Translations under genes and position numbers: made by a program
Assembly: GCA_028868895.1 (NCBI GenBank)
Contig: JAGWTP010000003.1
Location: forward strand, 7,392-71,391
Reading direction: 5' to 3'
Origin: Burkholderiales bacterium
Lineage (GTDB): Bacteria; Pseudomonadota; Gammaproteobacteria; Burkholderiales; Burkholderiaceae_C
DNA length: 64,000 bases
Notes under the pieces: generated by a model
What the model saw: the letters and a program-made list of their open reading frames with translations, nothing else
What the model was told of the DNA's origin: nothing
The model's database searches: none
Shown here: piece after piece, positions 1-64,000 of the stretch
Layout of the letters: every line of letters begins with the position of its first letter
Numbering within the stretch: position 1 is the stretch's first letter

Positions 1-1084
1 GCTGGATGCCGTGGCCCCAGTATTCGCCGGTCATCCAGAAAGGCGCGTCGTCGACCTCGGCGCCGGCATGCGCCGCCTTCCATGCCGCCAGTGCTTTCAA
101 GCCGGCAGCCTTCAGTGCGGTCCACGACGCCGGTTCCACGTTCTTGACGGTGTCGCAACGGAATCCGTCGATGCCGTAGTCACGCACCCATTGCGTCAAC
201 CAGCCGACGAGGTAATCGCGCACGGTGGCGTGGGGCAGTGCCTTCGCAGCGGTGTCGGGCTTGTGGCGAAGCAGCGGCGGCAGGCCGACGAACCGGGGCG
301 ACTCCGTCTTGAAGTCGGGCAGGTAGGCCAGTTGCCTGGTGTAGTCGTCGCTGCCGCCTTCGGTGTAGCCGCGCAGCCCGGCGCGGACCCAGTCCGGGCC
401 CCACCAGTTGAGCCAGGCCGGGTCGTTGTAGTCGATCCAGCTGTGGTAATCGGCCGGCGTCGCGCGCTCGTAGCCCTTCCACAGCACGCCGACCTTGCGG
501 TCGGTGACCGGCCCCACGTACTCCGCCAGGTCGGCGATGTCGGCGTATCCGGGGTGGTTCATCACGACGTCGAACAGCACGCGGATGCCGCGGCCGTGCG
601 CGGCACCGACGAACTCGCGCAGTTCGTCTTCGGTGCCCATGCTCCGGTCCAGCCGCGTGTAGTCGAGCGCGTAGTAGCCGTGGTAGGCGTAATGTTTGAA
701 TTGCTTGTTGCCACCCACGACCCAGCCGTGGATCTGCTCGTACGGTGCGGTGATCCAGATTGCGTTGACGCCGAGTTGGCTGAACCACCCCTGGCGCACC
801 TTGCGCGTCAGGCCGGCCAGATCGCCGCCGTGGAAGGTGGCGATGTCGTCGCGGGCATCGGGCTCGCGCCGGCGGCCGTAAGCATGGTCGTTGGCCGGGT
901 TGCCGTCGACGAAGCGGTCGGTGATGACGAAGTACACGATCGGGTTGTCGGCGAAGCTGCCGGGAACGTCTGCCGCACGCACCGCACCGGGCAGCGTGAC
1001 GAACGCGCCGGCCGCCACCAGCGTGCGCGCCCAGTGCGCGAGTCGGCGCATCAGCGCCGGCTCGATCCCGGGCACCGTGATCAT
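1..1084 (-). CDS. GH13 alpha-amylase/maltodextrin hydrolase (MalS-like), partial, runs off the left edge
   Basis: Not in the ORF track; hand-translated from the ATG at 1084, which overlaps the malG stop (ATGA). Contains [50 protein letters not shown] and [11 protein letters not shown], the GH13 conserved regions. Confidence 0.9.
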
Positions 1085-1971
1085 CCCTTGACGCCGCCGG
1101 CGGTCAGTCCGGAGACGATCCACTTCTGCGCCGCCAGGAACACCGCGGTGATGGGCAGGCCCGACAGCACCGCCGCGGCGGCGAAGTCACCCCACAGGTA
1201 CTTCTGTTCGTACAGGTAGTACTTGGAGCCCACCGCCAGCGTCAGGTGCGGCTCCTGGCGCAGCAGGACCGAGGCCACCGGGTATTCGATGATGCCGCCG
1301 ATGAAGGCGAGCACGAAGACGACCATCAGGATCGGCACCGCCATCGGCAGCAACACGTAGCGAAAGGCCTGGAAGTGGGTCGCGCCATCGACCTTCGCGC
1401 ATTCCTCGATCTCCACCGGGATGGTGTCGAAATAGCCGCGGATGGTCCAGATGTGGACGGCCACGCCACCCAGGTAAGCCAGGATCACGCCGGCATGGGT
1501 CTCGATGCCGAGCCAGGGGACGTAGTTGCCGATCGTCTCGAAGACCGCGTAGATCGCCACCAGCGCCAGCACCGCCGGGAACATCTGAAGCAGCAACATG
1601 CTGCTCAGGATGCCGGCCTTGAAGCGAAACCTCAGCCGCGCGAAGGCATAGGCGGCGGTGGTCGAGATCATGACGATGAGAAACGCCGAGATGCCGGCGA
1701 TCTTGACCGAGTTCCACAGCCACAGCAGAACCGGGAATGGCGGCAGCACGAGGCTGCCGTCGCTCGCCCGGTACGGGATGCCCAGCGCGAGCTTCCAGTG
1801 TTCGAGGCTGATGTGGTCGGGGATCAGCGAGCCGGTGGCGAAGTTGCCCGGACGCAGCGAGATCGAGATCACCGCCAGCAGCGGGAACAAGGTGATCGCG
1901 ATCAATGCCCACAGGAAGGCGTGTGCGACGAGCAGGCGCCAGCGGTGGCGGCGTCCGGTGACGATGGGCAT
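1081..1971 (-). CDS. malG: Maltose ABC transporter permease MalG
   Basis: Multi-TM protein with an EAA-like loop ([14 protein letters not shown]); ends GLTAGGVKG as MalG does; downstream of malF. Confidence 0.92.
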
Positions 1972-1975
1972 CGTG

Positions 1976-3553
<1,578 letters not shown>

Positions 3554-3644
3554 TCACTTCCTGCTGCGCCTGCGCGGCGCGCGCGTGCCGCGCTCGTGCC
3601 GCACCCCGCGCGCGCCGGTGCCGGCCCGCGCGCGTCGGCGGGTC

Positions 3645-4841
<1,197 letters not shown>

Positions 4842-4926
4842 GTCTTTGGTCTCCGTTTACTGTGGGTGGGTGAACTTGGGCGTCGATAAGCTCTGCGGGG
4901 TCGCGAGGCGCGCCCCGGGAATCGGC

Positions 4927-6045
<1,119 letters not shown>

Positions 6046-6135
6046 TGCGGGTGCCTCCACCGCGCTGGGAAGGCACGCGCGGGTTGTCTCGTTGTGGGAC
6101 GGCGGAGCTTCTCTTGGCTGCTCCGTCTTCGGAAA

Positions 6136-6164
6136 AATATACAGAGCCGACCGGTGAAGCGCAA
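6136..6164 (-). promoter_or_regulatory. Candidate sigma70 promoter for the mal operon
   Basis: Minus strand reads TTGCGC-N17-TATATT, about 90 nt upstream of malK. Confidence 0.4.
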
Positions 6165-6412
6165 CTGCTGCAAACCCAACACAAGCGCCTTCGACTCAAC
6201 GTCGAATCGCCGACGTGGATCGCGCATCAGACAGTGCCAAGCGAGTCGAACGGCGTTGATGGCCGGGTCGTACCGGCGGCCTTCAGCGGCAGGCTTTTGC
6301 GCGCGCCGGCCGCTGCGATGCGAAACCACTCGTTGGCCGAGCCGCGGGGCGGATTGGCTATGCTTCATGCCAGCGTTTCAACGTCATCAACTCACTCGAT
6401 TGGAGACACCCC

Positions 6413-7873
6413 ATGCTCAAGCTCAAAGACCCCAGCCTGTTCCGCCAGCAGGCCCATGTCGCCGGTGAATGGATCGACGCCGACGACGGCACGACCGTGG
6501 CCGTCACCAACCCGGCCACCGGCGAGACGCTGGGCAGCGTGCCGATGTGCGGCGCGGCCGAGACGGCGCGCGCCATCGCCGCGGCCGACGTGGCGCAGCG
6601 GCGGTGGCGCGACGTGTCGGCCAAGGAGCGCGCCGCGGTGCTGCGCCGGCTCAACGACCTGATGCTGGCCAACGCCGACGACCTCGCGCTGATCATGACC
6701 AGCGAGCAGGGCAAGCCGCTCGCCGAGGCGAAGGGCGAGATCGGCTACGCCGCGTCGTTCATCGAGTGGTTCGCCGACGAGGCGCGCCGCATCTACGGCG
6801 ACACGATTCCCGCGCCGCTGGGCGACCGCCGCATCCTGGCGATCAAGCAGCCGGTGGGCACGACCGCGGCGATCACGCCGTGGAACTTTCCCACCGCGAT
6901 GCTGACGCGCAAGGCCGGCCCGGCGCTGGCGGCGGGCTGCTCGATGGTCGTCAAGCCGGCGACGCAGACACCGTACTCGGCGCTCGCGTTCGCTGAACTC
7001 GCGGTGCGCGCCGGCGTGCCCAAGGGGCTGCTGTCGGTGCTGACCGGTTCGGCCAGCCGGATCGGCGGCGAGATGACGCGCAACCCGCTGGTGCGCAAGC
7101 TCAGCTTCACCGGCTCGACCGAGGTCGGCCGGCTGCTGATGCGCCAGAGTGCCGACACGGTCAAGAAGCTCTCGCTCGAGCTCGGCGGCAACGCGCCGTT
7201 CATCGTCTTCGACGATGCCGATCTCGACGCCGCGGTCGAGGGCGCGATGATCTCGAAGTACCGCAACACCGGCCAGACCTGCGTCTGCGCCAACCGCATC
7301 TACGTGCAGCGCGGCGTGCTCGCGGCCTTCACCAACAAGCTGGTCGCCAAGGTCAAGGCGCTCAAGGTCGGCTCGGGCGTGGAGCCGGGCGTCACGCAGG
7401 GGCCACTGATCGACGCCAAGGCGGTGGCGAAGATCGAGGAGCACATCGCCGACGCCCGCGCCAAGGGCGCCGAGGTGCTGACCGGCGGCAAGCGCCACGC
7501 GCTCGGCGGCCTGTTCTTCGAGCCGACGGTGATCGGCGGCGCGACCGCCGAGATGCTGTTCGCGCGCGAGGAAACCTTCGGCCCGCTGGCGCCGATCTTC
7601 GCGTTCGACACCGAGGCCGAAGTCATCGAGCGCGCCAACGACACCGAGTTCGGCCTGGCCGCGTACTTCTACAGCCGCGACATCGGCCGCGTGATGCGGG
7701 TGGCCGAGAAGCTCGAGTCGGGCATGGTCGGCGTCAACACCGGCCTGATCTCGACCGCCGAGGCGCCGTTCGGCGGCGTCAAGCAGTCGGGCCTGGGCCG
7801 CGAAGGCTCGAAGTACGGGCTCGACGACTTCCTCGAATTGAAGTACGTCTGCCTGGCGGGGCTGGACAAGTAG
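6413..7873 (+). CDS. gabD: NAD(P)-dependent succinate-semialdehyde dehydrogenase
   Basis: ITPWNFP, FTGSTEVG, LELGGNAPF, catalytic GQTCVC, EETFGP; N-terminus MLKLKDPSLFRQQA typical of GabD. Confidence 0.9.
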   Translation: MLKLKDPSLFRQQAHVAGEWIDADDGTTVAVTNPATGETLGSVPMCGAAETARAIAAADVAQRRWRDVSAKERAAVLRRLNDLMLANADDLALIMTSEQGKPLAEAKGEIGYAASFIEWFADEARRIYGDTIPAPLGDRRILAIKQPVGTTAAITPWNFPTAMLTRKAGPALAAGCSMVVKPATQTPYSALAFAELAVRAGVPKGLLSVLTGSASRIGGEMTRNPLVRKLSFTGSTEVGRLLMRQSADTVKKLSLELGGNAPFIVFDDADLDAAVEGAMISKYRNTGQTCVCANRIYVQRGVLAAFTNKLVAKVKALKVGSGVEPGVTQGPLIDAKAVAKIEEHIADARAKGAEVLTGGKRHALGGLFFEPTVIGGATAEMLFAREETFGPLAPIFAFDTEAEVIERANDTEFGLAAYFYSRDIGRVMRVAEKLESGMVGVNTGLISTAEAPFGGVKQSGLGREGSKYGLDDFLELKYVCLAGLDK

Positions 7874-8018
7874 TTCGGTCGCCGGTTCCGGCCGAGCCGG
7901 ACGCACCGGATCCTGACGTGAGGGGTCAGGGCGCTGACACATGCCTGCCATGTGCGAGGCGTCCACTGACCAGTGCGAACTTCGATTCGCGCCCTCAATC
8001 ACGGAAGGAGTCTCTGCC

Positions 8019-9821
8019 ATGAAACCCAGGTTCCAATACAGGCTCAGCGCGCTGGCGCTGGGCATCGCGGCGATGTCGCCCGCGCTGGCCGCCGACGCGC
8101 AAGGCGCGGCACCGGCACCCGCCGCGCCCACCACCACCCCGATCCAGCACGTCATCGTCGTGATCGGCGAGAACCACACCTTCGACAACCTGTTCGGTGC
8201 CTACCAGCCGCGCAAGGGCCAGACGATCCATAACCTGCTGTCGCAAGGCATCGTCAACGCCGACGGCAGCCCGGGGCCGAACTTCGCCCGCGCCGTGCAG
8301 CAACAGGCCGGCAACACCAGCGCCTACCGTGTCGACCCCGGCATCACCGGCGCCTACGCCTTCCTGCCGCAACCGCAGACCACCTACGCCACCGGGCTGC
8401 CGCCGGGCGTTGCCGACGTGCGCTTCCCGGCCGACCTGCCGCCCGGGCCGTTCCAAATCACCAAGTACGTGCCCTACGACGCGTTCGTGGGCGACCCGCC
8501 GCACCGTTTCTTCCAGATGTGGCAGCAGGCCGACCAAGGCAAACACGACCTGTTCGCTTGGGTCGGCGTGACCGCCGGCATCGGCCCCGACAACAGCTTC
8601 AACCCGCCGAGCTACGGACCGAACAACACCTTCCAGGGCGGCGAGGCGATGGGCTTCTACAACATGAGCAGCGGCGACGCGCCGAAGTTCAAGGCGCTGG
8701 CGCAGCGCTACGCGCTGAGCGACAACTACCACCAGTCGGTGATGGGCGGCACCGGCGCCAACTTTCTCGCCATCGCCACCGGCGACGTCGCGTACTTCAA
8801 CGCCAACGGCGTGCCCGCCAAGCCGTTCGACAACCAGATCGAGAACCCCGACCCGCAGCCCGGCACCAACAACTGGTACCGCAAGGACGGCTACACCGGC
8901 GGCTCCTACGTGAACTGCGCCGACCCCAGCCAGCCCGGCGTGAGCGCGATCCAGGGCTACATCGACAGCCAGCCGGGCCACGCCTTCCGTGGCGGCAACT
9001 GCGCCGCCGACACCTACTACCTGGTCAACAACTACGGCCTGGGCTACACCTTCGACGGCAAGGCCAAGCCGGTGCTCGCGACCAACTTCACGCTGCCGCC
9101 GCAGACGATCCCGACGATCGCCGACGCGCTGTCCGCCAAGCGGGTCTCTTGGAAGTGGTACAGCGGCGGGCGCGAGCCGACCCGGACCACGAAGGAGTAC
9201 TGCGGCATCTGCGACCCGTTCACCGCGTTCACGTCGATCATGACCACGCCATTGAAGGCCAATCTGCAGGGCGTGCCCGAGCTGTACGCCGATCTGGCCC
9301 GCGGCGGGCAGCTCCCGGCGGTCGCGTTCGTGCGCCCGTTCGAAAGCCAGGCCGGCCACCCGGCCAACGCGACGACATCGGCGTTCGAAAACTTCGTCGC
9401 CGATCTGGTCGACAAGGTCAAGGCGAACCCCGCGCTGTGGCGGCACACGGCGGTGCTCGTCACCGTCGACGAAGGCGGCGGCTACTACGACTCGGGCTAC
9501 ATCCAGCCGGTGGACTTCTTCGGCGACGGCACGCGCATCCCGCTGCTGGCGATCTCGCCCTGGGCCAGGCGCGGGCATGTCGACCACACCTACGCCGACC
9601 ACGCCTCGATCCTCAAGTTCATCGAGAAGAACTGGCGCCTGCAGCCGCTGTCGGCGCGCAGCCGTGACAACCTCCCCAACCCGCGGCACGACGACGAGAA
9701 CGCCTACGTGCCGACCAACCGGCCGGCGATCGGCGACCTGATGACGATGTTCGACTTCGAGCGCGGCGACGTGGATCATGGTGACCGCGACGGCCACCGT
9801 GGCGACGGCGGCAACGACTGA
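8019..9821 (+). CDS. Secreted phosphoesterase (phospholipase C/acid phosphatase AcpA family)
   Basis: AAGGAG RBS, signal peptide MKPRFQYRLSALALGIAAM, motif HVIVVIGENHTFDNLFG, DEGGGYYD, GTRIPLLAISP. Confidence 0.85.
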   Translation: MKPRFQYRLSALALGIAAMSPALAADAQGAAPAPAAPTTTPIQHVIVVIGENHTFDNLFGAYQPRKGQTIHNLLSQGIVNADGSPGPNFARAVQQQAGNTSAYRVDPGITGAYAFLPQPQTTYATGLPPGVADVRFPADLPPGPFQITKYVPYDAFVGDPPHRFFQMWQQADQGKHDLFAWVGVTAGIGPDNSFNPPSYGPNNTFQGGEAMGFYNMSSGDAPKFKALAQRYALSDNYHQSVMGGTGANFLAIATGDVAYFNANGVPAKPFDNQIENPDPQPGTNNWYRKDGYTGGSYVNCADPSQPGVSAIQGYIDSQPGHAFRGGNCAADTYYLVNNYGLGYTFDGKAKPVLATNFTLPPQTIPTIADALSAKRVSWKWYSGGREPTRTTKEYCGICDPFTAFTSIMTTPLKANLQGVPELYADLARGGQLPAVAFVRPFESQAGHPANATTSAFENFVADLVDKVKANPALWRHTAVLVTVDEGGGYYDSGYIQPVDFFGDGTRIPLLAISPWARRGHVDHTYADHASILKFIEKNWRLQPLSARSRDNLPNPRHDDENAYVPTNRPAIGDLMTMFDFERGDVDHGDRDGHRGDGGND

Positions 9822-9847
9822 CGGTCAGGCGCTGGTGCGGTCGGCGG

Positions 9848-10756
9848 CTACCGCCGGCTCGACACCAGCGCCACACCGGCGCAGGTGATCGCGATCCCCA
9901 CCGCACTCAGCGCGGTGGGGATCACGCCGAACAGCGCCCATTCGAGCGCCACCGCGACGATCGGGGTCAGGAAGAACAGGCTCGTCACCTTGGTCGCGTG
10001 GCCGCGCCGCATCAGCCCGTGCAAGGCGTTCACCGCGAGGATCGACGCCATGATCACGACATAGGCGATCGCGCCCAGCAGCGCCCAGCTCCAGCGCACC
10101 TTGAGCCCTTCGACGCCCCAGGCCAGCGGCATCAGCACCGCGGCCGACAGCGCGAACTGGATGAACGCCGAACTGCGCAGGTCCGCGGTCGGGCAGAACA
10201 CGCGCTGGTAGAGCGTGCCGCTGGTGATGGCGGCCAGCGAGATGGCCACCGCCGCCAGGCTCGCCACGCTGACCGCCCGCACGTCGATCTTGTGCCAGAC
10301 GATCAGCACCACACCGGCCAGGCCCAGGGCCACGCCGAGCCACTGCACGCCGCGCAGCCGCTGCCCCATGAAGCGGTGCGCGATCACCGCGGTGAACAGC
10401 GGCTGGGTCGCCAGCAGCACCGCGGTGATGCCGGCCGACATGCCGAGGTACTGCGCGTAGTGGCTGCCCGACAGGTTGATCGCGTGCATCAGCAGCCCGG
10501 CCACGCCGATGTGAAACCACTCGCGCGCGCTGCCCGGCCAGCGCGGGCGCACGACCAGCAGCCACGGCGCCAGGCACGCCAGCCCGAACAGGTAGCGCAG
10601 CGACAGGAACGTGAACGGCGCGGCGTAGCGCAGGCCGGTCTTGCTGGCCAGGTAGCCCGAGCCCCAGGCGAGCACGAAGTACCAGCTCAGCAGCGTGTCG
10701 TAGCGGTCGGGCGCGGCGGACCGGGTCGTCGCGGCGGCGCGGTCCGTCGTCGTCAA
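9848..10756 (-). CDS. DMT/EamA family transporter
   Basis: About 10 hydrophobic segments in two EamA repeats ([17 protein letters not shown]). Confidence 0.85.
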
Positions 10757-10875
10757 GGGAGCTCCTTCGTGCGGTTCGGCGCCGCGATGCGGGTTCAGTT
10801 TACCGAGCCCGACGCGCCGATCGCGCCCGCGCCGCGCGGATCACAATCGCGCATCTGCCTGCCCGAGACGCCACC

Positions 10876-11646
10876 ATGCCGCCCACCGCCCCCCCGTCCA
10901 ACGCCGCCCGTGCGCACGACCTCACCGATGCCGAGTTCGCCGAACTCGACGACCTGCTGCTCGAAACGCCCGAGCCGCTCGAGCCGCTCGACGTGGTGAT
11001 GCTCGACGGCTACCTGTGCGGCGTGATCGTGCAGCCGGTGCTGCTCGAACCCGCGACCTGGCTCGCCCACGTGTTCGATTTCGACGGCCGGCCGCTGCCC
11101 GACGACGTCGACCCCGCATGGCTGCAGCGCACCACCGCGCTGATCCTGCGGCGTCACGCGGTGCTGAACCGCGCCATCGTCGAGGACGGCTGGTTCGATC
11201 CGCTGGTGCTCGAGTTCGACGACGAGCACCCGCGCGAGCCGGTGCCCGAGGGCGAGCCCGACCCGATGGCCGGCCTGAGCCCGGTGTCGCAGTCGCTGAT
11301 GCCGTGGGTGGCCGGCTTCCAGCACGCCGCGGTGTGCTTCCCTGATCTGGCGGAGATGGGCGACGAGGCGGTGATGGCGGCGCTGGCGCGGCTGTACCGC
11401 CACCTGCCGGCCGAGTCCGACGAAGAGCGCGAGATCGTCGCCACGCTCGACCGCGAGCACCCGCTGGCCACGCTCGACGACGCGATGGAAGAGCTGGTGG
11501 TCACCGTCGCCGACCTGCAGGACCTGACCCGCGAGCAACGCTACAAGGTCGACACCGTGAAGCGCGAGACGCCCAAGGTCGGCCGCAACGACCCGTGCCC
11601 CTGCGGCAGCGGCAAGAAGTTCAAGCTGTGCCACGGGGCGGCCTGA
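10876..11646 (+). CDS. YecA/UPF0149 family protein with C-terminal SEC-C motif
   Basis: [12 protein letters not shown]; C-terminal [21 protein letters not shown]. Confidence 0.88.
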
Positions 11647-11675
11647 CCGGGCCTGAAGCGACCCGGCGCGGCGGC

Positions 11676-12539
11676 ATGAAGGTCCAGCTGCTGTCCGACC
11701 TGCACCTCGAGCGCCAGCCCGACTTCATCGCCCGGCCGGCGCCGGGTGCCGAGGTGCTCGTGCTGGCCGGCGACATCGGCTCGTACCAGAGCGGCTCGCG
11801 CTTGCGCGATGCCGACTTCGGGCTGGCCCAGTTCTCGCCACGCCTGCACCCGAACGCGTGGCCGACGGTGCTGTACGTGCCGGGCAACCACGAGTACGAC
11901 GGCCTCGAGTTCGACGACACCCACCAGCGGCTGCGCGCGACCTGCGAGCGCCTGGGCATCACCTGGCTCGAGCGCGAGGTGGTCACGCTCGGCCGGGTGC
12001 GCTTCATCGGCACCACCTTGTGGAGCGACTTCGACGCGCTGGTCGACGGCCGCAGCGGTGCGTCGCCGCTCGCTTCGCCGCTGACCGCGCAGCTGCGTGA
12101 GCGCGAGAAGGCGTTTCGCGCCGCCAACTTCTATCTGCGCAAATACACCGCGCTGCGCCGTGGCGAGCCGATGCTGGCCGACGCGATCCGCGAACTGGCG
12201 CTGGTGTGCCAGGACTGGCTGCGCCGCGCGCTGCAGGTGCCGTTCGACGGCAGCACCGTGGTCGTCACGCACTTCGCGCCGAGCCTGCGCAGCGCCGACC
12301 CGCGCTACGGGCTCACGCCCGGCACGGCGGGGTTCTGCAATGCGCTGGACGAACTGCTCGCGCAGGCCGACGTCTGGCTGCACGGCCACCTGCATTGCCA
12401 CCACGACTACGTCGTGGGCGGCGCCGGCGCGGGTTCACCGCGGTCGTGCCGCGTCGTCGCCAACCCGTACGGTTATGCCGGCAAGGGCGAGCAGGAGGGT
12501 TTCATCGACGAGCTGTGCATCGAGCTGCCGGCGCGCTGA
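11676..12539 (+). CDS. Calcineurin-like metallophosphoesterase
   Basis: LSDLHLE, LAGDI, VPGNHE, THFAP, WLHGHLH, ANPYGY motifs. Confidence 0.88.
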   Translation: MKVQLLSDLHLERQPDFIARPAPGAEVLVLAGDIGSYQSGSRLRDADFGLAQFSPRLHPNAWPTVLYVPGNHEYDGLEFDDTHQRLRATCERLGITWLEREVVTLGRVRFIGTTLWSDFDALVDGRSGASPLASPLTAQLREREKAFRAANFYLRKYTALRRGEPMLADAIRELALVCQDWLRRALQVPFDGSTVVVTHFAPSLRSADPRYGLTPGTAGFCNALDELLAQADVWLHGHLHCHHDYVVGGAGAGSPRSCRVVANPYGYAGKGEQEGFIDELCIELPAR

Positions 12540-12551
12540 GCCGCAGCGCGA

Positions 12552-13163
12552 CTACCGACGCGCCCGCAGGCCGTCGAAACAGGTCGACAACAGCAGCTCG
12601 ATGATCTGCGCGTCGCTGTGCGCACCGCCGGCCTTGAGCAAGGCCAGCACCGGATCGCAGGCGCGCGCGAACAGCGTGTACAGCACGATCTCGGGCGGCA
12701 GCGCCGCGTTCAGGCTGCCCGCCGCCTGCGCCGCGGTGATCCAGGTGCCGAGCTGTTCGCTGACCTGCATCAGCCGGTCCAGGTAGACGGCGTGGCCCGC
12801 CAGCGCCGCGCGCAGCGCCGAGTTCTGTGCCGGCAGCGACGGCATCTCGCCGGCCAGCTGCACCTGCAGCGTCCAGCGCGCAACTTCCTTGAGCTGGTCG
12901 AGCGGCGTGGCCAGCGCATCGGCGCGCAGCGACTCGATCTTCTCGAGAGCCAGATCGAGCACCCGGACCATCGCGGCGGCGGCCAGGTCTTCCTTCGAGG
13001 CGAAGTGCTTGTACAGGCTGGCCTTGGCGATGCCGACATCGGCGGCGACCTCGTCCACCGTCATGGCGTCGAAGCCCTTTTCGGCCAGCAGCCGGTTCAC
13101 CGACGCGAGGATGGCCTCTTCACGGGCGTGCAGCACCTGTTCCCGAAACGACACCCTGACCAT
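12552..13163 (-). CDS. TetR/AcrR family transcriptional regulator
   Basis: HTH LLAEKGFDAMTVDEVAADVGIAKASLYKHF; start re-assigned to MVRVSF at 13163. Confidence 0.88.
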   Translation of the reverse strand: MVRVSFREQVLHAREEAILASVNRLLAEKGFDAMTVDEVAADVGIAKASLYKHFASKEDLAAAAMVRVLDLALEKIESLRADALATPLDQLKEVARWTLQVQLAGEMPSLPAQNSALRAALAGHAVYLDRLMQVSEQLGTWITAAQAAGSLNAALPPEIVLYTLFARACDPVLALLKAGGAHSDAQIIELLLSTCFDGLRARR

Positions 13164-13209
13164 GGGTCCAGTGTAACGGCGGCGATTTGCGCGACCCGCC
13201 TGGGGGCGC

Positions 13210-13443
13210 TCACAGACCGGTGCGGCGGACGAGGCGGTGCTCCCAGGCGCGCTGGGGTGTCGGCCGGGGTGCCGGTCGGGCCGGGTGCGGGCCCGGCGGG
13301 TGAGCGTCATCGTCGGCCGGGCCGAAACTCGCATCCAGTCCGAACGCGGTGCCCATGTCGGCGCGGTCGGCCGCCTGTGGTGACCGTGCCGGGCGCCGCG
13401 ACCGAAGCGCCGCCCACCAAGCCAGACCTGAGGACCAGTCCAT
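13210..13443 (-). CDS. Small hypothetical protein (77 aa)
   Basis: GGGAGG RBS before the ATG; MDWSSGLAWWAALR...ADMGTAFGLDASF; co-directional with TetR. Confidence 0.55.
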   Translation of the reverse strand: MDWSSGLAWWAALRSRRPARSPQAADRADMGTAFGLDASFGPADDDAHPPGPHPARPAPRPTPQRAWEHRLVRRTGL

Positions 13444-13679
13444 CGCGACCTCCCGCGTGCCCATGAAGATGCAACAAAGTGTGCGCCGTTCGCGGCGTTC
13501 TGGTGCGCCGATATGCGGCCGAGTTCGGTCGCACTTGGCACGCGGCGCGTGCGCGTCGGGGAGGACGTGAATAGTACCCACGGCTGTCCCACATCGACAG
13601 GATGGCGCAATGCGCGGGGGGCCTCTATGGTTGTCGGGTCGGGTCCGATCGGACCGCGCTGAATCAAGGGAAGCACGCC

Positions 13680-13907
13680 ATGATCGTCGCTGCGCTGAAG
13701 ACTCTCACCTGGGGCACGGTCGCCGCGGCGGTGGTCAGTGCACTGTTGCTGGCGTGCGCCGGCAACAGCCTGCCACGGCTGTTCGGCGCCGTGAGCAGTC
13801 CACTGCCGGCCTGGTCGTCGGGCCCCGAACTCGTCGGCCTGCGCCCCACTCGCGCGAGCGAGGTCGACCAGACGGTGCACCGCGAGCGCGCCGCAGCGCC
13901 ACGCTGA
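13680..13907 (+). CDS. Small hypothetical membrane/exported protein (75 aa)
   Basis: AAGGGAAG RBS, hydrophobic N-terminus MIVAALKTLTWGTVAAAVVSALLLAC. Confidence 0.45.
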   Translation: MIVAALKTLTWGTVAAAVVSALLLACAGNSLPRLFGAVSSPLPAWSSGPELVGLRPTRASEVDQTVHRERAAAPR

Positions 13908-14109
13908 GCTTGCCCCAAGGACATCGAAGCGGCGCGAACCCGCAAGGCCGCGCCGGCCTTCTCGATCGGGTCTAATTCACGCTGCGGTCGCCCCAGCTCG
14001 CGGCCGCTCCACCGTGGACCCGCTGCCGAGCGTGCGTCGCCGCCGGGGCTGGCGGTGAACGCTCACCGGCGCCGGCGGCAGCCGGCCACTTCAACCTCGA
14101 GGATTCGAC

Positions 14110-15546
14110 ATGTATTCCGACGTCAAGCTCTACATCAACGGCGAATGGTGCGACGGCTCGGCCGGCAAGAGCGAGCCGATCGTCAACCCGGCCACCGGCC
14201 AGGTGCTCGCCCGGCTCGCGCATGCCGCCCCGGCCGACCTGGAGCAGGCGGTGCACGCCGCCGACAAGGGCTTCAGGGCCTGGCGCAAGGTGTCGGCGTT
14301 CGAGCGCTCCAAATTGCTGCGCAAGGCCGGCGAGATCATCCGCGGCCGCGCCGACGAGATCGGCCGGCTGATGACGCTGGAGCAGGGCAAGCCGCTGGCC
14401 GAGGCGAAGATGGAAACCCTGCTGGCTGGCGACCTGATGGACTGGTTCGCCGAGGAGGCGCGGCGCACCTACGGCCGCATCGTGCCGGCGCGCGCCGACG
14501 GCGTGATGCAGCTCGTCGTCAAGGAGCCGGTCGGTCCGGTGGCGGCGTTCACCCCCTGGAACTTCCCGATCAACCAGGCGGTGCGCAAGGTCTCGGCCGC
14601 ACTCGCCGCCGGCTGCTCGGTGATCCTGAAGGGGCCGGAAGAAACCCCGGCGAGTTGCGCCGCGCTGGTGCAGGCCTATGTGGACGCCGGGCTGCCCGCG
14701 GGCGTGCTGAACCTGGTGTACGGCGTGCCCGCGGAAGTCTCCGAATTCCTGATCCCGCACCCGCTGATCCGCAAGATCACGTTCACCGGCTCGACACCGG
14801 TGGGCAAGAAGCTCGCTGCGCTCGCCGGCCAGCACATGAAGCGCATCACGATGGAGCTCGGCGGCCACGCGCCGGCGGTCGTGTTCGCCGACGCCGATGT
14901 CGACGCCGCGATCAAGCAGCTCGCCGCGGCCAAGTTCCGCAATGCCGGCCAGGTGTGCGTGGCGCCGACGCGCTTTCTGGTGCACGAGTCGGTGCTGCAA
15001 CGCTTCACCGAGGGCTTCGTGAAGGCGGCCGCGGCGCTCAAGGTCGGCGACGGACTCGACCCGGCCACGCGCATGGGCCCGCTGGCCAACAGCCGGCGCA
15101 TCGAGGCGATGCAGATGTTCGTCGACGACGCGGTGTCGAAGGGCGCCAAGGTCCTGACCGGCGGCAAGCGCATCGGCACGGCCGGCTGCTTCTTCGAGCC
15201 GACCGTGCTCGGCGACGTGCCGCGCACGGCGCGCATCATGAACGAGGAGCCCTTCGGTCCGGTCGCGCCGATCGTGCCGTTCGCCAGTTTCGACGAGGTC
15301 GTCGCCGAAGCCAACCGCCTGCCGTTCGGCCTGGCCGCGTACGCGTACACGCGCTCGCTGAAGACCGCGCAGGCGATCGGCAGCGCGTTCGAGAGCGGCA
15401 TGGTCACGATCAACCACCTTGGCCTGGCGCTGCCCGAAGTGCCGTTCGGCGGCGTCAAGGATTCGGGCTACGGCTCCGAAGGCGGCAGCGAGGCGATCGA
15501 GGCCTACCTGAACACCAAGTTCATCAGCCAGTTCAGCGCCGAGTAG
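14110..15546 (+). CDS. NAD-dependent aldehyde dehydrogenase (SSADH/alpha-ketoglutaric semialdehyde dehydrogenase-like)
   Basis: [38 protein letters not shown]. Confidence 0.9.
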
Positions 15547-15626
15547 TGGCGGTCGGGGCCGGCGCGCGGCGCGCGCGCCTCCGTAGAATCGCGCCCCCGC
15601 CCCACCGCCGTCGCCGGCCCCCGCCC

Positions 15627-17051
15627 ATGTTCTGCGCCATCGACTTCGGCACCTCCAATTCGGCCATCGCCATTTGCGACCCGGGCATCGACCCGAGCGC
15701 CGACCCGAGCCACGGCATGCGCCTGGTCGAGCTCGAGCCCGGCCACGCGACGATGCCCACCGCGGTCTTCTACTTCGTCGACGACCCCCGCACCGGCGCG
15801 GCGCGCGACGGCCCGCCGCGCGCCTTCGGCCGCGCCGCCATCGCGGCCTACGTCGACGGTCTGGACGGGCGCCTGATGCGCTCGATGAAGAGCATCCTGG
15901 GCAGCCCGCTGATCGACCAGACCACCGACGTCGGCGGTGGCCGCGGGGCGAAGTACCTCGACATCGTCGCCGGCTACCTCAAGCACCTGAAGGCGTGCGC
16001 CGAAGCGCGCTCCGGTGCGCCGATCCGCCGCGCGGTGATCGGCCGGCCGGTGTACTTCGTCGACGACGATCCGGCGCGCGACGCGCAGGCACAGGCCGCG
16101 CTCGAGGCCGCCGCGCGGCAGGTCGGCTTCGACGAGGTGCAGTTCCAGTACGAGCCGATCGCCGCCGCGTTCGACCACGAACGCCACGTCAGCCGCGAGC
16201 AGGTGGTGCTGGTGGCCGACATCGGCGGGGGCACCTCCGACTTCTCGGTCGTGCGCGTCGGCCCGCAGCACCGGCACAAGCTCGATCGCAAGGACGACAT
16301 CCTGGCCAGCCACGGCGTGCATGTCGCCGGCACCGACTTCGACCGGCGCATCGAGCTCGCCGCGATCCTGCCGGCCTACGGCTACGGCGCCAACGGGCCG
16401 AGCGTGGCCGGTGCGCCGGCGCGCGAGGTGCCCAGCGGTGTGTACTTCGACCTCGCGACCTGGCACCTGATCAACACCGTCTACAGCCCCGGGCGGGTCG
16501 CCGAACTGCGCGGCATGCGCGGCTACTACGGCAACCCGGTGCACCACGAGCGGCTGATGGTGGTGGTCGGCGAGCGGCTCGGCCACGAGCTCGCGGCTCG
16601 CGCCGAGGCCGCCAAGATCGACGTCGCCGAGGGCGGAGCGACGAGCATCGACCTCGGCCACACCGAGCGCCACCTCGCCGCCACGCTGAGCGAAGACGAG
16701 GCGGTGCAGGCGATCGAGGCCGACATCGAACGCATCGTCGCGGCGGCGCGCGTCACCGTCGCGCAGGCCGGCCTGGCGCCGGCGCAGATCGACGCGCTCT
16801 ACTTCACCGGCGGCTCGACCGGGCTGCGGCTGCTGGCGACCCGCATCGCGGCCGCGTTCCCGGCGGCGCAAATCGCGCGCGGCGACCGCTTCGCCAGCGT
16901 CGCCACCGGCCTCGCGCTGGACGCGCGGCGCCGCTTCGGCGCGCGTCAGGCGGTGGCGGCGCCGAGCACCGCGGCCATCGCCACGGCGGTGGCCTCGACG
17001 TTGGCGGTGTTCAACCCGGCCACGCAGATGCGCCCCGAGCGCAGCACGTAG
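15627..17051 (+). CDS. yegD: Hsp70-family protein YegD-like
   Basis: MFCAIDFGTSNS, EPIAAA, DIGGGTSDFS, GTDFD, TGGS; the natural end ALDARRRFG is read through into tyrB. Confidence 0.8.
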   Translation: MFCAIDFGTSNSAIAICDPGIDPSADPSHGMRLVELEPGHATMPTAVFYFVDDPRTGAARDGPPRAFGRAAIAAYVDGLDGRLMRSMKSILGSPLIDQTTDVGGGRGAKYLDIVAGYLKHLKACAEARSGAPIRRAVIGRPVYFVDDDPARDAQAQAALEAAARQVGFDEVQFQYEPIAAAFDHERHVSREQVVLVADIGGGTSDFSVVRVGPQHRHKLDRKDDILASHGVHVAGTDFDRRIELAAILPAYGYGANGPSVAGAPAREVPSGVYFDLATWHLINTVYSPGRVAELRGMRGYYGNPVHHERLMVVVGERLGHELAARAEAAKIDVAEGGATSIDLGHTERHLAATLSEDEAVQAIEADIERIVAAARVTVAQAGLAPAQIDALYFTGGSTGLRLLATRIAAAFPAAQIARGDRFASVATGLALDARRRFGARQAVAAPSTAAIATAVASTLAVFNPATQMRPERST

Positions 17052-18151
17052 ACGGCGTGCTGTTCGCGCAGCCGGTCGGCCTGCGCGGCGGAGAGGCCGG
17101 TGTAGCTGAACATGCCGCGCTGGGTCAGGAAGTAGCCGAAGTCGCGGCCCGGCAGCTTGGCGCTGAGCACGCCGTGCAGCGTTCGGCGCATCGTCAGGAT
17201 GCGCTCGCGCATCGCGCCGAGTTCGGCCTCCCAGCTGCGGCGCAGCTCGGGGTCGGTGAGCACGGTGGCGACGATCTGGCCGCCGTGGATCGGCGGGCTC
17301 GAGTAGTTGCGGCGCACCGTGAACTTGAGCTGGCCGAGCACCAGCGCGGCCTGCGCGGCGTCGGGGCAGACCACGCTCAACGCGCCGCAGCGCTCGCCGT
17401 ACAGGCTCATGCTCTTCGAGAACGAGTTGGCGATGAAGAAGCTGAGCCCGGCGCTGGCCAGCGTGCGCACCGCGCCGGCGTCGGCCTCGATGCCGTCGCC
17501 GAAGCCCTGGTAGGCCAGGTCGAGGTAGGGGATCAGCTCGCGCTCGCGCAGCAGCGGGATCAGCGCGTCCCACTGCGCCGCGCTCAGGTCGACGCCGGTC
17601 GGGTTGTGGCAGCAGGCGTGCAGCAGCACGATGCTCTTGGGCGGCAGGCGGCGCAGCGTGGCGAGCATCTCGTCGAACTTCAGGCCGCCGGTGCGCTCGT
17701 CGTAGTACGGGTAGGTGTGCACCGCCAGGCCCGCGCCTTCGAACATGGAGCGGTGGTTGTCCCAGGTCGGGTCGCTGACCCAGACCTGGCTGCCCGCGAA
17801 GTGGCGTGCGATGAAGTCCGCGCCGACCTTCAGGCCGCCGCTGGAGCCCACCGACTGGATCGTCGCGACGCGACCCGACGTGACCGCCTCGTGCGCGGCA
17901 CCGAACAGCAACGCCTGCACCGCAGCGCGGAAGTTGGCGGCGCCCTCGATCGGCAGGTAGGGCTTGGGCCCGCCCTTGGCGACGACGAGGGCCTCGGCGC
18001 GGCGCACCGAATCGAGCACCGGGATGCGCCCGGCGTCGTCGAAGTAGATGCCGATGCTCAGGTTGATCTTGTGCGGCCGCGGGTCGCGCTGATAGTCGTC
18101 GTTGAGGCTCAGGATCGGGTCGCCGGCGAACGGGGGGATGTGCTTGAACAT
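16946..18151 (-). CDS. tyrB: Aromatic amino acid/aspartate aminotransferase
   Basis: GDPILSL, KINLSIGIY, HACCHNPTG, DLAYQGFG, PLP lysine SFSKSMSLYGER, SGRICVAGLN. Confidence 0.9.
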   Translation of the reverse strand: MFKHIPPFAGDPILSLNDDYQRDPRPHKINLSIGIYFDDAGRIPVLDSVRRAEALVVAKGGPKPYLPIEGAANFRAAVQALLFGAAHEAVTSGRVATIQSVGSSGGLKVGADFIARHFAGSQVWVSDPTWDNHRSMFEGAGLAVHTYPYYDERTGGLKFDEMLATLRRLPPKSIVLLHACCHNPTGVDLSAAQWDALIPLLRERELIPYLDLAYQGFGDGIEADAGAVRTLASAGLSFFIANSFSKSMSLYGERCGALSVVCPDAAQAALVLGQLKFTVRRNYSSPPIHGGQIVATVLTDPELRRSWEAELGAMRERILTMRRTLHGVLSAKLPGRDFGYFLTQRGMFSYTGLSAAQADRLREQHAVYVLRSGRICVAGLNTANVEATAVAMAAVLGAATA

Positions 18152-18220
18152 GGGGCGGTGGTGCGGGTGCGGAGGCGGTGGCGGTGGCCGGAGGGCGGCG
18201 GACGGGGGACGGGGATGCGG

Positions 18221-18718
18221 TCAGGCGGCGAGCGCCGCCTCGATGTCGCGCGCGAGCGATTCGGGCTTGTCGGTCGGTGCATAGCGCTTGAGCACGGTGC
18301 CGTCGCGGCCAACGAGGAACTTGGTGAAGTTCCACTTCACGGCCTTGCTGCCCAGGATGCCCGGCGCTTGCCGGGTGAGCCACCGCCACAGCGGGTGGGC
18401 GTGGGGGCCGTTGACCTGCACCTTGCTCATCATCGGGAAGTTCACGCCGTAGTTGAGTTGGCAGAACGAGGCGATCTCGCCGTCGCTGCCCGGGTCCTGG
18501 TGGCCGAACTCGTTGCTCGGAAAGCCCAGCACCACCAGGCCGCGGTCGCGGTAGGTCTCCCACAACGTCTGCAGCCCGGCGAACTGCGGCGTGAAGCCGC
18601 AGGCGCTGGCGGTGTTGACGATCAGCAGCACCTTGCCGCGCTGCGTGGACAGGTGCGCGGGCTTCCCGTCGATCGACAGCGCCTCGAAGTCGTACAGGCT
18701 GGCGGGGGTGTCATTCAT
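18221..18718 (-). CDS. Glutathione peroxidase (Cys type)
   Basis: VNTASACGFTPQ, LGFPSNEFGHQDPG, KWNFTKFL. Confidence 0.92.
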   Translation of the reverse strand: MNDTPASLYDFEALSIDGKPAHLSTQRGKVLLIVNTASACGFTPQFAGLQTLWETYRDRGLVVLGFPSNEFGHQDPGSDGEIASFCQLNYGVNFPMMSKVQVNGPHAHPLWRWLTRQAPGILGSKAVKWNFTKFLVGRDGTVLKRYAPTDKPESLARDIEAALAA

Positions 18719-18857
18719 GGGGTGTCTTGCAGGCGTCACGTGGTGTGCAATCGTACCGCCGTACCGGCGCGCGACCTTGACCGCACCGGCCCCCGGCCGC
18801 GACGATGGCCGCGTGCTCGCGCCCGGCACGCCCGCGACCCCGAACCCGGAACCGAAC

Positions 18858-19289
18858 ATGCCCATGCCCTTCGAAACATCCCGGCCCCGCGGTGGCGCAG
18901 GGCGCTCGGTGCTGGTCGTCGACCCGACGCCGATCGCGCGCAAGTTCCTGACGCTGCGGCTGCAGGCGCTGGGCTACCACGTGCAAGCCGCCGAAGACGG
19001 CGAGGAGGCGCTGGCGCGCGTCGAGCAGTGGGCCTACGCGATCGTCTTCCTCGAGGCCGTGCTCGGCTCGGCCGCTGGCCTGGACGGTTTTCGGGTCTGC
19101 CAGGCGATCAAGCAAAAGCCCGATCACCCGCGCGGCATCGCCCCCGCGGTGGTGATGGTCACCGGGCTGGCCGGTTCGTCCGACCGCGTGCGCGGCTCGC
19201 TCGCCGGCTGCGACGCCTACCTGACCAAGCCCCTGGTCGAGGCGGAGCTCGTCGCCGCGCTGCGCGAGGTCGACCCGCTGTTCGGCTGA
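18858..19289 (+). CDS. Single-domain response regulator receiver, atypical (Asp-less)
   Basis: VLVVD, DGFRVC, VMVTG, GCDAYLTKP receiver pattern; the phosphoacceptor position is E. Confidence 0.8.
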   Translation: MPMPFETSRPRGGAGRSVLVVDPTPIARKFLTLRLQALGYHVQAAEDGEEALARVEQWAYAIVFLEAVLGSAAGLDGFRVCQAIKQKPDHPRGIAPAVVMVTGLAGSSDRVRGSLAGCDAYLTKPLVEAELVAALREVDPLFG

Positions 19290-19491
19290 ACGCGGCACGC
19301 CCTGGCGTGCGCCCGAGACCAGGGTAGCGGCGCGATGTGACACGCCCGGGTCAGCGGCGTGACGTGGCGCCGATGACGCGCGGCGCGCAACGTTGCCCGG
19401 CTTGTCGTTGTGTTGTCGTACGGTTTTGTGACAGTGCGTACGCGGTGCCAACCCGGGCCCGTGTACCACTCCACCGTCGAAAACCAACACC

Positions 19492-21732
19492 ATGCCTCTC
19501 ACCTTTCGCACCACCGCGCTGTGCTCGGCCATCGCGCTGGCGTTCGCCGCCGCCGCGCCGGCCCAGGCCCAGTCTTCCACATCGAACGAGCTCGAGCGCG
19601 TCACGATTTCGCTCGGGCGCGGCCAGTTGCGCTCGGTTCAGAGCGTGACCCAGGCGGACTTCGAGAATGCGATCGCCGGCACCAGCCCGCTGGCCACGGT
19701 ATCGCGCCTGCCGGGCGTGAACTTCCAGTCGGCCGATCCGCTGGGCAACTACGAATGGTCGACGCGCTTCACGGTGCGCTCGTTCTCGCAGAACCAGCTC
19801 GGCTTCACGCTCGACGACGTGCCGCTGGGCGACATGTCGTACGGCAACTTCAACGGCCTGCACATCAGCCGCGCGATCTCGAGCGAGAACGTCGCGCGCG
19901 CGGTGCTGTCGCAGGGCACCGGTTCGCTCGACACCGCGTCGTCGAGCAACCTGGGCGGCACGCTGCAGTTCTATTCGAGCGACCCGCTCGAAAAGTTCGG
20001 CCTGCAGGCGGCGCAGACCTTCGGCAGCAACGCCGACCGCCGCACCTTCTTGCGCGTGGACAGCGGCACCACGGCCCTGGGCCGGTTCTACCTCAGCTAC
20101 ACGAACCAGAACGCCGACAAGTGGAAGGGCGTCGGCCAGCAGCGCCAGAACCAGTGGAACTTCAAGGTCGTGAAGGACTTCGGCGACAACCGCTTCTCGG
20201 CCTTCGTGAACACCTCGGAACGCAAGGAGATGGACTACCAGGACCTGTCGCTGGAAATGATCCAGCGCCTGGGTTACGGCGCCGACAACTTCTACCCCGA
20301 CTTCAATGCCGCGGTGCAGGCCTCCAACGCCTATTGCGGCAACGTGGCCGGCAACCCCTATGTGGCGAAGTGCGACGACGCCTACTACGCGGCCTCGGGC
20401 CTGCGCAACGACCAGCTCGCCGGTGCCACGCTCGACGCCAAGCTCGCCGACAAGCTCAACCTGAAGACCACCGTCTACTACCACCACAACAAGGGCGCGG
20501 GCCTGTGGTACACGCCGTACGTGAAGTCGCCCGACGGCACGCCGGTATCGTTGCGCACGACCGAATACGGCATCAAGCGCAGCGGCGTGATCGCCGGCCT
20601 CGACTACGAGCTGGCACAGCACCGGATCAAGATCGGCCTCTGGCACGAGAACAACGACTTCGACCAGGCGCGCCGCTTCTACGCCACGCCGCCGTCGGCC
20701 GTGCCCTCGCCCTACGACTTCCCGAGCAATCCGTTCGCCACGCAGTGGCAGTACAGGTTCAACACCAAGACCGACCAGTTCTCGGTGGCCGACAACGTGA
20801 GCCTGTCGAAGGACCTGACGCTGGGCTTCGGCTTCAAGTCGCTGCGCGTCAAGATCGACGGCACCGCGGTGGTCGGCGCCAACAACCCGTCGGGCAGCAT
20901 CACGGCGAGCAACGGCTTCCTGCCGCAGGTGGGCCTGAACTACCAGCTCTCCGACACCGATGAGGTGTTCGCTTCGGCGGCGCGCAACATGCGTGCGTTC
21001 CAGGGTTCGGCCGTCGGCACCACGCCGTTCGCGACCACCGCCAGCGGCTTTGCCGCGATCCAGGGCAGCCTCAAGCCCGAGACCTCCGACACCGTGGAGA
21101 CCGGCTGGCGCACCCAGGGCAGCGGCTACCAGGGCTCGTTGACCGCCTACATCGTGAGCTTCCACGACCGCCTGCTCGGCGTGCAGCAGGGCGCGGGCAT
21201 CGTCGGCAACCCGACGGTGCTGTCCAACGTGGGCGGGGTGCGCACGCTGGGCCTGGAGGCGGCGCTGTCGGTGCGCCTGGCGCCGGGCCTGAGCTGGTAC
21301 AACAGCCTGAGCCAGGGCCGCTCGACCTACCGCAACGACGTGGTCAGCAACGGCGTGACCTACGCCACCGCGGGCAAGCGCGTGACCGACGCGCCCGACT
21401 CGATGGTCAAGTCGATCCTGGGCTACGACAACGGCCGCCTGTTCGGCAACGTCGGCCTGGACTACATGTCCAAGCGCTACTACACCTACCTCAACGACGG
21501 GTCGGTGCCGTCGCGCACGCTGTTCAACCTGAGCGGCGGCTACCGCACCAGGTCGCTCGGCTTCGTGTCGGAGGCGACGCTGCAGGTGGGCGTGAGCAAC
21601 CTGACCGACCGCAAGTACGTGTCGACCATCGGCAGCAACGGCTTTAGCAACAGCGATCCGACCGGCACCGGCCAGACGCTGCTGGCGGGCGCGCCGCGCC
21701 AGGTCTTCGTGACGCTGTCGGCCAAGCTCTGA
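19492..21732 (+). CDS. TonB-dependent outer membrane receptor
   Basis: Signal peptide, TonB-box-like ERVTI, plug LPGVNFQ...GFTLDDVPL, C-terminal GAPRQVFVTLSAKL. Confidence 0.9.
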   Translation: MPLTFRTTALCSAIALAFAAAAPAQAQSSTSNELERVTISLGRGQLRSVQSVTQADFENAIAGTSPLATVSRLPGVNFQSADPLGNYEWSTRFTVRSFSQNQLGFTLDDVPLGDMSYGNFNGLHISRAISSENVARAVLSQGTGSLDTASSSNLGGTLQFYSSDPLEKFGLQAAQTFGSNADRRTFLRVDSGTTALGRFYLSYTNQNADKWKGVGQQRQNQWNFKVVKDFGDNRFSAFVNTSERKEMDYQDLSLEMIQRLGYGADNFYPDFNAAVQASNAYCGNVAGNPYVAKCDDAYYAASGLRNDQLAGATLDAKLADKLNLKTTVYYHHNKGAGLWYTPYVKSPDGTPVSLRTTEYGIKRSGVIAGLDYELAQHRIKIGLWHENNDFDQARRFYATPPSAVPSPYDFPSNPFATQWQYRFNTKTDQFSVADNVSLSKDLTLGFGFKSLRVKIDGTAVVGANNPSGSITASNGFLPQVGLNYQLSDTDEVFASAARNMRAFQGSAVGTTPFATTASGFAAIQGSLKPETSDTVETGWRTQGSGYQGSLTAYIVSFHDRLLGVQQGAGIVGNPTVLSNVGGVRTLGLEAALSVRLAPGLSWYNSLSQGRSTYRNDVVSNGVTYATAGKRVTDAPDSMVKSILGYDNGRLFGNVGLDYMSKRYYTYLNDGSVPSRTLFNLSGGYRTRSLGFVSEATLQVGVSNLTDRKYVSTIGSNGFSNSDPTGTGQTLLAGAPRQVFVTLSAKL

Positions 21733-21916
21733 TCGGCCCCGGACGCGGCGGGGCCGGCTGCGGCCCCATCGCCCGGCACCGGGATTCGGCCCGCCGGCAT
21801 CGACCGGCGGGTCGGCACGCCGCCGTCGGGCTCAGAATCCGCGACGTGCGACGCCCGAGCGGTTGCACGCACCCGCCGCGCCCGAATCCATCCACATCCC
21901 ATTTCAAGGACACACG

Positions 21917-22984
21917 ATGCAACGACGCCATTTCTCTGCTCTCCTCCCGCTCGCGCTGGGCGCGAGCCTGCGCCCGGCCTGGGCGCAGACGTCGACCCCC
22001 GCACTGGCCGAGCTGGAGCGCGCCGCGCGCACCGAGGCCAAGCTCGCCAGCGTGGGCATGCCCGACGACTGGGCCAACTGGCGCGCCACCTGGGCCGACC
22101 TGAAGCGGCTCTACGGCATCGAGCATGTCGACACCGACATGAGCAGCGCCGAGGAGATCGCCAAGATCGAGGCCGAGCGCGGCAACGCCAGCGTCGACAT
22201 CGGCGACGTCGGCTTCGAGTTCGGCGCCATCGCCAAGGCGCGCGGCGTCACCCGCGCCTACAAGCCCAGCACCTGGAGCCAGGTGCCCGACTGGGCCAAG
22301 GACGCCGACGGCCACTGGATGCTGGCCTACACCGGCACGGTGGCGTTCGCCGTCAACACCAGGCGCGTCGCCAACGTGCCGCGCAGCTGGAAGGCCTTGT
22401 TCGAGGGCAACCACCGGGTGCTGATCGGCGAGGTCGGGCGCGCGGCGCAGTCCAACGCCGGCATTCTGGCGGCCGCGGTCGCGCTCGGCGGCGACGAGAC
22501 CCGGCTGCAGCCGGCGCTGGCGCAGTTCGGCAAGATCGCCAAGCAGCATCGGCTGATCACCACCAACCCGTCGCCGGCGCTGATGGAGCGCGCCGAGGCC
22601 GACGTGTTCGTGATGTGGGACTTCAACGCGCTGTCGTACCGCGACAAGATTCCGAACGCGGCCGACTACGAGGTATTGATTCCGTCCGACGGCTCGATCA
22701 CCAGCGGCTACTCGACCATCCTGAACAAGAACGCGCCGCACCCGAACGCCGCGATGCTGGCGCGCGAATACATCTTCAGCGACGCCGGGCAGCTCAACCT
22801 GGCGCACGGCAACGCGCGCCCGATCCGCGTCGACCACTTGAAGCTGCCGCCCGACCTGCAGAAGAAGCTGGTCGACAGCGCGCAGTACAAGAACGCCCGC
22901 GCGGTGCGCCCGGCGATCTGGACCGAAGAGGTCAAGAAGCTGCCGCGCGCCTGGCAGAAGGACGTGATGGAAGGCGCTCAGTGA
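21917..22984 (+). CDS. ABC transporter substrate-binding protein (PotD/AfuA-like fold)
   Basis: MQRRHF signal, GMPDDWANW, DMSSAEEIAK, DADGHWMLAYTGT, NAPHPNAA. Confidence 0.85.
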   Translation: MQRRHFSALLPLALGASLRPAWAQTSTPALAELERAARTEAKLASVGMPDDWANWRATWADLKRLYGIEHVDTDMSSAEEIAKIEAERGNASVDIGDVGFEFGAIAKARGVTRAYKPSTWSQVPDWAKDADGHWMLAYTGTVAFAVNTRRVANVPRSWKALFEGNHRVLIGEVGRAAQSNAGILAAAVALGGDETRLQPALAQFGKIAKQHRLITTNPSPALMERAEADVFVMWDFNALSYRDKIPNAADYEVLIPSDGSITSGYSTILNKNAPHPNAAMLAREYIFSDAGQLNLAHGNARPIRVDHLKLPPDLQKKLVDSAQYKNARAVRPAIWTEEVKKLPRAWQKDVMEGAQ

Positions 22985-23787
22985 GCCCGGCGCCAGCGCA
23001 CGCTCGCAAGCTGGTGCTGGTGCTCGCCGACGGCCTGCGCGCCGACACCGCGCGCGACTACATGGGCTACCTGCAGGCCCTGCACGAGGCCGGTCGCGCA
23101 AGCTGGTCGCAGCTGCGCTGCGAGCTGCCGAGCCTGTCGCGGCCGCTCTACGCCACGCTGATCAGCGGCCGGCGGCCGGTGGACCACGGCATCGTCGCCA
23201 ACGGCCAGAGCGGCCAGCGCTGCGGCGAGACCCTGTTCGACGCGCTGGCCGCCCACGGCCTGCGCTCGGCGGTGGCCGCGTACCACTGGTTCTACGAGCT
23301 GCTTGCCGGCGAGGTCTTCGACCCGCTGCGGCATCGCCACGCCGCGTTGCCGCAGCAGGGCGTGGTCGGCGCGAGCTGGTACTTCGAAGACGAATACCCC
23401 GACTCGCACCTGCTCGCCGACGCCGAGCACCTGCGCGCGCTGCATGCGCCGGAGCTGCTGTTCGTGCACCCGATGGGCCCGGACCACGCCGGCCACCAGC
23501 ACGGCGGCGAGTCGGCCGCCTACGCCTTGCGCGCGCGCCGGCTCGACATGCAGCTCGCTCACGCGCTGCCGCACTGGCACGCGCAAGGCTACGACGTGCT
23601 GTTCACGAGCGACCACGGCATGCACGCCGACCGCATGCACGGCGGCGCGCTGAGCGTCGAGCGCGACGTGCCGATCGTCTGGCTGCCGTGCGATGGCGGC
23701 GAGCGGGCCGACCGCGTCGCGCTGCCCGACAGCCAGTTGGGCGTGCGCGCGTTCGTGCTCGAGCGCTTGACCGGCCAGCGCGGATGA
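22981..23787 (+). CDS. Alkaline phosphatase superfamily (phosphodiesterase/nucleotide pyrophosphatase-like) protein, cytoplasmic
   Basis: GTG start overlapping the upstream stop; LVLADG, ELPSLSRP, GPDHAGH and TSDHG metal-site motifs; no signal peptide. Confidence 0.82.
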   Translation: MSPAPAHARKLVLVLADGLRADTARDYMGYLQALHEAGRASWSQLRCELPSLSRPLYATLISGRRPVDHGIVANGQSGQRCGETLFDALAAHGLRSAVAAYHWFYELLAGEVFDPLRHRHAALPQQGVVGASWYFEDEYPDSHLLADAEHLRALHAPELLFVHPMGPDHAGHQHGGESAAYALRARRLDMQLAHALPHWHAQGYDVLFTSDHGMHADRMHGGALSVERDVPIVWLPCDGGERADRVALPDSQLGVRAFVLERLTGQRG

Positions 23788-24614
23788 CCCTGACGCCACG
23801 CACCGCGTTGCTCGCGGCCGCCCCGTTGCTGCTGCTGGTGGCGCTGGGCGTGCTGCTGCCGTTCGGCTGGCGCAGTGCCGACCTGCTGTGGAACTGCGTG
23901 CAGGGCAGCAGCTGTGCGGTGCACGACCTGTTCGCCGACAACTACTACCTGCAGGCACTGTGGAACACGGTCTGGATCTCGGCGCTGTCGACCGTGCTGG
24001 CGCTGGCGATCGGCCTGGGCGCGGCGATCGCGCTGGCGCAGATGCCGCGCTGGCGTGGGCCGGTGTCGGTGCTGGCGAGCCTGGGCGCCAACTTCGCCGG
24101 CGTGCCGCTGGCGGTGGCGATGACGCTGCTGTTCGGCGCGCAGGGTGTCGTCAGCAGCTCGCTCGGGCTGGCCGGCCTGAGCCTGCCGTTCGACCTGTAC
24201 CGCAACTCGGGGCTGCTGGTGGCCTACGTGTGCTTCCAGGTGCCGCTGGCGTGCCTGCTGCTGATCGCGCCGGCGCAGATGGTCGAGGGCGGCCTGATGG
24301 ACGCCGCCGCCACGCTCGGCGCCGGGCCGTGGCTGTTCTGGCGCCGGGTCGGCCTGCCGTTGCTGCTGCCCAGCCTGGTCGAGGTCGGCAGCCTGCTGTT
24401 CGCGAATGCCGCGGCCGCCTACGCGACGCCGTTCGCGCTGTCGGGCACGGCGGCCAATGTGCTGGCGGTGCGCATCGCCGCGCTCGTCAGCGGCGACATC
24501 TTCGCGCAGCCCGAACTGTCGTCGCTGCTCGCGGTGGTGATGTTCGCGATGCTGGTGCTGGTGATCGCCGGCGGCCGCTGGCTGGCCGCGCGGCTGCGGT
24601 GGGCCGGCGCATGA
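23784..24614 (+). CDS. ABC transporter permease 1
   Basis: Six TMs, EAA-like DAAATLGAG; ATGA-coupled to the upstream gene. Confidence 0.85.
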   Translation: MTLTPRTALLAAAPLLLLVALGVLLPFGWRSADLLWNCVQGSSCAVHDLFADNYYLQALWNTVWISALSTVLALAIGLGAAIALAQMPRWRGPVSVLASLGANFAGVPLAVAMTLLFGAQGVVSSSLGLAGLSLPFDLYRNSGLLVAYVCFQVPLACLLLIAPAQMVEGGLMDAAATLGAGPWLFWRRVGLPLLLPSLVEVGSLLFANAAAAYATPFALSGTAANVLAVRIAALVSGDIFAQPELSSLLAVVMFAMLVLVIAGGRWLAARLRWAGA

Positions 24615-24696
24615 GGGCGCCGGGCCGTCAGGGGTCACGCAGGGACCCGCCGGGTCCCTGGGCGAATGCCGCAGTGCGCGGCACGAAGGTGCTCCC

Positions 24697-25494
24697 GTGA
24701 CGGTGCTGCGACTGCCGGTGGCGCGCCTGGCGCTGGCGGCGATGCTGCTGCTGGCCTTGCTGCCGCCGCTGGCGGTGCTGCTGTACGGGCTCACCGAGCG
24801 CTGGGACCGCAGCCTGCTGCCCGAGGGCGCAACGCTGCACTGGCTGATCGACGTCGGCCGCGCCGCGCGCACCCATGCCGCGGTGATCAACACCTTGTGG
24901 CTGTCGCTGTGCAGCGCCGTGCTGGCGGTCGTGCTGGGCACGGCCGCGAGCCTGGCGGCGCGGCTCGCGGCGCCGCGCCTGGCCGAGCTGCTCGACGCGC
25001 TGGCGCTGCTGCCCTACGCGATCCCGCCGGTGGTGATCGCGATCGGCGCGCTGGAGTTGTTCGTCGGCCGCTGGGGCGCGTATCTGGACTTGCGCATGGT
25101 CTACGTGGGCGTGGTCACGCCGCTGCTGTTCCCGCTCGTGCACAAGTCACTCGGCGCGGCGCTGAAGCAGCTCGACGCCGCGCAGCTGCTGGAGGCCGGC
25201 CGCACCCTGGGCGCCGGCGACGCCTACATCCTGCGCCGCGTGCTGCTGCCGCTGCTGGTGCCGGCGCTGACGGCCTCGCTGCTGCTGTGCTGGATCACCG
25301 CGGCGATGGAGTTCGCGATCGCCAACCTGCTGCTCGGCGGCAGCGTGGAGCTGCTGCAGCCGATGATGAACAGCATGCGCGGTGTGAACGGCCACGAATC
25401 GGCCGCACTCATCGTATTGAGCTTTGGTGTGGTGGCGGTGCTGGGCACCGTCGTACAGGCATTGATTTCATGGAACACCCGGAAGAACTCGTAG
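24697..25494 (+). CDS. ABC transporter permease 2
   Basis: TM segments, EAA loop LEAGRTLGA. Confidence 0.85.
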   Translation: MTVLRLPVARLALAAMLLLALLPPLAVLLYGLTERWDRSLLPEGATLHWLIDVGRAARTHAAVINTLWLSLCSAVLAVVLGTAASLAARLAAPRLAELLDALALLPYAIPPVVIAIGALELFVGRWGAYLDLRMVYVGVVTPLLFPLVHKSLGAALKQLDAAQLLEAGRTLGAGDAYILRRVLLPLLVPALTASLLLCWITAAMEFAIANLLLGGSVELLQPMMNSMRGVNGHESAALIVLSFGVVAVLGTVVQALISWNTRKNS

Positions 25495-26486
25495 TCCGCC
25501 AGGCCAGCGCCACGCTCGGCGAGCGCCAGATCCTGCGCAACGTGGACTTGGCGATTGCGAAGGGCGAGGTGCTGACGCTGCTCGGCGCGTCGGGCTGCGG
25601 CAAGACCACGCTGCTGCGCGCGATCGCCGGGCTCACGCCGCTGACCGGCGGCGAGATCGTGATCGCGGGGCGCGACGTGACCCGCGTGTCGGCGCAGCAG
25701 CGCGGCATCGGCGTGGTGTTCCAGCACTACGCGCTGTTCCCGAACCTGTCGGTGCTCGAGAACGTCAAGTTCGGTGCGCTCGCCGACGGCCACAGCCAGG
25801 CCGAGGCGCTGGCGCGTGCGCGCGAGCTGCTGCAGCTCGTCGAGCTCGACGACCACGGCCACAAGCTGCCCGGCCAGCTTTCGGGCGGCCAGCGCCAGCG
25901 CGTGGCCCTGGCGCGCGCGCTGGCGCGCAAGCCTTCGCTGTTGCTGATGGACGAGCCGTTCTCGGCCCTCGACGAGTCGTTCCGGGTGCCGCTGCGGCGC
26001 TCGTTCCGGCGCCTGCAGCAGGAGCTGAAGCAGACCTGCCTGGTGGTCACGCACGATCGCGAAGAGGCCTTCGAGCTGGCCGACCAGGTGGCGGTGATGT
26101 TCGACGGCCGCATCGAGCAGTGCAGCACGCCGCTGGAGCTGTGGCGGCGCCCGACGAGCCGGCGCGTGGCCAACTTTCTCGGCGCCTTCAACCTCTTCGA
26201 CGCGCGCCAGGCGCCGGGCGCGCTGCGCCGCGACGGCGGCAGCTGGATCGCGCCGATCGAGGCGCTGCAGTCGGCCCGTGATCCGCGACCCGAAACCGCG
26301 CAGTGGGCGCTGCGCGCCCAGGTGCTCGCGTGTTACGTGGGCCAGCAGCGCGTCGCGCTGGACCTGCGCGGCGAGGCCGGCGAGGCCCTGGTGCTGTGGC
26401 GCGGCCACGACCAGGCGCTGCCGCCGGCCGGCGAGTGGCTCGACCTCAGCCTGCCGGTCGCGGCGCTGCAGCACGTGCCCGACTGA
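25470..26486 (+). CDS. ABC transporter ATP-binding protein (PotA-like)
   Basis: GASGCGKT, LSGGQRQRVALARA, LLMDEPFS. Confidence 0.9.
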   Translation: MEHPEELVVRQASATLGERQILRNVDLAIAKGEVLTLLGASGCGKTTLLRAIAGLTPLTGGEIVIAGRDVTRVSAQQRGIGVVFQHYALFPNLSVLENVKFGALADGHSQAEALARARELLQLVELDDHGHKLPGQLSGGQRQRVALARALARKPSLLLMDEPFSALDESFRVPLRRSFRRLQQELKQTCLVVTHDREEAFELADQVAVMFDGRIEQCSTPLELWRRPTSRRVANFLGAFNLFDARQAPGALRRDGGSWIAPIEALQSARDPRPETAQWALRAQVLACYVGQQRVALDLRGEAGEALVLWRGHDQALPPAGEWLDLSLPVAALQHVPD

Positions 26487-26534
26487 CGCGGGCGCGGCGC
26501 GCGTTTGGCGGCGGGTGCATCGGCCGCGGTGGCG

Positions 26535-27335
26535 TCAGCGCGACGTGCGCTTCGTGTTGGCGGCCACTGCCGAGCGGTGAGCCGAGGTGCGTTTCACCGT
26601 CGGCTTCCCTGTCGGTGGCGGCGTCACCGCCGTCGGCTTCGCCGGGGTCTTCTTCGCCACGGACTTCGTCACCGCTGCCTTCGCCGGTGCCGCCTTCTTC
26701 ACCGCCGGCTTGCGCGCGCGCGCCGCGCGGATCGCCTCATGGCCGCGCGTCAGCGGCGCCAACGGCGCTGCGCCGCGGGTGACCGCGCCGGCGCCGAGCA
26801 CGGTCTTGGCGCGCTCGTAGTACATCTGCCGGTCGGCCAGCCCGTTGGTGCCGCCGTTGATGCGCCGAGTGATCGTGACGAACTGCTGCGCGTCGGCGAG
26901 TTCGTTCAGCCCGTTGGACTGCCAGTACAGCCCGGCGATGGCGAACGCGAGCTCGGGGGTGGCGGCGAGCGCGGGGTCGGCCACCAGGTCGACGCCGAGC
27001 AGGTCGCCGAACTTCTGGTAGTTGGCGCGCCCGGTGATCTGGATCGGCCCGCGGCCCTTGAAGCGCGCACCGTCGCCGGGCTGCGTGTTGCCGAGCCGCG
27101 CAGCCAGGTCGCCGGGCGGCTCGTAGCGCCGCTGCGCCGCGGTCGGGCCCCACAGCTCCTCCATCCAGCGCAACTCACCCGACTCGTGGGCCAGCTGGGC
27201 GATGAAGGCCGCAGTGCGCAGCACCGTGTCGACCGCATGGGCTTGCATCGCCTGGTTCAGGTGCGGCAGGTAGAGCTGCCGCCTGGCCGGCGCGAGCGTG
27301 GGCATGATGCGCTGGAGCTGGGGGTCGGTGAGCAT
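26535..27335 (-). CDS. Glycoside hydrolase family 19 (chitinase/lysozyme-like) with K/A/P-rich tail
   Basis: QLAHESG, GRGPIQITGRANY, ITRRINGG motifs. Confidence 0.88.
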   Translation of the reverse strand: MLTDPQLQRIMPTLAPARRQLYLPHLNQAMQAHAVDTVLRTAAFIAQLAHESGELRWMEELWGPTAAQRRYEPPGDLAARLGNTQPGDGARFKGRGPIQITGRANYQKFGDLLGVDLVADPALAATPELAFAIAGLYWQSNGLNELADAQQFVTITRRINGGTNGLADRQMYYERAKTVLGAGAVTRGAAPLAPLTRGHEAIRAARARKPAVKKAAPAKAAVTKSVAKKTPAKPTAVTPPPTGKPTVKRTSAHRSAVAANTKRTSR

Positions 27336-27406
27336 CGCGCGGGCCTTTCATCGGGCGGTGGGCGGCGCACGATCTGACCACGCTGCCGCGGCCCGTCGTA
27401 TCCCTA

Positions 27407-27563
27407 GGGCTCGTGAGGAGATAACTTGGACATTTGGCCGCTGGATTGGGATGCGATGCGAGGCGCGGAGCGCGCCGTGTGGCGAGCCACACAAGCGATT
27501 CGCAACGACGCAACGCGCCCAAGTCCAGCGAGTCAGATGTTCAAGTTATTTCGGAACGAGCCC
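27407..27563. repeat. Long imperfect inverted-repeat element (MITE-like or structured RNA)
   Basis: Arms 27407-27460 and 27509-27563 match at 44 of 56 aligned columns (hand alignment) and enclose short internal hairpins. Confidence 0.7.
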
Positions 27564-27596
27564 CTGGCGGCCCGTCGCTGCGATCGAGCCGGCCGC

Positions 27597-28319
27597 CTAC
27601 ACCGAGAAGCTGCCGACGAGCCGAAAGCGCGCGCCCGGGTGGTACAGCCGCGCGACCGACGCGACCGCGCCTTGCGAGACGGTGCGGCGCGACACCATCA
27701 GCAGCGCGCTGCCCACCGCCACCTCGAGCGCGCGCGCCTGCTCGGCGCCGGCGAGCACGGCCTCGACGACCTGCTCGGCCTCGGTCAGCGGTGCGTGCTC
27801 GAACAACACATGCGACGGCGTGACGCGGGTGAAGTCGCGCGTCAGCAGGTCGGGGGCCAGGGCCGGGTTGACGTGGCGGTCTTCGAGCTGGATCGGCACG
27901 CCGTTTTCGAGGTGCACGAGCTGCACGTGGTAGACGGCGGCGCCGCGTGCCAGGCGCATCGCGGCGGCGGTGCCGGCGTCGGCCCGGTCGCGCGCCACGA
28001 CGCACACGCGGGTGGCGTGTGCGTGGCCGCGTTCGCGGATCTCGTCGTGGATGTCGCGCACCCGCAGCAGGTTGGAGATCGGGTGCAGCTCGGCCACGTA
28101 CGAGCCCGAGCCCTGGCGGCGCTCGATCAGGCCTTCTTCCTCGAGCTCGCGCAGCGCGCGCTGCACCGTCATGCGGGCGCAGCCGAACTCGAGCACCAGC
28201 TCGCGCTCCGACGGCAGCCGCACGCCGGGCTGCCAGCCGCCGCGCGCAATGCGCTTGCGCAGCGCGGCCTTGACGGTGGCATAGGGCAAGGCACGCGGCG
28301 CAGGCGCGGCGGCTTTCAT
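27597..28319 (-). CDS. hutC: Histidine utilisation repressor (GntR/UTRA)
   Basis: LPSERELV...ARMTVQRALREL...RRQGSGSYV HTH, UTRA domain, divergent from hutH. Confidence 0.9.
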   Translation of the reverse strand: MKAAAPAPRALPYATVKAALRKRIARGGWQPGVRLPSERELVLEFGCARMTVQRALRELEEEGLIERRQGSGSYVAELHPISNLLRVRDIHDEIRERGHAHATRVCVVARDRADAGTAAAMRLARGAAVYHVQLVHLENGVPIQLEDRHVNPALAPDLLTRDFTRVTPSHVLFEHAPLTEAEQVVEAVLAGAEQARALEVAVGSALLMVSRRTVSQGAVASVARLYHPGARFRLVGSFSV

Positions 28320-28364
28320 CGGGCGGGCGCGGGCGTTTTCATCGGCCGATTCTATCGGCCTGCA

Positions 28365-28387
28365 TGCTAAAGTTGACTAGACCACTT
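28365..28387 (+). promoter_or_regulatory. Extended -10 (TGcTAAAGT) overlapping a putative HutC operator AAGTTGACTAGACCACTT
   Basis: Imperfect 18-bp palindrome centred on CTAG, upstream of hutH. Confidence 0.6.
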
Positions 28388-28401
28388 GGGGCCGCCGACG
28401 C

Positions 28402-29922
28402 ATGGACACGCCACACCACACGATCACCCCCGGAAGGCTCGATGCCGCGCTGCTCGAGCAGGCGGCCGGCGGCGGCGCGCGCTGGTCCGTCGCGCCGTCG
28501 GCGCGCGCCGGCATCGAGGCCAGCGTGCAGGCGGTGCGCGAGCTGGTCGCGCGCCACGCGCCGGTCTACGGCATCAACACCGGCTTCGGCAAGCTCGCGC
28601 AGACCCGCATCGCCGACGACGACCTGGCGCAACTGCAACGCAACCTGGTGCTTTCGCACAGCGCCGGCGTGGGCAGGCCGCTGGCCGCGCCGGTCGTGCG
28701 CCTGATGCTGCTGCTGAAGGCGGCGAGCCTGGCGCATGGCGTCTCGGGCGTGCGCCCGCAGGTGATCGACGCACTGCTCGCGCTGCTCGACGCCGACGTG
28801 CTGCCGGTCGTGCCCGAGAAGGGCTCGGTCGGCGCCTCGGGCGACCTGGCGCCGCTGGCGCACCTGAGCGGGGTGCTGATCGGCGTCGGCGAGGCCTTCG
28901 TCGACGGCCAGCGCGTCGGCGCCGCGCAGGCGCTGGCGCGCGCCGGCCTGGCGCCGCTCGCGCTCGGGCCGAAGGAGGGGCTGGCGCTGCTCAACGGCAC
29001 CCAGGCGTCGACGGCGCTGGCGATCCACGCGGTGCAGCGGCTACGGCGCGTGTTCGACGCGGCGGTGGCGGTCGGCGCGATGACGGTCGACGCTGCCAAG
29101 GGCTCGGACACGCCGTTCGACGACCGCATCCACGCCGCGCGCGGCCAGCGCGGCCAACGCGAGGTGGCCGGGCGCTACCGCGACTGGCTCGCCGGCAGCG
29201 CGCTGCGCGCCTCGCACCTGCACTGCGAGCGCGTGCAGGACCCGTACTGCCTGCGCTGCCAGCCGCAGGTGATGGGCGCCTGCCTCGACCAGATCGAGCA
29301 CGCGTGGGGCGTCCTGCTGATCGAGGCCAACGGTGTTTCCGACAACCCGCTGGTGTTTGCCGGCCCGCTGCAGGCGCGCCACGAGGCGCTGTCGGGTGGC
29401 AACTTCCACGCCGAGCCGGTCGCGTTCGCGGCCGACAACCTCGCGCTGGCGATCGCCGAGGTCGGCGCGCTCGCCGAACGCCGCACCGCGATGCTGATGG
29501 ACCCGGTGCTGTCGGGCCTGCCGGCGTTCCTGGTCGAGCACGGCGGGCTGAACTCGGGCTTCATGATCGCGCAGGTCACTTCGGCCGCGCTCGCGTCCGA
29601 GAACAAGTCGCTCGCACACCCGGCCAGCGTCGACTCGCTGCCGACCTCGGCGAACCAGGAAGACCACGTCTCGATGGCGACCTTCGCGGCGCGGCGCCTG
29701 CACGCGATGCTCGACAACACCGCCGCCGTCGTGGGCATCGAATGGCTTTGCGCAGCGCAGGCGATCGAGTTCCACCGGCCGCTGCGTTCGTCGGCGCCGA
29801 TCGAGGCGCTGCTCGCGCGCTTGCGCGAGCGCGTGCCGCGCCTGACGGCGGACCGGCGCATGGCGCCCGACATCGAAGCCGCGACCGCGTTGGTCGAGGC
29901 GGGCGTCGCGCCACTCCCGTGA
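28402..29922 (+). CDS. hutH: Histidine ammonia-lyase
   Basis: [12 protein letters not shown]-forming [34 protein letters not shown]. Confidence 0.95.
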
Positions 29923-29992
29923 CGCGGGTGACACCGGCGCTGCCGCGCGGCGTGGTGCGCGGCGTCGTGTGCGGCACCCGCGCGCGCTGCGC

Positions 29993-30187
29993 TCAGCTGC
30001 CGGCGGCCTTGACCACCTTTTGCGGCATGTTGATCCAGACCACCGTGACGCCGCGGTCGCGCGCCACGTGGTCGATGACCTGGACCTTCGCGTAATCGGT
30101 CTCGAAGCTCGAGCCGGCCGGCATTTGCAACGCCGCGCAACCGGCCAGCCCCAAGCTGGTGACGATGGCCAACGAGATGCGCTTCAT
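29993..30187 (-). CDS. Small lipoprotein (64 aa)
   Basis: GGAG RBS; signal peptide with lipobox LAGC. Confidence 0.65.
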   Translation of the reverse strand: MKRISLAIVTSLGLAGCAALQMPAGSSFETDYAKVQVIDHVARDRGVTVVWINMPQKVVKAAGS

Positions 30188-30250
30188 CGGAGGTCTCCTC
30201 GGGCTGCCCAGTCCCTCGGTTCACTTTAGGTGGCAGATTCGGCAGCGTCA

Positions 30251-30272
30251 ATCGACATCGACATCGACATCG
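30251..30272. repeat. Tandem hexamer (ATCGAC) x3.7
   Basis: Seen directly in the intergenic DNA. Confidence 0.7.
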
Positions 30273-30343
30273 GTACGCCGCACGCGGCACGCGGCGGCGG
30301 CAGCGGCAGCGGCGTGCTGCCGGATGCCAGGCGCACGCCGCTC

Positions 30344-30379
30344 GGTCTAGACTTCGATCACCGCCTGTCTAGCCCACTT
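30344..30379 (+). promoter_or_regulatory. Two putative HutC operator sites upstream of hutG
   Basis: GGTCTAGACT (30344-53) and TGTCTAGCCCACTT (30366-79), both with the CTAG core. Confidence 0.5.
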
Positions 30380-30397
30380 GTCCGAGGGCTGCCGCTC

Positions 30398-31195
30398 ATG
30401 GATTCGACCCCGACCCACACGCTGACCCACGGCCACGTTCCCTTGCTGGTGTCGTTCCCGCACGCCGGCACCGAGATTCCCGACGCGCTGGCCGCGCGGA
30501 TGACCGCCGAGGCCCTGCAGCGTGCCGATGTCGACTGGCACCTGCCGCAGCTCTATGGCTTCGTCCATGCGCTGGGTGCGAGCACGATCGTGGCGCGCTT
30601 GGCGCGCCACGTGATCGACCTGAACCGCCCGCCCGACGACAACAGCCTGTATCCGGGCCAGGACGTGACCGGCCTGCTGCCGCTGGACACCTTCCGGCGC
30701 GAGCCGCTGTACCGCGCCGGCCAGGCGCCGGATGCGGCCGAGGCGCAGCAGCGCCGGCTGCGTTACTGGCAGCCGTACCACGACGCGCTGCGCGCCGAGC
30801 TCGACCGGCTGCGCGCGGCGCACGGCAGCGTCGTGCTGTGGGAGGCGCATTCGATCGCGAGCCGGCTGCCGCGCTTCTTCGACGGCAAGCTGCCCGACCT
30901 GAACCTGGGCACCGCCGAAGGCCGCGCCTGTGCGCCAGGGCTGCAGGCTGCCGTGGAAGCGGTGATGGCGGCGCAGACGCGCTACACCCACGTCAGCAAC
31001 GACCGCTTCAAGGGCGGTTACATCACGCGCCACTACGGCCGGCCCGAGGCGGGCATCCACGCGCTGCAACTCGAGATGTGCCAGTGCACCTACATGACGG
31101 AGTCGGCGCCGTTCGGTTACCGCGACGACCTCGCCGCGGCGGTGCAGCCGCTGCTACAGCGGATGCTCGACGCCGCCCTGCAGGCGCGCCCGTAG
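30398..31195 (+). CDS. hutG: N-formylglutamate deformylase
   Basis: PLLVSFPHAG, DVDWHL, WEAHSI, RFKGGYITRHYG, HALQLEM. Confidence 0.93.
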   Translation: MDSTPTHTLTHGHVPLLVSFPHAGTEIPDALAARMTAEALQRADVDWHLPQLYGFVHALGASTIVARLARHVIDLNRPPDDNSLYPGQDVTGLLPLDTFRREPLYRAGQAPDAAEAQQRRLRYWQPYHDALRAELDRLRAAHGSVVLWEAHSIASRLPRFFDGKLPDLNLGTAEGRACAPGLQAAVEAVMAAQTRYTHVSNDRFKGGYITRHYGRPEAGIHALQLEMCQCTYMTESAPFGYRDDLAAAVQPLLQRMLDAALQARP

Positions 31196-32389
31196 CGGGG
31201 TGGCGCCGATCGCGTACGACAACTCGGCCGGGTGGTCGATGTCCCACAGGCACAGGTCGGCGCGCTTGCCGAGTGCGATGCTGCCGCGCGACGCCGCCAG
31301 ACCGAGCGCCTGCGCGGCGTGGCGGGTGACGCCGAGCAGCGCCTCGGCGGGCGTCATGCGCAGCAGCGTGCAGGCCATGTTCATCATCAGCGGCAAGTGG
31401 GTGCCGGGGCTGGTGCCGGGGTTGCAGTCGGTGGCCACGGCCATCGGCACGCCGTGAGCGCGCAACAACGCGATCGGCGGCGGCTGCGTGTCGCGCAGGA
31501 AGTAGTACGCGCCGGGCAGCATCACCGCCACGGTGCCGCTGCGCGCCAGCGCGCGCACGCCCGCCGCGTCCGCATGCTCGAGGTGGTCGGCCGAGAGCGC
31601 GCCGAACTCGGCGGCGAGTGCCGCGCCACCCTGGTTCGACAGCTGATCGGCATGCAGCTTCAGCGGCAACGCGTGCCGGCGCGCGGCCTCGAACACGCGC
31701 CGGGTTTGTGCCGGCGTGAACGCGATGTGCTCGCAGTAGGCGTCGACCGCGTCGGCCAGTTGCAGCCGCGCCGCCTCGGGCAGGATGTGCTCGACGATCT
31801 CGTCGACGTAGGCGTCGGCGCGGCCTGCGAACTCGGGCGGCACGGCGTGCGCGGCGAGCAAGGTGGTGCGCACGTCGATCGGGAACTGCTCGCCGAGCGC
31901 GCGCGCGACCTGCAGCATCTTCAGCTCGGAGCGTTGCGACAGGCCGTAGCCCGACTTGATCTCGACCGTGGTCACGCCATGGCGCATCAGGCTCTTCAAG
32001 CGTCGCGCCGACTGGGCCTGCAGGTCGATCGGGTTGGCCTCGCGGGTGCTGCGCACGGTCGCGGCGATGCCGCCGCCGGCGCGGGCGATGGCTTCGTAGC
32101 TCGCGCCCTGCAGCCGCATCTCGAACTCGTGCGCGCGGTTGCCGGCGTAGACGAGGTGGGTGTGGCAGTCGATCAGGCCGGGGGTCAGCAGCGCACCGTC
32201 GCCGTCGAGTTCGGCGCGCACCGGCACGCCCGGGTCGAGCGCGCCGATCGGGCCCATGCCGGCGATCAGGCCGTGGGCGATCGCGACGAATGCCGGCGGC
32301 GAGACCGCGCACTCGTCGTCGGCGCAGGTGACGATGCGCACGTTGCGTATCAGCAGGTCGATGGCGGGGGCGGCAGCGGCGTCGGGCAT
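31154..32389 (-). CDS. hutI: Imidazolonepropionase
   Basis: TPGLIDCHTHLVYAG, EIKSGYGL, KLHADQLS, ATDCNPGTSP. Confidence 0.94.
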   Translation of the reverse strand: MPDAAAAPAIDLLIRNVRIVTCADDECAVSPPAFVAIAHGLIAGMGPIGALDPGVPVRAELDGDGALLTPGLIDCHTHLVYAGNRAHEFEMRLQGASYEAIARAGGGIAATVRSTREANPIDLQAQSARRLKSLMRHGVTTVEIKSGYGLSQRSELKMLQVARALGEQFPIDVRTTLLAAHAVPPEFAGRADAYVDEIVEHILPEAARLQLADAVDAYCEHIAFTPAQTRRVFEAARRHALPLKLHADQLSNQGGAALAAEFGALSADHLEHADAAGVRALARSGTVAVMLPGAYYFLRDTQPPPIALLRAHGVPMAVATDCNPGTSPGTHLPLMMNMACTLLRMTPAEALLGVTRHAAQALGLAASRGSIALGKRADLCLWDIDHPAELSYAIGATPLRARLQGGVEHPL

Positions 32390-32391
32390 GG

Positions 32392-33810
32392 TCAGACCTC
32401 GTCGAGCAGTTCGCGCCGCGCAGCGACGAAGCGGGCGCAGGCGCTGCGCTCGAGCGCATGCCGGCCCTCGTGCACCCGTTGCACGCCGGCGACCCAGACG
32501 TCGCGCACCGCGCCATGGCCGGCGAGCGCGAACACGTGGTTGGCCAGTGCCTGCGGTGGGTCCAGGCCGGCGAGGGTGCCGCTGTCGTCGAGCACGATGA
32601 AGTCCGCCTGCTGGCCCACCGCCAGCCCGCCCAGCGCGCGGCCGCTCGCGCGCGCGCCGCCGCCGACGGCGCCGAGCCAGAGCCGGTCGGCGACCTGGCG
32701 GTGCGCGGGGCTGGCGAGCACATGGCGCTGCTGCCGCGCGAGCCGCTGGGTGTATTCGAGCCAGCGCAGCTCGCCGGCGGCATCGACACTGGCGTGGCTG
32801 TCGGAGCCGATACCCCAGGCGCCGCCGGCGGCGAGGTAGGCGGCGGCGTCGAACACGCCGTCGCCGAGGTTCGCCTCGGTGCTCGGGCACAGCCCGGCGA
32901 CCGCACCGCTGGCCGCCAGCGCGCGCCGCTCGGCGTCGCTCAGGTGGGTGGCGTGGACGAGGCACCAGCGCGCGTCGACCGCGGCGTTGGCGAGCAGCCA
33001 CTCGACCGGCCGCCGGCCGCACCAGGCGAGGCAGTCGTCGACCTCGCGCTGCTGCTCGGCGATGTGGAGGTGGACCGGTGCGCTCGGGTCGAGAGCGTGC
33101 AATCCGGCGACGACCTCGTGCAGCGCGCGCGGCCCGACCGCGCGCAGCGAGTGCGGCGCGATGCCGACGTGCGCGCCGTGCGCGCGCAGCCGCGCCGCAA
33201 TGTCGAGCAGCGCGTCGGTGCCGGTGACGAAGCGGCGTTGCTGCGCGCGCGGCGGCGTGGCGCCGAAGCAGGCGTGCTGGTACAGCACCGGCAGCAGCGT
33301 GATGCCGATGCCGGCCTGGCGCGCGGCGGCGAGCAGGCGCAACGCCATCTCGGCCGGGTCGGCGTACGGCCGGCCTTGCGGGTCGTGGTGCAGGTAGTGA
33401 AATTCGCACACCGCGGTGTAGCCGGCCTGCAGCATCTCGACGTAGAGCTGGGTCGCGACCGCTTCGAGCTGGTCGGGCGAGATCGCGAGCGCGAAGCGGT
33501 ACATCAGGTCGCGCCAGGTCCAGAAGCTGTCGGCGCTGGCGTCGGTGCGGGTTTCGGTGCTCACGTCAATGCGCTCGCCGCGGTACTCGGCCAGGCCGGC
33601 GAAGGCGCGCTGGAACGCGTGCGAATGCAGGTTGGGCACGCCCGGCAGCAGCACGCCGGCGGCGCGCGGTGCGTCGGTCGGCGCGGGGGTGTCGGGGCTC
33701 ACGGTGGTGAGCGTGCCGGCGGTGTTCCAGGCCAGCAGCACGTCGCGCGCCCAGCCTTCGGGCAGCAAGGCGTGGGCGGCGTGCAGGCGGGGTTGCGGAT
33801 CGGCGCGCAT
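32392..33810 (-). CDS. hutF: Formimidoylglutamate deiminase
   Basis: PNLHSHAFQRAFAG, VCEFHYLH, APHSLRA, HLHIAEQ, CPSTEANLGDG, IGSDSH. Confidence 0.93.
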   Translation of the reverse strand: MRADPQPRLHAAHALLPEGWARDVLLAWNTAGTLTTVSPDTPAPTDAPRAAGVLLPGVPNLHSHAFQRAFAGLAEYRGERIDVSTETRTDASADSFWTWRDLMYRFALAISPDQLEAVATQLYVEMLQAGYTAVCEFHYLHHDPQGRPYADPAEMALRLLAAARQAGIGITLLPVLYQHACFGATPPRAQQRRFVTGTDALLDIAARLRAHGAHVGIAPHSLRAVGPRALHEVVAGLHALDPSAPVHLHIAEQQREVDDCLAWCGRRPVEWLLANAAVDARWCLVHATHLSDAERRALAASGAVAGLCPSTEANLGDGVFDAAAYLAAGGAWGIGSDSHASVDAAGELRWLEYTQRLARQQRHVLASPAHRQVADRLWLGAVGGGARASGRALGGLAVGQQADFIVLDDSGTLAGLDPPQALANHVFALAGHGAVRDVWVAGVQRVHEGRHALERSACARFVAARRELLDEV

Positions 33811-33855
33811 CGGCGTGGATCGTGACACGGGCTGCGGGGGCAGCGCTTGGCGCGT

Positions 33856-35601
<1,746 letters not shown>

Positions 35602-35626
35602 CGGCGCGTCGCCTTCTTGCGGGTGG

Positions 35627-35652
35627 GGCCAAGTGGCCTAGGCCACTTGGCC
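35627..35652. promoter_or_regulatory. Perfect 26-bp palindrome, putative HutC operator upstream of hutU
   Basis: GGCCAAGTGGCCTAGGCCACTTGGCC; its core matches the hutH site. Confidence 0.6.
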
Positions 35653-35687
35653 AAGCATGCAAGAACTCGGCCGCCGCGTCAACCGGA

Positions 35688-36680
35688 TCAGGTCGGGACC
35701 GTCGCTCGTTCCGTTGGCGGCGGTACGGCACTGGCGTGCGCCGCCGCGGCCTCGAGCAGCCGCGCACGCAGCCACTGATGCGCGCTGGAGTGGTCGTGCC
35801 GCACATGCCACAGCATCGCGACGTCCAGGCCGTTCAGGTGGAACGGCAACGGCCGGGTCACGAGCTGGTCGCCACAACCGGTCGCCTCGACGAAGTACGC
35901 CGGCAGCACCGTCAGCAGGTTGCTGCGGGCAACGACGCGCCCGGCGGTGAAATACTGGTTCACGGTCAGCACGATGCGGCGCTTGCGCCCGAGCGCCGTC
36001 AGCGCCTGGTCGACCAGCCCGTGCGCCCGCCCCGAAAAGCTCACCAGCAGGTGGTGCGCGGCGCAGTAGGCGTCGAGCGTAAGGTCACGCTCGGCCAGCG
36101 GGTGGCCGCGGCGCATCACGCAGACGTATTCGCTGTCGTGCAGCCTGGCGTGGCGCAGCAGCGATTCGCGGCCCTCGCTGAGCAGGCTGGCCACGGTCTC
36201 GGGGAAGTAGCCGATGGCCAGGTCGGCGTCGCCGCGTTCGAGCATCGCACTCGGGTCGCGAGTCGTGAGCGGCAGCACCCGCAGGTTGGCCAGGGCCCGG
36301 GATTGTTCGATCTGCGCCACCAGCGGCGGCATGAACAACGCGGCGGTGGAGTCGGCCATCGCGATGCGAAAGCTCGCGGCATCGGTCGCCGGATCGAACG
36401 CGCCGGGCGCCAGCGCGGCGCGCAGGTGTCCGAGTGCGGCCCGCACGTCGGGCCAAAGGGCCTCGGCGCGCGGCGTCGGTTTGACGCCCGAAGGTGCACG
36501 TGTGAGCAAGTCCTCACCTACTGAGTCACGCAGTCTTTTCAATGCATTGCTGACAGCGGGCTGGGTGATCGACAGGCGTTCGGCGGCTCGTGTGAGGTTG
36601 CGTTCGGCCATCACGACGTCGAAGACGCGCAGCAGGTTCAGGTCGAGGGTGCGGAAGTTCAAGGCGGTTTGCATCGGCAT
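35688..36680 (-). CDS. LysR family transcriptional regulator (NodD/LeuO-like)
   Basis: LDLNLLRVFD...AAERLSITQPAVSNALKRLR; substrate-binding domain. Confidence 0.9.
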   Translation of the reverse strand: MPMQTALNFRTLDLNLLRVFDVVMAERNLTRAAERLSITQPAVSNALKRLRDSVGEDLLTRAPSGVKPTPRAEALWPDVRAALGHLRAALAPGAFDPATDAASFRIAMADSTAALFMPPLVAQIEQSRALANLRVLPLTTRDPSAMLERGDADLAIGYFPETVASLLSEGRESLLRHARLHDSEYVCVMRRGHPLAERDLTLDAYCAAHHLLVSFSGRAHGLVDQALTALGRKRRIVLTVNQYFTAGRVVARSNLLTVLPAYFVEATGCGDQLVTRPLPFHLNGLDVAMLWHVRHDHSSAHQWLRARLLEAAAAHASAVPPPTERATVPT

Positions 36681-36700
36681 GCGCCGGCGTGATACCGGGG

Positions 36701-36723
36701 ATTCACAAGATTGATTGGTGAAT
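36701..36723. promoter_or_regulatory. Candidate LysR binding site ATTCAC-N11-GTGAAT
   Basis: AT-rich inverted repeat in the divergent promoter region. Confidence 0.45.
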
Positions 36724-36789
36724 TATGCGGGTTAACCCTAATGTAGCGCCATGAGGGCTGAAACCGGCCCGTCTTAGAAAGGACATCAG

Positions 36790-37029
36790 ATGAACATCGC
36801 CTTCACGTTGCTGCAGCACGGCCCCGCGAGCGCTGTCGGCACGACCCGCAAGGCGCGCCCGGCGGGCTGGCTGGCGCGGGCCGGGAACAGCATCCACCGG
36901 GCACTCGAAGCCTCGGCGCGGGCCCGCGCTGTGCGCCACCTGCATGAGTTCGCTGACCGATGCGAGGCGCTGCAGCCCGACCTTGCCCAGGAATTGCGCG
37001 CGGCGGCCCTGCGCGACCCCGAGGCCTGA
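36790..37029 (+). CDS. Small hypothetical protein 1 (79 aa)
   Basis: AAAGGA RBS; C-terminal motif shared with the next ORF. Confidence 0.7.
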   Translation: MNIAFTLLQHGPASAVGTTRKARPAGWLARAGNSIHRALEASARARAVRHLHEFADRCEALQPDLAQELRAAALRDPEA

Positions 37030-37081
37030 AGCGCGCGCATTCCACACCCCCTACGAACCACTCAACACAAAGGAATCCACC

Positions 37082-37348
37082 ATGTCGACCACCCTCCTGC
37101 ACGCGAACGTGCAACGCAGTCGATTCGCTCACCTTACCCTGGCCGCGATTGTCGGTTTGATCCCGGCGGTGCTTCGCATGCCGATGAAAGCCATCGAACC
37201 CGCTTCGGCGCGCTCGGCGACCGAAATGGCCGGGATCGAGGCACAGAAGGTGCGCGAGTTGGCCCAGAGCTACCAGAAGACCGACCCAGGATTCGCTGCC
37301 GATCTGTACGCAGCGGCGGCTCGCCACGAGAGCCTGAGCGACGCTTGA
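37082..37348 (+). CDS. Small hypothetical protein 2 (88 aa)
   Basis: AAAGGA RBS; C-terminal DPGFAADLYAAAARHE. Confidence 0.72.
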   Translation: MSTTLLHANVQRSRFAHLTLAAIVGLIPAVLRMPMKAIEPASARSATEMAGIEAQKVRELAQSYQKTDPGFAADLYAAAARHESLSDA

Positions 37349-37387
37349 GGCCGGCGGCGCGCACGCGCCGCAATGCGGCCAACGCCC

Positions 37388-37410
37388 GCCCGCCGATCAT
37401 CGCGGCGGGC
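37388..37410. terminator. Hairpin between convergent small ORF 2 and pckG
   Basis: GCCCGCCG-N7-CGGCGGGC; no U tract. Confidence 0.35.
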
Positions 37411-37420
37411 GCGGCCCGCG

Positions 37421-39322
37421 TCAGCGGCTGAACCGTTGTTCGATGCTCCTGCGGGTTTCGGCCAGCGCCGCCGGCAGGCGGTGCGCCAGTTGCTGGAACA
37501 ACTCGGCGTGCAAGCCGAGTTCGGTCTTCCACGCCTGGGCATCGAGGCTCGTGACCTGCTCGTATTGCGATGGGCTGAAGTCCAGGCCGGTCCAGTCCAG
37601 ATCGGCATGGCGCGGCGTGACGCCGAAGGCGTTCTCGCTGCCCTGTGCCGAGCCGGCCACGCGGCCGATGATCCACGCCAGCACGCGCATGTTCTCGCCG
37701 TAGCCCGGCCAGACGAACTTGCCCGACCCATCCTTGCGGAACCAGTTGACGCAGTAGATCTTCGGCACTGCGGCGCCCGCGCTTTCCAGCTTGCGGCCCA
37801 GATCGAGCCAGTGCTGGAAGTAGTCGCTCATGTTGTAGCCGGTGAACGGCAACATCGCGAACGGGTCGCGGCGCACCACGCCTTGCGCGCCGGCGGCGGC
37901 GGCAGTGGTTTCCGAACCCATCGTGGCGGCCATGTAGACGCCCTCGGTCCAGTTGCGCGCCTCGGTGACGAGCGGCACCGTGGTCGAGCGCCGGCCACCG
38001 AAGATGAACGCGTCGATCGGCACGCCGTTGGGGTCGTCCCACGCGGGGTCGAGCGCCGGGTTGTTGATGGCGGCCACGGTGAAGCGTGAGTTCGGGTGCG
38101 CGGCCTTGGCGCCGGTCTGCCTGGCGAGTTCGGGGGTCCAGTCCTGGCCCTGCCAGTCGATCAGGTGCGCTGGGGCCTCGTCGGTCATGCCTTCCCACCA
38201 CACGTCGCCGTCGTCGGTGAGGGCGACATTGGTGAAGATCACGTCGCGCTTCAGGCTCGCCATGCAGTTGAGGTTGGTTTTGTCGTTGGTGCCGGGCGCC
38301 ACGCCGAAGTAGCCGGCTTCGGGGTTGATCGCGTACAGGCGGCCGTCGGCATGCGGCTTGATCCAGGCGATGTCGTCGCCGATGGTCGTGACCTTCCAGC
38401 CGCCCAGGCCGGCGGGCGGGATCAGCATCGCGAAGTTGGTCTTGCCGCAGGCGCTCGGGAACGCCGCGGCCACGTGGTGTTTCTTGCCTTCGGGCGAGGT
38501 CACGCCCAGGATCAGCATGTGCTCGGCGAGCCAGCCCGGGCTGCCGTTGGCCCCCTGGGAGGCGGCACGGCCCATCGTGCTGGCGATGCGCAGCGCGAAG
38601 CATTTCTTGCCGAGCAGCGCGTTGCCGCCGTAGCCCGAACCGTAGCTCCAGATTTCCTGCGTCTCGGGGTAGTGGACGATGTACTTGGTGGCGTTGCACG
38701 GCCACGCCACGTCGGCCTGGCCGGGCTGCAGCGGCGCGCCCACGCTGTGCATGCACGGCACGAAATGGCCGTCGGTGCCGAGCGCGTCGAGCACCTTGGC
38801 GCCCATGCGCGTCATGATCTTCATGTTGACGGCGACGTAGGCGCTGTCGGAGAGCTCGACGCCGATGTGCGCGATCGGCGAGCCCAGCGGCCCCATCGAG
38901 AACGGCACCACGTACATCGTGCGCCCGCGCATGCAGCCGCGAAACAGCGCCGGGGTGCCGTCGGGCAGGCCGGTTTCGAGTCGGGCGCGCATCTCGGCCG
39001 GCGCCACCCAGTTGTTCGTCGGGCCGGCGTCTTCCTGGTTCTGCGAGCAGATGAAGGTGCGGTCTTCGACGCGCGCCACGTCGCTCGGGCTGCTGCAGGC
39101 GAGGTAGCTGTTCGGGCGCAGTTCGGCGTTGAGCTTCCTGAACGTGCCGGCCGCCACCAGCTGCGCGCACAGGCGGTCGTATTCGGCGGCGCTGCCGTCG
39201 CACCAATGAACCTCGGCGGCCTCGGTCAGCGCGGCCATCTTGGCCACCCAGTCGATCAGTTTCGCGTGCCTGACGCCAGCGGGTACGTTCAGGCGCAGCC
39301 CTTCCATCACGGGTCGGTTCAT
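37421..39322 (-). CDS. pckG: Phosphoenolpyruvate carboxykinase (GTP)
   Basis: [60 protein letters not shown]. Confidence 0.95.
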
Positions 39323-39345
39323 GGCGGATCCAGTCATTGAAGTTG

Positions 39346-39415
39346 AAAAAAGCGGGATTGGGCAAGCCCGCAGTGCCCGGGGTGCCCGGACTCGGAAGGC
39401 TTGCCCAATGCCGCT
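39346..39415 (-). terminator. Long hairpin plus U6 in the pckG 5' leader
   Basis: 18-bp outer stem with one mismatch, followed by TTTTTT on the minus strand, 24 nt before the ATG. Confidence 0.5.
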
Positions 39416-39662
39416 GGGCGTCTGGCCGCAACCGGTGGGTTGCGGGTGGGTCGCGCGGTGCGTCCCGGATCGGGAACGCGCGCGTGGCGACGGGCTCTTC
39501 GAGGGATTGTCGGGTCAGTGTAACGGCGTCGTAACCACCGAAATTCGGGGGATCATGCGGTTCCGGTATGGCTTTATGCGTGCGCTTGTTGGCACCCCGA
39601 GCGACCCGCCGCGCTGGCGCGTCAACGGTATCGCCCAGGGTTGCCCGGCAATAATCGCCACC

Positions 39663-40484
39663 ATGGTCACGCGCCGCCGCTTGTTGAGCCTGACGCTGCC
39701 CGCGCTCGGGTTCGGCCCGGACGCGCGGGCGCAGCGGCGCCGCTCGCTGGCCGACCCGCTGCGCCTGGGTGTGGACCGCGCGCTGTTCGACTCCGGCCTG
39801 GCGCAGGCACTGCAACGCGGCTTCGGCCGCGACACCGGGCTGGCCGTGCAACCGGTGCCGGGCCCGGCGCTGCCGCTGCTCGAAGCGCTGGACCGCGGCG
39901 AACTCGACGCCGCGCTGACCAACGCCCCCGAGGCCGAGGCGCGCCTCGATCAGCAAGGCCTGGCGCACGATCGGCGCGCCATCGCCGACGGCGAGTTCGT
40001 GATCGTCGGCCCGGCGCCGCGCGGCCACCGAACCGACGCCACCGGTCTGGTCGGTTGCCGCGACGCGGTGCAGGCGTTGATCCGCTTGCGCGACGCGGCG
40101 CTGGCGGCGCCCGGCACGGTCACGTTCCTGTCGGCCGCCGACGGTTCGGGCACGCACGTGCTCGAGCAAACGCTGTGGCGGCTGGCGCGGATCGCGCCGG
40201 CGGCGCCCTGGTACGCCCCGGCCGATGCGGCCACCGGCCTGATCGCGCAGGCGCGTGCCCGGGGCGCCTACGCGCTGGTCGAGCACGGCGCCTGGCTCGC
40301 GCACGGCGGCGCGCCGCTGGCGGTGCTCGTGGCCGGCGATCCGGCGCTGCGCGAGGCGGTCCACTTCATGCGGGCGTTCCGCTACAACCACCCGGCCGGT
40401 GCGATCTTCAGCGCCTGGATCGCCGGGCCGAAGGGCCACCGCGTGGTGGCCGGTGTGCGCGGCTACCGCGCCCCGGTCGAATAA
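39663..40484 (+). CDS. TupA-like periplasmic binding protein (divergent)
   Basis: TRRR signal; DSGL, APEAE, FVIVGP and SGTH segments align with TupA from memory. Confidence 0.7.
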   Translation: MVTRRRLLSLTLPALGFGPDARAQRRRSLADPLRLGVDRALFDSGLAQALQRGFGRDTGLAVQPVPGPALPLLEALDRGELDAALTNAPEAEARLDQQGLAHDRRAIADGEFVIVGPAPRGHRTDATGLVGCRDAVQALIRLRDAALAAPGTVTFLSAADGSGTHVLEQTLWRLARIAPAAPWYAPADAATGLIAQARARGAYALVEHGAWLAHGGAPLAVLVAGDPALREAVHFMRAFRYNHPAGAIFSAWIAGPKGHRVVAGVRGYRAPVE

Positions 40485-40506
40485 GCCACGCCACCGCCGC
40501 CGACCG

Positions 40507-41088
40507 ATGCCGCGCACGCTCGTCAGCCTGAACGTGTCGCTCGCGCGGCCGATCGTCATCGATGGCCGCGAGGTCTTGAGCGGCATCGGCAAGCGCGGCG
40601 TTAGCGGGCCGGTGGAGCTCGGGCCGCTCGGCCTGGCGGGCGACGAGCAGGCCGACCTGTCGGTGCACGGCGGCTTGAGCAAGGCGGTCTACGCCTACCC
40701 GAGCGAGCACTACCCGTTCTGGCAGACGGTGCGGGCGCAGGCGCGCGCGGCCGGCTGGGGCGACCTGCTCGCGCCGGGCGCGCTGGGCGAGAACCTCACG
40801 CTCGCCGGGCTGCTCGAGAGCGAGGTCTGGATCGGCGACGTGCTGCGCTTCGCGGACTGCGAGCTGGCGGTCAGCGAGCCGCGCTTTCCGTGCTTCAAGT
40901 TCAACGCGGCGATGGGCTTCAGGCAGGTGGCGCAGTTGATGTCGGCCAATGGCTGGTGCGGCTTCTACCTCGCGGTGCGGGTGGCCGGCACGCTGCGCGC
41001 GGGCGAGAACTTCGAACTGGTCGAGGGCCCGCGCGAAGTCGGCATCGCCGAGCTGTTTCGCGCCCGGACCACGCCGCGCCGGCGCTGA
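40507..41088 (+). CDS. MOSC domain protein (YiiM-like)
   Basis: DEQADLSVHGG..KAVY, GENLT, EPRFPCFK. Confidence 0.88.
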   Translation: MPRTLVSLNVSLARPIVIDGREVLSGIGKRGVSGPVELGPLGLAGDEQADLSVHGGLSKAVYAYPSEHYPFWQTVRAQARAAGWGDLLAPGALGENLTLAGLLESEVWIGDVLRFADCELAVSEPRFPCFKFNAAMGFRQVAQLMSANGWCGFYLAVRVAGTLRAGENFELVEGPREVGIAELFRARTTPRRR

Positions 41089-41154
41089 TCGCGCCGCGGC
41101 AGGGGCGCGAGGGCGAGGCGGCACGACCCGCACGGCCGCCCGCCGCGCCTCACC

Positions 41155-42258
41155 TCAAGCCGGCGCCAGCTCCAGCGCCGGGTAGTCGGTGTAACCCGTC
41201 GCACTGCCACCGTACAGCGTGTCGCGGTTCAGTGCCGCCAGCGGCGCATCGATGCGCAGCCGGTGCACCAGGTCGGGGTTGCTGATGAACGGCTTGCCGA
41301 AGGCCACCAGGTCGGCCGCGCCGCTGGCCACGGCCTCGAGCGCCATCGCCCGCGTGTAGCCGTTGTTGACGATCCAGGCGCCGTGTTCGTGGCCCTGCCG
41401 GTAACGGTGGCGCAGCGCGGCGTAGTCGAACGGCGCCACGTCGCGCGGGCCACCGGTGGCGCCTTCGATGACGTGGATGAACGCGAGCTTGAGCGGCGCG
41501 AGCTGTTCGACCACGAAGTTGAACAGGCCCTGCGCGTCGCCGTCCTGGCCGGCGTCGTTGGCCGGCGTGACCGGCGACAGGCGCAGCCCGGTGCGGCCGG
41601 CGCCGATCTCGGCAACGATCGCGTGCATCACTTCCAGCAGCAGCCGGGCGCGGTTTTCCTTCGGGCCGCCGTAGGCGTCGGTGCGGTCGTTGATGCTGTC
41701 ACGCAGGAACTGCTCGAGCAGGTAGCCGTTGGCGCCATGCACCTCGACGCCGTCGAAGCCGGCCTCGATCGCGTTGCGCGCGGCGCGGGCGTACTCGGCA
41801 ACGATGCGCGGCAGTTCGTCCAGGCGCAGCGCGCGCGGGGCTGACACGTCTTCGAAGCCCTGCGCGGTGAAGGTCTTGCCGTTCGCGCGCCGCGCCGTGC
41901 TCGACACCGGCGCCTGCCCGTTGGGCTGCAGCGAGACATGCGAGATGCGCCCCACATGCCACAGTTGCACGACGATCTTGCCGCCCTGCGCATGCACCGC
42001 GTCGGTCACGTGGCGCCAGCCGGCGACCTGCTCGGCGCTGTAGATGCCCGGCGTGTCGAGGTAGCCCTGGCCTTCGGGCGAGATCTGCGTGGCCTCGGTG
42101 ACGATCAACCCGGCGCTGGCGCGCTGCGCGTAGTAGGTGGCCATCAGCGGCGTGGGCGTGCGCCCCGGGCCGGCGCGGTCGCGCGTCAGCGGCGCCATCA
42201 CGATGCGGTTGGCGGCGGCGATGTCGCCGAATCGAACGGGATCGAACAAGGTGGTCAT
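41155..42258 (-). CDS. nemA: Old yellow enzyme family alkene reductase (NemA-like)
   Basis: NRIVMAPLTR, QLWHVGRISH, EVHGANGYL, NDRTDAYGG, NPDLV. Confidence 0.88.
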   Translation of the reverse strand: MTTLFDPVRFGDIAAANRIVMAPLTRDRAGPGRTPTPLMATYYAQRASAGLIVTEATQISPEGQGYLDTPGIYSAEQVAGWRHVTDAVHAQGGKIVVQLWHVGRISHVSLQPNGQAPVSSTARRANGKTFTAQGFEDVSAPRALRLDELPRIVAEYARAARNAIEAGFDGVEVHGANGYLLEQFLRDSINDRTDAYGGPKENRARLLLEVMHAIVAEIGAGRTGLRLSPVTPANDAGQDGDAQGLFNFVVEQLAPLKLAFIHVIEGATGGPRDVAPFDYAALRHRYRQGHEHGAWIVNNGYTRAMALEAVASGAADLVAFGKPFISNPDLVHRLRIDAPLAALNRDTLYGGSATGYTDYPALELAPA

Positions 42259-42422
42259 TGGGGGATTCTTGGGAAAGTGGGACGGCCGCGATCCTACGAT
42301 GCACCGCAACAACATTGCCGAGTGCAGCCCGGGCCGATTTCGGTTAGGCGCTTGCCCGCGCCGCGGCAGCGCACGACGCGTTGGGGCTACAGTGCCTGCC
42401 TGATTCCCGACCGCCGCCCACC

Positions 42423-43265
42423 ATGCTCGCCTACCGACACGCCTTCCACGCGGGCAACCACGCCGACGTGCTCAAGCACACCGTACTCACACTCGTGCTG
42501 CGTCACATGAACCAGAAGGACAAGCCGTACCGGCTGGTCGACACCCACGCCGGCGCCGGCGGCTACTCGCTCGAAGGCCGCTTCGCGCAGAAGAAGGGCG
42601 AGTTCGAGCAGGGCATCCTGCGCCTGTGGGACCGCGACGACCTGCCACCGGCCGTGGCCGACTACGTCGCCCTGGTGCGCCAGTTCAACCCCGATGGCAA
42701 GCTGCATCAGTACCCGGGCTCGCCGGCGATCGCGCAGATGGTGCTGCGCGCAAAGGACCAGCTGCGCCTGTTCGAGCTGCACCCGACCGACCACCGCATC
42801 CTCGCGTCCTACCTCGGCGACGCGCGCGGCGCCGAGGTCTTCGATACCGACGGCTTCGACGGCCTGAAGGGCCAGGTGCCGCCGTCCTCGCGCCGTGCAG
42901 TGGTGCTGATGGACCCGAGCTACGAGGGCCACAAGGACTACGGCCGCGTGATCGCCTCGTTGCGCGAGGCGATCGAACGTTTCGCCGAAGGCGTGTACCT
43001 GGTCTGGTACCCGCAGGTCAGCAAGCTCGAAGCCGCGCAACTGCCCAAGCGCCTCGAAGCGCTCGCGCCCAAGGGCTGGCTGCACGCCCGGCTCACGGCG
43101 CAGCAGCCCGACAAGCAGGGCTTCGGACTGGCCGGCAGCGGCATGTTCGTGATCAACCCGCCGTACACGCTGCACGACGAGCTGCTGACGGTGTTGCCGT
43201 ACCTCACCGACGTGCTCGGCCAGTACGACGGCGCGAACTACCTGCTGGAGCGGCGCGCCGCGTAG
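42423..43265 (+). CDS. rlmJ: 23S rRNA m6A2030 methyltransferase
   Basis: MLAYRHAFHAGNHADVLKH, DTHAGAG, YPGSP, DPSYE, INPP. Confidence 0.93.
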   Translation: MLAYRHAFHAGNHADVLKHTVLTLVLRHMNQKDKPYRLVDTHAGAGGYSLEGRFAQKKGEFEQGILRLWDRDDLPPAVADYVALVRQFNPDGKLHQYPGSPAIAQMVLRAKDQLRLFELHPTDHRILASYLGDARGAEVFDTDGFDGLKGQVPPSSRRAVVLMDPSYEGHKDYGRVIASLREAIERFAEGVYLVWYPQVSKLEAAQLPKRLEALAPKGWLHARLTAQQPDKQGFGLAGSGMFVINPPYTLHDELLTVLPYLTDVLGQYDGANYLLERRAA

Positions 43266-43301
43266 GCGCAGGTGCCCGCGGCCACGCGAGCCTCGAACCG
43301 C

Positions 43302-44498
43302 ATGGACGAGCCCTTGCCCCACCGCACCGGCCCGCTCGCCGGCCTGAAGGTGGTCGAGCTCGGCCAGTTGATCGCCGGCCCGTTCGCGGCGAAGACGCTG
43401 GCCGACTTCGGCGCCGAGGTCGTCAAGATCGAGCCGCCGGCCACCGGCGACCCGCTGCGCCAATGGCGCCTGCTGCACGACGGCACCAGCGTGTGGTGGC
43501 AGGTGCAATCGCGCAACAAGAAGAGCGTGGCGCTCGACCTGAAGGACGCCGCCGCGCGCGAGATCGTGCGCGCGCTGATCATCGAGGCCGATGTGCTGAT
43601 CGAGAACTTCAAGCCCGGCGTGATGGAGGGCTGGGGCTTCGGCTACGAGGCGCTCGCCGCCGCCAACCCCGGCCTGATCATGCTGCGCATCAGCGGCTAC
43701 GGCCAGACCGGGCCCTACAAGGACCGGCCCGGGTTCGGCGTGGTTGCCGAGGCGATGGGCGGGTTGCGCCACCTCACGGCCGAGCCCGGGCGCGTGCCGG
43801 TGCGGGTGGGCGTGAGCATCGGCGACACGCTCGCCTCGCTGCACGGCGTGATCGGCATCCTAATGGCGCTGCAGCACCGCCACGCGGGCGTCAGCGCGCA
43901 GGCGCCGAAGGGGCGCGGCCAGGTGGTCGACGTGGCCCTGTACGAAGCGGTCTTCAACTGCATGGAAAGCCTGCTGCCCGAGTACAGCGCGTTCGGCGCG
44001 GTGCGCGAGCCGGCTGGCTCGGCCTTGCCCGGCATCGCGCCGAGCAATGCCTACCCGTGCGCCGACGGCTGGGTGCTGGTGGCGGGCAACGGCGACTCGA
44101 TCTTCAAGCGGCTGATGGCGGCGATCGGCCGCGACGACCTGGCGCGCGACCCGCAACTCGCCGGCAACACCGGGCGCGTCGCGCGCGTGGCCGAGATCGA
44201 CGCGGCGATCGGTGCCTGGACCGCCCCGCGCACGGTCGTCGATGTGCTCGAGGTGCTGAACGCCGCCGCGGTGCCGGCCGGGCGCATCTACACCGCCAAG
44301 GACATCGCCGAAGACCCGCACTACCGCGCGCGCGGCATGATCGAGCGCGTGACCAGCGCCGACGGCCTGGCGCTCGACGTGCCGGGCATCGTGCCCAAGC
44401 TGAGCCTGACGCCGGGCGCGATCACGCGGCGCGCGCCGCGGCTCGGGGAAGACACCGAGGCGGTGCTGGCCGCGCTGGCCGCACGCAGGCGCCGCTGA
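43302..44498 (+). CDS. CaiB/BaiF family III CoA-transferase
   Basis: PLAGLKVVELG, RNKKSVALDLK, ENFKPG, ISGYGQTGP. Confidence 0.9.
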   Translation: MDEPLPHRTGPLAGLKVVELGQLIAGPFAAKTLADFGAEVVKIEPPATGDPLRQWRLLHDGTSVWWQVQSRNKKSVALDLKDAAAREIVRALIIEADVLIENFKPGVMEGWGFGYEALAAANPGLIMLRISGYGQTGPYKDRPGFGVVAEAMGGLRHLTAEPGRVPVRVGVSIGDTLASLHGVIGILMALQHRHAGVSAQAPKGRGQVVDVALYEAVFNCMESLLPEYSAFGAVREPAGSALPGIAPSNAYPCADGWVLVAGNGDSIFKRLMAAIGRDDLARDPQLAGNTGRVARVAEIDAAIGAWTAPRTVVDVLEVLNAAAVPAGRIYTAKDIAEDPHYRARGMIERVTSADGLALDVPGIVPKLSLTPGAITRRAPRLGEDTEAVLAALAARRRR

Positions 44499-44518
44499 CC
44501 GCCCATCGGGCCGCACCC

Positions 44519-46414
44519 ATGACGCCGAACCCAACCGCTCCGCGCCCGAACCAGTTCGCGCTGCTCACGCAGCGCCGCTTCGCACCGTTCTTCTGGACCC
44601 AGTTTCTCGGCGCCGGCAACGACAACCTGTTCAAGTTCGCGTTCACCGTGATGGTGACCTACCAGCTCGACGTGAGCTGGCTGCAGCCGCAGATGGCGGG
44701 CCTGGTGATCGGCGCGTTGTTCATCCTGCCGTTCCTGCTGTTCTCGGCGACCAGCGGCCAGCTCACCGACAAGTTCGAGAAGACGCGCGTGATCCGCGCC
44801 GTCAAGGGTCTCGAGATCGCGATCATGGCGCTGGCCGCCTGGGGCTTCTGGGCCGCCGACGCGCCGGTGCTGCTCGCGTGCGTGTTCCTGATGGGCCTGC
44901 ACTCGACGCTGTTCGGGCCGGTGAAGTACGCCTACCTGCCGCAGCACCTGAGCGAGCGCGAGCTGACCGGCGGCAACGGCATGGTCGAGATGGGCACGTT
45001 CGTCGCAATCCTGCTCGGCCAGCTGGCGGGCGGGCTGCTGGTGGCGGTCCCGGATGTCGGCCGTCACTACGTGGCGTTCGCCTGCGTCGCGGTCGCGTTG
45101 ATCGGCCGCATGACGGCGCAGGCGGTGCCGGCCTCGCCCTCGACCGACCCGGACCTGCGCATCAACTGGAACCCCGTCACCGAGACCTGGCGCAACCTGA
45201 GGTTGGCGCGCGAGAACCCGGTCGTGTTCCGCTCGCTGCTGGGGATCTCGTGGATGTGGTTCTTCGGCGCGGTGTTCCTGGCGCTGTTCCCGGCGTTCGC
45301 GAAGGAGGTGCTGCACGGCGACGCGCAGGTGGCCTCGCTGCTGCTGGTGGTGTTCTCGGTGGGCATCGGCGCGGGCTCGCTGCTGTGCGAGGTGTTCAGC
45401 AAGCGCCATGTCGAGATCGGCCTGGTGCCGCTGGGCGCGATCGGCATGAGCGTGTTCGCGGTCGACCTGTACTTCGCTTCCCGCGCCCTGCCGCCCGCGA
45501 CGAACCTGGCGCTGCGCGAGTTCATGACGCAGCCCGCGCACTGGCGCGTGATGGCCGACCTGGCGCTGCTGTCGGCGTTCGCGGGCCTGTACAGCGTGCC
45601 GATGTACGCGCTGATCCAGCTGCGCTCGCAGCCCAGCCACCGGGCCCGCATCATCGCGGCCAACAACATCCTGAATGCGCTGTTCATGATCGTCAGCGCG
45701 ATCGGCGTGGGCGCGCTGCTCGCGGCGCACTTCACGATCCCGCAGGTGTTCCTGATCACCGGGCTGCTCAATGCGGTGGTCGCGAGCGGCGTCTTCATGC
45801 TGGTGCCGGAGTACCTGCTGCGCTTCGTCGCGTTCGTGGTCACGAGAGTCGTCTACCGTTTCGAGGTGCGCGGCGACGAGAACATTCCGGCCACCGGCGC
45901 GGCCATCCTGGTGTGCAACCACCTCAGCTTCGTCGACCCGGTGCTGCTGATGGCGGCGAGCCCGCGGCCGATCCGTTTCGTGATGGACCACCACATCTTC
46001 GAGCGGCCGGTGATGGGCTGGTTCTTCAGGCTCGCGAAAGCCATTCCGATCGCGCCGCAGCGTGACGACCCGGCCGCCGATGAGCAGGCCTTCGTGAAGG
46101 CGCGCGAGGTGCTCGACGACGGCGAACTGCTGTGCCTCTTCGCCGAAGGCGCGATCACCCGCGACGGGCAGCTCGGCGAGTTCGAGGGCGGCGTGATGAA
46201 GCTGCTCGAACGCAACCCGGTGCCGGTGGTGCCGCTGGCGCTGCGAAACCTGTGGGGCTCGTACTTCTCGCGCCAGGGCGGCACCGCGATGAACCCGCCG
46301 CTTCGGCGCGGCTGGTTCAGCCGAGTCGGGCTGGTGGCGGGCGACGCGCTGGCGCCGGCCAGCGTGACGCCGGTCGCGCTGCGCGAACGCGTGTCGAGCC
46401 TGCTGGCATCCTGA
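44519..46414 (+). CDS. MFS lysophospholipid transporter fused to an acyltransferase (LplT/Aas-like)
   Basis: About 12 TMs (QFLGAGNDNLFK), then a PlsC domain with NHLSFVD. Confidence 0.85.
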   Translation: MTPNPTAPRPNQFALLTQRRFAPFFWTQFLGAGNDNLFKFAFTVMVTYQLDVSWLQPQMAGLVIGALFILPFLLFSATSGQLTDKFEKTRVIRAVKGLEIAIMALAAWGFWAADAPVLLACVFLMGLHSTLFGPVKYAYLPQHLSERELTGGNGMVEMGTFVAILLGQLAGGLLVAVPDVGRHYVAFACVAVALIGRMTAQAVPASPSTDPDLRINWNPVTETWRNLRLARENPVVFRSLLGISWMWFFGAVFLALFPAFAKEVLHGDAQVASLLLVVFSVGIGAGSLLCEVFSKRHVEIGLVPLGAIGMSVFAVDLYFASRALPPATNLALREFMTQPAHWRVMADLALLSAFAGLYSVPMYALIQLRSQPSHRARIIAANNILNALFMIVSAIGVGALLAAHFTIPQVFLITGLLNAVVASGVFMLVPEYLLRFVAFVVTRVVYRFEVRGDENIPATGAAILVCNHLSFVDPVLLMAASPRPIRFVMDHHIFERPVMGWFFRLAKAIPIAPQRDDPAADEQAFVKAREVLDDGELLCLFAEGAITRDGQLGEFEGGVMKLLERNPVPVVPLALRNLWGSYFSRQGGTAMNPPLRRGWFSRVGLVAGDALAPASVTPVALRERVSSLLAS

Positions 46415-46446
46415 GCCGCCCTTTTCAATTCACCCGGAGACCTTCG

Positions 46447-47127
46447 ATGGCCTTGTCGCTGAGCCGCGCCGCAATCGTGCGCACCGTTCCGTTCGCCGCG
46501 TTCATGGTGCTGCTCGCGGCACGCGGCGCGCTGCCCGCGGAGGGCTCGTGGGGCCTCGACCCACGCTGGGTCTACGGCATCACCGTGCTGGTGGTCGGGG
46601 GCTTGCTCGCGTGGTGGTGGCGGGAGTACGGCGAACTGGTGTCCCAGACCTGGCCGAGCCTCGCCGAGGCGGGCCTGGCGGTCGTGGTCGGCGTGGTCGT
46701 GTTCGGGTTGTGGATCCGGCTCGACGCGCCGTGGATGCAGATTGGCACGCCCGCCGCCTCGTTCCTGCCGCTGGACCCGCAGGGCGGGCTGGTCTGGCCG
46801 CTGGTGGCGGTGCGCTGGATCGGCGCCGCGCTGGTCGTGCCGGTGATGGAAGAACTGTTCTGGCGTTCGTTCCTGATGCGCTGGATCCAGAGCCCGCAGT
46901 TCGAATCGGTGGTGCCGCAGCGCGTGGGGCCTAAGGCCATCGTGCTCTCGACCTTCGTCTTCGTGCTCGCCCACACGCTGTGGCTCGCCGCGATCGTCGC
47001 CGGCCTGGCGTATGCGTGGCTGTATGTGCGCACCGGCAAGCTGTGGGTTCCCGTGATCGCGCACGCGGTGACGAACGGGGTGCTGGGGGTGTGGGTGGTG
47101 AAGACCGGGCAGTGGTCGTTCTGGTAG
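46447..47127 (+). CDS. CAAX prenyl protease-related (CPBP) membrane protein
   Basis: VPVMEELFWRSFL, FVLAH, AHAVTN motifs. Confidence 0.85.
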   Translation: MALSLSRAAIVRTVPFAAFMVLLAARGALPAEGSWGLDPRWVYGITVLVVGGLLAWWWREYGELVSQTWPSLAEAGLAVVVGVVVFGLWIRLDAPWMQIGTPAASFLPLDPQGGLVWPLVAVRWIGAALVVPVMEELFWRSFLMRWIQSPQFESVVPQRVGPKAIVLSTFVFVLAHTLWLAAIVAGLAYAWLYVRTGKLWVPVIAHAVTNGVLGVWVVKTGQWSFW

Positions 47128-47159
47128 CGCGGCTTGCGGTGTGCGGCGGCGGCGGTTAA

Positions 47160-47177
47160 TATAACGTTCGTTATAAC
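47160..47177. promoter_or_regulatory. Toxin-antitoxin operator palindrome
   Basis: TATAACG-TT-CGTTATA with an overlapping GTTATAAC, 15 nt upstream of the antitoxin ATG. Confidence 0.65.
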
Positions 47178-47191
47178 TACCGAGAACGGCC

Positions 47192-47416
47192 ATGCACACA
47201 CTCAAGCTCACCCAGATCGGCAATTCCGTCGGCGTCATCCTGCCGAAGGAAGTGCTGGCGCGGCTGAAGGTGGAGAAGGGTGACCTCATCTACCTGACCG
47301 ACAGTGCCGACGGGTTGCGGCTCACGCCGCACGATCCGAACTTCGAGCTTCAGATGAAGGCGGCGCGCGCGATCATGCGCAAGCGCCGCAGCGTGTTGCA
47401 CGAGTTGGCGAAGTGA
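47192..47416 (+). CDS. AbrB/MazE-fold antitoxin
   Basis: LKLTQIGNSVGVILPKE; GTGA overlap with the toxin gene. Confidence 0.88.
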   Translation: MHTLKLTQIGNSVGVILPKEVLARLKVEKGDLIYLTDSADGLRLTPHDPNFELQMKAARAIMRKRRSVLHELAK

Positions 47417-47811
47417 GTTCTGCGAACGACCCGTGGGTCTGGCTCGACCCGTCGGTGATCCATGCGGTTCACGACGAACAGTTGGGTGAGCACGGTGGCT
47501 CGGGTGGCTTGCGTGACGCCGGCTTGCTGGAATCGGCGCTGGCCCGCCCGATGCAACTGGCAGCGTACGGTGAGCCCGACGCTGCCTCGCTTGCGGCCGC
47601 CTATGGTTTCGGGCTCGCGAAGAACCACCCGTTCATCGACGGCAACAAGCGCACGGCCTTTGTGGCCGTCGAACTCTTCCTGGCGTTGAACGGTTGGGCG
47701 TTGGCGGCCAGCGACGTCGATTGCGTGATGGCGATGCTGAGTCTCGCCGCGGGCGACTGGAGCGAAGTGCAGTTCGCCGATTGGGTGCGCGCCCACAGCG
47801 CCCGGGCCTGA
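47413..47811 (+). CDS. doc: Doc/Fic family toxin
   Basis: GGLRDAGLLESALARP; Fic motif HPFIDGNKRTA. Confidence 0.88.
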   Translation: MSSANDPWVWLDPSVIHAVHDEQLGEHGGSGGLRDAGLLESALARPMQLAAYGEPDAASLAAAYGFGLAKNHPFIDGNKRTAFVAVELFLALNGWALAASDVDCVMAMLSLAAGDWSEVQFADWVRAHSARA

Positions 47812-47815
47812 GCCG

Positions 47816-50090
<2,275 letters not shown>

Positions 50091-50167
50091 CGGCGGTGGG
50101 CGGGACCGGCTCGTGCCGGAGCGCCACGACGGGGCGCCTCGTGGCCCGAGGGAGGCAGAATTCTCCC

Positions 50168-52357
50168 ATGGCCCCCGCACCCCAGAGCGTTGCCGCCGCC
50201 GTGGTCGGCAAGGACAAGTCCGGGCCGCAGCGCGCGCTCGAGAAGCTCGGCCTGGTGCGCCCGATCGACTTCGCGCTGCACCTGCCGCTGCGCTACGAGG
50301 ACGAGACCCGCATCGTGCCGATCGCCAGTCTGGGCGACGGCGCCCAGGCGCAGGTCGAGGGGGTGGTCAGCGAGTGCCAGGTCCAGCAGCGCGGCCGGCG
50401 CCAGCTCGTTGTGCGCATCCACGACGGCAGCGACGACCTGGTGCTGCGCTTCCTGCACTTCTACCCCTCGCAGCAGAAGGCGCTCGCGGTCGGCACCCGC
50501 GTGCGGGTGCGTGGCGAGGCGCGCGGCGGCTTCTTCGGCCTGGAGATGGTCCACCCGAGCTTCAAGGTCGTCACGCCGGCCACGCCACTCGCCACCGCCC
50601 TCACGCCGGTGTACCCGACCAGCGCCCAGTTGCCGCAGGCCTACCTGCGCAAGGCCGTGGCGGCGAACCTGGCGCGTGCCGATCTCGCCGAACTGCTGCC
50701 GCCCGAGCTGGTGCCGCGCGGCCTGGCGAGCCTGCGCGAGGCGCTGACCTTTCTGCACCAGCCGGCGCCCAGCGTCGGGCTGGCCACCCTCGAAGACCGC
50801 AGCCACCCGGCGTGGCAGCGGCTCAAGTTCGAGGAGCTGCTGGCGCAGCAGTTGTCGCAGCTGCAGGCCAAGCGCGAGCGCGAGCGGCAGCGCGCGCCGC
50901 GCCTGGCCGTGCGGGCCGGCGGCTTGCAGGAGCGGCTGCTCGGCGCGCTGCCGTTCACGCTCACCGCGGCGCAGCGGCGCGTCGTCGACGAGATCGCCGG
51001 CGATCTGCAGCGCGCCGCGCGCGGCACGGCGGGCGGCCTGGCCACGACCGTGCCGATGCACCGCCTGCTGCAAGGCGACGTGGGTTCGGGCAAGACCGTG
51101 GTCGCCGCGCTCGCTGCGGCGATCGCGATCGACAACGGCTGGCAGTGCGCGCTGATGGCGCCGACCGAGATCCTCGCCGAGCAGCACCTGCGCAAGCTCG
51201 TCGGCTGGCTCGCGCCGCTGGGCATCACGGTGGCGTGGCTCACCGGCAGCCGCAAGGGCAAGGGCCGCACGCGCATGCTCGAGCAGGTCGCCTCGGGCGA
51301 GGCTGCGCTGGTGGTGGGCACGCACGCGGTGATCCAGGAGCAGGTGCGGTTCGCGAAGCTGGGGCTGGCGATCGTCGACGAGCAGCATCGCTTCGGCGTG
51401 CAGCAGCGGCTGGCCCTGCGCGCCAAGCTCGGCGCGCGGTTCGACCCCAGCGCCGAGCCGGACGCGCGCCCCGATGTCGGTGCCAAGCCCGGCGCACGCG
51501 CCGATGACGACGCGACACCGGCAGCCTGCGGCATCGAGCCGCACACGCTGATGATGAGCGCCACGCCGATCCCGCGCACGCTGGCGATGACGCTGTTCGC
51601 CGACCTCGACGTCAGCACCATCGACGCGCTGCCGCCCGGGCGCACGCCGGTCGTGACCAAGCTGTTCGCCGACGCGAAGCGCGAGGCCGTGATCGCACGC
51701 ATCCGCGACGACGTGGCGCAGGGCCGGCAGGTCTACTGGGTCTGTCCGCTGATCGAGGAGTCGGAGACACTCGACCTGCGCAACGCCACCGCGACCCACC
51801 AGCAGCTCAGCGCGGCGCTGCCGGGCCGCACGGTCGGCCTGTTGCACGGCCGGATGGTGGCCGCCGAGAAGGCGGCGGTGATGGCGGCGTTCACCGCCGG
51901 GCAGCTGAGCGTGCTGGTGTCGACCACGGTGATCGAGGTCGGCGTGGACGTGCCCAATGCGTCGCTGATGGTGATCGAGCACGCCGAGCGCTTCGGCCTG
52001 TCGCAGCTGCACCAGCTGCGCGGGCGCGTCGGCCGCGGCAGCGCCGCCAGCGTGTGCGTGCTGATGTACGGCACGCCGTTGTCGCAGACCGCCAAGCAGC
52101 GCCTTAAGGCGATGATGGAGACCGGCGACGGCTTCGAGATCGCGCGCCGCGACCTGGAGATCCGCGGCCCCGGCGAGTTTCTCGGGGCGCGCCAGTCGGG
52201 CGCGCCGCTGCTGCGCTTTGCCGATCCCGCCACCGACGAAGCGCTGGTGCATGCCGCGCGCGCCGCCGCCGCGACACTGCTCGACCAGCGGCCGCAGATC
52301 GCGTTGGCGCATGTGGTGCGGTGGCTCGGCACCCGCTCGGACTACCTGAAAGCCTGA
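50168..52357 (+). CDS. recG: ATP-dependent DNA helicase RecG
   Basis: [49 protein letters not shown]. Confidence 0.95.
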
Positions 52358-52379
52358 TCGCCACCCGCACGGTCCGGGT

Positions 52380-53357
52380 TCAGCGAACGATCGGCGGCGG
52401 CAGCGGCGGCGGCGGTGGTGGTGGTGGTGGCGGCAGCGGCAGCGGCAGGCGCGGCATGCACATGCGCCGCGCGATGCCGGCGCTCTCGCTGAAGCTGCCG
52501 GCGCACTGTTCGCGGCTCGACGGATAGATCTCGCCGTGCGCACAGCACCAGCCGGTCTGCGCCGGCGGTGGCGGTGGTGCGGGCCGGCACATCGACTCGG
52601 CGATGCTGCGGTTGGTCGAGAACACGTTGCCGCCGCAGCGGTTCGACCAGCTCGGCACGGCGCGGCCATCGACGCAGCACCAGCCTTGCGACGGTGCCTC
52701 GGCAACGCTGTCGGCCCAGGCTGCGGCGTCGCGCAGCTCGCGCGCGTCGGCGGGCATCACGCGCGGCGCCGTGCGGTTGGGATAGGCGGACACCAGGGCC
52801 TCGAGGGCGTGCAGACGCACCGGCGCCCAGCCGGCCTGGCGCGGGCGACACGCGACGACGCCTTCGGCCACCGCGATGGCCACGCTGCGGTCGGGGCGCA
52901 CCTCGAACAGGAAGCGGGTGCCCTCGACGCCGGCGACGATGTTTTCGCTCGAGGTTTCGAAGAGGCCGCGCAGGTTCGCGAACACCCGCCCGAAGAAGAC
53001 CTCGAGCGAGCCCAGCCGCACGCGTGTGTTCTCGGCCAGCGTGGTGGTGCCGGTGGCCGCGCCCGTGTTGCCGCCGCTGAAGCGGATCACCGCGGCCGAC
53101 TGCGGCCCGGTCTGCACGACGTCGCCACGCTGCAGCAGCATGCCGCGCGTCGCGCGCAGTTCCTGGCCGTCGCGCCAGACCCGCAGGCCGACCTCGGCGG
53201 GCTCGGCCTGCTGCCAGCGCACCTCGGTGCCGGCAACCTCGCGCGCCACTTGCGCGAGCCGGATGGTCGGCTCTTGCGGGCCGGTCTCGCAGGCCGCCAG
53301 CACGAGCGTGATCGTGAGCGCGAGGCCGCGCAGCCACCGAAGTTCGAACGGGTTCAT
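52380..53357 (-). CDS. FecR-domain lipoprotein with two Cys-rich GWCC repeats and a polyproline tail (325 aa)
   Basis: Lipobox LAAC (Cys23); FecR-like GDVVQTG...AGVEGTRF..V.EG; its ATG overlaps the stop of the upstream TIR gene. Confidence 0.75.
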   Translation of the reverse strand: MNPFELRWLRGLALTITLVLAACETGPQEPTIRLAQVAREVAGTEVRWQQAEPAEVGLRVWRDGQELRATRGMLLQRGDVVQTGPQSAAVIRFSGGNTGAATGTTTLAENTRVRLGSLEVFFGRVFANLRGLFETSSENIVAGVEGTRFLFEVRPDRSVAIAVAEGVVACRPRQAGWAPVRLHALEALVSAYPNRTAPRVMPADARELRDAAAWADSVAEAPSQGWCCVDGRAVPSWSNRCGGNVFSTNRSIAESMCRPAPPPPPAQTGWCCAHGEIYPSSREQCAGSFSESAGIARRMCMPRLPLPLPPPPPPPPPPLPPPIVR

Positions 53358-55129
53358 GTCGGGATCCTCCGGAATGCCTGAAAGCGCCTGGCCATCACCT
53401 GCACCGCGCGCAGCGCGGCGGCGGTCAGGAACAACGCCGCGAGGTCGGTGACGACGTCGAGCAGCACCGCGCGCCGGGCCAGCCACACCGCCAGCGCGAG
53501 CCACGCGAGCGCCAGCGCCAGCAGCGCCACGCGGCGCTGCCAGGCGGGACGCTGAAACCCGCCGATGGCCACGGCGCCACCCAGCAAACCGGCCGCCAGC
53601 GTGCTCAGCAGCTGCCGGTCGGCGGTGAGACGCCGCGGCACCCGGCCGCCGGCCAGCGTGCTGATCGCGTCGGCCTGCAACTCCACACCGTAGACGGTGC
53701 GCTGGGCGTAGCCGTCTCGCACCACGTGGACGTCGGCGTTGGCGCCGGGGCGGTCGAGCGCCGTCAGGCCGACCAGCACGATGCGGCCCGCGAAGCGTGC
53801 GTCGGGGGTCTGCAACGGATCGAGCGCCTGCGCGTAGCTGACGCTGCGGGTGGCACTGCGCCAATGGCCGGCCGGCGCGACCCGCAGCAGCAGCATCGGC
53901 CGCACGTCACCGGCGCGCGTGACGCGGCAACCGGGCAGATCCAGCCGCTGGCGCTCGAGGCTGCTGTAGCGCAGCGGCGGGTCGCGCGCCGGGCCGTCGA
54001 AGCGCAACTGGCGGCGTGCGAGATCGGCGTCGAGCAGGCGCTCGCCGACCACCGCGGACAGCGCCAGCGACGGGGTGTCGGCGCTGACCAGTTCGCCGCC
54101 GGCGCCGGCCGCCGGCCGCAGCACCGCCAGCGGCGCTGACCACAGCAGGCCGCCGCCGCGATCGGTCAGGCACAGCGAGCCCCAGGTCGCCGCGTGCTGC
54201 AGCGGCTCGACCAGCGCCGGCGCGCCGGCGATGAGCTGGCGCACGCCGAACACGACGCGCATCGGCCGGGCCGCGGCACGCGCGCGCCGGGCGGCGTCGG
54301 CCAGCACCGGGTCGGCGTCGGTCGGGGTCTCGAAGTACAGGTCGAACACGACCGCGGCCGCGCCGGCCCGCCCGGCGCGGTCGATCAGCCGGGCGTGATC
54401 GAGGCGCCATTCGGCGGCGTGGTCCGGCGCGAAGGTTCGGCCCAGGCGCTGTTCGCTGGCGGCGTCGATGGCCACCAGCAGCACCGGCTCGCCGGTGTTG
54501 GGCCCGCCCGCGGCCAGCAGCAGGCGCTGCGCCTGGGTGTCGAGATTGAGCAGGTCGAACAGCCCGGTCCAGTTCGCCGCCAGCAGCGCGGCGACGATCA
54601 GCGCCGTGACCACCGGGCCGCCCCGGGCAATGCCTGCCAGGCGCGCCCACCGCCGCGGGTCGGGCGCGGGCTCGCCGAGCAACTGCCGCACCAGCTCGTT
54701 GAGGTCGATGTCGAAGCTGGCGCCATGGATTTCGGGCATGTTGAGCACCGCCAGCGCCCGCAGCTCGGTGGGCAGCGCGTCGGCCGCCGGGGCGGTCGCG
54801 CCCTCGACGCGCACCGGCACGATGCGCTTGGCGTGTTCGAGCGCCGTGAGCAGCTCCAGGCGCACCGGGTCGTCGGCCTGCTCCAGGCGGCGCCCGCGCT
54901 CGTTGCGTGCGTCCAGCCAGTGCGGGCCGATCACCACCAGCACCACGTCGCTGGCGGCGATGCGCTCGCGCACCAGGCGCACGAAATCGTCGCCGTAGGG
55001 GATGTCGGAGGTGTCGAAGAACACCCGGTCGGCGCCGAAGCGCGCGCGCAGGGCCTCGCACAGGCCGCGCGCACTGGTTTCGGCGTCGCTGCGCCGGTAG
55101 CTGATGAAGAGCCGCGAGGGTTGGAACAT
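53354..55129 (-). CDS. TIR domain - TM - CHASE2 - 3TM membrane protein (591 aa)
   Basis: TIR motifs FISYRRSD, VFFD..IPYGDDF, VRLE92L; CHASE2 motifs LVAID, AVVFDLYF, GRIVLVG, YGVELQA. Confidence 0.85.
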   Translation of the reverse strand: MFQPSRLFISYRRSDAETSARGLCEALRARFGADRVFFDTSDIPYGDDFVRLVRERIAASDVVLVVIGPHWLDARNERGRRLEQADDPVRLELLTALEHAKRIVPVRVEGATAPAADALPTELRALAVLNMPEIHGASFDIDLNELVRQLLGEPAPDPRRWARLAGIARGGPVVTALIVAALLAANWTGLFDLLNLDTQAQRLLLAAGGPNTGEPVLLVAIDAASEQRLGRTFAPDHAAEWRLDHARLIDRAGRAGAAAVVFDLYFETPTDADPVLADAARRARAAARPMRVVFGVRQLIAGAPALVEPLQHAATWGSLCLTDRGGGLLWSAPLAVLRPAAGAGGELVSADTPSLALSAVVGERLLDADLARRQLRFDGPARDPPLRYSSLERQRLDLPGCRVTRAGDVRPMLLLRVAPAGHWRSATRSVSYAQALDPLQTPDARFAGRIVLVGLTALDRPGANADVHVVRDGYAQRTVYGVELQADAISTLAGGRVPRRLTADRQLLSTLAAGLLGGAVAIGGFQRPAWQRRVALLALALAWLALAVWLARRAVLLDVVTDLAALFLTAAALRAVQVMARRFQAFRRIPT

Positions 55130-55254
55130 GGCAGCGCCCGTCGTTCCACCTTAGCGGCGCGTGCCGGCGCGCACAAGCCGACGGCTTAGGGGGCGCGGGG
55201 GTCGTTGCGCAGGAACGCTGGGCTATTCTTCGAACCCTCACCGAGAGCCGACCC

Positions 55255-56196
55255 ATGACCCTGACCGAACTGCGCTACGTGGTTGCCGTCGCCCGCGAGC
55301 ACCATTTCGGGCGGGCGGCCGAGGCCTGCTTCGTCTCGCAGCCGACACTGAGTGTGTCGATCAAGAAGCTCGAGGAAGAACTCGACATGAAGATCTTCGA
55401 GCGCGGCGCGGCCGAGGTGACGGTCACGCCGCTGGGCGCGGAGATCGTGCGCCAGGCGCAGATGGTGATCGAGCAGGCCGCAGCGATCAAGGAGATCGCC
55501 CGGCGCGGCAAGGACCCGGTCAGCGGCCCGCTGCGCCTGGGCGTCATCTACACGATCGGCCCGTACCTGTTGCCCGACCTGGTGCGCCAGGCGATCGAGC
55601 GGGTGCCGCAGATGCCGCTGATGCTGCAGGAGAACTTCACCGCCAAGCTGCTCGAGATGCTTCGCACCGGCGAGCTCGACTGCGCGATCGCGGCCGAGCC
55701 CTTCCCCGACACCGGGCTGGCGGTCGCGCCGCTGTACGACGAGCCGTTCATGGCGGCGGTGCCCAAGCTGCACCCGCTGGCGCGGCGCAAGAGCATCAGC
55801 ACCGAGGAGCTGAAGAACGAGACCATGCTGCTGCTGGGCACCGGCCACTGCTTTCGCGACCACGTGCTCGAGGTCTGCCCCGAGTACGCGCGCTTCGCCA
55901 GCCCGGCCGAGAGCGGTCGAACCGGGCTCGAAGGCATCCGCCAGAGCTTCGAGGGCTCGTCGCTGGAGACCATCAAGTACATGGTCGCCTCGGGCATGGG
56001 CGTGACGGTGGTGCCGCAGCTGAGCGTTCCCAAGGAAGCGCAGCCGCACATCAGGTACATCCCGTTCACCAAGCCGGTACCCACGCGCCGAGTGGTGCTG
56101 GTGTGGCGGCGCACGTTCACCCGCTACGAGGCGATCGCGGCGCTGCGCAATGCGATCTACGCGTGCCCGCTCAAAGGCGTCAAGCGGCTGTCGTGA
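55255..56196 (+). CDS. oxyR: Hydrogen peroxide-inducible activator OxyR
   Basis: [22 protein letters not shown]; redox cysteine pair [12 protein letters not shown]; upstream of dps. Confidence 0.92.
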
Positions 56197-56351
56197 TCGC
56201 CTGCGGCGGCGCCCCCCGCGCCGCCCTTCGCACCGCCGGGCCACGCGCGTCTGCGCCGAGCCGCGTCTCGGCGCCGGTACGCGGCGAACCTCGTGGGCCT
56301 GCGCTACATTCGATGTTCGATTTCTCGCAGCGATCCCATCGGAGCAAGACC

Positions 56352-56879
56352 ATGGCCAAGAAAGCGACCAAGAACACCAAGCCCGCCATGCCGCCGGCGC
56401 GCGGCTCGCACATCAACATCGGCATCAGCGAGGCCGACCGCGGCGCCATCGCCGCCGGCCTGAGCCACCTGCTGGCCGACACCTACACGCTGTACCTGAC
56501 CACGCACAACTTCCACTGGAACGTGACCGGGCCGATGTTCAACACGCTGCACCTGATGTTCATGACCCAGTACACCGAGCTGTGGAACGCGGTCGACCCG
56601 GTGGCCGAGCGCATCCGCTCGCTCGGCCACGCGGCGCCGGGCTCGTACGCGCAGTTCGGTGCGCTGGCGTCGATCAAGGACGCTCCGGCCACGCCGCCGA
56701 AGGCGCTCGAGATGGTGCGCATCCTGGTCGAGGGCCACGAGGCGGTGGCGCGCACCGCGCGCGGCATCTTCCCGCTGGCCGAGAAGGCCGGCGACGAACC
56801 CACGGCCGACCTGCTCACGCAACGCCTGACGGTGCACGAGCAGACCGCCTGGATGCTGCGCTCGCTGCTCGAAGAGTAG
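56352..56879 (+). CDS. dps: Dps family DNA-protecting ferritin
   Basis: [10 protein letters not shown]...LH...D.VAERI; Lys-rich N-terminus. Confidence 0.93.
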
Positions 56880-56909
56880 CCCGCCGATCGGCCCCGACCG
56901 GCGGCGCGC

Positions 56910-57533
56910 ATGCGCATCGCGATCCTCACCTTCGACGGCTTCAACGAGCTCGATTCGTTCATCGCGCTCGGGCTGCTGAACCGCCTGGGCGCGCAAGGCT
57001 GGAAGGCCGAGATCACCTGCCCGGGCACGCACGTCACGTCGATGAATGGCGTGACGGTGCAGGCGCAGCAGCCGCTGGAGTTCGCCAACGAGGCCGACGC
57101 GGTGATCTTCGGCAGCGGCATCTACACCCGCGCGATCGCCGCCGGCACCGGCCAGGGCGGCGCGCCGCTCGACCGGCTCGAACTCGACCCGCTGCGCCAG
57201 CTGATCGGGGCGCAGTGTTCCGGTGCGCTGCTGCTCGCGCGCCTGGGCCTGCTGGCCGACATGCCGGCCTGCACCGACCTCACCACCAAGCCGTGGCTGC
57301 TCGAAGCCGGCGTGCGCGTCGAAGACGCGCCGTTCCATGCGCGCGGGCCGATCGCCACCGCCGGCGGCTGCCTCGCGTCGCAGTACCTGGCGGCCTGGTT
57401 GATGGCGCGCGGCGCGGGCTTCGAGGCCGCCGCCCGGGCGCTGCACTACGCCGCGCCGGTGGGCGAGAAAGACGCCTACGTGGCGAGGCTGCTCGACGTG
57501 GTGCGGCCGTTCATCGACGAGCCCGCCGCCTGA
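56910..57533 (+). CDS. DJ-1/PfpI family protein
   Basis: FDGFNELD, GAQCSG nucleophile elbow, TAGG. Confidence 0.85.
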   Translation: MRIAILTFDGFNELDSFIALGLLNRLGAQGWKAEITCPGTHVTSMNGVTVQAQQPLEFANEADAVIFGSGIYTRAIAAGTGQGGAPLDRLELDPLRQLIGAQCSGALLLARLGLLADMPACTDLTTKPWLLEAGVRVEDAPFHARGPIATAGGCLASQYLAAWLMARGAGFEAAARALHYAAPVGEKDAYVARLLDVVRPFIDEPAA

Positions 57534-57612
57534 ACCGCGCGTCGATCGCCCCCGGCCCGCGATAATTGCCGGTTGTCTCTTCGAGGCGGCCGGGCTCATC
57601 GGCCGCACACGC

Positions 57613-59253
<1,641 letters not shown>

Positions 59254-59368
59254 GCCCGGACGAAGAAAACTCCCTGCGGACTGTTCTTCGGCTGGCAATC
59301 GACGATTCGCCTGCAGGCGAAACGGCTCGGTGCCGCGGCGCACGCATGCCGAACGGCTTTGCCCCTTA

Positions 59369-59419
59369 TTGATGCGTCGATGCGTCGTTGATGCTACGAT
59401 GCGCCTTCACTGTGAAGGC
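59369..59419 (+). promoter_or_regulatory. vapBC promoter/operator region
   Basis: GATGC x4 (59371, 59379, 59390, 59398), -10-like TACGAT, perfect GCCTTCAC-T-GTGAAGGC. Confidence 0.55.
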
Positions 59420-59428
59420 ACTGCACCC

Positions 59429-59674
59429 ATGCGAACCACCATCAACCTGGCCGAGGACGCCGCCCTTGCAGCACGCAACCTGGCGCAGCGCGAGCGAGTC
59501 TCGCTCGGCGAAGCGATTTCGGAACTCATCCGCCGCGGCGCGAGCGCAGGCATGGGCGAAGTCCGGGCCCGTGCGGTCCAACCCATGCGGGGACGCTTTG
59601 CGCTGCTGCCGGCGCGCGACGAGGTCATCACGCCCCAGCATGTGCGAGCGCTGATGGAACGCGAAGGCATCTGA
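59429..59674 (+). CDS. vapB: Ribbon-helix-helix antitoxin (VapB-like)
   Basis: MRTTINL...SLGEAISELIRRG, directly upstream of the PIN toxin. Confidence 0.8.
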   Translation: MRTTINLAEDAALAARNLAQRERVSLGEAISELIRRGASAGMGEVRARAVQPMRGRFALLPARDEVITPQHVRALMEREGI

Positions 59675-59689
59675 GCCCACGGCCCGGCC

Positions 59690-60121
59690 ATGCGCGCGCT
59701 GCTCGACGTCAATGTGTGGGTGGCGCTGTTCGACGACGCGCACCAGTTTTCGGATCGGGCCAATTCGTTCATCGAGACGCGTGGCGTCAAGATCGCCACC
59801 TGTCCGCTGGTGGAAAACGGCGTGATCCGGGTCCTGAGTCTGCCGAGCTATGGCCGCCGTGGTGGCTTGCCGATACACGTCGTTCGCGAGCGGCTGCGGG
59901 AAGCCTGCAGCGCGCTGGACCACGAATTCTGGCCCGACGACATTTCGTTGCGTGACGATGCGCTCGTGAACTTCAATCGTGTGCAGGGCCACAACCAGAT
60001 CACCGATCTCTACCTGCTGGCCCTCGCGGTGCATCGAGGCGGCTGCCTGACAACGTTCGACCAGGCCATCGCGCTGGCCAGCGTGCATGGGGCCACGGTG
60101 CGGCATCTGAAGCAGCTTTGA
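59690..60121 (+). CDS. vapC: PIN-domain ribonuclease toxin (VapC)
   Basis: ALLDVNVWVAL, CPLVENG, QITDLYLLALA, TTFD. Confidence 0.88.
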   Translation: MRALLDVNVWVALFDDAHQFSDRANSFIETRGVKIATCPLVENGVIRVLSLPSYGRRGGLPIHVVRERLREACSALDHEFWPDDISLRDDALVNFNRVQGHNQITDLYLLALAVHRGGCLTTFDQAIALASVHGATVRHLKQL

Positions 60122-60122
60122 T

Positions 60123-60141
60123 CCGCCGGTCAGACCGGCGG
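60123..60141. terminator. Perfect inverted repeat after vapC
   Basis: CCGCCGGTC-A-GACCGGCGG. Confidence 0.4.
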
Positions 60142-60209
60142 TGAAGTTCGCGCGACTACAACGTCGCGCCGGCCGCTACGGCGCGTCGTGACGCTGGCGT
60201 ACCCGGGCT

Positions 60210-60902
60210 TCAGAGGGTGTTGGGCCAGACCACCGCACTCGCCGAATTGAACGTGTAGTCCAGCCCGACCACGGCGACCAGCCCGCTCACCGGGTCGGCG
60301 GGGTAGATCAGGATCGTGCCGGCGCGCGGTTGCACCGCCGAGTCGTAGACCAGCACGCCGTCGGTGGCGCGGCGCAGGCGCAGCTGGCAATAGGGGCTCT
60401 GTGAGGCCTGCAGCGCCGAGGCATTGAACGCGAGCGACGGCGTCAACTGCACGGTGCCGGCGGTGTCACCGAGCTCGACGTCGAGCGCCACGTTGGAGTC
60501 GAAGTAGTTGACGATGCCCACCGGCGCCGGCGCCAGCAGCGTCGATGTGCCGTTGCGGTAGAACACCAGCACCGGCGGCGAGTTGTTGTCGACATTGAAG
60601 TTGTCGAAGAACACGGTGCGGCCGCTGGTCGTGTCGCGCATCCCGATGCTGTAGGTACCGTACGCGATCTCGATCGGCTGCGTGATGGCCTGGAACGGCA
60701 GCGCCGGCGAGACGATCGGCGCGGCGGTCGTGCCGTTTGCGCCGACCGAGACGTCGACGAACGCGAACTCGGGGTTCAGGTTGAGCACCCACACCAGACG
60801 CGTCGGCGCGGTATAGCCGCCACCGCCGCCACAGGCGGCCAGCGTGGCCGCGGCGCCGGTGGCGAACAGGCCGATGATCAGTTGGCGTCGTGCGATGGCC
60901 AT
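60210..60902 (-). CDS. Beta-rich lipoprotein, DUF4397-like
   Basis: Signal MAIARRQLIIGLFATGAAATLAAC; V.NL.P...VDV pattern that appears twice. Confidence 0.6.
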   Translation of the reverse strand: MAIARRQLIIGLFATGAAATLAACGGGGGYTAPTRLVWVLNLNPEFAFVDVSVGANGTTAAPIVSPALPFQAITQPIEIAYGTYSIGMRDTTSGRTVFFDNFNVDNNSPPVLVFYRNGTSTLLAPAPVGIVNYFDSNVALDVELGDTAGTVQLTPSLAFNASALQASQSPYCQLRLRRATDGVLVYDSAVQPRAGTILIYPADPVSGLVAVVGLDYTFNSASAVVWPNTL

Positions 60903-61052
60903 GAGGTGCTCCGGTGCGGTGGCTGGCGGTTGCGAAAAAGGGTCGGTCGACACGCTGCGCAGGCAATCCCCCGCGCACGGCACCGACACCGTCAGCCACC
61001 CTAACGCCGCACCGGGCGGATCGGCGTACGACACAGCCGCGACAATCGCGGC

Positions 61053-61928
61053 ATGTCGTCCGACGCTTCTGCCCGGTCGCGCCTGCGGCTCTACCTCGAC
61101 CTGATCCGCTGGAACCGTCCGGCCGGCAGCTACCTGCTGCTGTGGCCGACGCTGTCGGCCCTGTGGATCGCCGCCGGCGGTTTCCCCGGCTGGCATCTGC
61201 TGCTGGTATTCGTGCTCGGCACCTTCCTGATGCGCAGCGCCGGCTGCACCGTCAACGACGTGGCCGACCGCGAGTTCGACCGGCACGTCAAGCGCACCGC
61301 GCAGCGCCCGGTGACGAGCGGCGCGGTCAGCGTGCCGGCCGCGCTGACGCTCGGCGCGGTGCTCGCGCTGCTGGCGTTCGCGCTGGTGCTCACGACCAAC
61401 CTGGCCGCCGTCGCTTGGAGTTTCGTCGCGCTCGCGGTCAGCATCGTCTACCCGTACACCAAGCGCTTCCTGTCGATGCCGCAGGCGGTGCTCGGCGTGG
61501 CCTTCAGCTTCGGCATCCCGATGGCGTTCGCGGCGGTCCAGGGCCGCGTGCCGGCGCTGGCCTGGGCGCTGCTGCTGGGCAACCTGTTCTGGGTGCTGGC
61601 CTACGACACCGAGTACGCGATGGTGGACCGCGACGACGACCTGAAGATCGGCATCCGGACCTCGGCGATCACGCTCGGCCGCCTGGATGTGGCCGCGGTG
61701 ATGCTGTTCTACGCCGCCTACCTGGCGATCTGGGCCGGGCTGGGTGCGTCACTGGCGCTGCCCTGGCCGTACGACGCCGGGCTGGCGGTCGCCGCGGCGA
61801 TCGCCGCCTGGCACTACACGCTGATCCGCACGCGCACCCGCGAAGGCTGCTTTCGCGCGTTCCGGCTCAACCACTGGCTGGGCTTCGCGGTGTTCGCCGG
61901 CACGGTCGCCGGCCACGCGCTGCGCTGA
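61053..61928 (+). CDS. ubiA: 4-hydroxybenzoate octaprenyltransferase
   Basis: [39 protein letters not shown]. Confidence 0.95.
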
Positions 61929-61958
61929 CGCGCAACGCGTGGCCTCGTCGATGCAGCG

Positions 61959-62375
61959 TCAGCCGGCCGCCACGGCGATGCGCCGCGGCTTGGCGTGTTC
62001 CTGCTTGGGCACGCGCAGGGTCAGCACGCCATCCTTCATGGCCGCCTCGATGCGCCCGGTGTCGAGTTCGCGGCTGAGCGTGAAGGCGCGCCGGTAGCGC
62101 GGCACGCGGATCTCGGCGTACACCGACTGCAGCTGGGGCGGTGTCGGCGTGTTCACTTCGCCCTCGATCAGCAGCGTGTCGCCTTCGACCTTCAGCTCGA
62201 GCTTGTCCTTGGGCACGCCGGGCAGGTCGGCGAGCAGCGTGATGCCGGCGTCGTCTTCCAGCACGTCCACCCGTGGCACCAGCGCGCGCATGTCCTGCGC
62301 GGCGCGGGCCGGGGTTTGCTGCGCTTGCGCGACCGTGGTGTCGCGCCGGGCGGTGAGTTCCTTGTCGTTGCTCAT
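61959..62375 (-). CDS. Small heat shock protein Hsp20
   Basis: PRVDVLE, ADLPGV, A.MKDGVLTLRVPK. Confidence 0.9.
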   Translation of the reverse strand: MSNDKELTARRDTTVAQAQQTPARAAQDMRALVPRVDVLEDDAGITLLADLPGVPKDKLELKVEGDTLLIEGEVNTPTPPQLQSVYAEIRVPRYRRAFTLSRELDTGRIEAAMKDGVLTLRVPKQEHAKPRRIAVAAG

Positions 62376-62402
62376 GGTGGGTCTCTCCTTTCGGACGCGG
62401 GG

Positions 62403-62861
62403 TTACTGGATCGCGATGCGGGTCGGCTGCGCCGCCTGGCGCCGCGCCACGCTGATGTGCAGCACGCCGTCGCGGTAGCTGGCCTGGACCTGCGCCGGAT
62501 CGGCGTCGTCGGGCAGGCTGACGGCACGCAGGAAGCTGCCGCTGGTGCGCTCGCGGCTGAACACGCTGACCCTCGGCTTGGCGTTGGCGTCGGGCAGCGT
62601 CGAGGGGCGCTCGCCGGCGATCGTGAGCACGCCGCGATCGACGGTCACGTCGATCTTGGATGCGTCGATGCCGGGGGCGAACGCGTAGACCTCCAGGCTT
62701 TGCGGCGTGTTGCCGATGTTGACCGCCGGGAATGCGCCGGGCGCGACCGAGCGGATGCTCGCGGGCAGGCCGCCGGCCTCGAACACGTCGTCGAGTTCGC
62801 GGCGCAGCCGCTCGAAGTCACCGAAGAAACTGCCCGGGAAGTTGAGCAGGGACTCGTACAT
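62403..62861 (-). CDS. Small heat shock protein Hsp20
   Basis: FPAVNIG, GSFLRAVSLP, ASYRDGVLHI. Confidence 0.9.
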   Translation of the reverse strand: MYESLLNFPGSFFGDFERLRRELDDVFEAGGLPASIRSVAPGAFPAVNIGNTPQSLEVYAFAPGIDASKIDVTVDRGVLTIAGERPSTLPDANAKPRVSVFSRERTSGSFLRAVSLPDDADPAQVQASYRDGVLHISVARRQAAQPTRIAIQ

Positions 62862-62935
62862 GGCCAGATCTCCTTGGGTTGGTTCGTTCAACGAAGCCGC
62901 GACTGCGTTCGTGACGCAGCGCGGGCCACCAGGAG

Positions 62936-62962
62936 ATATTGGCCGGTCGGGCCGGTTTCAAG
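62936..62962 (-). promoter_or_regulatory. Sigma32 (RpoH) promoter of the Hsp20 pair
   Basis: Minus strand CTTGAAA-N13-CCAATAT, close to the RpoH consensus. Confidence 0.7.
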
Positions 62963-62993
62963 GGGGCGCCGGCACCTTGCGTGCGATACGCGT

Positions 62994-64000
<1,007 letters not shown>

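Follow-up and report, generated by a model that had tools for sequence, protein, structure and literature searches.

The window, a 64,000-nucleotide stretch of a Burkholderiales bacterium genome, carries on its minus strand a two-gene module that encodes a TIR-CHASE2 membrane receptor and a FecR-like lipoprotein. We favor, with moderate confidence, the reading that the two proteins constitute a CHASE2/FecR envelope sensor with a self-contained TIR NADase as its output. The receptor combines a TIR domain most closely related to SARM1, a predicted periplasmic CHASE2 domain, and four transmembrane (TM) segments. Its gene is adjoined by the partner gene in every locus compared.

Domain organization and topology of the receptor

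The receptor open reading frame begins with ATG and encodes 591 residues plus a stop codon. The gene and its parts are as follows.

53354..55129, minus strand: TIR-CHASE2 membrane receptor gene (open reading frame, Pfam TIR_2 and CHASE2, homologs, AF2 pLDDT 87)
54680..55117, minus strand: predicted cytoplasmic SARM1-like TIR domain, residues 5–150 (Foldseek, family HMM)
54854..54856, minus strand: codon of E92, predicted to be the catalytic residue (alignment with SARM1 E642)
54554..54622, minus strand: TM1, residues about 170–192 (hydropathy 1.9–2.0; Arg-rich N-side)
53615..54547, minus strand: predicted periplasmic CHASE2 domain, residues 195–505 (Pfam)
54170–54172 and 53927–53929, minus strand: conserved CHASE2 cysteines C320 and C401 (near-invariant in the family)
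53411..53611, minus strand: TM2–TM4 bundle, residues 507–573 (hydropathy and AF2 helices)
53357..53410, minus strand: predicted cytoplasmic tail of 18 residues, Arg-rich and free of any output domain (sequence RAVQVMARRFQAFRRIPT, five Arg)

The original prediction, made from the sequence, described a TIR domain followed by one TM segment, CHASE2, three further TM segments, and a tail of about 18 residues. This order is borne out by Pfam, hydropathy, and the AF2 model. TIR_2 is matched over residues 8–114 with 52.0 bits (cut-off 28), and CHASE2 (PF05226) over residues 176–512 with 81.7 bits (cut-off 26.3). The AF2 model of the full receptor contains the same TM helices as the hydropathy profile. 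The TM1 region is part of a long helix (158–188), and helices 503–523, 529–551, and 559–587 cover the TM2–TM4 region, where hydropathy places the segments at about 507–527, 533–551, and 554–573. Residues 586–591 of the tail are modeled with a pLDDT below 50. As had also been pointed out, the usual C-terminal output is missing: no cyclase, kinase, GGDEF/EAL, or STK domain follows TM4, only the 18-residue tail. Family members measure about 550–640 residues, so the missing output does not reflect a truncation.

The receptor is predicted to adopt an N-in/C-in topology, with the TIR domain in the cytoplasm, as originally proposed, and CHASE2 in the periplasm. The assignment rests on charges, a cysteine pair, and published homologs. 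Positive charges border the cytoplasmic sides of the TM segments in the sequence and hydropathy profile. C320 and C401 are the sole two cysteines of the ectodomain and are near-invariant across 142 relatives, which fits a periplasmic disulfide. The same 1+3 TM arrangement has been published for metacaspase-CHASE2 (PMC3501461) and CHASE2 kinases (PMC5192318).

Modeled alone, the CHASE2 domain reaches a pLDDT of 91.5 and a pTM of 0.92. A Foldseek search of the PDB returned no significant fold neighbor (best E 0.02, TM 0.19) and the domain had no sequence match in the PDB, so the fold offers no hint of a ligand. To our knowledge, the CHASE2 fold has neither an assigned ligand nor a solved structure.

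The TIR domain is of SARM1 type

The TIR domain is the best-conserved region of the receptor, with a mean pairwise identity of 56%. Judged by predicted fold and sequence profile, it is of SARM1 type, SARM1 being by far the nearest solved structure. The top PDB fold matches are all SARM1 TIR (Foldseek E 1e-7, TM 0.84 on target). The family HMM matches SARM1 among PDB sequences with an E-value of 1.6e-12, as compared with 0.009 for the next TIR.

The motifs FISYRRSD, VFFD, and DDPVRLE92LL, named in the original prediction, are present in the receptor. Residues F8, S10, Y11, R12, R13, D15, F37, D39, D87, V89, and E92 are invariant in an alignment of 31 sequences. The segment DDPVRLE aligns with KDWVHKE of SARM1 and places E92 at the position of E642; this glutamate is unchanged in all 142 full-length relatives, which share 28–93% identity, and the expectation that the TIR domain keeps its catalytic glutamate holds throughout the family. 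E642A is the most severe SARM1 NADase mutant, and mutation of Y568, D594, G601, or E642 lowers NADase activity (PMC8266388). The equivalent receptor residues, Y11, D39, G46, and E92, are invariant or nearly so in the 142 relatives. The position of SARM1 W638 is a proline in the receptor (position 88) and P, Y, F, W, or V across the family, while that of H685 is a glycine and is not conserved in the family. Because of these two positions, the catalytic competence of the receptor's subclade is not certain.

The same two positions, along with a TLR-like layout, would suit a noncatalytic scaffold TIR that engages only in homotypic or heterotypic contacts, for instance to recruit a cytoplasmic partner, as TLR TIR domains do. 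Such a role is quite improbable in view of the catalytic glutamate in 142 of 142 members, alongside the Y, D, and G residues on which SARM1 activity depends. In addition, no second TIR protein that could serve as a pairing mate was found in the host genome.

Highly unlikely, too, is a strict Thoeris-like anti-phage system, in which a ThsB-type TIR sensor would make a product that switches on a separate effector. The top PADLOC match is ThsB1 (E 6.7e-9) and the top NCBIfam match is Thoeris type III ThcB4 (E 1.3e-10), and both cover residues 6–75 only. However, the ThcB4 match scores 40.7 bits against a curated cut-off of 220, and SARM1 is much nearer than any solved bacterial TIR. An adjacent effector gene was found in none of 21 loci. 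Neither of the Thoeris-type effector domains STALD and SIR2_2 was found in the host genome, the STALD search having been run without a positive control. The links to Thoeris, TIR-STING, and TIR-SAVED drawn in the original prediction thus prove weak, and membership in Thoeris, TIR-SAVED, or retron-TIR systems was rejected, as the matches are partial and far below the cut-offs and no effector accompanies the receptor.

A FecR-like lipoprotein is the obligatory partner

The partner gene lies directly downstream of the receptor gene and contains the following features.

52380..53357, minus strand: partner gene, FecR-like lipoprotein of 325 residues (lipobox LVLAAC, overlap with the receptor gene)
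52854..53123, minus strand: FecR-like domain, residues 79–168 (PF04773 alignment over profile positions 1–96 of 97)
52383..52685, minus strand: C terminus, composed of two 33-residue four-Cys "GWCC" repeats and a polyproline tail (sequence)
52584–52685 and 52455–52553, minus strand: the two GWCC repeats (sequence)
52383–52451, minus strand: the polyproline tail (sequence)

The partner's ATG overlaps the receptor's TGA (ATGA), in agreement with the partner gene that had been anticipated. A partner HMM matches the open reading frame adjoining the receptor in 21 of 21 loci, while the other neighbors differ between loci. The FecR domain scores 19.3 bits in the host genome, which is below the Pfam cut-off, whereas the partners of orthologous receptors reach 34.9 and 24.1 bits; the region also shows weak similarity to LipL45. 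GWCC repeats occur in the partners of loci L002 and L004 but not in those of L001 and L005, indicating that the C terminus of the partner is variable.

Among metagenomic proteins, relatives are also found fused as TIR-CHASE2-FecR and TIR-CHASE2-FecR-TPR-PASTA, although these gene calls may themselves be frameshift artifacts. Both fusion types possess an additional hydrophobic segment, which would return FecR to the periplasm.

The module is an accessory insert with a widespread family

The two genes form a 2.9-kb accessory insert between recG and oxyR, delimited as follows.

52358..55254, no strand: accessory insert, from the recG stop to the oxyR-like start (comparison with same-genus genomes)
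55130..55254, no strand: divergent intergenic region of 125 bp shared with the OxyR-like gene, presumed to hold the promoters (gene map)

The pair is patchily distributed, being present in two of 35 same-genus genomes. The cassette sits between recG and oxyR in G000 and G023; at the empty site of congeners G002 and G030, about 25–40 bp separate the recG stop from the oxyR start. In another congener, the same slot is occupied by an Mrr-type nuclease and a WD40-caspase. No target-site duplication is evident at the insert borders in the host genome. The 125-bp intergenic region is partly conserved with G023, and a promoter scan of it returned no sigma-70 consensus match.

Across the family, most copies are embedded among housekeeping genes, and the flanks do not recur over 19 loci; a defense-island setting is therefore generally unsupported. 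By synteny, ATP synthase genes recur near the receptor in one related subclade only. Two plus-strand open reading frames of 975 and 588 residues were dismissed as conserved neighbors, being probably shadow frames of atpD/atpC on the opposite strand. A search of the IMG/VR viral contigs yielded no full-length copy. One locus, L004, does have a SLATT protein and phage tail genes next to it.

The TIR-CHASE2 architecture is widespread, not rare. At least 141 full-length nonredundant members were retrieved, and 70 full-length receptor homologs share 34–93% identity. Cultured carriers include Thauera sinica CGMCC 1.15731, Thauera sp. 2A1, and Azohydromonas lata NBRC 102462, which makes the hypothesis directly testable. 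A related CHASE2 chassis, P0221, has a CHAT protease where the receptor has its TIR domain, and the P0221 CHASE2 domain matches the family profile with an E-value of 6e-70. Metacaspase-CHASE2 of Trichodesmium (PMC3501461) sets a precedent for a death-type effector at the N terminus of a CHASE2 chassis, and caspase-CHASE2 is mentioned elsewhere (PMC8195603). The original statement that no characterized example is known stands for TIR-CHASE2 itself, of which no description was found in the literature searched; it needs to be tempered by the metacaspase-CHASE2 precedent and by the size of the family.

Proposed mechanism

The module may be a horizontally mobile two-gene unit for envelope sensing. 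The receptor would cross the inner membrane four times, with CHASE2 in the periplasm and the SARM1-type TIR domain in the cytoplasm. The co-translated FecR-like lipoprotein would act as a co-sensor that takes up or passes on an outer-envelope cue, and would bind or let go of CHASE2. A resulting change in conformation or clustering would bring TIR domains together, whereupon active sites would form and cleave NAD+, as happens in enzymatic TIRs such as SARM1. No further TIR was found in the genome, nor was STALD or SIR2_2, so the effector is most likely the TIR domain itself, and its activity would deplete NAD+ and lead to growth arrest or death. Attack on the envelope by a phage or competitor, or severe envelope damage, may provide the cue. 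The module probably serves in conflict or cell death, and a role of the receptor in defense or abortive infection is plausible.

Enzymatic TIRs also produce signaling nucleotides, as in Thoeris and plant TIRs. The receptor TIR could act under regulation as an ADP-ribosyl cyclase or transferase and answer a periplasmic cue with a nonlethal, cADPR-type signal, to be read by a receptor from another locus of the genome, in parallel with the cAMP and c-di-GMP outputs of ordinary CHASE2 receptors. This is a reasonable alternative, because other CHASE2/FecR modules control ordinary second messengers through cyclase, kinase, or GGDEF outputs, and we consider it rather unlikely to be the right one. The second CHASE2 protein of the host genome is an adenylate cyclase, and the housekeeping surroundings of the cassette in most genomes would also suit such signaling. 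On the other hand, no conserved third gene is present to read the signal, the two Thoeris-type effector domains were not detected in the genome, and the distribution within the genus is that of an accessory element. The exchange of TIR for CHAT protease on the same chassis agrees better with an effector role than with messenger synthesis.

The favored TIR NADase sensor can be extended to a bolder proposal, which is tentative. The receptor may be an outside-in death receptor, in which FecR lipoprotein and CHASE2 sense an envelope attack and, from across the inner membrane, trigger the SARM1-type NADase earlier than any cytoplasmic sensor could respond, on a chassis that is modular with TIR, CHAT, and caspase outputs. 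The trigger could come from a phage during adsorption or injection, from damaged peptidoglycan, or from a competitor's effector. If true, this would define a class of bacterial surface-sensing immune or cell-death receptors and a functional parallel of animal TLR/SARM1 logic. The bacterial TIR systems known to us detect infection inside the cell, and known CHASE2 receptors give ordinary second messengers or phosphorylation. CHASE2/FecR wired straight to a SARM1-type NADase would mean transmembrane control of a potentially lethal enzyme. The module would also offer a tractable two-gene model for TIR switching by receptor clustering, CHASE2 sensing, and the relay of envelope signals by FecR partners.

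Comparison with known systems

Several CHASE2 receptors have FecR-type or outer-membrane partners. In Burkholderia, a LysM-FecR protein accompanies the "BiofilmReg" CHASE2 histidine kinase (PMC5192318), and in Campylobacterota a FecR outer-membrane protein goes with CHASE2 adenylate cyclases (PMC9239204). The Sinorhizobium meliloti CHASE2 cyclases CyaD1, CyaD2, and CyaK respond via the outer-membrane partner NsrA (PMC13001267). FecR-domain proteins repeatedly adjoin CHASE2 kinases and cyclases (PMC5192318, PMC9239204). TIR-CHASE2 shares with these systems the 1+3 TM arrangement around CHASE2, the adjacent FecR-domain envelope protein, and a presumed outside-in logic, in which a partner in the outer envelope signals to a receptor in the inner membrane. 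However, their cyclase or kinase is C-terminal and cytoplasmic, whereas the N-terminal TIR is the sole cytoplasmic domain of TIR-CHASE2 apart from the short tail. Where the others have LysM, TPR, or a barrel, its partner has GWCC repeats rich in cysteine, followed by a polyproline tail.

The metacaspase/CHAT-CHASE2 proteins are built in the same order, with a death-type effector in the cytoplasm at the N terminus, then one TM segment, CHASE2, three TM segments, and a short tail. Their effector is a protease instead, and the function is predicted there too.

SARM1 and Caenorhabditis elegans TIR-1 share the FISYRR, F-x-D, and D-x-V-x-x-E motifs, the BB-loop glycine, and the catalytic glutamate with the receptor TIR. 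The receptor lacks their ARM and SAM domains, and control would be exerted by a membrane ectodomain rather than by NMN/NAD+ sensing. Thoeris, TIR-STING, TIR-SAVED, and SPARTA likewise contain bacterial enzymatic TIRs that are presumably activated by assembly, and the receptor gives weak matches to ThsB and SAVED-TIR profiles that fall short of the curated cut-off where a model has one (NCBIfam). Unlike these defense systems, TIR-CHASE2 is a receptor with a predicted periplasmic sensor and has no cytoplasmic sensor or partner effector.

The original description of the receptor as Toll-like in style applies to its layout. Animal Toll-like and IL-1 receptors have the same order of ectodomain, membrane, and cytoplasmic TIR, and they likewise require a partner of the co-receptor kind, which in TIR-CHASE2 would be the FecR-like lipoprotein. 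The description does not extend to the components: the animal receptors cross the membrane once and carry an LRR or Ig ectodomain, with the TIR of Toll-like receptors at the C terminus, whereas TIR-CHASE2 has four TM segments, a CHASE2 domain, and an N-terminal TIR that is predicted to be enzymatic and SARM1-type rather than a TLR-type scaffold. Nothing indicates that the whole receptor shares descent with Toll-like or IL-1 receptors, and the likeness lies in the arrangement of an external sensor, a membrane, and a TIR domain.

Receptor architecture and membrane orientation

53354-55129, minus strand: receptor ORF, 591 aa, ATG start

The receptor is composed of a TIR_2 domain at aa 8-114 (52.0 bits against a Pfam-A cut-off of 28) and a CHASE2 domain at aa 176-512 (81.7 bits against 26.3). 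Hydropathy predicts four transmembrane segments (TMs), TM1 near aa 170-192 and the others near 507-527, 533-551, and 554-573; a tail, RAVQVMARRFQAFRRIPT, with five Arg residues comes after them. The ORF, both domains, the 1+3 TM arrangement, and the short tail described in the original prediction are thus borne out. An AlphaFold2 model based on 31 homologues (mean pLDDT 87) contains helices that agree with the hydropathy TMs, and a long helix connects the TIR to TM1.

The receptor is most likely oriented N-in/C-in, so that CHASE2 is in the periplasm and the TIR in the cytoplasm. Arg-rich stretches are located in the segment preceding TM1 and in the tail. The ectodomain contains exactly two cysteines, C320 (retained in 138/142 relatives) and C401 (135/142), as expected of a periplasmic disulfide, supporting the placement of CHASE2 outside. 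The orientation is also supported by the published 1+3 TM layouts of CHASE2 kinases (PMC5192318) and of a metacaspase-CHASE2 protein (PMC3501461), both with CHASE2 outside. The CHASE2 domain modeled alone (pLDDT 91.5, pTM 0.92) has no significant fold neighbor in the PDB (best Foldseek E 0.02, TM 0.19), and the family profile matches no PDB sequence outside the TIR. With no solved relative found, the fold gives no clue to the ligand.

The TIR domain resembles that of SARM1

The best PDB matches of the whole-receptor model are all TIR domains of SARM1, an animal NAD-cleaving TIR protein (top E 9.6e-8, TM 0.84 on the target); the TM value for AbTir and MyD88 is about 0.67. Against all PDB sequences, the family profile matches SARM1 with an E of 1.6e-12 and the second-best TIR with 0.009. 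In the profile alignment, FISY11RR, VFFD39, and G46 of the receptor fall on FISY568RR, VFID594, and G601 of SARM1, and DDPVRLE92 on KDWVHKE642. Mutation of Y568, D594, G601, or E642 lowers the NADase activity of SARM1, E642A being the most severe (PMC8266388).

Among 142 full-length relatives (28-93% identical to the receptor), E92, Y11, R12, F37, W71, R81, and D87 are invariant, and D39 (141/142) and G46 (140/142) nearly so. Within the receptor, conservation is highest in the TIR, where pairwise identity averages 56%; CHASE2 averages 50% and the TM regions 35-38%. However, the counterpart of SARM1 W638 is Pro in the receptor and P, Y, F, W, or V across the family, and that of H685 is Gly in the receptor. 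A TIR that serves as a scaffold only, which the altered W638 and H685 positions would favor but the E642 position kept in every relative speaks against, is unlikely.

PADLOC and NCBIfam yield only partial matches, to ThsB1, SAVED-TIR, and ThcB4, covering aa 6-75; the ThcB4 match (NCBIfam, 40.7 bits) lies far under the curated cut-off of 220. The receptor's ties to Thoeris, TIR-STING, and TIR-SAVED, systems named in the original prediction, are weak, and strict membership in Thoeris is improbable.

Family size and related architectures

A word-indexed search retrieved 70 proteins with TIR and CHASE2 (573-617 aa, 34-93% identity to the window protein), whose named sources are Burkholderiaceae, Rubrivivax, or Piscinibacter. 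A profile search, exhaustive over 1.84 billion representatives, gave about 100 clusters at 50% identity that match over full length among the best 150 listed. The pooled searches yield at least 141 full-length non-redundant sequences. GTDB species genomes contain about 20 full-length receptor loci in Burkholderiales, Rhodocyclales, and other Gammaproteobacteria, including the cultured Thauera sinica CGMCC 1.15731, Thauera sp. 2A1, and Azohydromonas lata NBRC 102462. In one MAG (L023, 5857-7737), the gene is broken by an in-frame stop near residue 290, which means that it is a pseudogene or that the assembly is wrong there.

Protein P0221 has a CHASE2 chassis (TM1, CHASE2, and three TMs) near the receptor family (E 6e-70) and a CHAT protease where the TIR would be. 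The nearest TIR-only relatives are fusions to SIR2_2, STAND-TPR, MORN, or FGE-sulfatase modules. Many proteins (the P0173, P0176, P0187, P0210, and P0212 group) have either two or three SARM1-like TIRs in tandem or such a TIR fused to FGE-sulfatase, TPR, or large unknown regions of 1400-1500 aa.

A FecR-like lipoprotein accompanies the receptor

52380-53357, minus strand: partner ORF, 325 aa, downstream of the receptor
52383-52685, minus strand: C-terminal region of the partner

The partner start codon shares bases with the receptor stop codon in an ATGA overlap. The protein carries a lipoprotein signal (lipobox LVLAAC) and contains a FecR-like domain (PF04773) that scores 19.3 bits, under the cut-off of 24; orthologous partners reach 34.9 and 24.1 bits. 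Its C-terminal region comprises two four-Cys 'GWCC' repeats of 33 aa each, with a Pro-rich linker between them, and then a polyproline tail. The repeats, which match no Pfam family, are present in the orthologs at L002 and L004 and absent at L001 and L005.

A partner HMM matched an adjacent same-strand ORF in all 21 loci with a full-length receptor. The ORF is usually downstream of the receptor gene, at a distance of about 1 kb in L021, but lies upstream of it in L005, the most divergent locus. No other gene family was found to recur across these loci, and the neighbors in other genomes are mostly unrelated housekeeping genes. FecR-type partners have been described beside a Burkholderia CHASE2 histidine kinase (LysM-FecR; PMC5192318) and Campylobacterota CHASE2 adenylate cyclases (PMC9239204), and in S. 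meliloti the outer-membrane protein NsrA mediates the response of CHASE2 cyclases to a plant protein (PMC13001267).

In two metagenomic proteins, receptor and partner are fused, as TIR-CHASE2-FecR (P0102) and TIR-CHASE2-FecR-TPR-PASTAx3 (P0214). Past the TM bundle of CHASE2, each has an additional hydrophobic segment that would bring FecR back into the periplasm, a topologically coherent layout; being metagenome gene calls, the fusions could be artefacts. LysM and PASTA are peptidoglycan binders, and their recurrence on FecR-type partners is at most a hint that the state of the cell wall could be one of the cues.

Two loci depart from the housekeeping setting. A Peptidase_C14 (caspase) gene lies immediately upstream of TIR-CHASE2, in divergent orientation, in a betaproteobacterial MAG (L013, 4884-5852, minus strand). 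In L004 (10682-11647, minus strand, and 1-7400), the pair sits between phage tail-like genes (Peptidase_S74, DUF6950, DUF5675) and a SLATT membrane protein (SLATT_1/SLATT_3/DUF4231). A search of IMG/VR found no full-length receptor copy.

The cassette occupies a variable chromosomal slot

50096-52357, plus strand: recG, bordering the cassette
52358-55254: variable slot of the genus at the recG-oxyR junction, seen also in L103, L104, L105, and L107
55255-56196, plus strand: OxyR-like LysR gene, the other border

Among NCBIfam models, OxyR fits the LysR gene best (243.6 bits; cut-off 329); beyond it lie genes for a Dps-like ferritin, DJ-1/PfpI, RF3, and a PIN toxin. The PIN-domain protein (59690-60121, plus strand, 33.7 bits) is preceded by a small ORF without a Pfam match, together a probable VapBC-type toxin-antitoxin pair (59430-60121, plus strand) 4 kb from the cassette.

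The cassette is accessory cargo in this slot, because only two of 35 same-genus genomes carry a full-length receptor gene, two others have an empty site, and two more have different contents. The carriers are the window's genome and G023, whose receptor (78% identity) is at the same chromosomal site. At the empty site, in G002 and G030, about 25-40 bp separate the recG stop from the oxyR start on one strand. Upstream of oxyR, G032 contains a Mrr_cat endonuclease and a 1162-aa WD40-caspase protein, and G004 a histidine kinase and unknown ORFs. The gap at the junction in G029 is ~680 bp.

At the right junction in G023 (L090), upstream of oxyR, the cassette border has two copies of the first ~24-30 bp of oxyR (ATGACCCTGACCGAACTTCGCTAC...), spaced ~150-190 bp apart; the window has a single copy. 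The duplication may be a recombination or insertion scar.

Proposed mechanism

On the model of SARM1 and of CHASE2 cyclases and kinases, the lipoprotein and CHASE2 would form a periplasmic sensing pair. An envelope change would alter how the two touch and how receptors pack or cluster, and the N-terminal TIRs would assemble active NADase sites as SARM1 TIRs do. The ensuing drop in NAD+ may cause growth arrest or death.

In the main rival, the TIR would produce a nucleotide that acts as a non-lethal signal, with its reader encoded elsewhere in the genome. Searches of the window's genome found no second TIR, no SIR2_2, and, without a positive control, no STALD. The only other CHASE2 protein there is an ordinary CHASE2-adenylate/guanylate cyclase (L007, contig C6, 1420-3699, plus strand, 189 bits), preceded by a PP2C phosphatase and a 291-aa ORF without a Pfam match. 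NAD+ loss with arrest or death is favored because a conserved reader gene is absent, a protease can substitute for the TIR on the same chassis, the nearest TIR relatives show conflict-type architectures, and the cassette is patchy and insert-like; the signaling alternative is credited with a distinctly smaller, though appreciable, probability.

Comparison with known systems

The original prediction knew of no characterised TIR-CHASE2 protein, and a full-text literature search, with most subscription journals outside its coverage, likewise found no description; provisionally, the architecture is undescribed. The closest published statements concern a metacaspase fused to CHASE2 (PMC3501461) and a caspase-CHASE2 fusion. 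The TIR-CHASE2 wiring is surprising, easily tested, and present in other genomes too, and its biological role is putative. The protein can be described in two equivalent ways, as a new output on a CHASE2/FecR receptor or as a new periplasmic sensor for a SARM1-type TIR.

Follow-up and report, generated by a model that had tools for sequence, protein, structure and literature searches.

How might a bacterial TIR enzyme be placed under the control of events outside the cytoplasm? To our knowledge, the trigger of the known bacterial TIR systems comes from inside the cell. The question is raised by two minus-strand genes in a 64,000-nucleotide stretch of DNA from a Burkholderiales bacterium (the window, to which all positions refer), the first encoding a receptor of 591 residues with the order TIR, transmembrane (TM) helix, CHASE2 and three TM helices, and the second a lipoprotein of 325 residues. 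Together, the receptor and its FecR-fold partner have the appearance of a two-gene alarm module that has not been described before: a literature search found no published account of such a pair, and we regard it as a variant, with a TIR output, of the known CHASE2/FecR sensor pair. The locus is laid out as follows.

52358..55254, no strand: 2.9-kb segment missing in most congeners and inserted here between recG and an oxyR-like gene
53354..55129, minus strand: TIR-CHASE2 receptor gene P0001, 591 residues (Pfam TIR_2 and CHASE2 matches above cut-off; AF2 pLDDT 87.2)
53354..53357, minus strand: ATGA stop/start overlap of receptor and lipoprotein genes (translational coupling)
52380..53357, minus strand: FecR-fold lipoprotein gene P0002, 325 residues (Foldseek matches to anti-sigma periplasmic domains)
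55130..55254, no strand: intergenic region between the receptor gene and the divergently oriented oxyR-like gene; presumed site of the operon promoter

An earlier note on this DNA had pointed to the overlap of the receptor stop with the partner's ATG and to the lack of a sigma factor or TonB-dependent receptor nearby. Both observations hold. The TCAT of the plus strand at 53354-53357 corresponds to ATGA on the minus strand, and the pair is flanked on one side by Tgt, QueA and RecG and on the other by a LysR/OxyR-like regulator, Dps, DJ-1/PfpI, RF3 and a PIN protein. A 4-base overlap (ATGA or GTGA) recurs in at least six of the 11 loci whose lipobox start could be placed automatically (the window locus, L002, L007, L009, L011 and L014). 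A scan of 55130..55254 gave no sigma-70 consensus, and a terminator scan of the locus gave a single terminator-like match, within coding sequence; in DNA as GC-rich as this, both scans are uninformative.

The receptor is divided into the following parts.

54680..55129, minus strand: cytoplasmic SARM1-like TIR domain, residues 1-150 (phmmer and Foldseek matches to SARM1)
54854-54856, minus strand: codon of Glu92 (CTC on the plus strand, GAG on the minus)
54554..54637, minus strand: TM helix 1, about residues 165-192, joining the TIR to the ectodomain (hydropathy; AF2 helix 161-188)
53630..54553, minus strand: periplasmic CHASE2 ectodomain, about residues 193-500 (Pfam CHASE2 match; pLDDT mostly >90)
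53372..53623, minus strand: three C-terminal TM helices, about residues 503-586 (AF2 helices 503-523, 529-551 and 559-586; hydropathy peaks)

The receptor crosses the inner membrane four times, with CHASE2 in the periplasm and the TIR in the cytoplasm. The CHASE2 family (PF05226) matches residues 176-512 with 81.7 bits against a cut-off of 26.3, and the topology of the family, a TM helix followed by a periplasmic domain and three further TM helices, is recovered by hydropathy, by the AF2 helices and by the positive-inside rule, the hydropathy peak of the first helix (173-185) being flanked by four Lys/Arg N-terminally and by none at its other end. The cytoplasmic output that the family carries C-terminal to the last TM helix is absent: the chain ends about 5-17 residues beyond TM4, in a short and basic cytoplasmic tail with no output domain, and the TIR precedes TM1. 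In the other CHASE2 sensors known to us the output comes after the last helix, so that a TIR before the first one is unusual. A death-type effector N-terminal to a membrane CHASE2 is also found in the caspase/CHAT-CHASE2 receptors (cyanobacterial orthocaspase-CHASE2 and EACC2-caspase-CHASE2), in which, unlike here, the effector is a peptidase (PMC8195603, PMC3501461, PMC2853523). Outside the TIR domain, Foldseek found no PDB fold match to the AF2 model of the receptor.

The TIR itself (TIR_2, residues 8-114; 52 bits against a cut-off of 28) has its best PDB matches by phmmer in SARM1/TIR-1 (E 8e-6), and the SARM1 TIR fold matches it in Foldseek with a TM score of 0.8-0.86. Its DPVRLE segment aligns with DWVHKE of SARM1, with Glu92 opposite the Glu of WVHKE, the established catalytic E642, and none of the residues S10, Y11, R12, R13, D39, G46 and E92 varies among 63 homologues. 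Common to the receptor and to the SARM1 and TIR-1 NADases are the SYRR motif, Gly46 of the BB loop and the Glu at the catalytic position. The identity with SARM1 is only 22-25%, and SARM1 is a soluble octamer under ARM and SAM control, whereas the receptor TIR is tethered to a membrane sensor. Since Pro88 replaces the SARM1 active-site Trp ahead of the catalytic Glu (a position taken by Tyr in more distant homologues), the domain is, as judged from these alignments, likely but not certain to be catalytically competent, and NAD+ cleavage would be its reaction. Animal receptor TIR domains are scaffolds, and those of MyD88 and the TLRs also match in Foldseek, though more weakly, in keeping with a non-enzymatic TIR that, like the animal TLR adaptors, recruits a cytoplasmic protein. 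We find this very improbable, as the catalytic-position Glu, the SYRR motif and the BB-loop Gly are all invariant in the 63 homologues, the top-ranking matches belong to enzymatic TIR domains, and no conserved cytoplasmic partner gene was found. For an enzymatic TIR, E92 is the clear catalytic mutant site of the module.

The lipoprotein gene covers four further features.

53289..53357, minus strand: lipoprotein signal peptide with lipobox LAAC and Cys23 (translation; Cys nearly invariant in homologues)
52749..53267, minus strand: FecR-like beta-sandwich core, about residues 31-203 (model strands 32-202; about 125 residues superpose)
52458..52688, minus strand: two four-cysteine GWCC repeats with a proline linker (homologue alignment)
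52383..52457, minus strand: polyproline tail ending in PPIVR (translation)

The partner begins with MNPFELRWLRGLALTITLVLAAC followed by ETGPQ, so that the lipobox LAAC (LVLAAC) with Glu at +2, already read from the translation in the earlier note, is present and fits the lipobox pattern [LVI][ASTVI][GAS]C; its Cys23 shows at least 90% conservation across 63 homologues. One homologue, L003, does not have this Cys. The FecR-like beta domain claimed in the same place is borne out by the predicted fold and falls short by Pfam score: FecR (PF04773) matches residues 79-168 with 19.3 bits against a cut-off of 24 (E 0.0016, below threshold), a precomputed match to this family being present in many homologues. 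The AF2 model (pLDDT 93.6) has as its sole significant PDB matches 4m0n, 4m0h and 6ovk_R (Foldseek probability 1.0), which superpose over about 125 residues with an rmsd of 3.3-3.9 and which are periplasmic domains of FecR-type anti-sigma factors (BDI_1681, PupR). By its model, the core has the predicted FecR/PupR-type periplasmic beta-sandwich fold, and residues G116, S117, F122, G123, F133, A142, G146, T147, G166 and W177 in it are invariant in homologues. Unlike the FecR/PupR anti-sigma factors, the partner begins with a lipoprotein signal peptide and has neither an N-terminal cytoplasmic anti-sigma domain nor a single TM helix; its matches stop at the core, with none onto the part that binds the TonB transducer (STN), and its gene has neither an adjacent ECF sigma factor nor a TonB-dependent transducer nearby. 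In the extension, the copy number of the GWCC repeat, for which no Pfam family was found at E up to 1, goes from 0 to about 7 among homologues, and the polyproline tail shows only 32% identity with that of a congener, while a hydrophobic-hydrophobic-basic C-terminus is common to many of them.

The pairing of the two genes is well supported, and the co-occurrence across genomes that had been set as a check was indeed observed. The partner lies downstream on the same strand in each of 15 species genomes, namely all those in which both a full-length TIR-CHASE2 and the DNA downstream of it are available; they span beta- and gammaproteobacteria and one Syntrophorhabdus MAG, with receptor identity down to 31-35%. 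Conversely, a receptor stands directly upstream of each of the seven strong partner matches in 401 genomes of the order, and the single congener with a receptor (G424) has the partner beside it; the partner is found at none of 64 TIR-only loci. As the adjacency recurs in every homologous locus examined, it is not due to chance, and the data support an obligate, translationally coupled pair. An all-against-all comparison of the flanks of 16 loci gave no third gene, only these two and antisense shadow ORFs. In 15 related pairs, the divergence of the FecR core follows that of the CHASE2 ectodomain (Pearson 0.94, Spearman 0.82) better than that of the TIR domain (Pearson 0.89, Spearman 0.60) or the TM helices, which is the expectation if a periplasmic contact exists; this mirror-tree signal is weak evidence that receptor and partner may interact, and the FecR core would be the part in contact with CHASE2.

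The notion of FecR genes as frequent neighbours of CHASE2 sensors holds for particular clades. CHASE2 genes have been reported beside FecR genes for histidine kinases, namely the Burkholderia 'BiofilmReg' arrangement of response regulator, LysM-FecR protein and CHASE2-histidine kinase and PA4035-PA4036 of P. aeruginosa (PMC5192318), and for the adenylate cyclases of Campylobacterota, which cluster with a FecR-domain outer-membrane protein (PMC9239204). Of the 30 CHASE2 loci that score best in the order, only three have a FecR neighbour and 26 have nucleotide cyclase outputs, and the other CHASE2 gene of the genome, a cyclase in an STK-PP2C-FHA-cyclase-PDE cluster, has none, so that FecR is not a universal CHASE2 accessory. 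A 291-residue ORF upstream of that gene proved to be an off-frame artefact, the real gene encoding an FHA protein, and a region search by word matching for the same CHASE2 clade with other outputs gave TIR-CHASE2 proteins only. The present module resembles the reported pairs in that the gene of a periplasmic CHASE2 receptor lies beside that of a secreted FecR-domain protein, the two presumably forming a sensing unit. It differs from them in its N-terminal TIR, in place of a C-terminal kinase or cyclase, in the lipoprotein nature of the partner, which has GWCC/proline repeats but no LysM domain, in the position of the partner gene, downstream of the receptor and overlapping it, and in the lack of a response regulator, phosphodiesterase or TPR gene.

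We consider it somewhat more probable than otherwise that the two genes form a self-contained extracytoplasmic sensor-effector, in which the lipoprotein acts as co-sensor or regulator and the TIR cleaves NAD+. Through its beta-sandwich, the partner would bind the ectodomain of CHASE2 and be its obligate co-sensor or regulator, and a periplasmic change would modify the complex; candidates are a ligand, damage to the envelope, and a lipoprotein that is mislocalised or lost. TIR enzymes need association for activity; the signal could be transmitted via helix 1, upon which the TIR domains would associate and the assembled domains cleave NAD+. Either NAD+ would be depleted and growth would stop, in an abortive or altruistic response, or a nucleotide signal would be produced. 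Such a mode of action has precedents among better-known sensors. In S. meliloti, a cyclase becomes constitutive on CHASE2 deletion, and the cyclases of this kind receive a protein signal by way of an outer-membrane protein (PMC5498481, PMC13001267). The inner-membrane sensors of the pairs RcsF-IgaA, NlpE-CpxA and QseG-QseE are under the control of lipoproteins that report the envelope state to them by periplasmic contact, although their folds are unrelated to the present ones and their output is a phosphorelay and not a TIR enzyme (PMC4942254, PMC6538781, PMC6075780).

The sign of this control is where the earlier note was more specific, proposing an outer-membrane lipoprotein that inhibits CHASE2 and whose displacement by envelope damage or phage injection turns the TIR on, as a toxin/antitoxin-like guard. 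No partner homologue examined has Asp at +2, which by the E. coli sorting rule would place the lipoprotein in the outer membrane, in a trans-envelope arrangement, but sorting rules differ outside enterobacteria, and the homologue L003 does not even keep the lipobox Cys. In the AF2 model, moreover, only about 8 residues lie between the lipid Cys and the strand that opens the FecR core, and homologues without the GWCC/proline extension exist, in which a core held at the outer membrane could hardly reach the ectodomain. No intact receptor without a partner was seen in the loci examined, and the MAG L012 has an in-frame stop in the receptor with the partner intact, both in favour of a guard, and CHASE2 is inhibitory in the S. 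meliloti cyclases (PMC5498481); the gene order, with the effector first and the presumed inhibitor second, is nevertheless the reverse of most toxin-antitoxin operons, and the analysis gave no indication of the sign of regulation or of a phage trigger. On balance, we regard an inhibitor displaced in this way as distinctly unlikely, and keep to the broader reading of the partner as co-sensor or regulator.

The pair is accessory and of sporadic distribution, being present in two of 35 genomes of the genus and seven of 401 of the order, while the family amounts to about 80 full-length clusters at 50% identity among the best 150 matches. In most congeners, which do not have the segment, roughly 20-50 bp separate the stop of recG from the start of oxyR; G424 carries the pair at the identical site. 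A defence-island context was looked for at 14 related loci and rejected, the immediate neighbours being metabolic or housekeeping genes that vary by locus, and so was carriage by mobile elements: a search of viral contigs gave no partner, and plasmids gave TIR-only relatives but no full-length receptor. Because the flanks are housekeeping and the PADLOC matches among 122 flank proteins (one DpdF and generic helicase/AAA matches) are scattered and mostly generic, there is no guilt by association with defence, and an anti-phage role of the module is put forward here only as something it may have. With Thoeris and other bacterial TIR defence the receptor shares a bacterial TIR with a catalytic Glu and weak matches to ThsB/ThcB4 models (40.7 bits against a cut-off of 220 for ThcB4, and a partial PADLOC match for ThsB); unlike Thoeris, it comes with no ThsA-like effector and no defence island, and its sensing is periplasmic and not cytoplasmic.

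This context bears on whether the module is a receptor that makes a second messenger, in which a periplasmic cue would lead the TIR to produce a cyclic-ADP-ribose-like or related nucleotide, read by an unlinked gene product in adaptive regulation and not in arrest or immunity. TIR enzymes producing signalling nucleotides are established (Thoeris, plant TIRs), and the proposal is made by analogy with other CHASE2 proteins, which make cAMP or c-di-GMP. It agrees with the predominance of cyclases among the CHASE2 outputs of the order, with the housekeeping surroundings and with the chromosomal location of the pair, but no conserved reader or effector gene was found nearby, a distribution that is patchy even in one genus is unusual for a core regulatory circuit, and the TIR is closest, both in sequence and in fold, to SARM1 and TIR-1, which consume NAD. 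We therefore hold adaptive signalling of this kind to be possible but rather unlikely, and return to the sensor-effector that cleaves NAD+.

Such a sensor-effector may be extended, tentatively and with considerable doubt on our side, to a bacterial counterpart of the Toll-like receptors, in which CHASE2 and its lipoprotein co-receptor would detect extracytoplasmic danger (phage adsorption or injection, bacterial attack, or a failure of the envelope or of lipoprotein trafficking) and the TIR NADase would shut down the cell. An ectodomain, a TM helix, a cytoplasmic TIR and an accessory co-receptor are indeed found in the animal receptors, by analogy only, since the ectodomain is unrelated, the TM helices are four and the TIR is of the enzymatic type. 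If true, this would be a periplasm-sensing TIR immune receptor that requires no other gene.

More generally, the coupling of a TIR enzyme to a periplasmic sensor and its dedicated co-receptor would be an example of extracytoplasmic control of NAD+-cleaving immunity or suicide. The module would be a tractable two-gene model for CHASE2, whose ligands are largely unknown, and for the widespread FecR proteins that are not anti-sigma factors. Being small (2.9 kb), and with no other genes required as judged by conservation, it is directly testable in a laboratory strain.

The receptor, a TIR-CHASE2 protein, and its partner, a FecR-like lipoprotein, are encoded in the window as follows:

53354-55129, minus strand: gene 1, the receptor, 591 aa, with Pfam TIR_2 and CHASE2 domains
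52380-53357, minus strand: gene 2, the partner, 325 aa, with a lipoprotein signal peptide and a weak Pfam FecR match
52383-52688, within gene 2: GWCC repeats and tail, with the four-cysteine motif GWCC-x2-G-x-V-x4-S-x-R-x2-C-x-G-x-F...C (from the alignment of partner homologues)

The ATG start of gene 2 sits within the terminal ATGA of gene 1 (plus strand TCAT, 53354-53357), and the two proteins are probably co-translated. The pair is flanked on one side by Tgt, QueA and RecG, and on the other by an OxyR-like LysR regulator, Dps, DJ-1/PfpI, RF3 and a PIN protein, with no ECF sigma factor or TonB-dependent receptor among its neighbours in the window. Everything that an earlier note had read directly from the sequence (the TIR-CHASE2 architecture, the ATGA overlap, the lipobox, the FecR-like domain and the lack of a nearby sigma factor or TonB receptor) is present. 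The PIN-domain (VapC-like) gene, at 59690-60121 and 4.5 kb from the pair, follows a small ORF whose N-terminus resembles a ribbon-helix-helix; together they are probably a VapBC toxin-antitoxin pair.

In the receptor, residues 8-114 match Pfam TIR_2 (52 bits, cut-off 28) and residues 176-512 match CHASE2 (81.7 bits, cut-off 26.3). Hydropathy, the positive-inside rule and the AlphaFold model (mean pLDDT 87.2) concur on its topology:

residues 1-150: cytoplasmic TIR domain
about residues 165-192: TM1
about residues 193-500: periplasmic CHASE2 domain
residues 503-586: three C-terminal TM helices, followed by a short basic tail

CHASE2 proteins usually have this membrane topology; the receptor differs from them in carrying its output domain before TM1 instead of after TM4. 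When all PDB chains were searched by sequence, those closest to the TIR domain were SARM1 and C. elegans TIR-1 (E about 1e-5), and by fold the top 29 matches were all SARM1 TIR domains (TM 0.8-0.86, normalised to the isolated TIR-domain targets). HMMER aligns DPVRLE of the receptor with DWVHKE of SARM1, so that Glu92 falls where SARM1 has its catalytic glutamate, E642. Glu92 is invariant in 63 receptor homologues, as are the SYRR strand, Asp39 and Gly46, the last aligning with the BB-loop glycine of SARM1; the aromatic position ahead of the catalytic-position glutamate is occupied by Pro in the receptor and by Tyr in more distant members. The receptor thus spans the inner membrane, with its sensor domain in the periplasm and a TIR of enzymatic type in the cytoplasm. 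For the CHASE2 part, a fold search of the PDB found no solved counterpart.

At its N-terminus the partner has a lipoprotein signal peptide (MNPFELRWLRGLALTITLVLAAC|ETGPQ), and its Pfam FecR score of 19.3 bits falls below the cut-off of 24. In its very confident AlphaFold model (pLDDT 93.6), eight residues tether the lipobox to a beta-sandwich (31-203), behind which come a helix, a pair of small modules with four cysteines each, and a proline tail. Invariant residues of the partner lie at G116-G123, F133, G146-T147 and W177. Judged from this model, the FecR fold is real despite the sub-threshold Pfam score, because the only significant PDB matches, four chains from three entries, all with probability 1.0, are periplasmic domains of anti-sigma systems: a Parabacteroides anti-sigma factor (4m0n, 4m0h) and PupR (6ovk_R). 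These matches span about 120-190 alignment columns, or about 125 in the well-superposed three. The partner itself was ruled out as a FecR-type anti-sigma factor, having neither a cytoplasmic domain nor a TM helix, and neither a sigma factor nor a transducer nearby. The GWCC repeat matched no Pfam family, and its copy number in the aligned homologues varies from 0 to about 7. Many homologues end in a proline-rich tail followed by a hydrophobic-hydrophobic-basic terminus (IVR, VIR, VIK, TIK), a possible docking peptide. One homologue (L003:1676-2443) has LAGS where the lipobox LAGC is expected and is probably a soluble periplasmic protein; lipid anchoring is therefore not universal in the family.

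Co-occurrence of the pair across genomes, a check proposed in the earlier note, proved strict in both directions. With the receptor alignment as query, a scan of 185,579 species, each represented by one genome, yielded 80 loci, and the partner lies downstream on the same strand in 15/15 of those that have a full-length TIR-CHASE2 and downstream DNA; they belong to beta- and gammaproteobacteria and a Syntrophorhabdus metagenome-assembled genome (MAG). None of 64 TIR-only loci has the partner. In the reverse search, the partner profile strongly matched 7 of 401 Burkholderiales genomes, each with a TIR-type CHASE2 directly upstream (7/7). Azohydromonas lata and Thauera strains are among the carriers. 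The pairing counts cover 23 loci in all, and in at least six of the 11 loci where the lipobox start could be placed automatically, the genes share a 4-base stop/start overlap. FecR pairing is obligate for the TIR clade of CHASE2 proteins. No further gene family common to the flanks of the homologous loci was found. In one of the 15 loci, from a gammaproteobacterial MAG (L010:6528-7415), a solute-binding-protein gene (PBP_like_2), which could be an added ligand-binding co-sensor, intervenes between the TIR-CHASE2 and FecR-like genes, and in some Burkholderiales genomes (L085, L086, L089) a second, more divergent FecR-like ORF adjoins the first. Decay is also seen: at L012:7857-9734 one in-frame stop interrupts the receptor beside an intact partner, and at L092 the TIR, CHASE2 and FecR parts are present as fragments only. 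When divergence was compared across 15 pairs, the FecR core of the partner fitted the CHASE2 ectodomain best (Pearson 0.94, Spearman 0.82), and the TIR domain (0.89 and 0.60) and the TM helices (0.86 and 0.56) less well, a pattern that points weakly towards a periplasmic contact between the FecR core and CHASE2.

The earlier note also stated that FecR genes often neighbour CHASE2 sensors. Such pairing has indeed been published for histidine kinases of Burkholderiales and Pseudomonas (PMC5192318) and for adenylate cyclases of Campylobacterota (PMC9239204). CHASE2 is common in Burkholderiales (86 of 121 genomes), but only 3 of the 30 best-scoring loci have a FecR neighbour; 26 of these 30 encode cyclases, mostly in PP2C-FHA-cyclase-phosphodiesterase clusters (FHA 17, PP2C 10-11 and phosphodiesterase 12-13 among the neighbours of the 30). 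The second CHASE2 gene of the source genome (contig C6, L083:4092-9984) is likewise of the cyclase type, in a cluster of Ser/Thr kinase, PP2C, FHA, CHASE2-cyclase and class-II phosphodiesterase, with no adjoining FecR. We therefore reject FecR pairing as a general habit of CHASE2 genes: as the papers cover particular clades and FecR is rare at CHASE2 loci of the order, the note's statement is correct but clade-specific.

Within the genus, the full-length receptor is confined to 2 of 35 genomes. In 12 of 18 congeners, some 20-50 bp lie between the recG stop and the oxyR start; in the window they are separated by 2.9 kb (52358-55254) containing the opposite-strand pair, and the sole other carrier in the genus (78% identity) has it at the same site. 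In six other congeners (L116, L122, L123, L126, L128, L131) the junction holds different DNA of about 1 kb or more, unrelated to the pair; possibly this is a hotspot for insertions. The junction in L122 and L123 encodes a predicted membrane protein of 244 aa. Other lineages carry the pair among unrelated housekeeping genes (acetate kinase, phosphoglucomutase, aconitase, ATP synthase epsilon subunit, PtsP and others). PADLOC gave only scattered matches on 122 flanking proteins from 14 homologous loci; the only strong defence-type neighbours seen were one DpdF match among these (E 9e-266) and a HerA-like helicase directly upstream of the pair in the Syntrophorhabdus MAG (L006:5737-7242). The partner was not found on viral contigs, nor the full-length receptor on plasmids. 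From the genus counts, the recG-oxyR insertion and the varied contexts, we conclude that the module is accessory and sporadic, without a defence-island signal. TIR-CHASE2 is not a tiny family: in a library of 50%-identity clusters, full-length forms account for about 82 of the best 150 matches. TIR-only relatives occur in 16 of the 35 genomes of the genus, often several per genome (34-49% identity to the receptor TIR), and elsewhere TIR relatives are fused to SIR2-like, MORN or STAND/TPR modules. In both Thauera genomes (L007:1740-2801, L009:1431-2522), an outer-membrane beta-barrel gene (Phenol_MetA_deg/OMP_b-brl) lies directly upstream on the same strand. It recalls NsrA, the outer-membrane protein needed by S. 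meliloti CHASE2 cyclases; as a neighbour seen in Thauera only, it may be there by chance.

A secreted FecR-fold lipoprotein is always co-encoded with the receptor. In the mechanism we propose, the FecR core of the partner would bind the CHASE2 ectodomain, a periplasmic event would alter this complex, and TM1 would relay this to the TIR domains, making them associate and cleave NAD+. Inner-membrane sensors gated by lipoproteins are known (PMC6075780, PMC4942254, PMC6538781), and the S. meliloti cyclases perceive a protein signal via an outer-membrane protein and become constitutive once CHASE2 is deleted (PMC5498481, PMC13001267). As no conserved reader gene accompanies the pair and SARM1 is the nearest relative, NAD+ depletion is somewhat more likely as the output than a dedicated second messenger; the housekeeping context of the pair leaves a regulatory output plausible. 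The sole ground for placing the partner's anchor in the outer membrane is the E. coli +2 rule, and its core may lie close to the inner membrane, as the tether is short and some homologues are repeat-less; 'trans-envelope' is therefore a putative description of the system.

Existing database labels for such receptors read 'CHASE2 domain-containing' or 'TIR domain-containing', and our literature search found no paper on either a TIR-CHASE2 receptor or the FecR protein paired with it. What is new here is a CHASE2/FecR sensory pair, itself of a known kind, whose effector is a TIR domain placed, unusually, at the N-terminus.
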